Shown here: positions 1 to 64,000 of the stretch, one piece after another | Numbering within the stretch: position 1 is the stretch's first letter | How the letters are laid out: each line of letters starts with the position of its first letter | Origin: Chrysomallon squamiferum | Lineage: Eukaryota > Animalia > Mollusca | DNA: 64,000 bases | Assembly: GCA_012295275.1 (NCBI GenBank) | Contig: CM022672.1 | Location: 18,600,001-18,664,000 of the forward strand | Direction: 5' to 3' | The notes under the pieces: model-generated | Databases searched by the model: none | Told to the model about the DNA's origin: nothing | The model's input: the letters and a program-made list of their open reading frames with translations, nothing else | Program-made: the position numbers and the translations under genes

Positions 1-303
1 CGCCTCTTCCAGCGTCCCGTACACAGACGGTTTGCTGCATTTCTTGGACGCACTCTGGATGTTGGAATATGCCGTCATTACCTCACTTCTTTTATTAAGT
101 ATTGAGATCAGCGTGCTGCGTGGTATGCCGTATTCCCTGGCTATTTCGGCTTTGGTCTTCTTGCCCAGGTCTGCGATTTCAATCAGAAGATATTTCGTTT
201 CGAAGTCGAGCGTCTTGCGTTTGTTTGTCTTCCTCGGAGTTTTCTTTGAACTGACGTTTCGGGGTTCGGAACGATAACCGGGCTGGGGTGCATTGCTGGT
301 TTC
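1..303 (-). CDS. Alternative terminal exon B (partial, runs off window): psq-type HTH plus start of CENP-B-type HTH DNA-binding module
   Basis: Acceptor ttaattgaacag|GAA at 303, phase 0. Open to position 1: ETSNAPQPGYRSEPRNVSSKKTPRKTNKRKTLDFETKYLLIEIADLGKKTKAEIAREYGIPRSTLISILNKRSEVMTAYSNIQSASKKCSKPSVYGTLEEA. KRKTL..ETK and IAREYGIPRSTL..IL are CENP-B/pogo/Tigger N-terminal HTH motifs. No in-frame ATG before the HTH. Confidence 0.85.
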
Positions 304-420
304 CTGTTCAATTAAAAACAGTTTATTTTTTATTCCTCGGAAGAACTCAAGATGAAAGTTTTTGTTCGGTACAGATCAATTGAAATAATTTCTGTTGTTT
401 CTGTTACTTAAGATATGTAA

Positions 421-456
<36 letters not shown>

Positions 457-547
457 TAAAAACAAATTCAATGTTTTAGAAGCAGATAACAAAAGGAATG
501 CAAGCATACAAAATGTATATCAAGTAAAGTATGTACAGCAACTAAAC

Positions 548-582
<35 letters not shown>

Positions 583-612
583 TAATAATAGTAATAATAA
601 TAATATGTTAAA

Positions 613-775
613 TAGGAAACAATTATGTGCATATTAACAATCCACATGCTTTTAAATAACAACAACAACAGCAACAACAACAATAATAATAATAGTGTTA
701 CACAGGAAACAATTATGTGTATATTAAAAATCCACATCTTTTAAAAAACAATAACAACAACAATAATAATAATAA
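613..775. repeat. Tandem duplication, about 90-bp unit, 2 copies
   Basis: aggaaacaattatgtg.atattaa.aatccacat followed by (AAC/AAT)n starts near 613 and again near 703. Confidence 0.8.
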
Positions 776-984
776 TAGTAACTGAAGAATAATAATGATG
801 ATGATTAAATAATAAAAAATAACATACTAAAAGTCCAGGAAATTTATCATGTGAATAAGTTGTTCTAGTTATTTCTGGTTTTAAAACATGATCTCATTCA
901 TCAGTTTAAAAATAAATGTGGGAAAATAAATTTTGAACCTATGTTGGATACAATTTGTTATTTAGATTCTTTTGAAAGTAAGAT

Positions 985-1016
<32 letters not shown>

Positions 1017-1778
1017 GCATACATTAATTAATTTCCTAAACTCAACATATGTTATAATAAACTGATTAAAATATAAACTAGTATTTGACAAATGTACCTA
1101 AATAATCTGTGTTTTCTCAAAGTTTAAAATAGAGCATAATATCTTAATTTGACAGTACAATGTATATGATTCTGTTCAAATTACAGTTATCAAGCATTCT
1201 ACCTGAACTGAAAAAATAACTAAAATGACTAATTTTGGTGCATTACGATACAGAACGAGGAAGCAAAACAAACAAGTGATCACAAGAATTAGCACTCGAA
1301 ATTAAAGCACAAGATTTTGTTATGTTGTGTAAGTGGGTTTGAATGCTGGGTAAGAGTTTTCCCAGTGGGCTTGAAGTAAGCACTTTCTGTATTAGACTCC
1401 ACTGTTTATTTCCTATTTCAGATGGAGTTAAATATGACAAATTTTAATCAATGGTTATATAGTGTCACACACACAGCTACCATACAGACAATAATACTAT
1501 TATTAACAGCTGAAATACACAGGCTCCATGCAATATGGTGTGAACTTTTATATGTATCTTCCTAAAGGTTGGAACAACAATAACAACAACCAGGATGATG
1601 ATGATATCTGTTCCAGACAACATCACAGGAAGCTTTATCAAAAATACCACAAATGTAAGTTTGTCAAATATAATTAATTTAAAATGATAATTTTTCTTCC
1701 CGTTTTTAGTTTAAAAAAAAAAAAAAAAAAAAGGAAAAAACATAGGAAGGAAATGAAAGGACTGATCCAGATACTGAC

Positions 1779-2264
1779 CTATTTTTTCTTTACTAACAGG
1801 ATGCCATGTCGTGCTTTGAACTTGTTAATGTATCCTATGCTGGGATGAAAGTCTTTATGTCCCAGTTCTTGTGCTAACTCACGGGCTTTGGTCACCATCA
1901 TCTGACCAGTTATATACAGCCCATGTCTGACTGCCTCGCAGTACCAGCTGTACAGTTTGTCCTCTAGATGCGAATACTGTGATTTGCACAGGCGCTGACG
2001 ATGTGGTGCAAATGAACAACTTTCCCACGCTGTAATGACCGTCTGCTTATTCTTCATGATTGTGCTCAGGGTGTTGGGTAAAATGCCAAACTCACGTGCA
2101 ATAAGACTTTTCTTTTTCACTCCTGCCTCAACCATGCGAATAAGTCGATACTTAGTCTCTATGTTTAGCAGTTTGCAGACCCTCTTTGGTTTCAAAGTGC
2201 AAGATACCGGGGTCATGCAAGGCTTTCGAATGGCTGTTCCTTGCAGGTATATTTCCTCCTTCTC
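1779..2264 (-). CDS. Alternative terminal exon A: psq-type HTH plus CENP-B-type HTH, no DDE domain
   Basis: Acceptor tctttattacacag|GAG at 2264, phase 0, 161 codons then TAG. Motifs LNIETKYRLI, IAREFGILPNTLSTIMKNK, LEDKLYSWY, ITGQMMVTKARELA, SIGYINKFKARHGI. The stop comes right after the second HTH. Candidate minus-strand AATAAA at 1405-1410. Confidence 0.88.
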   Translation of the reverse strand, partial: EKEEIYLQGTAIRKPCMTPVSCTLKPKRVCKLLNIETKYRLIRMVEAGVKKKSLIAREFGILPNTLSTIMKNKQTVITAWESCSFAPHRQRLCKSQYSHLEDKLYSWYCEAVRHGLYITGQMMVTKARELAQELGHKDFHPSIGYINKFKARHGILLVKKK

Positions 2265-3830
2265 CTGTGTAATAAAGACAGAATGATTTGGATGTTGTTG
2301 GGTTTTTTTTGTTTTGTTGTTTGTTTGTTTGTTGTTGTTTTTTTTCAAGAAAGAAAGAAAAAAATAGCATATGAAAAAGATCATTTTAACTTGATCATAG
2401 AAAAATATAAATTACACCAATTTTAATAATATTTGGCTTGATCATTTTAGCTACAGAATATAAAACTATTTAATTTAAGAATGGATCATGCTGATACTGT
2501 ACCAGGATCACTGCTACAGCTACAACAATTTCCTTCAAGGTAAATAGTATTTACATTGTTTATTCATATACCACTGGCATACCATTTTTCTATAGCAATT
2601 TTCTGAATGCTCTACTTTCTAATCAATGCTACATCAAATACCATAGAGAAAGATAAAAAGAAAAAAAGTGAGGGACAGACAGACATTGAGATCCATTTGC
2701 ACCAATATTCATTTTATACTAAACAATTAACTGAAAAATACAGCAGTACTTTCTTAAATAATAAACTGCAGTAAAATGCACTTAAACTGATTCTTATTTG
2801 TAGGAGATTTATTTATTTATGGTAAACTTGTGTACACAAAGAACTGGATGACTGACAGTGCAGATGTCACAAGAGAAACATCAATAATGTACATTCAAGT
2901 TGCCTCAAACCTCTTTGACTTAAGTGCATTTTACTTTACATAAATTAAACATAAAACACATGCCAGACTTGTTTAATTATGGCACTGAGTAGAAATTCTA
3001 AATCATACTCAGGTTTCTTTTGTACACTCCACATTTTATTCACTGATGAAAAATGTCTAAGGAAATTTTCTTGACTAAATTTAGTCACTATTAAATATTT
3101 TCTAGAAAAATTTCTGGTGCTGTAATGTTAAACATTTGTTAAACAACAAATATTTAAAATGGATGGTTATTAATGTTGTTATATCATTCATTAACTGTAA
3201 TACTGTACGCTCTATTTCTGTAGACTCAGTAAATGTAGGTAATATGCATCTCACTGATGCCTGAGATAAAGCTTATTTACAACAAAAAATTTCTTTTACT
3301 TGATTTAAAAAAAATTCCTTTATCAGCTTTGCACAAAACATAAAAATAAAAACACACACTTAGTATATCAAAAAGAAGAAAAAAAGAAAATATGCAGCAA
3401 TATTTTAAAATGCTACTAGGATAATATATGATAAAAACTTTAAATCTTGTTAGCATAATGATGAATGGTTTTTGTTCATCATTAAAATGTCTAACAAAAA
3501 AAGGTGATATAATAATTATACTCCTGTTCATCAGCAGTGATGTTACACATACTCAAGTCAAGCACATATCAATTTACAACTCATGTTTTGTGGGGTTATT
3601 AAATTTGTATTTATAATCAATATGGCTTAATTCAACCACCTGATAACACTTGATTATATTATAAAAACAAATAGCCCAGTTTATTTTGGTTTAATGAATA
3701 CTCTTTCAAGACAGAGAAAACCCATAATATTTTTATGATGAATTTAACATGAGAATATGTTTAATGTTTTGATCTTTGTTGTGAAGAAGAGAAATTTTTC
3801 TGTTTTATGAAATTATTAAAAAAAGGAAAA

Positions 3831-3872
<42 letters not shown>

Positions 3873-4853
3873 TAATAATAATAATAAATAAATAAATAAA
3901 TAAATTTAAAACCTAATAAATAAATAAAAAATAAATAAAATAAACAAATAAATTTCCAAAACCTAATTTGAATTTATTTAAAAAAATACAGTATCAATAT
4001 ATAAGAACAAAAATATAAAAAAAATAACAGTCCTATTTCCATAAATCCAAAAAATTAAATATTTACATTTTAATTATTAAGAACATGTTTATAAAATGAA
4101 ATATAAAAAATTAAAATTTATTTTCAATCATCTAGAAAATTAAATATTTTGATTTTTGCACAAAGAATATTATTAACAGATAAATTTTTATATAAAAAAA
4201 AAAAACCCCTTCAAAAAAAACCACACAAACTGACACATACAAGTAAGTACAAATCAACATTTCAGTATCTATTCATTATTCAATAATGTCTGCACTTTAA
4301 ATAAATTACAGTCATTTACTTTATAATAAAATATAATTTTTATATGTTGCTGAATGCATATTTTAAATGAAATATGTCAAGGGATTGCTTAGTTGTATAA
4401 ACTTGTGTTTCTTTCAACTGATAACTTGTATCTTAATTTTCTCTTTTCTTTGTGTTTTACAATTCACTATTTAATCAGTTCTATTTACTGTTTTTGATAA
4501 TATAATAAATTAATACAGTGAAATGCTAGCATATAATGCATCTGTGAAGAAATAAATAGTCTCAACCTTCATACTGATGTGTGTATCCATTACCCTGGTC
4601 ATTTCACATCCCCTAAATCTCTGATAGGTCATCTTTCATTTGGCTGTCTAACATGTAGTGAATTTAATGTACATGAAACCTTACAGATTTCTGTCAAGGT
4701 AATGCTTCATCAAAGCTGCATTTATATTAAACAGTTCCACCCTTCTTCTGATATCAACATTTATACTGAACTGCAGGTAATACAATGTTGTTTTTTGATT
4801 ATTTACATGTTCTGTTTGTGAAATTTCTTTTACCATATATATATATCAAATCA

Positions 4854-5013
4854 CTGTTTGTATACATATTACTGGGTATCCTGTAATACTGATGCATGTT
4901 CTCAGTTTCTGAAATTTGTTTTACTGTATATAGATATATATGGTAAAAGAAATTTCACAAACCAAGAACATGCATCAGTATTACAGAACGACCAGTAATA
5001 TGTACACAAACAG
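4854..5013. repeat. Imperfect 160-bp palindrome/hairpin, with an extra partial arm copy at about 4806-4845
   Basis: Left arm ctgtttgtatacatattactgg...ctgtaatactgatgcatgttct... is the reverse complement of right arm ...agaacatgcatcagtattacag...ccagtaatatgtacacaaacag. Symmetry centre near 4933. Confidence 0.9.
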
Positions 5014-5424
5014 ATGAGTAGAAAGTGGCAGTTAAAAATGAATATGTCCAGATACCCACTGGAATGATTAATGACATTTTCAGTTCTATCTCTCCATATT
5101 ATCAGCAGTTCCTGGATCAAAAATGTCTGCCGTAACTCTGTGATGTATTTTTTAATAAATCAAAAAGCTTATGCATTTTATTGGGACACCCAGAATCTGC
5201 TGAATTAACCACTGTGAACTAAGGCTGCAAAAATGGATTTGGTATACTGCAGACATGATAGTCTCACACCCATCGGTAATATCAGTTATTAAAACAAGAA
5301 ATTTAACAAAATATCTCAACAAAAAGAAATCACTTTAAATTTAAGTGATCTTTTAAGTTTAACAAAAGCAAGACATACACAATAATATAAATTTATGGCA
5401 GATAATATAAATAATGGTACCTAC

Positions 5425-6647
5425 ATGTTTCGAGTGATAACTTGCTAGTGAACTGGAAGTGCCTGGCTCTTGTAAAATACAATCATCAGCTTCAGTTCCC
5501 ATGTGATCAGTCAGTCCAGCTGTTGATTCACCAAGTTCTGCAGATTTTGAATTTGAATATAAAAGACAATTAGTCTGATTCTCATCAGACTCCTCCTTAA
5601 CATTAACAGAGGTGGGTGAGAACATTTTCTCTTGATTTCTTGATCCTGTTGTGTCAGTGTATATATCACTTCCAGCAGATGATTTGGCTACAATTTAAAT
5701 ATATATAACAAAGCATTAAGACAAGTCATAAAATGTTACAGTGTTAAAATCTTACATCTTTACTTTTATTATATTCCAAGCCATCCATAAATTCATGTTC
5801 AATTCCTAATCCAACTTCCCAAGTATAAATATATTTGCAAACATCCACAAACATTTGTGAACAAATGCATTAAATATATTTGCATGCAAACAGACACATA
5901 TATATGCATTCACAAAACACTCTCCAACACACATAAGAAACATATGCGCACAAAAATAAAAACACATGTTTACACACATGCACGTACAAAACACGCACAC
6001 ACCGTATCCTACTTTGGAATTTCACCATACTTACTTCTCTTTGTATTAGTAAATCCACTATTATTAACCTTTCTTTTGTTGGTACTATTCCTTTCAGCGG
6101 CAACCAGTGAAGTAAACATATCATTTTTAAAATTTCTGTCTTGGGTGGGTGGAGATGACACTGATGATGAACATCTAGTCTGTCTTTTATCACAGTTAGA
6201 AACAGATCTTACTATAGGTGGGTCAGTATTGTTATTTGTTAAATCTATTTCAATTTTTTCACTGTTATTCAAAATATTTTGAATTTGTGGATATCTCTGC
6301 TGTATTGGTCTGCTCTTATCAGATGAACCACAAACCCTAACAGTGTGAAGTGGAGATTCGGAATCATTCTGTTCCACTATGTCAATATTTTCAATTGCTG
6401 ACTTCTGTAATGTATGTTTATCAGTAAATGTTTTAAACACTTTGGTACAGTGACTTTCACTAACCACAAGTCCAGCACCATTAAGAAGTTCACAAAGTAC
6501 ATATCGCTCTTTCTTGGTATTGTCAATGTCCAAGGCTAGGTAACCACTGAGTTCAACAGAATCATTGAATTGAAGATAATCTCGACATGCTTTCTGTATC
6601 ATTTCCAAAAGATGACTGAAAAATTCCTCTGAATAGTGTTTATCCAT
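5425..6647 (-). CDS. Constant coding exons of a variable-C-terminus transcription-factor gene (uncharacterised N-terminal domain plus low-complexity linker)
   Basis: Exon 6655-6035: acceptor ttttgacag, ATG 6647, donor A|GTAAGT, phase 1. Exon 5687-5425: acceptor ttgtag, donor CAT|GTAGGT, phase 0. Together 876 nt = 292 aa, MDKHYSEEFFSHLLEMIQKACRDYLQFNDSVELSGYLALDIDNTKKERYVLCELL...VNVKEESDE...SYHSKH. The phase matches both downstream HTH exons. Confidence 0.8.
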
Positions 6648-6989
6648 TGCTCTACCTGTCAAAACAATCAAATAAACACATTAACATTCAAAATACAAAT
6701 TACTTCAGTGCATGACACTTTATGCACATTTAATTAAAAAACAGTTCTGAATGTCCCACTCATCCGTTTCAAAATATATTATATATACGTGGAAATTCCA
6801 TATACAAGTTTAAACTTACTTTATATAATTTTATTTAACATTTATTTTTTTTTTTATTTTTTTTTATTGTTGTTGTTGTTGTTATTGTTCAACACATCAG
6901 GAATAATTATTTTATTTTTGTAAGGCTATTAGAATTAGTTCAATAACATATTATACCAAATATTCTAATTTGTATTTTATTACTGCGTA

Positions 6990-6997
6990 CCGGAAGT
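6990..6997. promoter_or_regulatory. ETS/GABP-type site (CCGGAAGT) in the head-to-head interval between the HTH-cassette gene and FBXW4
   Basis: Exact CCGGAAGT about 340 nt upstream of the minus-strand ATG. A candidate donor AAA|GTAAGT for a non-coding exon lies at 6820/6819. Confidence 0.5.
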
Positions 6998-7920
6998 ATT
7001 CATCACAGTTTATAAGTCTCCTCATACTCCCTTCTGTTATCATATAGTATGATAGTAATTAACTCTTCAGACAAACATATTATTTCAGATACTAACCATT
7101 TGCAAATGAAATATAATATTTGTTTTCTTATCTTTGCATTTTAAGACTCTGGCAGATATAATGCTATTTGTTCAGTGTAAAAGCTAATTGTTAGTTTCAT
7201 TTCCCTCATACATTTTGTGAGCACCCAATCAGTACCTCTTGCTTTGCTACATCTACTTATGATTAATATAATTTCTTAAAACGATTTGGGATAGTTGTAT
7301 CTAGTTTTTATGAGAAATACTAGACATAAACCAATATTTGTATGTATCCAAACTAATAATTTTTCTGTTTTAATTTTAATGAAATAAAAGGATATTCATT
7401 TTTCACTGTGTAAATTAACGCTAGACATGTCATTCCATAGTAAAAATAATATAATTATTTTTAAAGTAGTATTTACATATAGTTGGTGGGACTACTTATA
7501 GCTAACATACGAATAATAACTGATTCCTTATTCAAATATGATAAAATTATAAATTGATAAACTGTTTGTTGATGGTGGTTTTTGGGGGGTTTGGGGTTTT
7601 TTGGGGTTTTTTTTTACATTTTGATATCATTATTTTTCTTTTCTTCTTTCGATTTTAAAACCTTTTTGACAGACTGGTCTAAATATAAATTTTACATCAC
7701 TGCATTGTTATAGCGATTAGGTGTTTACGACAGAAGTCAGCTTAACTGTTCTTTCTTTGAAGGGGAAATTAAAAAAAGAAGAAATGTTATGGTCGTGATG
7801 GTTGCGAAAGTTTAACAGCTATTGTGAAACAGTGAACCAAAATTTGGAAAATGTACAAAAATAACATTTTAGGCAATATCGTAAATTCATATATTAGAAA
7901 CTTGTCAAAGAAACTCCAAA

Positions 7921-10900
7921 ATGCCTGTCGATGGAAAACTAAAGAGAAATGAAAGTCGCAGTGTCATTGGCAGTGTGTTTAGGTACACTGCTGTGACTTC
8001 TAATAAAAATGATCGTCATGATCATAATCTTGACAAAATATCCCGGAAACGATTGACATTAACCTGTTTGCCGGATGATATTCTGCTTTTGATATTCAGT
8101 TATTTAGATGTGCAGTCACTTGGTCGGTTGTGCCAAGCTAGCTGTCGATTCCGAAATCTAACATCGTTGGATTATGTATGGTTACCACATAGCAAAAACA
8201 TTTTCATAATACAAGATCTGAATCAAAATGGGTAGGTATCCAACACATAGCTGAAATTATTAATTGACAAAACCAACGTGGCGAGAAATTATTATTATTT
8301 ATTTAGTTAGTTGTTTATTTTATGTACAGTAATTATAAAAAATTTCATAGTCACTAACATTTGCAAATCATTATCCTTCAGATTTATAAATTTTGAATGA
8401 AGTAGAAATTTACTGAATCATTTTCCTTTATAAATCGTATTCCTAATATTTATAGAAATAGTGGTTACATTTACAAAACTTCAAAATATAAATTAATATC
8501 AGATTTCATCAAACTTATTCTTTATTATATTATTGATTATTTCAGTTTAGTTTCACTTGTCATCTGTACTTAAGTATGAAACAATTATGATGTGATATTT
8601 TTTTTTCTATTGTTTTATTATTAATTAATTGATAAACATAAATACTGATGTTAATTTATTTTTGTATCCATGTTTTTATATTTTAGACAGTCTTTAAGTT
8701 TAAAGGAAAAATACAGAGTTGCAAAGAACTGGGATCAGAAAAAAAGTCATGAAGTTACCCTTGTTCGAAACTCGAAACGGTAAATTATTATTATCAATGC
8801 ATATATATCATGGCATGATGTCAAAAGCTGTTATGTTGATATATATGCCACATACACAAATATCAAGATAAGAAAATATGAATTAAAACATTTAGGTCAA
8901 TAAAGGAAAATAAAATTAATATACAAACCAAATAAATATCACTATTCAAAATGATTTTTTTTTTTTCCTTTAATTCAAGACCACTTTATGTACCTAAAAA
9001 AAAAGATTTTTTTTTTTTTTTTTTTTTAATTAATTACTTTAAAAAAATAAACAACCATATTATTGTATTTGCATATATAAATACACTAAACATGTTTAAT
9101 TGATTATATTTTTATTTATTTATATATTTATTTATTTATCTGTTTTTTATTCTGACAGATTGATGCCATGGATGCAGTATGAAAATCAAACCATATGGAT
9201 TTCCACACAAAATGTAATACGCAGTTTTAGAGTGAAACAAAATGGCTACCTGGTTGAAAACACTGAGCACAGACTGAATGGGTTTAGAGATGACGTCAGT
9301 CGATTTGTCATCAAGGATGATTTACTTGTTGCTGGATGCAGGTGAGATGTTAATCTGTACAAAGAGTTGTGTTAATGCAAATGAAAGTATCTGTTTTAGT
9401 CAGTACTTCTAAATTTCAATTTGTTGTCACTAATATGATAAATATAGTGTTGTGGTAGTAGTACATGATGTTGTTTTTGTTCTGCAGAGATGGTGGTGTC
9501 GGAGGATGGTCTATATCAACAGGTTCAATGCTTTTCAGTTTCCCTAAGCTTCATTCAGGTGATACACAGTGTGTTGATCTCAGTGGCAGTTTGCTCATTT
9601 CAGGCTCTAGGGACGGCCACGTTAAGGTATTTCTCATTGTATTTCACACTGTTATTCTAGCTACCTTAGAATAGCATTTTGTGGTTAAATAAACCAAACA
9701 ATCTAATTCCAAATGCACAGAAATTTTAACATGCTGTTAAAATGTATACTGTATACAAAACAAATAACAAAAATCATAATAACAAAATAAATGAATAGAT
9801 CAAAAATATAAATAATTGACCCATTAATTATCAGACTACCAAAATGTCGAAGAAATCAACAATGATTTAATCAACATATGTTAATTTTTAGAATATATAT
9901 ATATATATATATATATATACCATTATTGGTTAAATAAATTATTAATTAAACAGTATAGTAAAAACCTTTTTTTTTTTTTTTTTTTTTTATTGTGTTGTTA
10001 GATAACCTCTCTGTCATGTAACAAAGACATGAACATACCAGAGAAAACTCTTGACATACAGGACAGAGTGTGGAGTCTTAATGTCTCCCCAGATGGGAGT
10101 GTGCTGGCTGTAGGGTCAGCTGGTTGTGGAGGAATACCACCCTTAGGTATATGGGACCTGAATCGGTTAGTACCCTTAAACCATCTCGATGCTGAAGTGG
10201 TTAAATGATCAGCCTTATGTCTGGTACTAAGACCATATTAATTGATGCCTGTAATCACTTCATTTCAGTCTTATTTGAAATGTTGTAGCTTATAAATCCA
10301 TGTAGAACATTTCAAAATGTATTGATACTGCAACTTTTTATTTCGCATTGTATATTTTTATTTAACCTACATGCTCGTTCAGAGCCCATTTGTAAATAAA
10401 ATCAGAAGTACCTCAATTAATAATTAAGAGTTATTATTAACAGGTTTGTCTTTATACTGTTGTTATTATTATTATTTTTATTTTTATTTTTTATTTTTTC
10501 ACAGCTGTGAGATGGCTATGCAGTTAGGATCAGATTTCAAAAAGGGGGCAGGAATACTTGACATGACATTCACATCTCCAGACACTCTACTCACCTGTGG
10601 TTATGACTCCTATTTGAGACTCTGGGATATACGCACAGGTTCTTGGTAAATAGAATTATCTTTTTCCTCTTTGATTGATGCTGATTATGAGATACTTGTG
10701 TCAAACTTTATTGTTATCATTATTGTTGTTTCATTCATTTATTTATTTATTTAATATTTTTTATTATTATTATTTTTTTTTTTATTTTATTATTCATATT
10801 TTTATTATCACAACTGTTGTTGTCATTATTATTATTATTATTATTATTATTAACATCTCCTTTTTTTCAATTATTAATGTTTTAATCATCTGTTATTACT

Positions 10901-11723
10901 GTAATTATTACCATTATTATTTCAGTGTCACTGAATGGGAAGACATTTTTGACTCAGCTCTGTACTGTCTTCAGACTGACGGTCAGTATGCTGTAATGAC
11001 TGGAACTGCACGGTATGGAATGAGTCGACTTTGGGACATAAGACAGGCACAGTGTGTACAGGTGATGTTTCATATAGATAAATAAGAAATTATGTTCACC
11101 AGTTATGGAGCTGTGGGCGTGCGTACGTGCGTGCGTGTGTGTAGTTGTTCTTCAAGACACATGAACAGTAGCAATTTGTAGTCTATATACATGGTTAAAA
11201 ATCAGATATATATTAATAAAATTATTAATTAAACAGTATAGTTATTGATTTGTTTTTTATTGTAATTTTCATCAAATTGTTTATGAAGTGATAATTCAAT
11301 ATGAGAAAAAAAATTGTTAACTTTAATTAATCCTTCCTCACTAATCATTTTTCTTTTGTTAAGCTTCGTTGTTAGTAAAGATTAGTCGAAGTACTTAGTA
11401 CACTGATTGACTAATATTTGTTACATTATTTGATACTTTCTTGTTTTATGCTTCTTCAGGACATAATTATTAAGTAATATTATCAACATGTTTATATGAA
11501 TGAGATTTAATGGTGTCTAAAGGTAATTAAAAGGGAAGAGATGTTTAAAACTTAATTCATATAATATAGTACATATTATTTTTATTTTATTTTTGTTTCT
11601 TTGTAGGTTTACTTTTCTGGCCGACATAGCAGTCCTGTTTATTCACTTGCCTTCAATTCTTGTCGTTTTTATGTTGCTTTGGATGTCAGCATCAATATGA
11701 TTGATTTTACTGGCTTCAAGTGA
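7921..11723 (+). CDS. FBXW4: F-box/WD repeat-containing protein 4 (dactylin)
   Basis: 8 exons with GT-AG ends and consistent phases: 7921-8231, 8687-8779, 9159-9341, 9488-9626, 10002-10165, 10505-10645, 10926-11061, 11607-11723; 427 aa. F-box LPDDILLLIFSYLD; FBXW4-type motifs LKEKYRVAKNW, RLMPWM, LLTCGYDSYLRLWDIR, LYCLQTDG, RLWD, SSPVYSL. Confidence 0.92.
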
Positions 11724-13085
11724 TTTTTTTTAAGAATATTAATTTTGGAAAATAAAACAATTCTTTAGGAGTGTCAGTATGTTTATTTTTAAAATGCACA
11801 GACATCAGAATTTTTGAGAACTGGCAGGCCCAGTCAGATATTAAAATGACTGAAAAAGATTATTACTGTTGTTTTTATTTAGTAACATTATTATTTATTT
11901 TGTGTGTAATTACAAAATGTTTAAAGTATATAATTATTTGGAGTGTAAATTGTGATATTTTCTTTCCTCCCATGTTACAGTGGGTTTATTATTATTATTT
12001 TGTTGTTGTTTTTATTTTTATTTTCAAAATTTATGTGACTGTAATGGGTTTTTAAACATTTATTCAGTTTTAATCAAACCATCTGTCACTGAGGCTATCC
12101 CCAAATTAGAAAACCTATAACTGCATTTGGAAAATTTTGTTCTCAGTTATTAATATTTTTCAAATTTTATTTTGCAAACTTTAACATTCTGAGAATATTC
12201 TGTACAATAAATTAAATACATGCAAACTTAAGACTATAGAATATTTTGCAGAAACCTTGTTGTGATTGATTATCTTTGAACTTGTGTCTTTATCGTTTTT
12301 ATTTTTCCAGTTTTATTTATCATTTGAGATTATATGCACATTCTGCCCTGAATACGTCAGAAATTTATAAAACCTTTATTTACAATAATAATGGGTCAAC
12401 ACGCCCCATTTCAGAATCTTGAATTCTTTTCTGAAAGTACTTTATTTAGCTGTTGCGTAAGAATAACTGATCTCAGACAGATTCCATGCAAAGCAATGTG
12501 ATTGTCAAATATAAACATTTTACTCTTTTATTTTTGAAATAAAATATTAAAATTATGTGTTTTCTTTTAGATGTTGTTTTGTTTTTGTTTGTTTTAGGTT
12601 TTTTGCGGGGGGTAATCATTTTACGCATCGCTTACCATGAAATAAAACATAGATTATTGGATTGTCTCCCCTTACCTTTCACGTTTTCACCATTCCATAC
12701 AAATCTTGGCTAATATTATAAATATATATAATGTGCTGCTTCTAATTTTATATAATAAATTAAAATCAGCAAGTGTTTTGTAATTAAATAATAATTAAAT
12801 GTACAAGAAGTAAGATAATTGTTTAGTGTTTGCATAAAATGTATTTTTTTAGGATCAATATTTCAAAATAATCCTGCATTTTCCTTTCCCATAATAGCCA
12901 CTGTTTTCTTGAAAGGCTTTGATTTGAAATAGTTTCACATTGCAATATCTAACTAACACATGTAGCTGCATGGTCTTCATTTTATACTATTTATAATTGT
13001 TGGTTTAAAAGTTTTTTTTTTTTGTTTTTTTTTTATTGTTTTTTAATTTCAAATTAACAGACACACGTTTACACATGAAAAGCCT

Positions 13086-13440
13086 TCAGGGCTGTCTTTT
13101 ATGAATTATGAAGACACTACTGGCCAAAAAAGATTTAAACATTTGATGAAGAATATATGACATAGTGAGCATATTCAGCTTAATCGTCCTGTTCATTTCT
13201 TGACATGATCTTTGAAAAAACAACGGAGAATCAAGAGACAAGTTTACCATATCTAAACGATCGTCGTGTGACTGAGCTAAGCTTATTCGGGACTTTATAC
13301 CATAAACAAGTTATGTATTTCTCTCATAGTCTGCCAAATTTCGTACAAATATTTTTGGAGAGCAGGTATTTAATTTTGGGCATAAAAATTCGGGCCGTTT
13401 TCCGCAAATGACGCGGCCACAGACTGCTGCTGCTGCCCAT
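13086..13440 (-). pseudogene. Possible disrupted coding fragment divergent from the TMED gene
   Basis: ATG at 13440 is one base out of frame with a CpG-rich reading frame AAAAVCGRVICGKRPEFLCPKLNTCSPKIFVRNLADYERNT*LVYGIKSRISLAQSHDDRLDMV...HKRQP* of about 117 codons with one internal stop. Family not recognised. Confidence 0.3.
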
Positions 13441-14399
13441 GTCTGAAAAGTTCGATGTTTCGTTTATTTTGTTTGATTCCAGTTTTAGATCATATTTTCT
13501 TTCCGATAAATATGTTGATTACGAAGAGAATTGTTGGATTTTTGTGAATTTGTTGATATCTACATAATGAAGTCATAAGGCAAATTAACACTGATCAATG
13601 TTATCAGCAAACTGATAAAAATGAATGTCAATAAAGGCCTCTACAGTTCACCAGTGTTAACTTTCTGTATACTAATACTGGTTTAATTTCTATGGAGTTT
13701 TTGAGAATTACATAATTAAGGCATAAGGTACATTTGATGAAATCAAATTATTGCAGTTAATTAATTAATTATATTTCATGAATGTCAGCAACGTGCTTTA
13801 AAATACTAGAGCTTTAGAACTTATCTAAATCTTCATTTTGTTACTGGTTTGAACCTGTACGAGATATTCAGTGTTTATGTTGCCAAATGAAGGAAATTAA
13901 GCACAAATATTCTGAAGGAAAAATACAGGCAAACTTTATTCGGACACAAATTGGTGACTTTTTCATATCAGTGCTATCAAAGATATCTTGGTGTCAATTT
14001 AATCAGCTAACTTTCTTTCTTTCTTCCTTTTTAATTTTTTTTTAAATTTATTTTCTTTATTTATTTTTATTTTTATTTTTATTTTTTTTATTTTGATATA
14101 TAATTTTACAGGAAAATGTTGTTTTTTTTTGAAAATTTTGTCACATACCTACATAATAATAGTATTATTAATATAGATTTGTGACTTGTCTACGATTACC
14201 TCTTGGAAAAATAGAGATTTGTTGTAGAGTAATTGCTGAACTTGTCTAAGTACGGTAAGCAATCTATTATAATCTAAAATAAAGTAGACTTGTTGGGAAT
14301 AATATGTGTTATATCAAGTTCGCGATGAAATATCCTACTTTGTATACGGCCTATGGGTTAGTGGCGGAGAACAATTCAAGGAAGAACGAGGACGTGGCA

Positions 14400-14430
14400 A
14401 TACGCATGCGCTTTACAAACATTTCCGGGT
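14400..14430 (+). promoter_or_regulatory. TMED proximal promoter: NRF1-like CGCATGCGC and ETS-like TTCCGG
   Basis: Both motifs lie within 45 nt upstream of ATG 14443 in a locally CpG-rich patch. Confidence 0.5.
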
Positions 14431-14442
14431 TGTTGCGGCAAA

Positions 14443-17400
14443 ATGGCGTGGATTTCAACGACCGTAGTGATTTTCTGTCTATATTCATACGTTGCAGGCT
14501 TGTATTTCCACATAGGTGAAACAGAAAAAAAATGTTTCATTGAAGAAATACCAGACGAAACTATGGTAGTCGGTAAGTTGTCAGTTTTTATCTGCAGAAG
14601 TGACTTGTATTATATTGACACGTTGGCAAATCTGAAAGTTAGAAGACTCGTGTCCTGGCATATTGATCATTAGACACCGTTTTGCTGATTTTTGTAATTG
14701 GTAGAGTTTTCTTTTGTTATTAATTACAACTTGTCTGTTATACGTTAATTCGAATAAAAAAATGCCTGGGCACTTCTTTTTCTGTTACTTGACCTATTCT
14801 ACGAGTATTCAAATTTTGTTTCTTAATTAAAGTTAATCACTTATTGAAGTCTGGGTAATCACCCGTACTGTTACGTTTGTAATTGATGTGATATTTTTTA
14901 ATATTCGCTTCACAAAGTAACTAATGCATTTCTAAATATTAAACAAATATTTAAACGAAGTTATATGATACTTGCAACTGATACAATGTTAAATGTTAGT
15001 TTCCTGTGACGACCAATTTTTCTTGTTTATTATTAGTATTAATTTTAATTAATATGTGTGTACCTCTTCCAAAGTTTCATTAGATATGTCTCTGTAAACG
15101 TGAAATTTGGATTCAGTTCTTATTATCCTATAATTATTTCTTGATAAATAAATTCCATAAAGCTTTATTAAACTTTAAAGAATGTTCTTGCATTCTTAAT
15201 GTTGCTTTTTTATTGTAGATGTTGGGGGGGGGATGTTGGGTTTTTTAACACTTTAATGCAGTTACCTGGATTACATCAAAATACTTGTTTGGCATAGTGT
15301 AAAAACAAAATAAATAATATCTCTGGTAACAATTCAAGCATTATTGTAATCATGTGTATCCATATTTTCATTGCCTGATCATGCTCTGTGATATATAAAA
15401 CCAAGGCAGAGACATGTGTAAACACATTGGTAAACAGTATTTAATCACAGCAAAGGCATACATTTTAATATGGCTGATGTGGTAAAGGTGATAATTAAAT
15501 TCAAAATGATAAGTTGATAGTCACATAGCAATATTCAGTTATGTAAATACATTTGGCAAGTGGCCTTTTATGTATTATGTATTTAACTGTTTTGGGGTTG
15601 GACACAAAAAGGCATTTTAATTGTAAATATGCCTGGATTATTAGATAATAGTGCATATTAAAGGAAGTGGGGAGAATTCGCATCATAATGATTCTTCTAG
15701 AAGTTGGTAAGAGATTCTGCATCAAGCTTCTCTATCATTTAACTGACTTTCACATGGTTTGTTCTGAATATATTCTTCTAAAATAGGTGGCTAACAGAAT
15801 AATGTAGAAGAAATTTAGGAATACATTTCATGTGTATGTTGATTAATCCATTTTCAGGTAGATACAAAGTGGAGATATTTGATAAGAATATTAATGACTT
15901 TGTTCCCACTGTCACTGGTCTGGGAATGCACGTCGAAATCCGTGATCCTGATGATAAAATATTGTTATCCAGGGTAAGACGCTGAGAAATGTGAATGTAT
16001 TGGTTGTCATGGGTGCTAACATATACACATCAATGTATTCTTTCAAATGAAGTGTTTGTTCTTTCTGAATCTTGAATTTTTTTCTGATATTATATAATGC
16101 TGTTAATTTAAGGCATTTAAAAAAATAATGATATATAAAAAAAATCAATGCTATGCTTTCAGAATAACAGACATTTCTCAAAAAGATACATTGGTGTGTT
16201 TCATATATGTGCAAAATGTTAGCAACAATCAGATGAATTTTTCATTCATATATATATATGTGTGTAATCTTTTAATCACTAGTAATAACAGAAACATATC
16301 TACTGTTACATAAATGTAAACTGATATCTACATTATGGTGATTTCATTTTGAGGGGTGTTTTTCTAGAAACAGTATTTATACACATGTATGTTGATGCTA
16401 ACATTTTGTTCACGATTTGCATCAGTGCCTGCAAATCACTAATAATTTATGTGTGTGTAAACATATATTCACTGTATATTAACTAAACTATGTTTCAGGA
16501 AAATATAAAGTACAGGCATATGACGCCAAAGTTAAGGACTATTTGCCAGTAGCACCAGGTATAGGCATGCATGTTGAAATCAAAAGTCCTGATGAAAAAA
16601 TAATGTTGTCGAGGGTGAGTTCATCTGAAACTTTCCCAGCCAAGCAAGTTTTTATTTTTGGATTTCAGCTGCTTTATAGGATTAAGGACTTTTGATCCCA
16701 TTGTTCCTTTTCAAGCATTTATTTGTTATATGTTTTGAGTTACTGATATCAGTTGTTAATCCACATTGTTTTTTTTTTTTTTTTTTTTTCATTAATTCTG
16801 TTAATTATTTTAATTCTATTTATTTATATTTTATTTTTGATTAGAATGTTACTATAGAAGAAGTGATAATTTTATTATTTTATTGATTTTTTTCACTCTG
16901 TATATTTACAGTTCACATATAAATTTAATTTAGAGGAATTACATTTTTTTTTTTATTTTTTTATCTAGTAAAAAAACCCATTAATTTTGTGTAAAGTTAA
17001 ATATTGTCAGAAATAATAAAACTAATCTGAATAAATAATTTTGAATATTTAATTTCAAAATTCTTCTGTTAATGCCAATTTAATTTTTTATTTAATTTTA
17101 TTATTATTATTTGGTGGTAGTTTGTTTAATAAATTAATTTTTGTTGTTGTTTTTGTATTTTTCTGAGGGTTTTGGGGTGTTTTTTTGGCATTCCATTTTT
17201 TCTTTTTCCCACAGGCATTATTAATTGTTTTTAATAATTAATTTTGTTATTTTTTCCATGTTCAGAATGGATAGTTGTGTGCTAGAGCATGTAGCACATT
17301 ATATAAGTTTACATAACTTTTAAATTTTTCATTTAATGTTGGTGGCTGGTATATTTTCATTTTTTTTTTTTTAAAATTATTATTATTTTTTTTTTTTTTT

Positions 17401-17889
17401 TTTGCTGTAGCAGTTACAATGTCTGTTATAGTTGTTTGAAAACATTGGTTGCCATTAACATTTTGAAATTTTGCAAATTATATTTAGTCAGTATGTATGT
17501 ACAACACATTTTGCCAAGTTAAACAACAGCATTGTGATTGAAAGACTTTTTTTTTAAATATAATTTTAATGTGTAAATACTGGTCATTTTGATCAGTAAG
17601 TGATTATGAACAGATTTTATTTCTCAAGATATCAATGAACTATTGATCGGTTAATTGTTGCTAGTTTAACAATGTATTTTCGGTTGGTCACTAATTTTTT
17701 ATTGTTTTCAGGTAATGATAATTAAAAATAATATAGCAACTCGTATAGTTATTTGAATTATTATAACAATAAATGCTTAATAATCATTCTAATCCATTTT
17801 TCATTATAATGCTATTAATCATTTAATGCAATATTAATTTATATATATATATATAGATAGATCAATATATATGTATATGCATACATACA

Positions 17890-17928
<39 letters not shown>

Positions 17929-18943
17929 TTGTATGTACGTATGTATGTAAATGTGGCAGTGATTTATATAATTAATTTTTATTTTATTTTATTATTTTTT
18001 TTTTTTTCTTCTTTCTTCATATTGCAGACGTACGCTGCAGAAGGCAGGTTCACTTTCACCTCCCACTCAGCTGGAGAGCACTCTGTGTGCCTCCATTCAA
18101 ACTCCACAGCTTGGTTCTCAGGAGGACAGCTGGTAAGATATATTGTATGTTGTATTGACAATTACATTTTTACTTACTGACACATTAATAACATGGGGAG
18201 GGCAAAATTCCTGGAATTAACAGGTGGTGGGGGGAGACACAAGTCTAAATTTAGATTAAATTAAGGGCATTCGCACCAATGGTAACCACTGCCATTAGAG
18301 AACTTCATAACGTCTGTTGGTATTTCTTATCAGCAGCAAGCAAAGAGTTAATTTAATATTATCTCTGTTATACAGAATGATGGCATTATAGACCATGTTA
18401 CATTATTTTAATGTTATTTTTTTTTTTTTATTTTTTTTGTCTAGAGAGTCCACCTTGACATTCAAGTAGGTGAGCATGCAGTCGACTATCAGCAGATCCA
18501 GGCCAAAGACAAACTGAGTGAGTTACAGCTTAGAGTGAGGCAGCTTCTCGATCAAGTGGAGCAGATAACAAAGGAACAGAACTATCAAAGAGTAAGTTTA
18601 GACCTCAGTTTAAAACAACACTTCCAGGCAAACATCACTAAAAAGTCAACAAATATAAAAAAGTTTTTCTCGATCTTAAGACAGTAAAAACCAACTTATA
18701 TTTACGTCTAAATTAAAACAAAATTATTTAATAATTTTATTGTTACATATAAAAGACAATTCGAAAATATATATTTTTTGTTGTTGTTTGCAGTATCGAG
18801 AGGAGAGATTCCGGGCGACGAGTGAGAGTACAAATCAGAGAGTACTATGGTGGTCTATTGCACAAACTGTTATCCTCCTAATAACTGGCTTCTGGCAGAT
18901 GAGACATTTAAAGAGCTTTTTCGAAGCTAAAAAATTAGTTTAA
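14443..18943 (+). CDS. TMED9: p24-alpha family cargo receptor (TMED9/TMED4/eclair-like)
   Basis: Exons 14443-14572, [15858-15973 or 16499-16614], 18028-18132, 18445-18591, 18794-18943; 215 aa. Signal peptide, [59 protein letters not shown] helix and C-terminal [12 protein letters not shown]9 versus TMED4 orthology cannot be resolved. Confidence 0.93.
15858..15973 (+). CDS. TMED mutually exclusive exon 2a
   Basis: ttttcag|GT...AGG|gtaaga, 116 nt, (G)[38 protein letters not shown]. Confidence 0.9.
16499..16614 (+). CDS. TMED mutually exclusive exon 2b
   Basis: gtttcag|GA...AGG|gtgagt, 116 nt, (G)[38 protein letters not shown]. Confidence 0.9.
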
Positions 18944-21267
18944 TGCTCACAACATTAGCTTGAATGAATAAATTCTGCAACTATCTTTTCACTGAAAATG
19001 CTGAGGCAATTTGGCAGCAGGTTTAAATTACTTCATTCCTTTTTTTTTTTTTTTTTTTTTTTAAATTATTTTCTGAATGATGATAAATAGGAAAAATATA
19101 AATCCTTTTTTACTGTTTGTTTAAAAAGTACTTGTTTATTTTGTCCATGATGAAAATTGTTTTTGTTTTAAACAATCCTGACTTTTCCAGTACAAGTTCA
19201 AGTGTAATTTCATGAAAATGAAAATACTATTTATTTAAATCCAACTTGTATTTGAGATGGAACTAAATGATCATTGGATGGAAATCAGCATGAGCTAATT
19301 TTGCATTTAGAAGTCAGGTTACATTTTATAATAGCAAGATCATATTTGAAAAGGTTGAAAAACCAATTTTACTTTACATTGTATTAAAAAAAAGACAGCC
19401 GACAGCATTTATTTATTCAAGCTTATTAATCGCTATTTGAAGAGTGTGTGTTTGCAAGTTGAAAAAGTTGTGATACTGGATCTTTTCTTTTTTTCCTTTT
19501 TTTTTTTTCTTTTTTTTTTTTTTAAAGTCTGTTGTAATTAATTATATCATTTCTTCGTATCCTCTTCATTTTTTTTTTTTTTTTTTTTCTTCAATACTCA
19601 TGTGTATAATTAATTGACTAATATTTACAGTGGACTGGGACTTAATATTGATGAAGTAGCTGATGTTAATAATTAATATACAAACCACTGTTTAGTTTAA
19701 AAAAATAAAAAATAAATGCCTTAACACTGAATACGCAATGTATGGTTTAGACAGTCCACTGTATTTTCAGGTTAAATACTGATTTTTGCAGTAGGATAAT
19801 GTTTACGTTGCATTTATATCTGCATGTTTGAGGATCTGTATGTAAGTTTCATTTGCAAGAATTATATATATATATATATATATATATAATTATACCTTAT
19901 GTTTTGATAAAAAAAAATCTTTTCTTTTTCTTTTATGATATCTGTCATGTGTGAATGGCTAGTTTGTTAGATATATATTTTAATGTACATATTAATTTGA
20001 AATAAATGTTTAGTTCGTATTTAATTATAGATGTGGATATGGGCAAATGATTACATACATTGTGTGTTGTAAAATGCTTCTGATATCCCTTGTGTTGAGA
20101 TCAGTTGTGCCTGTTAACTTCATATAAACTAGTTTCGCCAGAAGAGAAAATGAAAAATAAGCTGTAGTGCAGAAGCTGGTAAATTTCAATTATATGAACA
20201 AAACAGTTGAAATAAAATCCAGTTTTATTATTAATTATTAATTTGGCAAAGCTTTTTTTTTTTAATCAGATAACGTTAAATCATTGTTATAAAAATGTTT
20301 ATGTAAATTAATTACATGCTGTAAAATAGAATACATGGAATGTTGATAAATTGAGGATTTGTGTTAATTTTTTATTTTGGATTGTTTGTTTGCGCACTCA
20401 TGGTAGTTTTATTCGATATAAACATCTTTTGCAAAATTGCCATTATTTATTTTGTTTTATTGTTCCATGGCCTAAAAATTAACATCCATTTCTGCAAGGT
20501 TTTGGAATCAGTACATTGTGCAGGTCAGTAGATGTATGTGTAGTAATTCCAAAACTTTACAGATAATAACTGTCTTCATTTCAGTTTAATGAGTTCAGTA
20601 TTCATTCAGTAGTTTTATGATTAACACTAGTCACATGGTAACATAATATTGTTGCTGTCTTTAGAAAAGTCTTAAATATCAGAAGCATATATACTAGATG
20701 CACCATGTATATTTATAGAATTCACAAATAAATATATCAGTTTATAAAAGCTTTTTTCTTTATTTTTCTTCTTTTTTTTCTTTTTTTACCTTTAGAAACT
20801 TTTTTTTGTATAAAAATGATAACAACATACTTTTTCACCTGAAAAAAGTTACAAAATGTATGTGAATTTTCTAAGAGCAGTGACTTTAAGCACTGTCAAT
20901 TAATTACATACACATATGTATTATATGAGAAGAATATATAAACACAACCATTTTAAATTGTAATATTAGTTGTAATTTCTCACATTATATAATGACATTT
21001 ATCTGTAAACCATCCTGGAAAGTTTGGTTAAAACATTGATATGCTTTAATCAGAAGAAAATAAGCACACGTAAACAATATTTTCAGAAATTTAAGAGACT
21101 TAATTTAAGATCATACATAACCAGTTAGAATTTTTTATGTTGGTGAGTTGTTAGCAGCTCCTGTCGAGTCATTAAGAGCAAAAAAGAATGATAGTTATTA
21201 TTTGTTGTTATACTTTAGTTATGCTTCTGTTTTCACAAAGTAATGTAGCCAGTAGTAAATAATGGGT

Positions 21268-21626
21268 AACGGGTCAGTATAGTTTACATCTAGTAAGATT
21301 TAAGTATGTAATTAAATATGGTGTGAAGGTTATGTCGTGATATTATGTGTTAATATTCAATTACATCAAATATTTATAAAAGTGCTTAATTTAACATACA
21401 AAAATGTAAGCCTCATTGATTGTTTGGTATAACACAGTTCAAATCTTTGAGTTTTTTTAACGGGTCAGTATTGTTTACAACTAGTAAGATTTAAGTACGT
21501 AATTAAATATAGTGTGACGGTTATGTGTTAAAAATAAATTACATCAAATGTTTATAAAAGTGCTTAATTTAACATACAAAATGTAAGCATCATTGATTGT
21601 TTGGTAGAACAGAGTTCAAATCTTTG
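21268..21626. repeat. Tandem duplication, about 190-bp period, 2 copies
   Basis: aacgggtcagtat.gtttaca.ctagtaagatttaagta...cagttcaaatctttg at 21268-21449 and a similar copy at 21459-21626. Confidence 0.9.
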
Positions 21627-22389
21627 TGCTTTTATATAATCAACAGTCGTTTCTTTTTAAATGCATTTATTGTCAACGTTTAATTTTCACTTTCAACATC
21701 TTTCTTCCAATTTCATCATTATCATATTGTTCATTAAATATTTTAAAACTTTTAGGTACGTTCTTGTTTGTTTTCATTTACACATAGTGAGTGCTTAAGT
21801 GATTGTTTTTTACTGCATTAAAGACAGTCCTCATCTAGTAGACACCACATCTTGCCTAAGCAGTGAACAACTAATGTAAAAGGAGTTGCACTTTCTGGTT
21901 TCTGGGCTGGTGCATCTAAAAAATCCTTTTTTTTTTATCAAACCCTGTATTTTACAAGGTGTCGATTTTGTTTCTGACCATGGAATCATGATCTTCTGCA
22001 GGAGGGAATGCAAAAAGTGATCATTTTTTTTTAATTTTATACATTGTAACTATATATTTGCTTACTGAAAATTATTAGATAAATAAAATAATATGGACAA
22101 TGGCTTAAATCATTATGTCAGAATAACAAGTGCAGATAAGTTATGTGCATTTTTTTATTTCCATAAAAATGTATAAAATTAACAGTTTGTGGTATTGACT
22201 GCTGTTATTTTATCCACATACCAGCCTCTTGGGTGCTTTTAGTGGTTATGACAGTTTATGGTGCTTCTAGTTATATTCTGCCGTTAAAAAACATCTGCAT
22301 AGTAAAGAAGTTAATATGTGTCATGTTAACATGGGAAAGTCTGCCAGACTGATGTCCAAGTTCTTGTCACAGGCTTTTTGAGTCCCTGG

Positions 22390-22600
22390 ATCAATCCATC
22401 ATATTCCCTTTAACCATTTCTCATTCTAAGCAGTGCTTCAAAATAGTTTTCTTCTAAACAAAGGCATGTATGTTCTTGCTTATTTTAAAGATGCATGTAA
22501 AATATCCTATTCACTGAATGACAACAGTAGATTTTTTTTTCATCTCATGTTATTATTAACGTGACAGACGTCTAATAGATTATATCAAAACACATTTGCA
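22390..22600. mobile_element. Degenerate SINE-like remnant
   Basis: atttctcattctaagcagtgcttc...aacaaaggcatg loosely matches the reverse complement of ccatggcctttg...tactggctggaacgggctattt near 26865-26915. It resembles my recollection of a gastropod SINE core; not verified. Confidence 0.4.
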
Positions 22601-23176
22601 TGTAAATCTGAATGAGACTCACTGGAACTGTCATTTATTTAACATTTTGAATATGGATCACACTTGGGACAGGACTGTTAAAATCTTTCATTGTATGTTA
22701 GTGAAGTTGTACAACAGAATATTTAGACAAAAGATAATAAATCTAAATTTTCAAAGATGGTCTCTGGCAAGTTTTAAAATTATTATTCCAAAAGGAAAAA
22801 ACCCAAAAATAAAAATAATAATAATAATAGTAGTAGTATTTAAACCTGCTAAATCCATATTCAGTATGAAAAATAAATTTCTTAGCAAAAATGCCATATG
22901 TCCTTTAACAAAACACAAAACATGTCACTAGAGGCTTGTAATTTAAGCAAATTAAGTCAGATAAATATGCAATAATTTGGCACACAGTTAAAGCTTGGTT
23001 CTTACAACATCAGGTTATTATTTTTTGTCTTATTTAACGGCCATAAAAAAAAGGAATTCTAAATGTATCAAAGACATGTAAATATTGCAATGTCTACTCC
23101 TTTTCATAATCCATACAGGCAAAAACTATGTATATGGTCTTAAAAATCGCACACTGCAAATGTTTTAATTTTTTCT

Positions 23177-26100
23177 TCATGTTCCATTGATTACATTTGA
23201 CTTTTCATTCATATATGCTTGGACGGCCCTCCAAAGAGCCATTATGTTCCCTGCGCCAAATCCAGTGGCTCCTTGACGCTGAATTATTTCCAAGAAGAAA
23301 GTATCACGGTCAAATAAAGGCTTAGTGAACTTCTGCAGTAAGTACCTACAATAAATAACAGATGGAAAGATAAATATAGGCATATGACACTGAAATTCTA
23401 CATTTAAAGATAATGAACATGAATTTACCATCTTACATTTCAATTATTTAAATGAATATTCAGAGCTGTGTCATTTTCCAAAATCCACAACAAAAATAAA
23501 AATAAGGCTGGTATATAATTACTACAGCTCATAAAAATGAACAGAGCTGCTTGCTGATTAATATTGTCATTGCTTGGAGGCAACAAATTTAATGAAATTA
23601 GATTTTTATCATCATAAATACTACATACTCATTCTTATCTTCAAAATATTATGAAACTATTTCTGCAATATGATGCTGTGAAAATATGCAGCAAACAATC
23701 AATGTCAAGTTTTAAAAACTTAATTTTATACCTGTGTTTGGACGTGGTGTCTGTTGAGCTGTTTCCTGCATCAGCTTCTGAATCTATCAGTATACCATGC
23801 TCCTTCAAGACAGACACATTTTGTCCAATCTCCATTATTTCTTTCCACTTCCCAATCTAAAGATTAAATAAATTAGTACAATATTCAGTTAAAAATGGAC
23901 GAACTGTAATTTTCTTCATGAAAACTTTCTCATTTATGGTTACAAAAGATTATGATTTTGATAAAACAATTTTTGTGTTAAACTTTAGAAATCTGAATTT
24001 CAACAAATACATTTCTGGTAAAGTCCAAATTTCGTTTCAAATGTCTACCAGTTATTCTTATTATCAGAGATGAATTAAAGACTTTTATGGATACTAATTT
24101 GATGTCAAGATTAAGAATACAACAAATGTGAAAAAATAAAAATTTTTTTTTTTAAAATTATGGAAGTTCAATGGAATCCATCCTATCCAATGGCAAAACA
24201 CCATAGCCTTTCATCAGTGCCAAAGTCGTATAAAACAGTCAATTGTGGACATTAAAATTCTGATACAAAAATTATGAGGTTTGTTTTATTGTTACTGTGT
24301 TTTTACTGGAGGTGGGTAGGGATGGGTGCTGTTTATACTATAACAAATTTTTTTAAAGTGCAGGAGTTAAGTTTTAAAGATCTATCATTTATTGAAATAA
24401 TTATTCTGAATACTCTGAGAAATCATTTTGATACAAAATTTCACATAATTTGAAAATAAAAACCTCTGTGTAATAGGTGTAGGGTGGCTCCACAAACTGT
24501 ACACCTTCCTTTGCCAGAGCAGACACTGAAGAAACAATGTCTGTGGATGACAGTGCAATGTGCTGAACACCAGCTCCACCATGGTTACAGAGGAATGTGT
24601 CAACCTGGTTTGGGCCTGTTGGTAAATATTTTAATTTAAGAATTGCTGACGGATAATATTAATTATATAACTATATAATCTATATTACTGATGAATACAT
24701 ATTCAACTTTTCATTCAAAATGGAATATATTTAGAGAGATCTGTTTCTTGTAATATTTTGTAGAAAATTTTACTTTACTATTTAGAATCTCCGTTTTATT
24801 TGTTTTAATTTTTTTTTGGCATGTTTTTTTTTAAAACTTTTTTTAACTTTTTTTATTTTTTTTTTTTAAGTGCAGTGACAAGTATTTCAGTGTCTTCTGT
24901 TTTCATTTTACAATTATTTAAAATACAACTAGATGAACATACAGAGACCTATATATTTATTTGTTTGAATGAAAAGCCAGTGTATCTTATTTGCAAATGT
25001 TTGTACAGAGATGAAATAGAAAACAGTATCTTGTAACCTTGATCTGTAAGTGCTTCAGCTATTATGAATTTCACCCCATTTGCTTTTCCAGAAATTAAAC
25101 CAACTTCAGCACACTTCCAGTATTCAAAGGCCTTTAATCGTAATCCAATGTTATCTGTACCAATAACAAAACCCTCAACTTCATCTTCTTGTCTGAAATT
25201 TATAAACCGTATTTAAAATACTACCAGGAATAAATTATTATATTTCATAAATAACCAATTAATTAGCAAATATAACAGTAAAAGGTAAGAAGTATACTCT
25301 CATCTGACCATCCATCTTATGCCGTATACATTTTATGCCATATATATATTTCTTTTTGGAGGATGTTCTTTTGTTGTTTTATATATTTAAGAAAAATAGC
25401 ATATTTTTACCTGGCATCTCACCCTTGATATACAAAACAAACAATATGATTTTTTTTTTTTTTTTAAATTTCTTATTAAATGTATTATCTTACTTCTCAA
25501 AATTATATATTTACTTATAAATTAACTGCATCAGCAATACAACAAAATTTCTAACAAGTTATTAAAAATAATAATGTTCACCATTTCTAAATGGTTTTGT
25601 TATTTATTTACTTTTTTCTTCTTCTTCTTCTTATTTAATTAATTCACTTATTTATTTACCTGTTGATATAAAATCTTTTCATACCAAAAGTTTTTTCATA
25701 CCAGTGTAATATTTCATCTGCAGAACCACAATATGCCGCAAAAGTAACGTGGTCAATGTTAGTTAACTTTGGGTCACGTTTCTCTCGACTTTCTTCATTG
25801 CACGCAAAAAATTCATCTGCGTTGTTTATGCTATGAAAACCAGGCAAAAAACTTCCAGTATAGTTATCTCTTTGAACTAATGTGTGAACGACATTACCCA
25901 CGCATGACTTAACTGTAGCTGTCCACACTGTTCCATGTTCGTCAGATAAACAAGAAACTGGTTTTATTATCTGAGCTCCCGATTGCATCAGTTTTTGTAC
26001 CAGCTTCAGCACGTCGTTGACGGCGAATGCTATATTAAAAACGGTATCTTTAATTTCATCAAGTTTTGATGATTCCGTGAATCTAATAAAATAGGGATCA

Positions 26101-26324
26101 TTCTGCGAAAGGTCTTCATTATTAACATCGTCCAAACTAGCCGGTAGCGTTAGTGGTTCTGTGATGAGAAAACTAGACAGACCTGAAGATAAAACCCACT
26201 GTTTTGCTTTGGACGAAGTTCTTGTTGCTATGGGTTTAAATCCGTATTGACGGTATAATTTTCTGGCAAATCCCAAACCATTTTTCACTCCAAATTCGAC
26301 ATGGTGAACAAAACACGTCTCCAT
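23177..26324 (-). CDS. HPDL: 4-hydroxyphenylpyruvate dioxygenase-like protein
   Basis: 5 exons: 26324-25660, 25192-25038, 24615-24464, 23856-23732, 23345-23177; 421 aa. Iron-ligand motifs IDHVTF, GVQHIAL and FLEIIQR, and HPDL-type C-terminus [19 protein letters not shown]. Confidence 0.92.
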
Positions 26325-26752
26325 TGTTCATGTCACCTTGCATATCACGTTTGATTTTTATGTTTGTTTGTTCTTTTTTGTTTGTGTTCTTAAATTATCT
26401 CCCTTGATACGTTTCCGTTTTGTAACTTTAATCCCAATTGTTGTTATAATAATGTTAATCCTGCAATCCAAAGTACAGTTATCATGGTAAAAGTACGCAG
26501 AAGGCTGTATGTTATATATAGCTGAAGACTCATAGTTTAAAGATGCAATAATAATATACCCAAATAATTTTAAAATAATGTAATAATATGATAAATATCG
26601 CATAATTTAAATGTTTCTGAAGTTACTTCAACAAATAACTGATGACAAAACAGGCTTTATTGAATAGACAAAACATTTTTAGAATTATGAAACTTATGAG
26701 ATATTCAAAATATATGCTAAATCTCTGAACAAAATACCAACATATATATTTA

Positions 26753-26915
26753 AAGAATGTTTAACAACAGCTCAGTACATTTAAATGTTAATGGCTATTA
26801 GACATCAAGCAATATTGGTGTGATGATGTAAGAGAAAACACATTATTGCCATTTAGTTAAAAACCATGGCCTTTGATAAACTAGTTCTGGTGTACTGGCT
26901 GGAACGGGCTATTTG
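26753..26915. mobile_element. Degenerate SINE-like remnant, opposite orientation to the 22.4-kb copy
   Basis: aatgtttaacaacagctcagtacattt...ggctattagacatc...gagaaaac...ccatggcctttgataaactagt...actggctggaacgg. Family recognised from memory only. Confidence 0.45.
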
Positions 26916-28447
26916 TCAAGAATATACATGTTACACTGCACCTTTCAACAGCTTTCTTCACAATAATAATAAACAACACTAAACAGACACCAATATTTTT
27001 ATTTACATAATATGCCAAATTTTAGTTTTGTGACAAATCAGGAGATAAAGTTATTACATACAATTAATTAGCAACATTGCAATACTCCAAAGAATATAAT
27101 GTTTTCATTAACATTCCATAAAAAAGAAACACAGTAAATGATGACATAAAATCTTGAAGATCAAATGTGGAATAAAAATGATTATTATTACATTAAATGA
27201 ATTTTTTTTTTTTTTTTTTTCAACTTCAGATATGAACGAAAATTTTATACATAATCCTTTCAATCAATCTATTATATTTCAACAACAATGGTAATAATGA
27301 AAACATAATTATGATAAAAAGTATATAAATTATAACCAGAAACAATATTCCAACACTTACATACATTAAATTAAGGGAATGCTGAATTTGCTTTTCTTCT
27401 TTCCAGTACAGTAAAAAGTCTGGGTTAGCTATTCAGACAATAATTTTTTTACTATAAAACTTACAGACACCATTTTGTATTTAGATATTCATCACCAAGA
27501 ATCTAAAGCACTTGAATAAAAGATAAAATATTTTAAATGATGTGTTATGGATAATTAAAACTTATTACTAGGATGGGACAGTGATTTTGTAAGAGGGTTA
27601 CTATCTTTGTGGATATACGTAATTTTCGATTTTAAATGAAATACAATGATAAAAAGAAAACATTACAGGTAGTGATTGTCATGTATGCCCAACCAGGATC
27701 CACATTTTATTACTGCTCAGCTTTTGAGAATATCTAGAGCATAGTGATGACAGTATTAACATAACATTAGGTACATTATCTAAGCCAGCCACATCTATAT
27801 ATGACAGAAAATGTCAGCCTCCAAGCTTCCTCAAGACTATTTTATTTTATTTTTAAATGCTTACTTTGTTAGCAAAAACTGATTGACAGAAATTACTATA
27901 TAATTTCTCAAAGAATATACCCATATTTAAACCATTTTTTTCTTTATTTCTTTATAAATCTGACAGATCTTTTTCAAACTGTAGCCATTTATTGTTAGTT
28001 AGTCATGTAAATATTTAAATATTATATTTTATAATATATACAAAATACATCAAACATCAAACATTAAAGAACTTTCAGAAGATATACAAAATCAAACACA
28101 CCAACTGTTCAGTTACATTATAAACAGTTTTAAAATATTTTTAAATGGCAAAAATGTACAGCACAACATCCAACCAGTTTAAAAATGGTAACACTGAAAT
28201 ATGAATATTCTTTTTCTCAAGCTATATGTTCCAATAACACCAGACAATGATCATATGAAGCCTTTCACAAGACAAAAGCAGTGCTCCATTAAATATTGCA
28301 AAAAAAGTAAATAAATAAAAAAAGATAACTATAAAATAACTGTAAGCAATGACAAGCTTATAGTGTAACTGACTTTTGTTTTAAATGACAACTTCATTAA
28401 ATAAAAAATACAAGTACAATAAAGGATTCATTTTTGAAAGAAACATT

Positions 28448-31438
28448 TCAAAAGTATATCTGTTTGGCTTCTGATGGCAGTTGTTCCACAGGGCAGTAAG
28501 GACACTTGACTCTGAAAAAAGATTTCATTTTTTTAAAAAAAAAGTTAAACTAAGATTATTAAATCAGTAATTTTAAATTTAATATGACTTTTCTAAAATA
28601 ATATATGTGTGTATGGGTTCGGGTATTGTAAAAAAAAAAAAAAAAAATGGTTGTATGTTATAAAGGTGAACTTACTTGTTTCCATTGGCAAGTTTGTTGA
28701 GGGCATCACGGGAGATAACGTGACCACAAACCAGTCTCAGTGGTGGATTGCTGTCTGTGCTCTGCTGCCGAAGGATGGGACAGGCAAATGTGGAGTGGTA
28801 TCTGTACTCCATCCCCATGTCTATTTCAACCTGAAATAACAACGGTTATGAAAAATAGTAATTAGTCAGTTAGAAATCGATTATGTATGCTTATTTTGTG
28901 TTGTTTTCAGTTAATCTGAATTCTCCGTGTGAGATATTTTTGTACAGAGTAATATTGCTGGTTGTAGCATACTCACAGGTAATTCGTCTTTGTTGGCCCA
29001 CACACCGGGAACCCGTCTTTCATTCATCACTTGTCGAATACTTAGCAAGGGAGGTAACGCATGACAGCCAGCACGAATACTGAAGCCAGACAACAATATA
29101 TACATAAATACATTAATATATAAATATATATATATTAAAATATTAGTAACATTCAAAGAAAATGGATACCGAGCAATATTTTTCTATTTCTCAATATACT
29201 GTACAAAAAAAATTATGTTCTGTTGAGCAAGGCCACACATTTCATAGCAATCCCTTTTTAATGTGTTTATGTTACTTCAGTATTAATGTAAGAAGTAACT
29301 TATTAAAAAAAAATAATAATTAAAAAAAAATACAGCTTCATATTATAGCACTTATATTACTGCATTTTAAATTTCCCACATCTTTCTGTTATAATTTCAA
29401 AGGTAAAATAATATGGGATGGATAATATAGCTTCCTTACATATAAAATATAACAGGATCTGCTTTCTTAACTGTAATTTCAGTAAAGACAATGCAGTGCA
29501 TGAGGCCTTTATGGCATAATACAATCAATGATGGTGATTTTAAAATGTACAGTAAAAGGTAAAGTTTAAAACATTAAATAAAATAACATACCTAACACTG
29601 AGTGGACTTTCTACTGAAAGCCCCATCAGACTGCAAGCATCTCTTGTGAAAACATCACAGATTTCTTCCCAGTAGATAGGATCAAGCAGTGTGACGTATG
29701 GTGAGTTCTCCAAACCTTGTTTCAGGTACAGAAGACTTCCCATGAGAACCTGCAGTTCTGTAATAAAAACACTCATTTAGAGCTTGTCCGAGATTTAAAA
29801 AAACAATCCATATATATATATATAAATATCAGCTTTAATACTTTGTTATTATTATATCCCTTCCTACTTGGTTTTCTTTAAAAGAAACAGAAATTCACAT
29901 CAAAGGGCTTGTTTTCTTACTCTTATGTGATGTGAAATAGAATGACAGGCACAAAAATCATGTCAACTGGTTATTCGGTAGAACCAAAATTAGGTTGTTT
30001 AGTAACCATAAACAAGAAGATTTGTTTCTATAACTTAATATTCTGATTGCCCAAACATTTCAAAACTGATTACTTAATACTGATGTAAAAAAGTAATTTG
30101 ATGACTAGCCAACCCATAAAAATGACCAAATCAGCAGAATTCCACACTGAGAATAGTTTACTTAACACATAAAACTTTACTGAATGAGAGGCTGTTTCTT
30201 GATAAACTACAAAACTGGATGATGCAGCTGTAGCACTTTCAAAAGTTTGATAAAAATAAGACAATGTATGGGAGACCATAACTCCCGACATCAGAGATGC
30301 AACTGAGCAGACGATTAACTCACTTAAAAACAACTCATCAAATGAAATATATTCTAGCTATGTGAATTACCTCAAACACATGTCTGAGCATCATTAAGTC
30401 ATCAATGCATCAAGTGAAAGAATATATTCTAGATATCTGAATTACAAAACCACATTTACCTCTTACGTGCTGGTTTGCAAAAGGAGCAAAATTTCTGGTA
30501 TAGAGCAGAGCCTCGATTTGGTTCTGTGGTCCATGTCTGATTAGATCAACAAAGTAGAGACGATGTAGTTTGAACTCTAGAGAGCTGTTCTGCTCTATCA
30601 ATTTCTGTCGATTGGCTTCAGCCCATCTGTAGACAGAAAAGATAAAAAGCTCTAGGTAAATAAATAACATTTTAATTATTTTGAACAAAAAAAGAAATGA
30701 AAAATTCATTACTTAATAAGTATCAGAAAAAAAAATGAAGAAGAAAGCTCTAGAATGGTCAATAAATAAAATATGTAAATATATCAAAACTTTCTCATTT
30801 ATGGAAGGCACAAATTAATGCTAAAACAAAAACAAAACTTTTAATATCTATTTCATAACTTCTAGTTTAGCATGGAAGAGTAATTATGAATACTTACTCC
30901 AAAGCAGGTTTCAAATCCTGTGCTTTCAAGGCTTCAAGAATCCTGTGTAGTTCTAGAAATGGTTCTTTCTTAGCATCATCCAGATGGAGCATTGCATCCT
31001 GAACAACCAAATGCACAAAAGCATTAATTTAGTTGGTTTTATTTTGCTGTTATTTAATTTTCATTAATTTCCAGTCATACTGAACTTTCTACATATGTAC
31101 TGTAACAACCAAGTAAATAGTTTATCCTGGAATAATGTTGGCCCTCTGCTTAGGGCTTTCTTATTTTAACAGTTTATTTATTTTAGCACACCTGCAAATT
31201 TTCAGTTCTTGTGTAAAGGGTGTCAGAAATGTAACAATTTTACAAATGATGCAAAACTTTTATCTTAACCATTAAACAATGAAAATAAAAATTAAACTTT
31301 TTCATCCACAATGCATGTATGAAATTTCTGTACAACAAAATATTGTATTTGAAATTATTATATTGTCATTTAATTCTAATTGAACCATTTTGTGAAATAT
31401 TTCACAAAAACTCATATTAAATTTCAGTATATTATAGT

Positions 31439-31492
<54 letters not shown>

Positions 31493-33723
31493 TTGTTTGT
31501 GTTTTCAAATGTACCTCATTTAGTGCCTCTGCAACATCAAGCATTCCCTGTCTGAGGAAATGTTCAGCAATTACTTCATTAAGAAGTTTTATTTTTGCTT
31601 CTCCATCAAAAGCTCCTTCAGTTGTTATTACAGAGAAATCAGATACAAAATTCTGAAATGATAACAACAATAATTACAACAAGACTGGAATGTTTTAACA
31701 GTTACTACATCATGTCTATGAGCTCACATATTAATATTTCCTAAGACACAAGAAATAAGAAACTTTTAACACTGAACTTGCATAATATATTTATTAATAC
31801 TTTAAAACAAAATAGCAAACCATTTCAAGTAGTTCATGGCTTCTCCCTTCTGATTTAAGGAAGACTAAGTTAAGGAAGGAAAAAAAATTCAAAACAAAAG
31901 TAAAATCAACAAAAACAATATAAACATTTAATTTAAGAGTAGTATTGAATATATATAAATTTAAATGAAATTATTTAAATAATATAATCAGTTTAATGAG
32001 GTGGAACATAACAATAAATATTCAAATTTAAACTTTATTCAAAAAAAAATTATTACATAAATTGGTACTTTTGTAAGAAAACAGTTTTGTTTTTAAAAGG
32101 TGACATGGTTTGTACCTGGGACACAATGAGAGTTCAACATTTGGCATAGGCAAGGTAATTTTGCATATTTGTGCAACATTGATTAATTCATGTTATATAC
32201 ACCATGTAATAAAAATGATTTTACTGATATTTGCAAGGATTGTTTCCTGAGTCAATACAGACTGGTTTAACAGAGACAAGTTTTTTTTCTTTTTTCTTTA
32301 TTAGTTTAATTTTATTTTTATAATGTTATTTGTTTTGTTGTTATTTACTTTTTCTTCTGTTGTATTCGGTTGTTGTTTTGGAGGGGGTTTTGTAGTTGTG
32401 CGTTTTTTGTTTGTTTTGTTTTGTTGTTGTTGTTGTTATTACTGGTTTTTTGCAGGGTCAAAGTGAATGGTGTGTTTCATTTTTTTTTTTTTTGTCCTGT
32501 AACATTATTAATAATATTACTTGGTTTTAGTAAATCTTACCCTGTCCACTGCTTTTCCAACCTTAGACACTGATCCATGCAGGTCTTTGTGTTCAGTGCT
32601 AATTCTTGACACTGCTTCTCGGATTCTTTTCACACTCTGCGACAGAATCAGGGCTTGAGTTGCTGTCAGCTCTTGGTCATCTGGAACTAAAACAAACAAA
32701 ACACATATTGTTAAAAAAAAATGTAAAAGAAAAAAAAAAAAAAATTCTTAATTTTATGATTAGTGAATTTTGAAAATGTCAGATCCTAAGGCTGACACTA
32801 ACAAGAGAAAAGAACCATTTACTCTTTTACTGTTGCTACACTTCTTAATCTGTTTGTTTATCATTTACCTTTAAAATTTGCAATACACAACCAATCAACT
32901 GAAAGCCAAGAAGTCAGTGCTATTTTTTTTTTTTTTTTAACTTCTACACCCACTTTCTTCAAAAATAAATAAATTTTCATGATATTGTTGGCTGACTTGC
33001 CATAGTTTGTTTGTTGTTGTTTTGTTTCTGTTTTGTTTGGTTTTACCACAGACTATGAAACTGTATTGGAGTGGTGAGTCTGACAATCCTCCTTTGTATA
33101 TAATACAAAGCACTGCATCAAGAAAAATCATTCCTCATCCTTATGGTATATCACTAATTGGATGTGTTATCTCACCCCGCAGTAGCCAACAAAACATGTT
33201 TCTCTTAGTATTTAATGAAGTAAATTAATCATATCTTTGAAATTTTTGACCTCACTTCTGAAAATGCCAATTTATATCTGAGAATTATGGTTTTGGTTTA
33301 GCCAAGAAGTAAAATACAGAAATAATTTATTTTTATTTTATTGAAATAGACACGACAAGCCTGGATTAATAAATATAGACAGTGAAACTAATTTTTTATT
33401 TATTTATTTTATTTTATTTTATTTTATTTTTTTAAATGTAATTTAAGCAGACACAAAGACAGAAAGAGGGGAGTTTAAATATTTCTTATCATCCGGATAT
33501 TTCCGGAAACGACCGTAAAAAAACAAAAACAAAAGGCGATCGTTCCTCGATTGATTTTGTTTTCATAAATAAAATAAACATATATACCTTCTGAAAGTTC
33601 ATTCCGGATACTTTGAATAGAATTAATAAGTTCAGTAATTGTTTTATTAGTGTGCTCTTGAAGAGACGAAAATTTCGATAGTACTTTGTCTATTTCACGT
33701 TCAACAGCTGTACAACAATCCAT
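28448..33723 (-). CDS. RMND5A: RMND5 (GID2) RING E3 ligase subunit of the CTLH/GID complex
   Basis: 9 exons: 33723-33588, 32686-32541, 31652-31515, 30998-30898, 30626-30460, 29757-29592, 29079-28977, 28830-28676, 28511-28448; 391 aa. [76 protein letters not shown]. Probably co-orthologous to RMND5A and RMND5B. Confidence 0.95.
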
Positions 33724-33767
33724 CTTCGTTAGCTAACCTTCACCTTTCCAGTAATTTCTATAATAAA

Positions 33768-33775
33768 CCGGAAGT
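33768..33775. promoter_or_regulatory. ETS site CCGGAAGT in the RMND5 promoter
   Basis: Exact motif 45 nt upstream of ATG 33723. CCAAT/ATTGG boxes lie further up at about 34261 and 34311. Confidence 0.55.
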
Positions 33776-36137
33776 GGTTTCTCGAAACCTGATCTAAGTT
33801 ACTTCTGACGAAAATAATTATCTTTTTCATTATTTATTTATTTGTTTATGCACAATACAATATGATTTAAATTTTTATTTATTTATTTATTTTCAGATGA
33901 TTTTGTTTATTAAATTAGAAATGACAACAAAAGTGCAAAATTAAACCAATTACATTAAAGTTTCTTACATTATTAATACTAGCTTAAAAGTTGCAGTGTA
34001 TTAATTGATGTCAATTATTTTCTTTTTAGTCCGATTGTTTTTTGGGGGTGTTTGTTGTTGTTGTTATTGTTGTTTTATTTATTTTGAATAATTAATAATA
34101 ATAATTAAATTATTTAACTTTAACAACGCATAAATAATGTTAAAATAAATAAATAAAAAAAAAGATTAAATAAAAACGAAACGCACTAAAACTAGCATAT
34201 GAATAAAGAGGTGCATAAAATATTGTATTATTCACGCAGGGTCTATGGAACGCAGATAGACCAATCATTTTCTCTATATTTATAAGCAGTTCTTCTACAC
34301 AGAATCGGTGATTGGCTAATAAAATCCAGAATTTTTTTTTATTATTATTATTATTATTTTTTTTTTTATATGTGATTTTGTTGTTGTTGTTGTTCTTCTT
34401 CTTCTTCTTGTTTTTTGTAGTGTGGGGGTCAAGATGATTTTTTATTTTATTTAATTTAATTTATTATTTATTTATTTGCTAAGTAAAAGGGAGAGAAAAA
34501 CTGCTTTTTAAAGTGTTTCACTGGTAATTTCACAATTCTGATGTTTCAGCACAGGGAACATATTCTGTTAATATCTCACGATATATAGGAATAACTAGAA
34601 TTATAGGTAATAATAATAATAATAATAATAATAATGATAATAATAATAATTTAAAATGCCACTAATTAAATGACGGAATGAATAAATGAATGAGTGAATT
34701 AAGTTTGTGCCTTTTAATGCATGACAGCGCTCTGTTCAAATTAAAAATTAGAAATTTAAAATTACAATTTAGATTCCTTGAGACATCAACGATTTGTACA
34801 TGCATAAAAATGAAAACAGTTTCTGCGTTTATAGAAGCAGGAATAGGACGTGTAGTTTCCCAAACATTTTGCATTACGCCTATGATTCTAAAATTATGAA
34901 CACTGGTTTAAAAATTACGGATTATTGATTATCGTTAATACTACATGATGACATCATATTTTATTTTTTGGTTTGAATATAATTTATAAATATTTATTGT
35001 CCTGAAAATATCTCTTACGAAAGTGCCAAACCTGTGTCGTAGTTTCCTTATCAAATTAATAAATGGTACCAATTAACAAAGATGGTCACTTCAGTTAGAA
35101 ATGTAAATATTTTAAAAATATGTTTTAATTCATTATAGAGCATGATAAAGAGATAGACACAAAGACAGATACGAGCTATTATACAATGCGTTTTATTTCA
35201 CATTCATTTATTTGGATTTCATTTCTCCGGAAGAAACTGGGTTTCAGACGAAAAAGGGGAAAGGTCAACTTCACTGCATAGTTGTAAGCTTATTATTATC
35301 AGTTGCTGGTGTTCATTATTGTTGTCCTTTGTTGCTGTAATTGCTATTACCGTTGTTATCACTAGCACTGCATTGTCATTAGTTATAAAAAATATTTGGT
35401 ATATTCCAAATTAGGCTATAATAACTATGTTTGCAGTTATTTTCGTATTAGTTTGATTTTAATTTTAGAAATCATTATAGCAATTCGATTTAATATACAT
35501 TATGGTTAGAATTTTTAAAAAAAAAAAAAAAAAAGAATGCTAACATATTAAATAGTATTCGTTATTTAAACTCAGTCTTCCAACACAGTCTTCTAAGAAA
35601 AATGTACGGAAATAAAGATAAGCCAGATGAATCGACTTCTTTATTTTAAAATATGTCTTGAAATACACTGATCCTTTTTTGTCTTAATTTTTTTTCTCTT
35701 ACGTAATACAGGAAACTATTATTCAGTGTAACTCAAAAGAAACTAAATAAATATATGCATTACCTTTTTTTTTTTTTTCAAAATATATTTAACTCAAACC
35801 TATTCGATGTTAAGTGTTTACGGGAGAAAAGTCGGCGAAAGATAAACAAAGCATTTCTTTCTTTCTTTTATTTATTTATATACTTTTTTATTTTTTATTT
35901 TTATTTTTTTTTTTTTTTTATAATGGCGATGTGTCACGTTTTGTTTCTACAACTAAATGTAAAACTTGACGTCGTAAAATATGAGCTGTTCGGTGCAAAT
36001 GGTTCAACACCCTCTTCTTCAGTTTTGTGCTTCAGATTCTCTGTTCAAGTTATAAAAGGTGAATGGAACAAAATTAATCAAGTTAATTGCTAAGGTTTTG
36101 TCAGACGTAGCCGAATTAGATCTTCATCTTATTTTTT

Positions 36138-36183
<46 letters not shown>

Positions 36184-37625
36184 CACACACACACACACAC
36201 ACATACATATACACAAAAACATACACAATTAGTAACAATATAATAAAATAAATCATCGTGTTTATTCTTATTTTTAAAATAACGCGTACTTCATATCCTA
36301 AAAGATAATAATATGCACGTCCTACAGATAAACATCTGAGATAAAAAAAAAAAATATATATATATATATATATATGTGCAATTTAATCTGAAAATGCATT
36401 TAATTGGAAAATATCAACAAAGATGTTTTACAGTTTAGCTTGCGCGCGATAAAAAGTAATGAGCTTCCAGCGGTAACATTCAGACTTAATGACGTGCAAC
36501 TTCCAATAGCACAACTTTTGAAGACGTGCAAGACATCTGATATTTCAGAATTTAGGTGATATGATTCTCCTGTGTATTTATAAACCTGAACAAAACGAAA
36601 GACTAACTACACCTTTTAAAAGTAAAAAATATACAATTTTCTAAATAACAATATTTATTTATTATTTAGTTACGAATTTTTTATATTATATTTATTAACG
36701 ATTTTGTTATTTTGTTTTATTACTGTATTAGTTTAAAGTAAAATTATGCTTAAAATTACTTTCTAACTGACAATCATAACAATTAACCAGTCAGGCGATT
36801 AATTATACAGCCATCGACTTGCGACTTACGTGACTTACGACTGTTCGAATTTACGACAGTACTACTGACAGTGGTGCCGTGGTTAAAATTAGGTTCATGG
36901 TTTTCTGTCTAAACTGGTGCAAGATGCTTTTCAGTTTTCGACCCTTATCGTAGGATTTACGAGGAACGGAAGAAAAGAAATAGCACAAGGCTCTATATGT
37001 TTGTAAAGAAAATTACTCCTCTGGAAATCCTAGGCAGCGACAATTTTGGTCCACATCCTAGCAGCATAAATGATCAATAAATACACAAAATCATGATGAT
37101 GATGATGATGATAATAAATAATTAAATAAATAAATAAAAATAAATAAATAAATAAATAAAAATATATATATATAACGTAACAGATGATTAAGATCTTTTT
37201 GATTATTTTTTCAATTCTGAGGATTTTTAAAATTAATTAATTATTATTATTATTATTATTATTATGTTGTTGTTGTTGTTGCTGCTGTTATTGTATTTTA
37301 AAAATAATAAAAATAAAAGTAGCAAATTCTTCTATATTCAGTTTAATAAATCACGTAATAAAAGAATTAATGCCCAATCCCTTTTCCGTTTCTTAATCTG
37401 TTTGCACTCGAATTCTGGAAGCCAAAGTGAATCATTCATTACAAAGTATTAGATGTACTTGGTTACATTCTAAATACTTTTGGTGAATACCACATCAGTC
37501 AAAAGTGGGCATCTGTTCACCAAATTATCCCTAAACATGTTTAACCCATAGACACCAGTAATTGATTTTAGGGTAAAACATATCAAAGAGAAGTTGACAG
37601 TCATTCTATTATTAAATGTTTACTT

Positions 37626-37644
37626 TAAAATTATAATAGCTAAA

Positions 37645-37726
<82 letters not shown>
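37626..37726. repeat. (CT)n microsatellite, representative of many in the window
   Basis: About 100 nt of CT. Others include (AAT)n near 40390-40460 and 50450-50520, (GT)n 41155-41203 and (AG)n 49436-49488. Confidence 0.95.
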
Positions 37727-37729
<3 letters not shown>

Positions 37730-37889
37730 ATATAATTTTGTGTTGTCATAAAAGTTGCGAATTAAATCAACACAAATATTCCTCATACGCTGTAAAATAT
37801 ACGTCTTATTAATTTATTTATTACTGTTACTTATTATATATAAAACCGTTATAACTGTATGTTTGTGTGTAGATGTCCCATCTGTCTAC

Positions 37890-37924
<35 letters not shown>

Positions 37925-38110
37925 CCTCTGAAAGCTTACAAAGATAGAATATCAATATATATATACATTACGTTCTTGTAAATCACTAAATGATAACAAA
38001 TCCGTATTTACATTATATATCTTCTTTGTAATCACAGACGTTAATATATATCATCAAAAAAGAAAATATATACACCTTCGATATTAAAAAATAGCAAGTT
38101 TCTTATGTCA

Positions 38111-38848
38111 TCATTCTATACCATTATCCACCTGAATTGAAACAAGTTTTTTCCTGATAAAAGTGTGCTCCATATGTACATTTTGTTTAGACGTTTGTAA
38201 AACACTTTCACACTGTGAATCAACAGGTGTTGTAAAATCATCACCTGTCGTGTCAATATCTCCGTCCGAACTGGACCCACTTGTGTTAGAGGGTGCACAC
38301 CTCTCCCCTTTCTCATTCCAGACCGTCTCCTCTGGTATTTCCAAGTCCACCCCTTCTCCCTTACCCTGAGTGTATCCGATTTCATCCAGAGGCTCACAGG
38401 CTGATATGCTTGCTAACCAGTTCTGACACCTTCGGGTGTTTTCCTCCAGATATACCCGATCGTCGCATCCGGACGTCCGATTTCGCAAACCAAATTCTTT
38501 CGGTTTGGTCTGCGCCAGACTGACGGTCAACATTCCTTCGGGAAGATCAGAAATTGTATGTTCACTTCGTGTTCTGTGAATTTTAGCCCTGACACGTTTC
38601 ACCTGTTTTATGAGTTTAGCGGATCCTCCTGAGTGGGGAATGCCACTCTTTCCTTCAGTATTGTCATGGATACCCGACTTACCGCCGTGAGTTCGAGTAT
38701 TTTCAACGGGCTCGGCAGTCTGTTGTTCTTTCACCTGTTGACTTTTCTGATGTTGGTCCACAAAATCAGTCCAGCACGGCTTCTTGGGTGGTTTCAGAAT
38801 ACTGACAGCTCCAGCCATAGAATTACTTTTTGTGGGGCTCCTTTGCAT
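38111..38848 (-). CDS. Uncharacterised, largely disordered 245-aa protein encoded by one coding exon
   Basis: Uninterrupted GC-richer ORF in an AT-rich background. First ATG at 38848 (the track's 38860 start is GTG). Candidate motifs ILKPPKKPCWTDF and YLEENTRRCQNWLASI. Confidence 0.75.
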   Translation of the reverse strand: MQRSPTKSNSMAGAVSILKPPKKPCWTDFVDQHQKSQQVKEQQTAEPVENTRTHGGKSGIHDNTEGKSGIPHSGGSAKLIKQVKRVRAKIHRTRSEHTISDLPEGMLTVSLAQTKPKEFGLRNRTSGCDDRVYLEENTRRCQNWLASISACEPLDEIGYTQGKGEGVDLEIPEETVWNEKGERCAPSNTSGSSSDGDIDTTGDDFTTPVDSQCESVLQTSKQNVHMEHTFIRKKLVSIQVDNGIE

Positions 38849-39480
38849 TCTAGCCTCCACAGATGTCCAAACGGAAGAATAAACGTCTACACCCAGAACA
38901 CAAGGAAGACATTAGGATGAAACGTATTATCTTCAGATTTCGTGAAATTCGGAACTTTTTGTAGAACCGTTCTTTCTAAATTTAGAACGATTGTTTACGT
39001 GAAACATACATTTCTTTAAAACAGAAACAAAAGAAGAATTAAATAATTAAGAAACAATAATAATAAAAAATAAATAAATAATAATAATAGTTAGTTCTGA
39101 GACATTTACGCCACTTATGGCTTATAACTGAATCAGTTCCTGTGCGCCTTATCAGAATCTTGTATTATCTGACACTCCATACATCCACAAAATAATCGAC
39201 GCCTTTATCCCTAAATATAATTCCTGCGAATGACGTCTGCTCGCAGCCATGCTTTTGTTCTCGCGCTTTCAATAGTTCGTCTGTTCCGGGATAAGCAGAC
39301 GTGTTTGGGGTCACAGCCTCCACTGCAGGAACCCTGCACCTCGATAATGACAATTGGTTTCAATTACGGCCGTCTCGGATACACCCGTTCTGTGTCTTCG
39401 CATCGGTTTTTCTCTCGACCCCGTTCCACGAGCAACCTGCTGTACAAAATCAGACGCTGCTTTCAGATAGTTGTTGAAAG

Positions 39481-40245
39481 CCTGTAAACAAGATGGCGAA
39501 AATATTTTGGCATGTCATCAATAATAAAGAATAAACTGTGAGAAAACTTTCCTTTTGTTGCAGATCTTATGGTGTATTTATATACATTTTCAGCAATCAG
39601 ACCATTACCATAAACGATAAAAATTTTAAACTGAAAACTAGACTAAAATAAATATCACAAAACAATAGGAAAAGAACAATTGAAACTTTGGAATTAAGTA
39701 TATAATTCTGTTTCTGAATTTAAGGTGAATTAGGTGTTTTAGTTGATAAAGCATTTCTTTACAGAAAACCAATAGAAACTGAGTTAATTTAGGAAAAAAA
39801 CTAAATTCTTCAGAACAATAACGATAATAAACTATTTAGATCTTACCTAAACCTGACGAACTGAACCAAGTTCCAGCAATGGTGGTAGTTTTCCGACATT
39901 ATTGGGCGAATTAATTCTTCTTAAATAGTCCCGACAATCAAGAAATAGGTCAAAAATAATTTTGCTCTCTCTCGGTCGAGTGATGAGAAAGAGGGCTGTT
40001 TGATAGTAATCCTCCGTTTTCTTAGCACTGGTGTCGGCTCAGATGCCAGTTTGTGAAACACAGCCTGAGAAGAACTGGCGCACCACCAGAGCCACGGGAG
40101 AACCGAGTAACCGACTGTGTTAGCTCTGTGAATGAAACGCAGAGGTAAAGCATACTGAAAGAGTGTTTTTCTTTTAACTACCAAGCTGCATTAACAGACT
40201 GTGTAATCGTGTATGATGCAGACTGCTGTGTAGAGATTTATATAG
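39481..40245 (-). promoter_or_regulatory. TATA promoter and spliced 5' leader of the orphan gene
   Basis: Minus-strand TATATAAA near 40237-40244, donor TAG|GTAAGA at 39847/39846, and acceptor cttgtttacag|G at 39482/39481. Confidence 0.55.
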
Positions 40246-40387
40246 TCTGGAGAAACTATTTGGATAACTCGAACGCACACTGTCTAACAAGCTAATTTCA
40301 GAATTGGATGATACTAGATTCGTTTGCCATTGTTAACTTTCCATCGGAGCGAAGTAGACAAAATAAAAACAATTATATTTTTAACTT

Positions 40388-40463
<76 letters not shown>

Positions 40464-40910
40464 TTTGTTACGTTCAATGACTTCAATGAATATAACTGTA
40501 CATGATAAAGCATCGGCAAAATTGATGATAAGAAAATATGATAAATAAATAAATATATATTTATTTTATTTTTATTATTTGGTGGTATTAATATTATTAT
40601 TATTGTAAATGATTATACAGCTGGAGAATTCATATTTATGTAAATCTGTCAAAAGAATACATAGATAATATATCTACCGGAAATTTCATGTCCATTTACT
40701 CATTGTTACCCGCCCTTTATTTTTATTCTGGTATTTACCCGTAGCATTAATCTCCATTAGAATATTTCCGATTTGTTTTTGCTCTAACTGAAATATTTGT
40801 ATTTCAGTGACTAATACTGGGAATGTCGACTTGAACATTAGCCGAAATCAGAACATAGGGAATGTTAAAAATTCCATCGAGCTGTTAGAAAATATTATTA
40901 TTATTGTTAT

Positions 40911-41043
40911 TTTTTAAAATTTATTTGTGTGTGTGTGTGTCTGTGTCTATGTGTGTATGTGTTGTATTTTTCATTATGTAAGTTTTAATATGCTGAAAGT
41001 AAATTAAATAACTTGAATTTTAAATTTTTCAACAGACCGAATC

Positions 41044-41077
<34 letters not shown>

Positions 41078-41151
41078 TTTATATATTATTTTATATTATT
41101 ATTATTATTATTACTATTATTATTATTGTTGTTGTTATTTTTTAAAATTGA

Positions 41152-41205
<54 letters not shown>

Positions 41206-41292
41206 TGGTATTTTTCAGAATGTAGGTTTCAATATGCTGCAAGTAAATTAAATAACTTGAATTTTAATTATGTTTCAGCAGACCGAATCAAT
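40911..41292. repeat. Tandem duplication, about 230-245-bp period, containing (GT)n
   Basis: aatatgctg.aagtaaattaaataacttgaattttaa...cagaccgaatcaat occurs twice, ending near 41046 and 41292. Confidence 0.85.
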
Positions 41293-41532
41293 CTGGCGTA
41301 CCTGACTGACACCAGCCGTGGTGAAACTGTTTTTTTTGTCTCGAATAAAGTGTTTTCAGTTACCTCATTTTGATGTTTCCAATTATTTATAATAAGAATG
41401 AACATGTGTCGTGTATTTGAGTTCACAATACTTTTTTTGACGTTTTTCCTGAAAAGATTAAAAACGCATTCGTTTTTGAATAATTAAATAGTTTTATCAT
41501 ATCAATTTGTAAAGCCAGGATGCATTTCCTAG

Positions 41533-41589
<57 letters not shown>

Positions 41590-41795
41590 ACAAACACACA
41601 TTCAGATATAAATATATATACATTTCATGCGGGTGTTATATATGTGTATGTGTGCGTGTTTGCGTGTGTGCATGCGTGACAACAACATGAAATGTTACCG
41701 TTTTACTATCTGTCAGGAATAATAAATCGCGCTCGTAATGTTTGTTTATGTTTACCAAATTTAGGAAGCATTTCTAATTTCAATGCTAAATCTGT

Positions 41796-41851
<56 letters not shown>

Positions 41852-42239
41852 GTATAGGTTTATTTATCATCCTTAAAAAGAGGGCAGGACATGTATTGCC
41901 CGTTTATGTCCACTTTTATAACATTAAATAGCAGCAGCAGCAACAACAACAATGACTCATTTGCGTTTACCATATTTTGTACAAATGAAATATCAGTGGA
42001 CTGAAACAAGATCTGAGAAAATATTAGGCAGCATTATTACAGTGAATATCACTTATTGTAAATGAGACCTTAAATAAATAACAAGGCCGATCCAGCATTA
42101 TTAAACAGGATATCACTTACAGTAAATGAGATTCAAAGTAAATGAAAATATGGATTTCTTTGATTCGTTTATATATATATAAACTCATGAATATATATAT
42201 ATATAGTTATGAGTTATCATCTAATATAGTTTTGGAAAA

Positions 42240-42270
<31 letters not shown>

Positions 42271-42334
42271 ATACGTGGGTAACCCGTCTATCAGCGTCGT
42301 TTCCAACCTTATCATTTCGAGGAATAATAAATAA

Positions 42335-42449
42335 GACGTCACAAAGGACTGACGTCATTAAATAACAATAAATTCACAATGGCGGTCGCGGCGGTATGGA
42401 ATGTTTAAACTTGAGATGTTTTTTGAATGCGATAAAAACTTCCGTAAGT
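42335..42449 (+). promoter_or_regulatory. Orphan promoter/first-exon signature: two CRE sites, YY1-like AATGGCGG and a GTAAGT donor
   Basis: GACGTCA 42335-42341, TGACGTCA 42350-42357, caATGGCGG 42377-42385, donor TCC|GTAAGT at 42443/42444. Confidence 0.5.
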
Positions 42450-42588
42450 AAATTAAAAATTAATTGTCAAGCGAAATGTAAATTTATTATAACTGCTTAT
42501 ATCAGACTGTTTAATAACATTTAAAATTAAAATAATATTCTTTTGTTAAGTCTATTTACAGAGCGAGAGGATATGTATTTGTGTGTTT

Positions 42589-42639
<51 letters not shown>

Positions 42640-43334
42640 TATTGCAAAATGTAATAATTTTTTTTTTCGTTCTTTCTCTTACTTCTTGTCTTTCCAGACT
42701 CACTTTTTTCCATTTAGATTAGAAATTTGCTAATTTGACCCTTCGTGTTTTCAAATCGTATCTGTTATATTTTTGTGTGAATGTATGTACACGTCTGAGT
42801 ATGTGTTTGTTTGTTTGTTTAATGTTTATGTGTGCTTGCATGTAGCACAGTATCAATTATTCAAAATTAAAATGATTTAATGAAGTCCATTTCGCTTTCG
42901 TTTTGTTGTTTGCGAGGTATTCATCTGATGGTTTTCTTGTTCGTTAATTTAGATCAATAGTTTGAGTAATTATTGGCAGAAAAAAAATAATAATTTCAGC
43001 AATTTTTTATTTCAGAGTCTCATTGAAGTAAAACATTAGTTTTATTTTCGTGTTTATGGGAAGGAGCAAATTGAGAATTTCTTATTGCTAAATGCTGCAG
43101 ACAGTACTATCAGGTTTCCTTTTCATTATATATATATATATATACCCACACACACACATATATATAAAAGATTTTAGAGATTTAATTTTTTCTTTTTTCT
43201 TTTTTTGAGACCTGGTTAATTGTTTATCCCAAAGTACAAAGGTGTCTTTTAACAAATAAAAATTAATTCATTCACAATCCCTATCATTGAAAACAGAAAT
43301 GTTTAGATTAAAAATTTATTACATTTTAACAATG

Positions 43335-43535
43335 ATAGACATAATTGTAGATAAACTCTTTAGAAAAAAGAAAATTATAATAAATGATCATTTCATATTC
43401 ACAAAACAGATCTTTTGATTTTGTAGTCAGAAAAAAAACAATTAAAACACCTTTATTGTCAAAAATTAATTATACCTCACTAAAAATAATGAGAATATTA
43501 AAATATTTTGGTAAAAACAAATAAATAAATATATA

Positions 43536-43567
<32 letters not shown>

Positions 43568-43718
43568 ATATTTAATATATTTATATTAACTTTATGTACT
43601 GTTCAGCAGATAATGATGATAAAAATAATCATGTTCACAAATTAGACAAATAAAACATTTTAAAAAATAATAATAACTAAAAAATAATGAGAATATTAAA
43701 ATAATAAATAAATATATA

Positions 43719-43749
<31 letters not shown>

Positions 43750-44170
43750 AAATAATATATTTAATATATTTCTATTAACAGCTGTTCAAATATGGATCAA
43801 AATAATCTTTCATTACATTTTAAAATAATAATAGACATAATTGTAGATAAACTCTTTTAGAAAAAAACTCTTTAGAAAAAAGAAAATTATAATATCGATC
43901 ATTTCGTATTCACAAAACAGATCTTTTGATTTTGTAGTCAGAAAAAAACACAATTAAAACACCTTTATTGTCCAAAATTAATTATACCTCACTAAAAATA
44001 ATGAGAATATTAAAATATTTTGGTAAAAACAAACAAACAAATAAACAAATAAATATATAAATAAATAAATAAATAAATAAATAATATATTTAATAGAATC
44101 ATATTAATTTTATGGACTGTTCAGCAGATAATAATGATAAAAATAATCATGTTCACAAATTAGACAAATA
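43335..44170. repeat. Direct duplication of about 320-340 bp plus a partial middle copy
   Basis: atagacataattgtagataaactc...catgttcacaaattagacaaata at about 43335-43652 and 43831-44170; partial copy near 43675-43785. Confidence 0.9.
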
Positions 44171-44178
44171 TATTTTAA

Positions 44179-44228
<50 letters not shown>

Positions 44229-45049
44229 CTGAAATATGGATCATCTTTAACCAGATATATTTTTCTACTTAAAAACAACCAATAATAATTCCTACATACC
44301 ACTTTACATTATTTTATCAATATCTGAAACATATACGTTATAAACAACACATGGACAGGCAATCAAAATTAAGTGTTCCTGTAATAAAATATTTTTAACT
44401 CCATAATGTTATTCATCTTCAGGGCTTATTTTAATAGTGAAAGCTCAGATTGTGTTTAAAACCTATTTCAGTAAGGTATACATTTGCAAGGATTTTACAA
44501 ACACATTTTACATAAAAAGAAACCCTGTTAATAATAGTAATATTACAATCACTGACCCTACAAAAGGCAAAATCACAACAAATTGAATAAATGGAAGGTG
44601 AAATGTAAATGTACATCAAAATAACATGCATACAGAATCACATAGGGAAAATTAAGCCAGAAAAATAATTTCCATAACCAGATGGGACTCACAATAATCA
44701 AAATTAAAATGCAAAATGAACAGCAATTAACACATGTAAAAGAAGAAGAAAAAAAAAAAAATTCAAAACTGATTTTAATAAATACCATGATCAATATTTT
44801 AACTTTAGAAAAACAAAAATGCGTAACTGTTTTCTCTCACCTCTACATGTAAAAACTCAACACAACAGAATTATATATAAATATATTTTTTTTGAATTTA
44901 CTCATAATAAATTTCGCTTGGTATTTATACTGACCAAAATATTGATACAATGGATTAAAGCTGACTATTATATTAATTAAGGCAACATTAAACAAAATGA
45001 TGAGTTTCCAGACTTCTCTGTATGAAATGACTTCTAAGCTGACAATGGA

Positions 45050-45610
45050 CAAATAGATATGCTATTTGTTCATCTAATAATGGTAAATACATCAAATAAC
45101 TTCACAAAAAGAAAATCAAATTAAAATTTTTTAAAAATTAAAAATTTCAGCTGGAGGTTTCAGTAGTAAATGAAATGAAAAACAGATTCACTTGCTCATC
45201 TGATAATGACAAATATACATCAAATGACATCACAAGTATATAATTAAGTTAAAATATATATATCAATTGCAGACTTCAGTAATAAATAAGATGAAAAATA
45301 GATATATTACTTGTTCAAGTGATATTGGTAAATGTGCATCAAATGACATCACATAAAGAAAAGAAAATTTCAAAAAATATATCAACTGGAGATTTCAATA
45401 ATTAAATAAGATCACAAACTGACATGTTATTTGTTCATCTGATAATGATAATTACTTCAAATGACATCACAAGAAGAACAAAATAATAATAATAAAAATA
45501 AAAATGATATCAACTGCAGACTTCAGTAGTAAATAAAATGACAAACAGATATGTCACTTGTTCATCTGATAATGATAATTACTTCAAATGACATTACATG
45601 AAGAAAAGAA
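45050..45610. repeat. Degenerate minisatellite, about 120-bp unit, about 4.5 copies
   Basis: Core ttgttcatctgataatg...catcaaatgacatcaca...tatcaactgcagacttcagta.taaat recurs near 45060, 45190, 45310, 45430 and 45555. Confidence 0.9.
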
Positions 45611-46274
45611 ATAAGTTTATTATTTGTTTTTATGTCAGCTCTAGTAAACAAGGCAAAAGACTATGATTCTTCTAATGTGAGGTTCTTCCATTGTGTGGTG
45701 CTGAATTCAGACAAACTCTGGCCACTTAGCATAAAACACTATTTCAGGAATTCCTATATTAATGTATTTCACATTGCAAAAGGATGACATACTGTGAATC
45801 ACTAACAAAGAATGAACTGCTGAGTATTAAATCATATTTAATTGTGCGCTTTAATTGAGTTTTAAGTGTTGTTGTTTTTTCTGAGTGCTCAATATACAGT
45901 ACACCAGTGCTGTACACAAGGAATGGTGAAAACAAATGAAATATTTTCTCTTTACACAAATAATGGATTAGTGATGTATTTAAAGAGATTTGATAAACAG
46001 GTTTATACCTGTTTAACTTCATGTTGTAAATCTCATAAAATAACAATTATAATAAAATAAGCTGAGACCAATTTCACAAAGATATGTTAGTGACTGATAT
46101 GTATATTGAAAGTGAAATAATTATTCTGTATTTCAAAAAACAAATAAAACTAAATAAAATAAACTATGTAGTTAAATGATTATAAATTTGTTAAATATTG
46201 ACAAGCAAAAATATATTTGATGAGTTTCAGATTTTGAATGTATTGCACATGTGTAAGTAATAATACTGAAACAG

Positions 46275-46320
<46 letters not shown>

Positions 46321-46749
46321 TATAAATAAAATGAAGGAAATCAAAATAATCTGAACAAATCTAGAATTAGAAAAAAATAAACAAAAGGTGAGTATTCTCT
46401 GCATGGAAAATCAAAAACAAAATATGAACAATGCAATAAATATATTGAAACAGATATTTTGAAATTTCATATTATATTGAGTATTATTTTAAAATAATGT
46501 TGTAGCATTACAGATCATACTTGAAGATAACAAATTTATAAAAGACCATAATTTGTACAGTCAGCAATGAAAAAAATAATAATACCAAAACAGTTTAGCG
46601 TATGTCCACACATACACACACACACAAACACACACTTAATAAAAATTAATGCCAATTTACCAAGAATAAGATACCAGTGACTATAATATAACAAACTGGG
46701 ATAAATAACCAATACATGTACATATTCATGTATTTAGGTATGCATATAT

Positions 46750-46817
<68 letters not shown>

Positions 46818-47975
46818 AATATAATATGTTTTAATCAAGAAAATTTATATTTAAAAAAAAGAAAATTGTTTTTTTTTCTTGGAATGGTCATAGTAATCAT
46901 TTTAAGAATTATATTTAATCACAAAATGATAAATTTAATTAAAAGAAGAAACAAAATAAAAATAAAATAAGACACACAATGTTAGTAATCTCAATATTAA
47001 GAAAATATTTTATTATAAAATTATATTTGGTAGTATTAAAAAAAAAACTGCTGCCTGTTTTTCAAATAATAATAATAAAAATAATAATAATAATAATCAA
47101 ATTAACAATAATAATAACAATAGTAATATTAATAATAATAATAATAAAAAATAAAGTAAAGTAAAGATATAAAATAAAATAAAATAAAATAAAATAAAAT
47201 AAAATAAAATAAGGTTTTACTGGCACTTCAGTCAAATATCAGTTTAAAAATCAAATTAAAGGAAATAGCTAAGCTAGAACATTTATGATATTAAATGCCA
47301 GACAGTGGAAAGCATATTTCTGCTTCAGCTACTATGTGGACTTTTGATGTCAAGATCTGATAAATGACATGTAAAACATAAAATGAAAAATTAAAAATAA
47401 AAAATAACAATAAAAATACTTATATTCTGTACTGAAACAAATACATTGTAAAGGAAAAACTGTTTAAAAATTTTTAAACTTTTGAAAGATACAAATAATG
47501 TATCAGTAAATTTCATATAGAAATGTTAGTTATTAATAAATGGGGGTAGTTAAATATCACATGAAATATCACAAATCTAGCAACTAAGTAGACTGTAAAT
47601 AAGGTTATCACATGTTCTGTTAGTAAAAGGTTTACATGGAATGGTAATTTTAACTTTATTAGTTTTTTTATTTTATGGTCAGGAAAATTCAGAATCAGTT
47701 CATAGAAACTAATTTCTTTTTTTAATTTACTATTTTTTTTTTTTTTTTTTTTTTAACAACAATTATACCTGCCTTTTATATCTCTTCATTTAGAAAATAA
47801 TTTCATCCTTGTAGAAGTGACTTTTTTCTTTCTTTAAACTGAAATATGTCCGTTATCAAAAAATCTTTTAATACAAGGATGACAGAGTTATGGAACTTGA
47901 TCTGAGCAAAATGGCTTCTGATATAACAATGATATTAAAAGTGCAGTGACACATTAAAAATTTAACAAATCTTTT

Positions 47976-48395
47976 CTATTTGCTGGATGAAAATCCACGA
48001 ACACCAAAGACATCCATGTAGTAACTGGCACCATTGTAAACAGTGAGACCAAACATACTGCTGATGAAGATGCTGTGTGCTATGAAATTCTTATACCACA
48101 GAACAGAGGCAAATGCTGACACAACGCATACCAACCAGTTGAGAAAGATATACACCACAAAGCGCCAACTGTAAAAACAAAAACAAAATAAATAAATAAA
48201 TTACACAGGTTATTTGAGGCATAAAAAAAACCCCCAAAAACAAACAATATTAATTCTTTTCACATGACACAAGGTAACAACTGTATACTTTAATTTTGTT
48301 TTTGTTTTATTAATTTTTTTTTAATGCATTGATAACCTATCTGAAATACATCTTGGTAATATAAATAAATACAGTCTGCATATTTCCATGTTTAA

Positions 48396-48427
<32 letters not shown>

Positions 48428-49432
48428 AAGCAAAAAAGAATATTTAAACAATATCAGGGCACCATCATTTTTTGCAGTAGCAATGTTATCATGTACAGTT
48501 TCTTCTTGAAACCCTGTCCCAGCTGTCAGTATTTTGTCATGAATGGGTACAGTGACAGCAGTCAAATTTTTTACTTTTTATAGATAATCATTGCTTGGTG
48601 ACAGTTGCCCAGAAATATGAAATGATAACTTTGGAAATTTACACTTTTTGATCATTTGTACTGAAACTGGCACTAATCTCATGGAGATTCATATCTTGTC
48701 ATCAAAGTTTATTTGTAAGAAAAACATTCAGTAAAACTTGCAACAAACACAAATTAAACTATCTATGTGAATATAAGTACATTATTCTGAAAATGGTGCT
48801 TAAAGTGAAAATGCATTATGAAGGATTTTTGCAACAGTTTCAAGACATGTCACAGAGCATAATCCAGAAAATGTTATAAAAAATAAACAGTTTTAACTGT
48901 AATTAATCTGATACTTTCAAAATTAATAACATTAAAAAAGCCTTTACAAAATAACATATTGATTTAATATTATTATGATTCAAGCTGGATATATACTGAA
49001 ATAATAACTTAAATGCTATAAAAGATAAAATGGATATCTTTTTTAATACCGCCATATTTTCAGTAACAATGAAATATAAATTAAAAGCTAAAGACATAAA
49101 CATTTTTGATTCTAACCTTGGACCCAGTAAATTAAACAGTTTCGACAGAATGCCAGTCTCCTGTGTTGTGAAGTGTCGATAACTTGTAGCATAATCTTCT
49201 GAAGGTTTCAGCACAATGAACACAATCAGAATGTAAAGAAACTAGAGAGAAAAATACAAAAAAACCATGTTGTATAAATACAGTGTTGACATTAAAATGA
49301 TTTATATGTTCCTTGATTTATCTATAGAATGTTGCCATCAAAAAAAAAAATAATAATAATAAAAATAAATAAATAAATTTAGTAATACAATAAATAAATA
49401 AATAAAAGAGTCTACCTTCAACACCTTGATCA

Positions 49433-49493
<61 letters not shown>

Positions 49494-50449
49494 CTCAAAA
49501 ATATATATACATTTCATAAACGTCCAAGTTACTGTTTTATTTATTTATTTATTTATTTATTTATTTTACAACTTATTCTCATTAAAAAAATATTTTAAAA
49601 ATATGTTAAACAACAAAATTCACAGGACTGCAAGAAGGTTGATATTTTTTCCTTCAGTGTAATATTACATCATAAAAATAGAAACCTTACAAAAATCCAA
49701 ATTTTAATATATTCATCTGTGTTATGAAGAAAGAAAGCAAAACGATCACCTATCTTGTATTCTTGTAAGCTTATTATTAAAATAATTATTTAAGTATCAC
49801 TGCTTTAAATAAAGATCCAGGTACCCATGAACTTACGCTGTGAATAACAAAGCATCCAACAGGTACACCCACCAACCATATTAATGAAAGCTCAGGGTCC
49901 TGAATTTTTACAAATGGCGCATACCACTGTCGAGATGTGTTTTCCGGGTACCATCTAATTCTGTGAAATACAGTTAATTATACAGAGTTCAATGCAAATG
50001 TTAAATTGATGTTTTGATTGGCATATTCATGGAAGGAATGAAGAATGGAAGGTTTGAAGAAAGAAAGATGGAATTTATTTTATTTTTAATCTGTGGCTTA
50101 AAAAGGGTCAGATAATGAGAGAAGAAAACTTGTCATATAGATTTTTGTTTGTGTGTGTCTGAGTGTGTGTACATGTGTGTGTGTGTCTGTGTGTGTGTGT
50201 GTGAAAGAAAGTGAAAAAAAAAAGGAAAAGAACTTACACAAAACACATAATTGCAGGGACTAAGTGTATGAAGACTGATGTTACTTTGTCTATGCTATGA
50301 AAAACTAGCGAGTTTCGATAAACCACCATCGCCCAAACCATTGGTCCATTGGTGAGTGAAAACATGACAGAAAACATCTCTGAAGAGCTCGGCATTCCCC
50401 TATGAAAGTAAAGTTATTTAAAGAAATAGAAATTAATTTTAAAATAAGA

Positions 50450-50521
<72 letters not shown>

Positions 50522-51121
50522 TATTATCATCATAATTATAAAACAACAAGAACTTTAGGAAGAATACTATCACTAATCACCATCATTATTACATTAATTG
50601 TTTTACTCACTAAGAGACACAAATTTGAACATACACAAACATACACCCAAGCAGAAATACACATGCACAAACACAAACACACACAAATTATGACTTTACT
50701 TACCAAATGAAAATATAAAACATAGCATTTCCAACATAGCAGAAATCAAGCAGGAAATACTGCCATTTGCAGAACCTGTAACAAAAAATGTTTTACTATT
50801 ATACTGATTGTATATATTTATTTGTATGTATGTATGTGTGTATGTATTTACTTATGTATATATGTATGTAATATCTATATATGTATGTACTATGTGTATA
50901 GTTGTGTGTGTGTGTGTGTGTCTGAATGTCTGTGTAAACACATTTTGTATTATTTTTAATTGTATTTTTATTTTTTTTTTATTTCATTCAAAAAATTTGG
51001 AAAAAATATTTGTACATTATGTTCAATAAAATTGTGTGTTTTGTTAATACATTTTATATTGACTGCCTTCAAACGGCTTTATAATTTCAATAAAATTGTA
51101 TGTTTTACAGATGTTGTTGAA

Positions 51122-51166
<45 letters not shown>

Positions 51167-52457
51167 GTAGGTATGCATTATTTTATGTAAGTATATGTAT
51201 GTTTTTACTTACTTACAAATATATAAACATTATTAATAAAAGTCATTTATATTATTTTGTTCAGACAGTCTTACCAATACATCACAACTCGTATGGTGAG
51301 AAGGAGTGGTGCGCTGATGCTGTAGTAATACGGCAGTAACCACGTTGCATCCAGCACACTGTGTGTTAAAAGAACAATGGATGCAACCACCAACACATAG
51401 ACCAGTTTTTCCTGTAGTCGGTTTTGCTTTAAAGTCTAAAATTATAAAGAAGTCAAGTATTAAAATATGTTCATGGAAATTTCAAATAATAATTATAAAA
51501 AAAATAATAATAATAATAATAATAAAAAAATGTTTACTAATATTTTATATTTAAAAAAATATTGCTAAAAAAAAAAAAAAAAAAAAATAAATAAAATAAA
51601 ATAAATAAAAAATCATAATTAAAATTTTGGGAAAATAAGAAATACTTTCAAATCCATGCTTTATATTCGTATTATTCCATCAAAATAATGTTGTTATGGT
51701 TTTTTTTTTTTTAAAACAAACTTACTACATGATTTTATTTGTATATTTAATATGGAAAGGGGTTATCAGAGGTTATTTTTTTAAAAAAGATTAACAATTT
51801 TTATCATCTCATTGAATTATTTTTATTACTGAAATTAACATTAACAAATTTTTAGAAAATAATAATACTGATAATGATAATAAATAAATAAATAAATAAG
51901 TAACAGACCGAGATAAATGATTCCATTTCAAATTCATCTGCCTTATCCACATCCATGCTGATAAGGCTATTAACCCAAGATTCACGTCTGCTTTTATCCG
52001 GCAAGTGATCTTCTCCTGATGTTATCTCCAGTGCATTCCAGTTACGACTGTTCTTTGTATGTTCCTTGCTCCTGAATATAGTTTATTACAAAATAATAAT
52101 ACATTTTTTTTTAAATAATCTAATAGCAAAAAACTTAAAAAACAATAAAATAAAAAAACAGTAAATAAAAAACATAATAAAAAAGTCACAAAAGTAATAA
52201 CAGAATAAAATTTTAAAAAGAAGTCGTATTATTAGTTATTACTCATGCTTTTTGTACTGATAAAGTGATATATACCTGAAATGTCTTCTTAAATCCAGAT
52301 ATTAAAAAAAAAAAAGTCATTTATTTTTTGGAAATATAAACAAAATATTAAATACAAATTATAAGTACCTTTCTTTTGGTGGTGGTTTGGCTGGCACAGA
52401 TGTTTCAACATCAGAAGTTACAGCATCCATAGCAGTTGTTTTTATCATCTGTTCCAT
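47976..52457 (-). CDS. GPC1: Glycerophosphocholine acyltransferase (GPC1/GPCAT, DUF2838 family), multi-pass membrane protein
   Basis: 8 coding exons: 52457-52369, 52071-51909, 51435-51275, 50775-50704, 50399-50238, 49960-49837, 49241-49117, 48168-47976; 362 aa. Family motifs WQYFLLDFCYVGN, NGPMVWAMVVYRNSLVFHSIDKVTSVFIHLVP, IRW, TSYR, YNGASYYMDVFG. 5'UTR acceptor at 52754. The symbol is yeast GPC1, not glypican-1. Confidence 0.88.
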
Positions 52458-53114
52458 GGTGTAACAATCCGAACAGCCTCTTTGTTTTGGTTTTATCTTA
52501 GGGTTTTTTTTTTAATAAATAATTCTAGATATCTAATTCTCACACATTTGTCATGTTAAGTCTATGTATTTAAAGAAAAATCCAGTACTAAAGTATATAT
52601 ATATTATCTAGTCACACTTCTGAGTTTTTTTTAATCAAAGCATGGTTATATCTGTGTCTGTAACTTGTTCAACAGAACAGTGGCCTGATCAAATAACCTG
52701 AGCAGAAATGTCAAAAGTTTCATCATACCATTTTACTAGGTACGTTTTTTAAACCTGAAAAAAAAAAAATAATAATAATAATAAAAAATCAGATTAGTCA
52801 TGCATAGAAAATGGTCAGTGTGTGCTAGTGTGTGTGTGTGTGTGTGTGTGTGCATGTATATGGCATGTACCAAAGTAATGTTTACACAGATACATAGCAA
52901 CATACCCATATTATTATTATTTTTCTTAAAGTTTAAATAACAAAATTTATATCAAACTATATTTGGAATGCTAGATGTCACAAACACAATATCTACACAA
53001 TAAGACCATTCATCTAACATACCTAAACAATTCTGCCAGTTTGACATTTTATACAGATAAATCCACATATAATTACTTACTCAACTCCCATGCTAGAAAC
53101 ATATAATTCATACT

Positions 53115-53155
<41 letters not shown>

Positions 53156-56100
53156 CATACACATACACACACACAAACACATATACATACAAGCATGTTA
53201 TATAACGACATTGTCTAATTAAATCAAACTGAAAATCAACTGGTCTATTTAAATCTGGTTCATCTACCCTCACAAACTTTGTACCTATCATGTTGTGTAA
53301 ACAGACAGAAATTGTTTAGTTACTATAGTAGTCAAAGATAATAACACAAATAACAACAACTATTATAATTATTTGTTTGTTGCTGTTTTTGTTGTATTTT
53401 CTCGCTGAGTTCTTCCCAGTATTACCATAATTATAACAGGTTAAAACAACTTGCATAATGAAGAAAACTGCAGCATGAAATTTACTGTTACTTTGGGGAG
53501 AAAAAATTAAAACAAATTAATGAATTTTAATTAAACCAACTATTATTGTACAATTAAAATATTAAATTTTAGATAATGGCAGATATTAGTGACTAATTCA
53601 CTACCATCATTACACAGTATTTACATGTTTAATATTTAATGCCTTTTATAAATTAGTTATCCTTCCTACTTCCTTAGAGTAATAACCTATTACTCAAAGT
53701 CTACCATGGTAGATAGCTAGATATACACGAATGATCTGATTCGACAAGGTAGTAAGCTTATGTAGCTTGATTATTCTGTGTTAACAGAACTTGTCAACAT
53801 GGAAACTTTATTATACAATTCAAGCAGATCATGATAAAATGTCAAGCATCATCACCGATTTCACAGTGTTGCATTACCATAATTATTTTTACTCACATGC
53901 TGATTAATTATTTGACATTAGCATTAAGATAAAATAATTTTAATAATTATGATTTTTACACATATGACCATGCACGAAATTCATGTATCACAGTACAATA
54001 AAGCCCAGAATCAATATTTAATGGTTGTAAAACATTTGTGCATATGTAAAGGTATATATTTTAAAAACATACAAAACAAAAAATATTATAATATATTCAA
54101 GTCACCAGAATTAAAAACATTTTTTTTTAACTTTTCTAAATAATTAGAATAATAGATTAATACATTATCAAAAAGAAATGCTTGAAGTTGAAAAGAAAAA
54201 GAAAATATCAGAAAAGAAAAATGCTAAATATTTTGAATGATGGCACTACAGAATTAACTTCTTCACAAGTCTAAAATAATTACACTGGAGATAATACAGC
54301 TTATTTTCAAAATAAACATTTTCTGTAATGTGCACATTTTCAACTGAGTAAACAGCTATACAAAATCATGCAACAGATTTATATTTACTTTTGAAACATT
54401 CACATTTCCCATCCCCAAAGAGCAAGGGTCATTTAAATTACATCAGTAAACCAAAACAATTTGTCCAGAACAATCATGGCTAAACCTTGTTTTTTTGTTT
54501 TTTTTTTTTTCAATAATATTATTAGAACAGTTGTGATTTAATATATGTCATGAGAACTCTCGTAAATTACTCATTATCGTGTTAATCATCCAATTCGTCA
54601 CATTCACACGAGTTTACATATAAATATTTAATGTAAAATTTTAGAAATTTAAATGAATTAAAAATAAACAAATGAAAATGAGACATAATTACCAAATGAA
54701 AGTAACTGATTTATTAACATCTGTGTGAAGTAATAGTAATCGTAATGGTATCCAGAAACGTGTGTAACTAAAGTATTATAAACTGCAACGTGTTACTGAT
54801 ACAAAGTGTTAGCAGAATTCTGAGTAATACTAGTAATAAAGTAAATAATATTATTACAATTAACTATCGTAATTATGTTGTTGAATTTGTCATTTTATAA
54901 CAAAAACCCCAAACCTGGTCGATCTGATTTAACTCCCAAAACAAGCAAACAGGTACTGGACGAATATGTATGTTAAAAATTATTATCAACATAGGATTTT
55001 AAAATTAGTTTGTTTCGTTTCGGCTACAAATTTAGAATTTATTGATCCGGTATGGAAATGAACCGATTGACCCTGATGCAAAGTGTCTCAAATAAGCCAG
55101 AGAAATTTATGTAACCATGCTACTTTGTACAAATTTATTAAAGCACAAAAATAGAATTAAAAATATAGTTAGCTAAGATTAAGATATTAAAACAGTAAAT
55201 CCTACCAATACAACACAAGTTACTCCCCTTAGTGCCTGTTAGGTGAGAGAAATATCCTATACGTTTTGACGCTGCTCGGTATTGTCAGAAAGCCAACGAA
55301 CAAATATTATGTTGAATAATAATAATAATACAGCTGAAAAATAATAAATCACTGTAACAAAATAATGAAACTGCAAACTGTAAATCTGATCTTAAAAACT
55401 AAAACCTTAGTCTTTGTTTACAAACATATTTAATTATTAAATATGCATGAAATTTAATTATTAAAATTTAATACCATTCTGAAACGATATTAATTATTAG
55501 CATCGTTTTTGCTAAATTATTAATCAGTTAAATGTGTTGTGGGCACACACATTAACAAATATTATATATATATATATTTTTTAAATAAAAAGGTTCACGG
55601 GTAATGACTGAATAATGCAAAGTATTTGCGATAAACAGACCTACGTAAGTTTGACGCTTGAACGTAGTACATTTTGTATAAAACTTAAAAGCACGAGATG
55701 AAAGATCATTTGTCTTCCATTTTATTTATTTATTTATTTTTGTTTGTTTGTTTGTCTTTTGACACAATTTTATGGTTACTTTGTTTCAACAAAACAGTAT
55801 TTTTGTTATAATCATAACGGTCACTTTATTTTTTTTATTATTTGTGATGATATAATAGGATATTTGATATATGGGATGCTTAACTTCATTTTTTTTTATA
55901 TTTTATTTTTTTCCCGTATGTTTATTTAGTAATAATAATAAAGAATATCATTACTATTCAGTAGTAGTACTACAGAACATTTTATTCATTTGTTTAGAAA
56001 TAACTGTAATCAAAGAAAATAATTTGGGCGTCTTTTGATCGCATCAGGTAACAAGTTAGACTGGATTTTAGGTTGTTTGTATCTTAAAAGGAACCGAAGG

Positions 56101-57448
56101 CGTAACTTTCCTAATTACAAGTGGCGATAATTCCAAACAATATTTAAGTCGTGTGACAGAAGAGATGAGTTGGCATGCTTTATATACCATCTGTTTCGAT
56201 GATATGAGGTCAAGTTTTTATTATTATTATTAATATTATTATTATTATTATTATTATTAGATATAATTATAGCAAAATTGATTATAACTGAAAGGTATAA
56301 AAATATATTTTGTTTGGCTTTCTAGTTTCGTTGATAAATAAAACTAAGTTCCAAAGTAATTAACTCTAACAGTAAGTTAGTAACATCTTGAAATAGATTT
56401 GATAGGTTCTAGCACGAGGCCGTGTATATGGCTGTTGTTGTTGTTGTTATTATTATTATTATTGTTATTATTGTTATTATTATTAGTAGTAGTATTAGTA
56501 TTAGTATTAGTATTAGTATTATTATTATGTCTTCTTGTTTAACACCAATAAAAGGGGAAAAAAACAACATAGCCACACCCACACTAAAAATACACCCTAA
56601 GTACTTTATTTCTTTATAAGACTTTATTTGATAACTTTAATAATCTTAATGTAACAGTAATCTTTTCTTGATTAATCATTTCAAGAAACCAAATTTGATA
56701 ATGATAAAGGAAGTTTATATATTAATATATAGGTTTTAAAAATATTTATTTATTTGTTTATTTATTATTTATATATTTATCATTAAAATTTTAAAAGCTA
56801 ATTCTTTAACTGGAATAATACAACAAGACTAATAAGAAATAAAACTATTTCTTGATTATTATTATTATTGTGTGTGAATTTTGTTTGGTAAAAATTTTAA
56901 TACCATATGTGAAATCACACAAACTACTAACACTAAACATAATAATATATGAATAAATATATGAACAAATAAATAATAAATGAAAATAAAATAATTAATT
57001 TTAAAAACTGACTCTTTAAAGATGTCTATTTAAATAACTGTTAAATTGTTAATATATTTGTGTTTATCTTAAGCATCCCATAATTATGTAACGTGGATAA
57101 AAATTTTTTTTTTACCAAAAAACAACAACAGAGGAAACATAACACTTTCCTTTACTTTTTGTACCAGCAGATTTAAGATTACCACAACTAAATTTGTGCA
57201 AGTTAATATTTGTCATGATTTGAAACTATAATTTACATAATTTATTTCTTTAAATATTTTTTTTATATTTTCTCTACTTTTTTCCTTCTTACAGGTTTTA
57301 TACATTAAAGCTTGATTCTCTGGTAATGAAGAATATTGCAGAATGACATCTTTATTTAATCTGAAATTAAATTTGTTCAAAACTAAAAAAGTAACTTCAG
57401 TATTATTTTGTCTACTAAGACACTAATTACTTCTTAAAATAATTCAGA

Positions 57449-59260
57449 ATGTGGAAGTTCAAAATAAATATTCCACCAGACGTATATTATGGCTCAATGT
57501 CATTTTACATAACTGTTTTAAACAACGTCTTTCTCTTGTATCATGTGGACATGTTTGTATCGGTGTACAAAATTAACAAGCTCTCATTCTGGATTGGCGA
57601 AGTCATATTCTTGGTCTGGAATTCTCTAAACGACCCTCTCTTTGGCTGGATTAGTGACAAGAAATACCTTTCAGCATCGTCCAAATTCAGCAGCAGCACT
57701 GAAGTGATTTTGCAGAGACTGACTGCCCTCCAGAGAAACGGTCCACTGTTTGCCTTGTCTTTTCTTCTGTTTTGGGTCTCGTGGGCTTACCCGTGGCTTC
57801 AGTTTGTTGTGTGTTTGTGTACGTATGATGGTTTTCTCACCATGATCGATCTTCATCACTCATCTCTGCTGGCAGACCTGGCAGTCTCGGCAGAAGTAAG
57901 GACAAGATTAAACTCTCGCTGTTCACTTTTCGCAGCTGCAGGTTCGGCATCAGTGTTTCTGTCTTACGCTGTGTGGGACAAGGGTAACTTGACGTCATTC
58001 CGAATATTCTGCGTGGTTCTCACTGTAATATCCTTGCTCGGCTTTTTCTGGTCGTCCAGTGCCTTAAAGAAACATTACAAGAATCTTCACAGGCAGCACG
58101 AAGAACATGGGTATGATTCAACAGAATTTGTGTGTTTTTAAATAAATATTTATTCTGCTTATCCAGTTTAAAAAAAGTAAAGTTTGAAGTCATGTAAGAT
58201 TTTTGAACGTTTTAAAAATGTAATATTTATGCATTGAAAGGTTATAAAATGTTGAAAGAAAATATATTTTGTGTTTTTAAGTAAATTATTTTATTGAATT
58301 AAAATACAAAAAATTAGTTGTATTTTGAAGAATATTTTTCTATATTCACTAAATGTGCACATTTGTATGTTGATGAATAAAAAAAGCACAACAACATAAT
58401 GTACAAATATTTATAATTATTTTCTTTATACAGAGGTTTAATGTTTCAGTTTTAATGTTGGAAAGACTTAAAAGAACAACTTTAAAGTAGATAATCTTTA
58501 TACTTTTGATCATGACAACAGCTGAATCATTTTATAAATTTCTAATCATGTATTTGTGAAGATTACTGTTATTTTTCTACAGTCGGTCAACAAGTGCAAT
58601 TGTTCCTGACATGTTGAATGGACAGAAGAAACTCATGAAGAAATTTGTCTTTCAACTCTTGTCTCAGAAAAACTTTCTCTGGTTTGCAGTAATGAACATT
58701 ATTCAGGTTTGTGTTTGTTTGTTTGTTTGTTTTATATGAAACATATATAAAAATACATAATTCACTTTATAGATTGGAAATTTGCCTTTTGAGGTCATTC
58801 ATTCATTGCAGAAGTAAAGGATATCAATACTAACATATGAACACATATTTTCTGTAATATTATTTCAACAAAAAATTCGGATATATAATATATCATCCCA
58901 TCAGCAAAATCAGGAATTCACTTATTCTTTGAATTTAAATAAAAATTTAAATAAAAGATGTAAAACAAAAGAAGATTATTGAATTGATTGTTTCATAAAT
59001 TGTTGTTGTTGGTTTTTGAGCAGACTTTTCTACCTGTCAGTATCATTTCTTAGTTTATTTCTAGTACTGACTTTCATTTATAATAAACTGGTATTTAAAT
59101 GTAAATATACCACATTATTTTAGAGCAGTTTGTCACATGTATATGTATTATATTTATTATAACATATAATATCATATTAATAAATATTAAAGTGATCATC
59201 CTTTTCTTTTCAATTCACATTTTATATCTGTGTATATGTGTGTGTGTATATATGTATGTA

Positions 59261-59320
<60 letters not shown>

Positions 59321-61264
59321 TGTATGTATGTATGTATGTATATTTCTGTTTATGATATAATTATAACATTTATTATAATGTGTAAATCAAATTGAACCCT
59401 CTCTTTGATCTCTTCAGGTATTTCACTGTCATTTCAACAGCAATTTCTTTCCTTTGTTTCTGGAGAATCTGTTAGGAGATGGTATTAGTCCAGGTCTGGG
59501 TTCTGTTCTTATTGGTAAGTTAGTTTCATTTGAACATAGCTATTACTGCTTTTATTACAAATAATAAACCTAAATGAATTTTGCCAACTTTTGTACCATT
59601 GTCTTAACAGAAACTTTGACAAGACTTTGCTAATAATAAAACTGATCAGTAAAATGAGAAGCAAAGTTTATTATTGAAACAAGAAACTCTGAATGATACA
59701 TGTGAAAGGCTGGTTTATATTTTCATTTTCTTTATCATTTTGAACAGAAAAGTATGAAACAAAATCATCACATACCAAGTATGGCTCATGGTCAAGATTG
59801 TTATATCATTTTATCATATGTGTTTTTATAAATTTTGTTTACCAAAATAATATTATAAATGGGAAAATGTCAATTTCAAAGATCCTTTGCAAGTTCAGGT
59901 CACAGAATAAACATGCCTGAATGTTGGCAGGATATAGACATGCAGACTTGCTCACTACCAGTTTTGAAGGCAGTCTGAAGGTATAATAACTGTAAGGTCT
60001 CAATGTTGGTTATCCCTCAGCCTTTTTAATTGTGTATGCTTTAAATGCATTTGACCAAATATTACCTGTAGTACTGGACAGCGGTCAGTAGAGGTGTGTG
60101 GCTTTATCCAGAAAGGGTACATCATTGAGCATCTAAACAGCTTTTGGTACTGTTACCTTCAGTGAAGGCTTTCTTCTTTTTTTGAAAGTGGATTGATTTA
60201 TCTTTACTTTTTCAGGTGTATTTGCTTTGGGATATATTACAGTCTTCTACTATCTCTTGTGTTCATAGGTCTCATACATTTTATTTTCAAATCCAAGTTA
60301 TTGTTTTGGGCAGCCTATTGTCATTTATAACAAAGTATAATTATTAATTAACCTTGCTTTCCTTTTTATTATTATAGTTTTTTTATTAATTATGACTGGA
60401 AGGCAATAAAACATAACTTGGAAGAATTCAGAACATTTTTAAACCATTTCTTTGTGTCATCAAAAGTGTACTTAGCTTGTGGGCTTGCAGACTAGAAATT
60501 GGCTTGTAGTATTTGATAGTCATATTGGTTGAGAGTATTTTACATTTTAACTTATTTAAGTAACTAATTTTTTATCATTAAACAAAATGATTTTAAATAA
60601 CATTCAGTAATAAATTCTTATTTTATTAGTTTTAACATCAAGTACCATTAATTTGTTTGTACAGGTATCAACATATATATTTTTTTTCATTTCTATGTGT
60701 TTTAGATACTAAAGCAAATAAAAAATATTTGAACCAGTATTTTTTTTTAAATTAATATATTGGTTTTCTTTTATAATCACTTTCTTTATTTTATTTTTAT
60801 TTTATTTTATTTTATTTTATTTTATTTTATTTTATTTTATTTTTGTTTTTGTTTTTGTTTTTGTTTTTGTTTTTTTTTTTTTTTATTTATTTATTTATTT
60901 TTTTTATTTAATTATTTATTTTATTTTTATTTTATTTTATTTTATTTTATTTACAGGTATCTCGTTTGTTGCTCCACATGTGAACAATCTATACTTTCTG
61001 TCTCTCTGTCGGAGATATGGTGTCTATGCTGTGATACGTTTTCTCTTCATAGTCAAGCTTGCTCTCAGTGTCTTCATGTTTTTTGCTGGACCAAACCACA
61101 TCTGGCTGCTATGTGTTTTTATTGCAAGGTAAGTGAGATTTTTTAAATAAAATTTAAGATTAAAATGATCTCATGCACAAAACAAAATAAAGGTACGAAT
61201 TACTGACAAATAAATGTACAGTGCTATAAAGAATGGTAAATATTTGTTTTTAATCTGATTAATA

Positions 61265-61303
<39 letters not shown>

Positions 61304-61944
61304 CATTATTTTGTCAGTATTAGATAGGTTAGTCATGTGTATATCTTAAAGGTTAAGATACAGTTCTGTCAATGTTTGATTTCAGCTTCAGTTTGCTTCA
61401 CCTGCGTTTCTAAATCCATCATGTGCCAACAACTGATTTATCAAACACTACAGAGAGATATATATAGTGTGTGTGTGTGTGTGCATGCATGCATGTGTTT
61501 GTGTGTGAGTCTGTGTGTGTTTTTCATCCACAGAATGTGCAGGTGTTCTTATTACTGGTTATTTTTTGTTTTAATAATTTATTGAAATGTGTATTCACTA
61601 AAGCATATTCAAGTAATTTACCCAGCAATCTTATTTGTTTATTTATTTATTTTTCATTTTATTTTAGCCAGTAGTGCAGTATATATAATATTTTGTCAAC
61701 TAATCCCACATGTTTAATTTTTAATTTTTTTTTATATATTATACTACCAGCAACCGTGTGTTCACTGAGGGTACGTGCAAGCTGTTGAATCTAGTTATAT
61801 CGGATCTAGTGGATGAGGACTGTGTGATGCACCACAGAAAACAGGCAGTGTCAGCTCTCATGTTTGGAACTGCAGCTCTCCTGTCAAAACCAGGACAGAC
61901 TCTGGCGCCACTCGTGGGCACATGGTTACTGGCCTTGGAAACAG
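57449..61944 (+). CDS. MFSD13A: Transmembrane protein 180 / MFS domain-containing 13A (3'-partial)
   Basis: Exons 57449-58110, 58583-58706, 59418-59514, 60957-61128, 61751-61944; continues past the window. Motifs [88 protein letters not shown]. Confidence 0.93.
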
Positions 61945-62080
61945 GTCAGTTATGTAATGTTTTGTTATGTACATGACACTTGAAACAGGTCGCTTTCATA
62001 ATATTTTGATGTATATGTAACACTCATCTCATTCTGTGAAATATTTAATTGTTTGTATATAATGTTTAATTATATATATA

Positions 62081-64000
62081 GGGTCATTCCGTGTCAAATC
62101 ACCCAAAAAAAAAAGAAATTTAAACCCGATCGTCTCAGATTTTTATAAAACTTGGTATACTTGTTGACTGGGATCCCACAGCACCAAATCTGAAATGTTA
62201 GCCCAATCAGACCAGTGGTGTGGGAGATATGGCCCACCGAATTTTGAGATTTTTGCCAAAAATGGGTGTGACCACCAACCTTAGAACCCTTATATCTCAG
62301 GAACTACTGGGCCAATATTCATAAAATTGGTATTGTTAGAAAGGCAAAATGACAAGGATTCCAAAGTTGGATTCCAAAGGATTTCTAGTTTGGAAAATAC
62401 TGGAGTACCTTGACCTTTTGACCTTTGCTATGACCTTGAAATTGACCGTGTGGATCACGTGATCTTGAGATGACCTTTATTGAAATTTAATCTCCCACAT
62501 GTTAACTAAAACATATAAAAGTTTCCTGGGTGTAATATTTTTTGTTTAGCCACAATATAGATTTAAAAAATGCACATACATGAAAATAACACCTTTTCAG
62601 CCATTAACATCTGATTAACTAAAATCTGAATGATCAATTCTGGATGCTAGGAATCACCATCTCTCTTGATCATCGAGTAAGACATTGTAGGCCTACATGT
62701 ATGCATAAAGTTCACATATAAAAGTTTCCTGGGTATAATATTTTTTGTTTAGCCATAATAGAGATTTTAAAAAATGCATACCTGCATGGATGATTGATAC
62801 AATGCATTACAATGTACATTTTCTCTGAGACTAAAAACTCATCTTTGGAGTTAAAACCCATCTGACATGTCTGAAGGAATGCCTGAAGGATATGAAATGA
62901 TGCCAAATGGCATGACATGTTCTACACATGAAGTGATGCTTCAGGCAGGTCAGGAACGCCTTTAGATTCCCTGGTGCAATCCCCATTGAGCACATGGCAA
63001 TTAGAAATTTAAGACAAAGAAGTTTCTTCATCTGCATTTCTTTGACAATCTGAAGCTTTTTAAGTTGGACACAATGTCAGATGTTGATATATAAACAATA
63101 TTTTTATTTCATAAAACCTATTAAGTAATTTTATCATGTCATGTGGGCCTTGCCATTGGTTTTGAACAAGGTTTCAGTCAACAACAGTACAACCCAGTCT
63201 GAAATCGGACATCATCAAGTGATGTACTGCATAATGTATTTGTACACCCAGTCTTCGGCACAGAGTATGAACAAGGTCTACTTCACCTTAATAAACTGTG
63301 ATTTATACTTGAGAAGATTGATATAAATGCCCAAGACTTGTGGGCCTTTGGCAATAACACATGTACTCTGCTGCCATTTTGTGACCTGCTTAACTTTACT
63401 GAAAGGGTTTCAGGATTTGATTTAATATTTAGGAAAGCACTGACTTTGTTCTATTGAATTGAAGGTGCAGGCCAATACTGAAAATCCTTATTTCTTCCAG
63501 GGCTAACTGCAGCTTTAACTCTCCTGAAAATGTGTGTTATCAACACGCAGGAGTTGTTGCGAAGTGTATGGAAAACTGAGGAAGTCGAACTCCTCACTCT
63601 TTGAAGTGGGATTGAAACATGGGACATCAAGAGTATCATGAACAAGAACTTTTCATCAAATTTTCAACATTGCAGAAAAACTATTGTGATCGTCTTAATC
63701 GCCACCCTGAGCAGAGCACGCACTAGATCTTTAAGAAATGTTAGCATGGGCACTTACAAATGCTTAGTAAATCCTCCAAAGACACTAGTGCCAGGAGACA
63801 AGTTGTGCTGTGACTGTCTGATTACCTTTCAGAAATCAAAGGTCCTGCAGAAGATGGCTTTAGTATGGGAGAATTTGGTGATAACTTGCCAGACAAACCG
63901 CTGGTTGTTGTTTTCCCAGAAAAGGACTTTGATTTGAATTCTATTCTGTCGAGTTTAGGCGAAACTCCTGTCAAACACCATTCTCTAGCACATTCCAGTA
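62081..64000 (+). mobile_element. Decayed cut-and-paste DNA transposon (Sola2-like, tentative) in an MFSD13A intron; right end outside the window
   Basis: Abrupt start GGGTCATTCCGTGTCAAATC directly after a (TA)n tract. Internal ~70-bp direct repeat at 62511 and 62714. Frameshifted Cys/His-rich fragments from about 63620: YHEQELFIKFSTLQKNYCDRLNRH, RSLRNVS...LVPGDKLCCDC, LNSILSSLGETPVK, resembling Sola2-type transposase N-termini as I recall them. Confidence 0.6.

Follow-up and report, generated by a model that had tools for sequence, protein, structure and literature searches.

One splice donor joins a conserved N-terminal domain to alternative CENP-B-type HTH exons in a gene of the snail Chrysomallon squamiferum

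On the minus strand of the 64-kb stretch of Chrysomallon squamiferum DNA that we analyzed (the window), one gene joins a constant N-terminal region through a single splice donor to either of two exons, each of which encodes an HTH domain. RNA contigs contain both joins. We consider it highly probable that this gene belongs to a mollusc family that has convergently rebuilt the lola/mod(mdg4) design without a BTB domain.

RESULTS

The gene is made up of the following parts.

6035..6655, minus strand: constant coding exon 1, with its acceptor at 6655, the ATG at 6647 and a phase-1 donor after 6035
6423..6647, minus strand: unnamed N-terminal domain of ~75 aa, modeled with a helix at residues 7-24 and strands at 30-41, 45-56 and 66-72
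5425..5687, minus strand: constant exon 2, a low-complexity linker that ends at the shared phase-0 donor (CAT/gtaggt)
1779..2264, minus strand: alternative coding exon A, with a CENP-B_N and a Tc5 HTH that make up a complete CENP-B-type DNA-binding domain and a stop at its last codon
1..303, minus strand: alternative coding exon B, with a CENP-B_N HTH, running past the window edge

When we re-read the minus-strand exons, they agreed with the original prediction of two constant exons (292 aa) and a phase-0 donor at 5425: exons 1 and 2 joined give 876 nt and 292 aa without a stop. The best donor of constant exon 1 lies after 6035 (AA/gtaagt), and a donor after 6026 is equally in frame. Joining 5425 to 2264 yields 453 aa and a stop, and joining 5425 to 303 yields 393 aa that stay open up to the window edge. 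A competing donor at 5421 was rejected because early stops arise from it with both acceptors. A C2H2-like pattern at 5997 was judged by inspection to be a GT-repeat intron artefact.

RNA from four runs of one study (X1-X4), in the form of assembled contigs of low depth (2.7 to 10), was compared with positions 1-2280 of the window; these contigs include no long reads, carry no strand or level information, and look the same for cis and trans joining. The junction 5425->2264 was present in contigs of runs X1 and X2, and the junction 5425->303 was present in contigs of runs X1 and X3. Each junction was therefore seen in two libraries and one or the other in three of the four runs, with no junction found in run X4. 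Contig matches broke off at 2268 (X1, X2) and at 308 (X1, X3) and were followed by the end of the constant exon, the unmatched contig ends mapping uniquely to 5430-5452; with the 4- to 5-nt overhang taken into account, both junctions lie exactly at 5425. Thus, the two joins that were the key prediction made from the sequence were both found in RNA contigs, and the case in which only one exon is ever joined did not occur. RNA cover was restricted to the exons, save for one contig that extended 19 nt beyond the stop. One X1 contig departs after 1779 for 172 letters, the shown part of which is absent from the window, and a donor (AG/gtcagt) lies directly 3′ of the exon A stop at 1779. Exon A therefore ends the coding sequence without always ending the mRNA: the prediction of alternative last exons holds for the coding sequence, but exon A can splice onward outside the window.

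Pfam assigned CENP-B_N (E 1.6e-7) and HTH_Tnp_Tc5 (E 1.2e-13) to exon A and CENP-B_N (E 1.2e-7) to exon B, and exon A aligned with residues 6-130 of human CENP-B (1HLV, E 4e-16). The two exons share 43% identity over 56 aa and DNA-level similarity of at most 10 nt. The stop of exon A comes five residues past the Tc5 HTH match, with no DDE domain after it, and an inverted-repeat search of positions 1-7900 found no terminal inverted repeats flanking the HTH exons, the inverted repeats there being microsatellites and one intronic palindrome. Exon A thus shows neither the DDE domain nor the terminal inverted repeats that define an active pogo/Tigger element; for exon B, only the part inside the window was available. 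Of the proposed transposase derivation of the HTH modules, the domain type fits pogo/CENP-B, but a DDE domain (in exon A) and inverted repeats are missing. The window exons have pogo/CENP-B-type architecture, and no parent transposon was assigned. With the 106 tails of the family survey described below as queries, no tail type besides the two HTH cassettes and no opposite-strand cassette was found in the 64-kb window. One zinc-finger tail gave a single weak phmmer match at 57216-57422 (E 0.003). Metagenome contigs yielded no matches, whether searched for an exact 30-nt string or with a protein profile.

Constant exon 1 is 50% identical over 223 columns to the constant region of Gigantopelta aegis LOC121382984, and the N-terminal domain is 82% identical to it across the first 90 aa. 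From sequence comparison, LOC121382984 is the likely ortholog of the window gene. Its five RefSeq isoforms, X1 to X5, which are predicted models, are identical over 312 aa from the start, after which they carry BEN, C2H2, CENP-B HTH, CENP-B HTH and Psq tails, in that order. Exon A and the isoform X3 tail share 52% identity over 166 aa, in a match that runs from residue 1; therefore, both the cassette and the junction are conserved between the two species. Exon B and the isoform X4 tail share 45% identity over 76 aa, a pair for which one-to-one orthology is uncertain. The variable tails matched CENP-B_N, HTH_Tnp_Tc5, HTH_psq, zf-C2H2 and BEN in Pfam, domains from which binding is predicted only. 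Comparison with another mollusc, which had been put forward as a check, thus recovered the same design, but the description of the locus as a CENP-B/pogo HTH array proved too narrow because the orthologous array holds C2H2, Psq and BEN tails in addition to its HTH tails.

A profile search with the N-terminal domain matched 162 proteins, of which the best 120 were listed. Grouping by identical first 120 aa sorted the retrieved proteins into at least 16 isoform sets that together have 106 distinct tails. Of these sets, 15 (104 tails) come from G. aegis and one from Haliotis rubra, which has two tails and is the sole multi-tail set retrieved outside G. aegis. In G. aegis, the domain heads at least 15 loci with 2 to 19 tails retrieved per locus and isoform numbers up to X20-X22; these array loci (at least 15) apparently all lie on one 91.7-Mb contig. 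All but one of the 16 sets branch at a single point. The tails are short, mostly 2 to 3 fingers or one HTH pair, and a C2H2 pattern occurs in 73 of the 106. In homologues retrieved from abalone, other snails and bivalves, the N-terminal domain is mostly paired with a Crypton-derived DUF3504, and most of the named homologues retrieved outside G. aegis carry DUF3504 without a tail array. Since only a single two-tail set was retrieved outside G. aegis, large arrays may be lineage-restricted in this subfamily. P0061 and P0062 were discarded as spurious repeat matches, and the isoform count does not include the P0053 group, which comprises Pomacea and Logan copies, most of them 319 aa long. In a quick tree of the N-terminal domain (78 columns), which has many open forks and supports no order of events, the window gene adjoins G. 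aegis LOC121382984 and most DUF3504 proteins fall in one starred group.

Mean column identity across the N-terminal domain is 63% and the linker is not conserved, the pattern that, judged from sequence, would be expected of a functional module. Pfam gave no match on constant exon 1, and a sequence search of the PDB gave no match to the domain at E<=10. The Pfam BTB domain was absent from all 31 family members examined at E<=1, and KRAB, zf-AD and SCAN were absent among the 8 weak Pfam matches (best E 0.026) for these 31. The predicted structure, of moderate confidence (pLDDT 74, pTM 0.60), comprises a single helix and three strands over 75 aa; BTB domains are mostly helical and about 115-120 aa long. 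In the sequence searches and the model, the module is thus not a recognizable BTB, in line with its earlier designation as non-BTB. With this model, neither Foldseek (best E 0.21) nor VIA-align (best Z 4.4, rmsd 2.8, 64 aligned) gave a clear match; the top VIA-align rows include longin/roadblock-like chains, and there was no BTB among the best 50, a result that does not by itself establish a new fold. A homodimer prediction, run without an alignment, scored 0.01, which speaks neither for nor against a dimer. The ESM Atlas gave no useful feature match for the window domain, and a word-based query with P0063, a distant member, had no matches, which is weak evidence. In the literature covered (titles and abstracts, with few subscription papers), there was no description of the N-terminal domain or of the mollusc array.

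DISCUSSION

We propose that each mRNA would encode the common N-terminal domain and linker followed by a differing HTH domain that is predicted to bind DNA. The exon would be chosen in cis, with acceptors that compete and a choice that is coupled to 3′-end formation, and further cassettes (C2H2, Psq and BEN, as in the ortholog) probably lie to the left of the window. The tails may confer different DNA specificities, and the N-terminal domain may be a protein-interaction module through which isoforms and paralogues would pair with one another or have partners in common, the role that TTK-type BTB domains play. DNA-binding domains of pogo-type transposases are the most likely source of the HTH cassettes; they would have been taken up as exons and later duplicated locally.

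Broad, fruitless and tramtrack are, like lola and mod(mdg4), TTK-group BTB transcription factors. The snail gene resembles lola and mod(mdg4) in having a constant N-terminal module, a linker and one of several DNA-binding-type C-terminal exons. It differs from them in that its front is a predicted alpha/beta module of ~75 aa and not a BTB domain, that at least 15 array loci are present in one snail, G. aegis, and that the tails of the family mix C2H2, Psq, CENP-B/Tc5 HTH and BEN. The gene works like lola and mod(mdg4) but is not a member of their family. Genes with a constant front and a variable DNA-binding end have been described for the arthropod TTK-group BTB factors, among them mod(mdg4) with at least 30 isoforms and lola with 20; the same source reports trans-splicing of variable exons at both genes in Drosophila and TTK-type BTB domains as arthropod-only and not found in Mollusca (PMC11426971).

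The coupling of transposase-type DNA-binding domains to a host domain is shared with host-transposase fusion genes. KRAB-transposase fusions are reported to arise mainly by alternative splicing, KRABINER being an example, and to repress through cognate transposon sites (bioRxiv 2020.05.07.082677). The host-transposase fusions described there are from tetrapods and favor KRAB, whereas the snail gene places mixed cassettes on one donor behind an unnamed host domain. KIAA1958 is described as having two alternative DUF3504 exons (PMC3212892). Many relatives with the N-terminal domain, from abalone, other snails and bivalves, likewise end in DUF3504, a likeness of layout; unlike in KIAA1958 and the Crypton DUF3504 genes, the window cassettes are HTH. 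The exon A domain also differs from CENP-B and pogo/Tigger in being a C-terminal cassette and not an N-terminus, with no DDE-like or dimerisation region after it.

In KRAB- and ZAD-zinc-finger families, diversity arises as entire genes are duplicated, each gene carrying one finger array. The same is described for FiNZ-zinc-finger genes, which repress young TEs and whose FiNZ domain is 28 aa long and cyprinid-specific (bioRxiv 2022.11.29.518450). From these descriptions, the snail family is like the KRAB, ZAD and FiNZ families in setting a small lineage-specific N-terminal domain atop an expanded, clustered DNA-binding family but, unlike them, it also diversifies within each gene via alternative short tails. 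FiNZ and the snail domain are set apart here by description.

An architecture as described could have transposon surveillance as its main job, with DNA-binding ends that can be swapped and are in part transposase-derived guiding a KRAB/FiNZ-like effector to the sequences of many mobile elements, a reading that differs from ours on function and not on structure and that we regard as possible but doubtful. The tails include transposon-linked types (CENP-B/Tc5 HTH and Psq, with DUF3504 in relatives), the family is strongly expanded in a single lineage, KRAB-transposase fusions repress through transposon sites (bioRxiv 2020.05.07.082677), and FiNZ-ZNFs repress young TEs (bioRxiv 2022.11.29.518450). 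However, exon A is conserved (52%) in the tail of G. aegis isoform X3, which points to a stable role in the host, and the short tails resemble those of lola, not long KRAB-ZNF arrays. Trans-splicing of separately transcribed RNAs, for which PMC11426971 provides the Drosophila precedent at mod(mdg4) and lola, would leave the same RNA contigs, but both cassettes lie on the same strand as the donor, downstream and within 5.1 kb of it, and the 106 tail queries found no opposite-strand cassette in the window; we hold trans-splicing to be improbable.

A reading of the HTH exons as remnants of pogo/Tigger transposons or as small genes of their own, with the junctions as splicing noise, is largely refuted and very unlikely. 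Pogo-family transposases and CENP-B carry this type of domain, and RNA depth was low, but the reading frames are uninterrupted and match the phase of the donor, each junction recurred in two libraries, and the RNA cover is exon-confined apart from the single 19-nt extension. Exon A, moreover, is conserved together with its junction in G. aegis X3 and ends after the Tc5 HTH without a DDE domain or flanking terminal inverted repeats. We give still less credence to a highly diverged BTB domain, which would make the gene a true lola/mod(mdg4) family member: the layout and the kinds of tails match TTK-group BTB genes, but no family member of 31 had a Pfam BTB match at E<=1, the PDB gave no sequence match at E<=10, and a 75-aa model with a single helix and three strands contrasts with the larger, mostly helical BTB fold. 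TTK-type BTB domains were also not found in Mollusca according to PMC11426971.

Beyond the convergent, BTB-free design itself, a wider proposal seems to us evenly poised between right and wrong, namely, that this is an undescribed mollusc, perhaps lophotrochozoan-wide, system with a new alpha/beta oligomerisation domain, ~15 loci and >100 specificities that combine through this domain, grown from a gene with the N-terminal domain and a Crypton DUF3504. If so, each clustered gene would have gathered transposon-derived and zinc-finger cassettes as alternative last coding exons, and the system would parallel both lola/mod(mdg4), but without BTB, and the KRAB-ZNF expansion, but by way of splicing. 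That genes of this layout, headed by an unrelated and unnamed domain, occur at 15 or more snail loci suggests a general way to expand regulator repertoires and not a fly oddity. With the diversity held in isoforms, most of this repertoire would escape gene counts. The family is a tractable case for studying how DNA-binding domains of transposases are acquired and diversify, and how one donor selects among 20 or more acceptors. Its N-terminal domain is also a candidate effector domain for some of the zinc-finger repertoire of molluscs, which is poorly understood. The ESM Atlas structure neighbors of a distant family member included four mollusc clusters, two of them titled zinc-finger "isoform X25" and "X9," which we note as a lead only.

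An N-terminal part is spliced to alternative HTH cassettes

We analyzed the minus-strand gene at 1..6655, which consists of a constant part and alternative tails spliced from one donor:

6655-6035, - strand: constant exon 1, coding, with the acceptor at 6655, the ATG at 6647 and a consensus donor after 6035
5687-5425, - strand: constant exon 2, coding, ending at the shared donor
2264-1779, - strand: exon A
303-1, - strand: exon B, which runs off the window

Translation of the joined constant exons gives a stop-free stretch of 292 aa, which extends to 453 aa and then a stop with exon A, and to 393 aa with the frame open at the window edge with exon B. Pfam searches identified CENP-B_N and HTH_Tnp_Tc5 in exon A and CENP-B_N in exon B, and returned no match for constant exon 1. 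Exon A aligned with the entire DNA-binding domain of human CENP-B (1HLV, E 4e-16). Exons A and B share 43% identity over 56 aa but have no similarity when compared as DNA, and so are old paralogues. An adjacent donor at 5421 was rejected, as both frames, to exon A and to exon B, are broken from it.

The original prediction had joined donor 5425 to acceptors 2264 and 303. Five sequencing runs contain this stretch, and four of them are recorded as RNA. RNA evidence came from assembled contigs (depth 2.7-10, without strand or level information) of these four runs, all of one study and here called runs X1 to X4, aligned on 1-2280 only. These contigs cover exons A and B, with none on 381-1748. They diverge from the genome at 2268 (runs X1 and X2) and at 308 (runs X1 and X3), and the diverging letters have a single match in the window, at 5430-5452; given overhangs of 4-5 nt, both junctions were placed at 5425. 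Both predicted joins therefore exist, each in contigs of two libraries, and no junction was seen in the run X4 contigs on 1-2280. The gene has one donor, two acceptors and in-frame HTH cassettes; its unnamed N-terminal domain is conserved, and the linker that follows it is variable.

The two exons had also been predicted to be alternative last exons, and this held in part: no RNA contig on 1-2280 links exon A to exon B, but exon A is last only among coding exons and can splice onward. One run X1 contig uses a donor immediately after the exon A stop codon (1779-1764, - strand): it departs at 1779 for 172 letters, and those shown were not found in the window. One run X4 contig runs 19 nt on into the intron. 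Given these two contigs, exon A ends the coding sequence but continues 3′ in at least two ways. As a lead only, the exon after 1779 could be another cassette serving as 3′ UTR. One reading frame of the 30 letters visible past 1779 faintly resembles, by eye, part of the Psq tail of Gigantopelta aegis isoform X5. RNA contigs differ from the window by single letters in both cassettes, at 221, 226, 254, 264, 2130 and 2208; most likely these are alleles.

Tail arrays in Gigantopelta aegis and other molluscs

Over its first 90 residues the protein shares 82% identity with its likely ortholog, G. aegis LOC121382984, whose five RefSeq protein isoforms have 312 aa in common and are then wholly different, ending in BEN (X1), three C2H2 fingers (X2), a CENP-B-type HTH (X3 and X4) or a Psq HTH (X5). 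Exon A aligns with the X3 tail starting at its first residue (52% over 166 aa). Exon B is closer to X4 (45% over 76 aa) than to X3 (42% over 50 aa), yet its orthology is uncertain because exon A too matches X4, at 46% identity.

Searching representatives clustered at 50% identity yielded 58 matches, two of them spurious repeats. In a 31-row alignment the first ~76 residues had a mean column identity of 63%, and the resulting profile matched 162 proteins, of which 120 are listed, family counts being lower bounds. Defining isoform sets by identical first 120 aa grouped 149 of the 151 collected proteins and gave 15 multi-member sets (sizes 19, 12, 9, 8, 8, 7, 6, 5, 4, 3 and five of 2). G. aegis contributes 14 of these sets and Haliotis rubra one. 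Overall, the comparison of isoform arrays in other molluscs that had been proposed yielded 15 G. aegis sets and one H. rubra set, that is, at least 16 sets with at least 106 tails, at least 104 of these from at least 15 G. aegis loci; the G. aegis isoforms are predicted RefSeq models. The G. aegis set beyond the first grouping, LOC121382870, has at least 15 distinct tails (15 listed of 25 cluster members). A C2H2 pattern is present in 73 of the 106 tails, and the other 33 carry Psq, CENP-B/Tc5 HTH or BEN where Pfam made a call, some having none. When the 106 tails were searched against 1524 ORFs, no other tail types were found in the window; the remainder of the array is presumably located to the left of position 1.

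Constant parts of the sets span 284-393 aa, with a single branch point in 15 of 16 sets. G. aegis LOC121383032 (proteins P0032, P0145 and P0147-P0151) has a nested second branch inside a BEN-like tail, its seven isoforms having 87 tail residues in common and differing only in the last ~35-50. The constant part ends in Q, K or E in all 14 G. aegis sets of the first grouping, as would be expected if phase-0 donors follow a codon ending in AG. Because the longest contig is the same (91,665,651 bp) for every G. aegis row, the data suggest that these loci are on one chromosome. In named homologues from Haliotis, Pomacea, Batillaria, Solemya and Sinanodonta, Crypton-derived DUF3504 mostly takes the place of these tails. 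The tails of G. aegis LOC121384041 (P0025 and P0107; 123 and 140 aa) look alike by eye; Pfam matched neither at E 0.1, and they are possibly an unrecognised DNA-binding domain.

The N-terminal domain and a proposed mechanism

The constant part starts with an unnamed ~75-aa domain (N-domain). No Pfam family passes for it (best E 0.026), and no PDB sequence matched at E 10. Its AlphaFold2 model (pLDDT 74, pTM 0.60) has one helix and three strands and is unlike the BTB fold, which is mostly helical. Fold searches with this model did not return a clear match (Foldseek best E 0.21; VIA-align best Z 4.4). In line with the view that the N-terminal module is non-BTB, no recognisable BTB emerged from Pfam, PDB or model. 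For the distant member P0063, the nearest structural neighbors of its Atlas model were four mollusc clusters (TM by query 0.67-0.74), two of which carry zinc-finger isoform names (X25 and X9); as a lead only, this hints at a wider superfamily around the N-domain.

The array system is real. In its workings it resembles lola and mod(mdg4), but it lacks a recognisable BTB, the domain that defines them, and TTK-type BTB is reported as not found in Mollusca (PMC11426971). We propose that cis alternative splicing would select one cassette per mRNA and that each isoform would read different DNA. The N-domain, common to the isoforms, may offer a common interaction surface, as do TTK-type BTB domains, which hetero-multimerise (PMC11426971). 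The HTH cassettes probably come from pogo-type transposases, as in vertebrate transposase capture, for which bioRxiv 2020.05.07.082677 gives precedent; no parent transposon of the cassettes was found. The system's role could lie in development and chromatin architecture or in transposon control. A literature search largely confined to papers outside subscription found no description of the N-domain or the mollusc arrays; the isoforms are already public in RefSeq under automatic names, and the system appears unnamed.

Neighborhood of the gene

Other features in the window are as follows:

7885-11085, + strand: F-box/WD40 gene (F-box E 3e-11, weak WD40)
25659-26327, - strand: glyoxalase/dioxygenase-superfamily exon (long ORF, E 1e-5)
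38114-38911, - strand: 266-aa ORF with no Pfam match
57443-58138, + strand: MFS_2 transporter exon (long ORF, E 4e-9)

The F-box/WD40 gene and the gene under study stand head to head, the former starting ~1.2 kb upstream; the two probably have a bidirectional promoter in common, and the gene under study probably has a non-coding first exon further upstream. Within the intron that follows the shared donor lies a strong palindrome at 4814-5013 (79-nt arms, 86% complementary), which might influence splice choice; its folding energy as DNA is -57.5 kcal/mol (z -13.6), and it looks like a MITE-type insertion.

Follow-up and report, generated by a model that had tools for sequence, protein, structure and literature searches.

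Vertebrates diversified their p24-alpha proteins by gene duplication, giving TMED4, TMED9 and TMED11. Members of the p24/TMED family (PF01105) have a signal peptide, a GOLD domain, a coiled coil, one transmembrane helix and a short tail, and how the GOLD domain chooses cargo and partners remains an open question. In human TMED9, the cargo MUC1-fs binds the edge of strand beta2 at E52, and the GOLD domain is flexible and poorly ordered in cryo-EM (PMC11414720); the protein is a drug target in human proteinopathies (PMC11414720, PMC13404660). In Drosophila, the GOLD domain of Eclair is required for localisation, which the authors credit to Tango1 binding (PMC10932740).

Switching between duplicated exons is a well-known splicing class (PMC9741552, PMC5740500, PMC8373072, PMC7969005, PMC3912159, PMC13404660). 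Catalogues of tandem duplicated exon substitutions describe ancient pairs of equal length and phase, with lengths not divisible by three and with core residues kept, and are enriched in ion channels and in muscle and brain genes (PMC9741552, PMC5740500). In human, 60% of the clusters have exons whose length is no multiple of three (PMC5740500) and three quarters of the substitution events are tissue-specific (PMC9741552). Two described systems invite direct comparison. The duplicated exon of Ca-alpha1T/cca-1 forms a protostome-wide pair that includes molluscs (PMC9741552), and exons 4a/4b of OGDH form an exclusive cluster of two, with a spacer longer than simple steric exclusion would allow, in which distant branch points are used (PMC7969005). 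The terms TMED, p24, annelid and Lophotrochozoa are absent from the main text of PMC9741552, as are TMED, eca, eclair and emp24 from one of its supplements and TMED from the main text of PMC5740500. A literature search, with most subscription papers and supplements outside its scope, retrieved no publication on a duplicated exon in p24-alpha.

Here we describe such a pair in a p24-alpha gene of the mollusc Chrysomallon squamiferum, located in a stretch of 64,000 nucleotides (64 kb) of contig CM022672.1 (hereafter, the window). It is a very old member of this known splicing class, both wider in distribution and older than the initial annotation of the window supposed. We have very little doubt that the tandemly duplicated exon 2 is a real and ancient alternative pair. 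Equal length and phase, a length not divisible by three, retained core residues and great age are shared with the catalogued cases, whereas the gene encodes a secretory cargo receptor. Its age is comparable to that of the Ca-alpha1T/cca-1 pair, which by contrast belongs to an ion channel and occurs in arthropods and nematodes, where no p24-alpha pair was seen.

A p24-alpha gene with two copies of exon 2

The gene lies on the plus strand of the window and comprises six exons, including both exon 2 copies (A and B):

14443..14572, plus strand: coding exon 1 (130 nt from the ATG, ending in phase 1; from frame reconstruction and contigs of RNA runs X2 and X3), encoding the signal peptide and GOLD strands beta1-beta2, including the KKCFIEE edge
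15858..15973, plus strand: exon 2A (116 nt, residues 44-82), derived-looking, with E49, N56, V59 and T61 and without Pro at 63
15974..16498, plus strand: spacer intron between A and B (525 nt)
16499..16614, plus strand: exon 2B (116 nt, residues 44-82), outgroup-like, with Q49, K56, P63 and I65
18028..18132, plus strand: exon 3 (105 nt), second half of the GOLD domain; its joint with B is present in RNA run X1
18445..18591, plus strand: exon 4 (147 nt), last GOLD strand and coiled coil; its joint with exon 5 is present in RNA run X3
18794..18943, plus strand: exon 5 (150 nt to the stop), transmembrane helix and FF..KK tail

The encoded protein has every element of the p24/TMED architecture, and the A and B forms of its closest relatives match PF01105 with an E-value of 4e-58. 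It is closest to alpha members, with a longer GOLD hairpin region and a KK tail; a close relative (P0124) matches TMED9 at E 1e-102, versus 4.5e-26 for TMED10 and 9e-15 for TMED2. Human TMED9 (PDB 9CJK and 21GL chain A), TMED4 and Drosophila Eclair agree with it in the order of the domains, in the cysteines of the GOLD domain, in the coiled coil and in the FF..KK tail. In contrast to the window gene, no second exon-2 form was seen in the outgroup p24-alpha proteins that were read.

The exon coordinates, 116-nt lengths, phases, canonical splice sites and 525-nt spacer reported in the initial annotation were all reproduced from the window sequence. Each copy is preceded by AG and followed by GT, and neither contains an in-frame stop. 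A and B are adjacent, homologous exons of equal phase that encode the same protein region, as in other tandem duplicated exon substitutions. They are identical at 76 of 116 nucleotides and 21 of 39 amino acids, and the two complete proteins share 197 of 215 positions. Either copy alone yields an open reading frame of 648 nt (215 amino acids). Including both or neither breaks the frame, as was first proposed: the former meets a stop at codon 100 and the latter at codon 83, located 314 and 133 nt, respectively, upstream of the last exon junction.

The resemblance of A and B greatly exceeds chance: within the window, they find each other by tblastn at E 5e-14, and an exon-2 peptide profile run against the 64 kb gave two strong matches, A and B, with the next best at E 3.6. 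Their nucleotide similarity scarcely exceeds the exon ends (a single 148-nt blastn match at 70%). Since the similarity is nearly confined to the exons, the pair is neither a segment copied recently nor a repeat created by the assembly. The uncorrected pN/pS between A and B within the window is 0.28/0.57, which is not very low.

Among named relatives, the gastropod Gigantopelta aegis is the closest, and in it the same two isoforms are present as automatic models labelled 'eca-like isoform X1/X2' (XP_041368114.1 and XP_041368115.1). Exon A is 97% identical to the Gigantopelta X2 segment and exon B 85% to the X1 segment; these X1/X2 labels are not consistent with the A or B type between species.

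Elsewhere in the window, long stop-free frames of neighbouring genes were observed at 57443-58138 and 61725-61973 on the plus strand and at 38911-38114 and 375-1 on the minus strand. By impression, these frames include two hydrophobic transporter-like stretches, one 266-aa frame and one helix-turn-helix-like motif.

Distribution and age of the exon pair

A search with the Gigantopelta protein retrieved 989 relatives, the best 120 of which were considered, and 22 cluster look-ups added further members. From these we hand-picked 30 isoform pairs because both forms were present; most are gene models whose read support is not visible. They come from 10 gastropods, 11 bivalves, 3 cephalopods, 1 chiton, 2 nemerteans, 2 annelids and 1 unassigned source. 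In 29 of the 30 chosen pairs (25 molluscan), the two proteins are identical outside the exon-2 segment, the exception being Ruditapes, where they also differ in the last exon. The pair had been attributed to this lineage alone, a view that does not hold: it spans four mollusc classes and is possibly older. Species listed with a single form (e.g. Lottia, Dreissena, Capitella and Lamellibrachia) are not scorable either way.

No such pair was seen in outgroups. The isoforms of Saccoglossus differ at the N terminus only, with no second exon-2 form among the proteins read, the seven Branchiostoma members (7/7) carry one exon type, and none of the 15 listed members, out of 79, of the Drosophila cluster is labelled as an isoform. 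A metagenome scan found two exon-2 copies in none of 80 loci, many of which are transcripts. The best matches of these 80 loci are mostly arthropod-, rotifer- or coral-like, and in none of them was a molluscan exon with genomic flanks the clear best match. Searching for homologues by exon 1 alone returned fragments only. One genomic locus (L003) carries an A-type exon (852-968) with the same boundaries, followed by exon 3 about 0.8 kb later with no copy between them, on a contig that does not include exon 1. Judging from this locus, some A-type carriers may lack B.

The two exons behave as separate lineages in molluscs. Across 20 molluscan pairs including that of the window, identity between species is 0.75 for A with A and 0.69 for B with B, and that between A and B within a species is 0.56. 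Among two-species quartets, 189 of 190 favour orthology of A and of B, with one tie. In a tree of 68 rows and 39 columns, one branch separated molluscan A from molluscan B in every one of 200 bootstrap trees (100%); its support values of 86/91 were not starred, and the bootstrap was still unsettled. A separate duplication in each species is rejected by the AU test (p 0.0004). A separate duplication in each class is rejected by AU (p 0.0003) and not by SH (p 0.13). Fast searches gave the same AU outcome for both. Molluscan A and B are thus two orthologous types, so that the sequence comparisons give good support to a single duplication that predates the mollusc classes. The mollusc classes diverged more than about 500 million years ago. 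Both types are conserved at the protein level in 20 species, which strongly implies purifying selection on both exons. Taking the window A and B as sisters, tested singly, is not rejected by AU (p 0.073, with the low power of 39 columns).

Molluscan B adjoins the single exons of the outgroups in the tree, and the first exons of annelids, nemerteans and brachiopods fall on the A side, sharing E49, T61 and the loss of P63. From these states, B looks like the outgroup single exon and A looks derived. An origin of the pair in the lophotrochozoan ancestor is favoured, although the second exons of annelids fall apart from B. Owenia, Dimorphilus and the one unassigned pair have second exons that the tree places on the A side, and nemertean second exons formed their own group. 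Placements of this kind would be expected if the annelid and nemertean pairs arose by independent, convergent duplications and only the molluscan pair went back to one event, an alternative that we rate a little below even. It is consistent with the AU test, which does not reject a mollusc-only duplication tested singly (p 0.138, with the low power of 39 columns), with Lingula, which has two A-like genes and no second form among the members listed, and with the lone A-type exon of locus L003; convergent duplications are, in addition, common in this class of exons (PMC9741552). However, it leaves the grouping of the annelid, nemertean and brachiopod first exons with molluscan A to be accounted for, while B keeps the outgroup state. 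That grouping is most simply read as a split older than the divergence of these phyla, after which B was lost or changed fast, and three of the second exons are long branches.

Other exons of the gene also occur in more than one copy among the relatives. A second homologous last exon (transmembrane segment and tail) was noticed in P0190 (Mercenaria X3), P0290 (Ruditapes X3), P0218 (Physella X3) and P0229 (Babylonia X3), from two clams and two snails; these copies share RVF and FFI in place of the usual RVL and FFE. They possibly represent a second old duplication in molluscs. In the gene models of two tubeworms, P0125 (Lamellibrachia) and P0260 (Ridgeia), there are two tandem coiled-coil exon copies of 49 and 51 aa, which are 57% and 45% identical to exon 4 of the window. 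Transcripts P0159, P0179 and P0182 differ from P0146, P0148 and P0181 in exon 2 and in the transmembrane segment; exon 2 of P0182 looks half first-type and half second-type, and this transcript may be an assembly chimera. A tblastn search of the window found neither a second last exon nor a second exon 4, the best off-gene match being on the minus strand at E 0.03.

The exchanged segment of the GOLD domain

Near-fixed differences separate the 20 A from the 20 B sequences at several positions. Residue 49 is E in 18 A and Q in 20 B sequences, residue 54 is N in 19 A and variable in B, and residue 56 is N in all 20 A and K in 19 B. The same contrast is found at position 59 (V in 20 A; M in 11 and L in 8 B), 61 (T in 19 A; V in 9 and S in 8 B), 62 (V in 17 A; A in 12 and S in 5 B), 65 (L in 19 A; I in 14 B) and 68 (H in 19 A; H in 9 and L in 8 B). 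Proline at position 63 is present in 1 of 20 A sequences, 17 of 20 B sequences and 15 of 15 outgroup exons. Residues G66, M67, V69, E70, D73, P74, S81 and R82, in the core strand, are common to both types. Net charge differs between A and B with no consistent sign across species.

The fixed differences concentrate in what is predicted to be a beta-hairpin with a loop (residues 49-65). When the GOLD domain of the Gigantopelta B form was modelled on its own (pLDDT 84.8, pTM 0.76), window residues 40-52, 57-60, 67-72 and 78-84 came out as strands, 53-56 as a turn and 61-66 as a loop. This model matches known p24 GOLD structures (5AZW: Z 13.8, rmsd 2.0, 92 aligned). The full-length model of the A form was poor (pTM 0.31), and a good model is at hand for the B form only. 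On that model, the A/B differences would map to where the long strand ends, to the turn that follows, to the return strand and to the loop after it. The hairpin is predicted to be surface-exposed, from topology only, and the TMED10 alignment has a gap of 7-8 residues at this place.

The initial annotation noted that the GOLD domain is the part of p24 proteins that meets luminal cargo and partners. The mapped TMED9 cargo edge, however, lies outside the switched segment. Human TMED9 E52 aligns with E34 of the window protein, which is encoded in exon 1, so the mapped cargo edge is unaffected by the switch. As the GOLD domain of Eclair is needed for a localisation that has been attributed to Tango1 binding, Tango1 and other p24 GOLD domains are candidate partners of the switched segment.

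Taken together, we consider it probable that this ancient spliced pair swaps a predicted GOLD hairpin and loop, likely changing the preferred luminal partner or cargo. B would keep the general animal surface (Q49, P63 and I65), and A would carry a derived one (E49, N56, V59, T61, V62 and the loss of P63). Both forms would have the same fold, cargo edge (from exon 1), coiled coil and COPI/COPII tail. One gene would then give two receptors with the same trafficking and different luminal preference, probably in different tissues. That the functional difference between A and B is partner binding at the hairpin is about an even bet.

Alternatively, A and B may be near-equivalent in binding, with the switch tuning the amount of p24-alpha, its folding stability or its self-oligomerisation. 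The core strand residues that both types share, the location of the mapped cargo edge in exon 1, the flexibility of the TMED9 GOLD domain in cryo-EM (PMC11414720) and the inconsistent charge difference all speak for such a role. Yet opposite near-fixed residues in 20 species of four classes are hard to account for unless each copy is under its own constraint, and a pure dosage device would need no two sequences; we therefore regard near-equivalence as rather unlikely.

Transcripts and the choice between A and B

The transcript evidence consists of assembled contigs from three of the four RNA runs of one study that cover the stretch, with no tissue labels, in which rare forms get dropped; an additional run (X5) is of unrecorded kind and DNA-like. 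The joint between exon 1 and A is present in RNA runs X2 and X3, the X2 contig (145 nt) including the whole of A. The X3 record of this joint has the same depth figure (21.3) as that of the exon 1 to B joint and was not counted as independent. Exon 1 is joined to B in a 172-nt contig of X3, with B central and 28 letters on either side, and B is joined to exon 3 in X1 (record 5), with the spacer upstream of B retained. Contigs thus contain junctions 14572->15858, 14572->16499 and 16614->18028, three of the four that the initial annotation singled out. The fourth, 15973->18028, is inferred from a 57-nt X1 contig, 29 nt of which are the end of A and 28 letters of which are unplaced. Contig depths in X3 were 51.3 for A and 21.3 for B, figures unsuited to ranking the isoforms.

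Each exon is therefore included in transcripts, as the exon 1 to A, exon 1 to B and B to exon 3 contigs attest, and the proposal that the gene makes two p24-alpha variants through exon switching is borne out: both exons are used in RNA and both are conserved across species. The refuting outcome named in the initial annotation, an exon absent from all transcripts and free of constraint, was thus not observed. Neither A to B joints nor joints skipping from exon 1 to exon 3 were found in the contigs of the three RNA runs, from which rare forms are dropped.

X1 contigs at 15228-15973 and 16274-16613 retain upstream intron sequence, before A and before B respectively; in the case of B, the downstream intron has already been removed. 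Such intron-retaining contigs may be splicing intermediates, retained introns or products of internal starts. The joining of B to exon 3 while the spacer is retained hints at a downstream-first choice.

That the choice must be exclusive, as originally stated, is too strong. The frame eliminates products with both or neither exon, but in-frame models with A and part of B exist in oysters: in five species (P0130 and P0282-P0285), a 242-aa model joins A to the last 26 codons of B. The window has an AG at the same place within B (16535-16536), which leaves 78 nt and an open A plus partial-B frame of 241 aa. This third product, with a doubled strand-turn-strand, could be a real conserved isoform, which we find quite improbable. 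The corresponding joint, like any other between A and B, is missing from the contigs of the three RNA runs, the AG arises from a conserved Lys codon, and the added codons would repeat a portion of a beta-sandwich. Among the proteins read, only oysters have it, and their models may be splicing noise that escapes decay.

One of the copies might be taken for a pseudo-exon of recent origin or for an artefact of the assembly. This general possibility, which the pN/pS value given above would allow, has practically no chance of being true and is refuted by the RNA joints of both copies, by the separate orthologues of each in 20 species, by 29 of the 30 isoform pairs, by an X5 contig that spans A and its upstream intron and by the RNA contigs on A or B alone, which show 0 other letters where intron contigs show many (30 difference rows left out).

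The initial annotation also dismissed steric exclusion on account of spacer length. The dismissal stands on other grounds: length alone is insufficient, as a distant branch point is possible. Hatje et al. give a branch point less than 50 nt from the donor as the range of steric exclusion (PMC5740500). A CTAAC branch-point-like motif does lie 45 nt past the A donor (its A at 16019) but precedes 13 AGs, and an ordinary branch-point-like TTAAC is located 17 nt before B. On this sequence evidence, steric exclusion by a close or a distant branch point is not supported. The locus resembles OGDH in its long spacer, whereas the distant branch points used there (PMC7969005) find no support in a motif near the donor that precedes 13 AGs.

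Base pairing in the spacer was also considered. A 13-bp inverted repeat (16212-16224 with 16396-16408) covers a CTAAC motif and could form an extended duplex of -23.1 kcal/mol, and an alternative 10-bp pairing would reach downstream of B (16212-16221 with 17456-17465; -16.4 kcal/mol). One spacer segment with two competing partners resembles a Dscam-type docking and selector layout, although the pairing is within the window background: 13 bp were reached in 8 of 500 shuffles and in 16 of 121 window tiles.

Most likely, the choice comes about through competition between splice sites, combined with decay of the frameshifted products. The A and B donors would likely compete for the exon-3 acceptor, B being removed once A is chosen, and transcripts with both exons or neither, given their premature stops, would likely undergo nonsense-mediated decay. 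By analogy with the human events, the choice between A and B is rather likely to be tissue-regulated.

The switch belongs to a kind of system that is already known, and its isoforms are already in RefSeq as unremarked X1/X2 models. It brings a gene of the secretory pathway into the small set of very old exon switches known from invertebrates. An unlikely and more far-reaching reading is that the lophotrochozoan ancestor, after duplicating exon 2, evolved the type A hairpin as a cargo-specificity switch for secretions peculiar to certain lineages (matrix proteins of shell, chaetae or mucus), within what became a combinatorial receptor in which exons 2, 4 and the last were each duplicated. If this were true, splicing would do here what gene duplication did in vertebrates, and the hairpin would be an unrecognised specificity site of p24-alpha. 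The locus is a natural paired experiment, with two near-identical proteins whose differences are held across mollusc classes and are concentrated in one predicted hairpin outside the published cargo model. Comparison of A and B gives a direct route to asking whether that hairpin is a specificity site.
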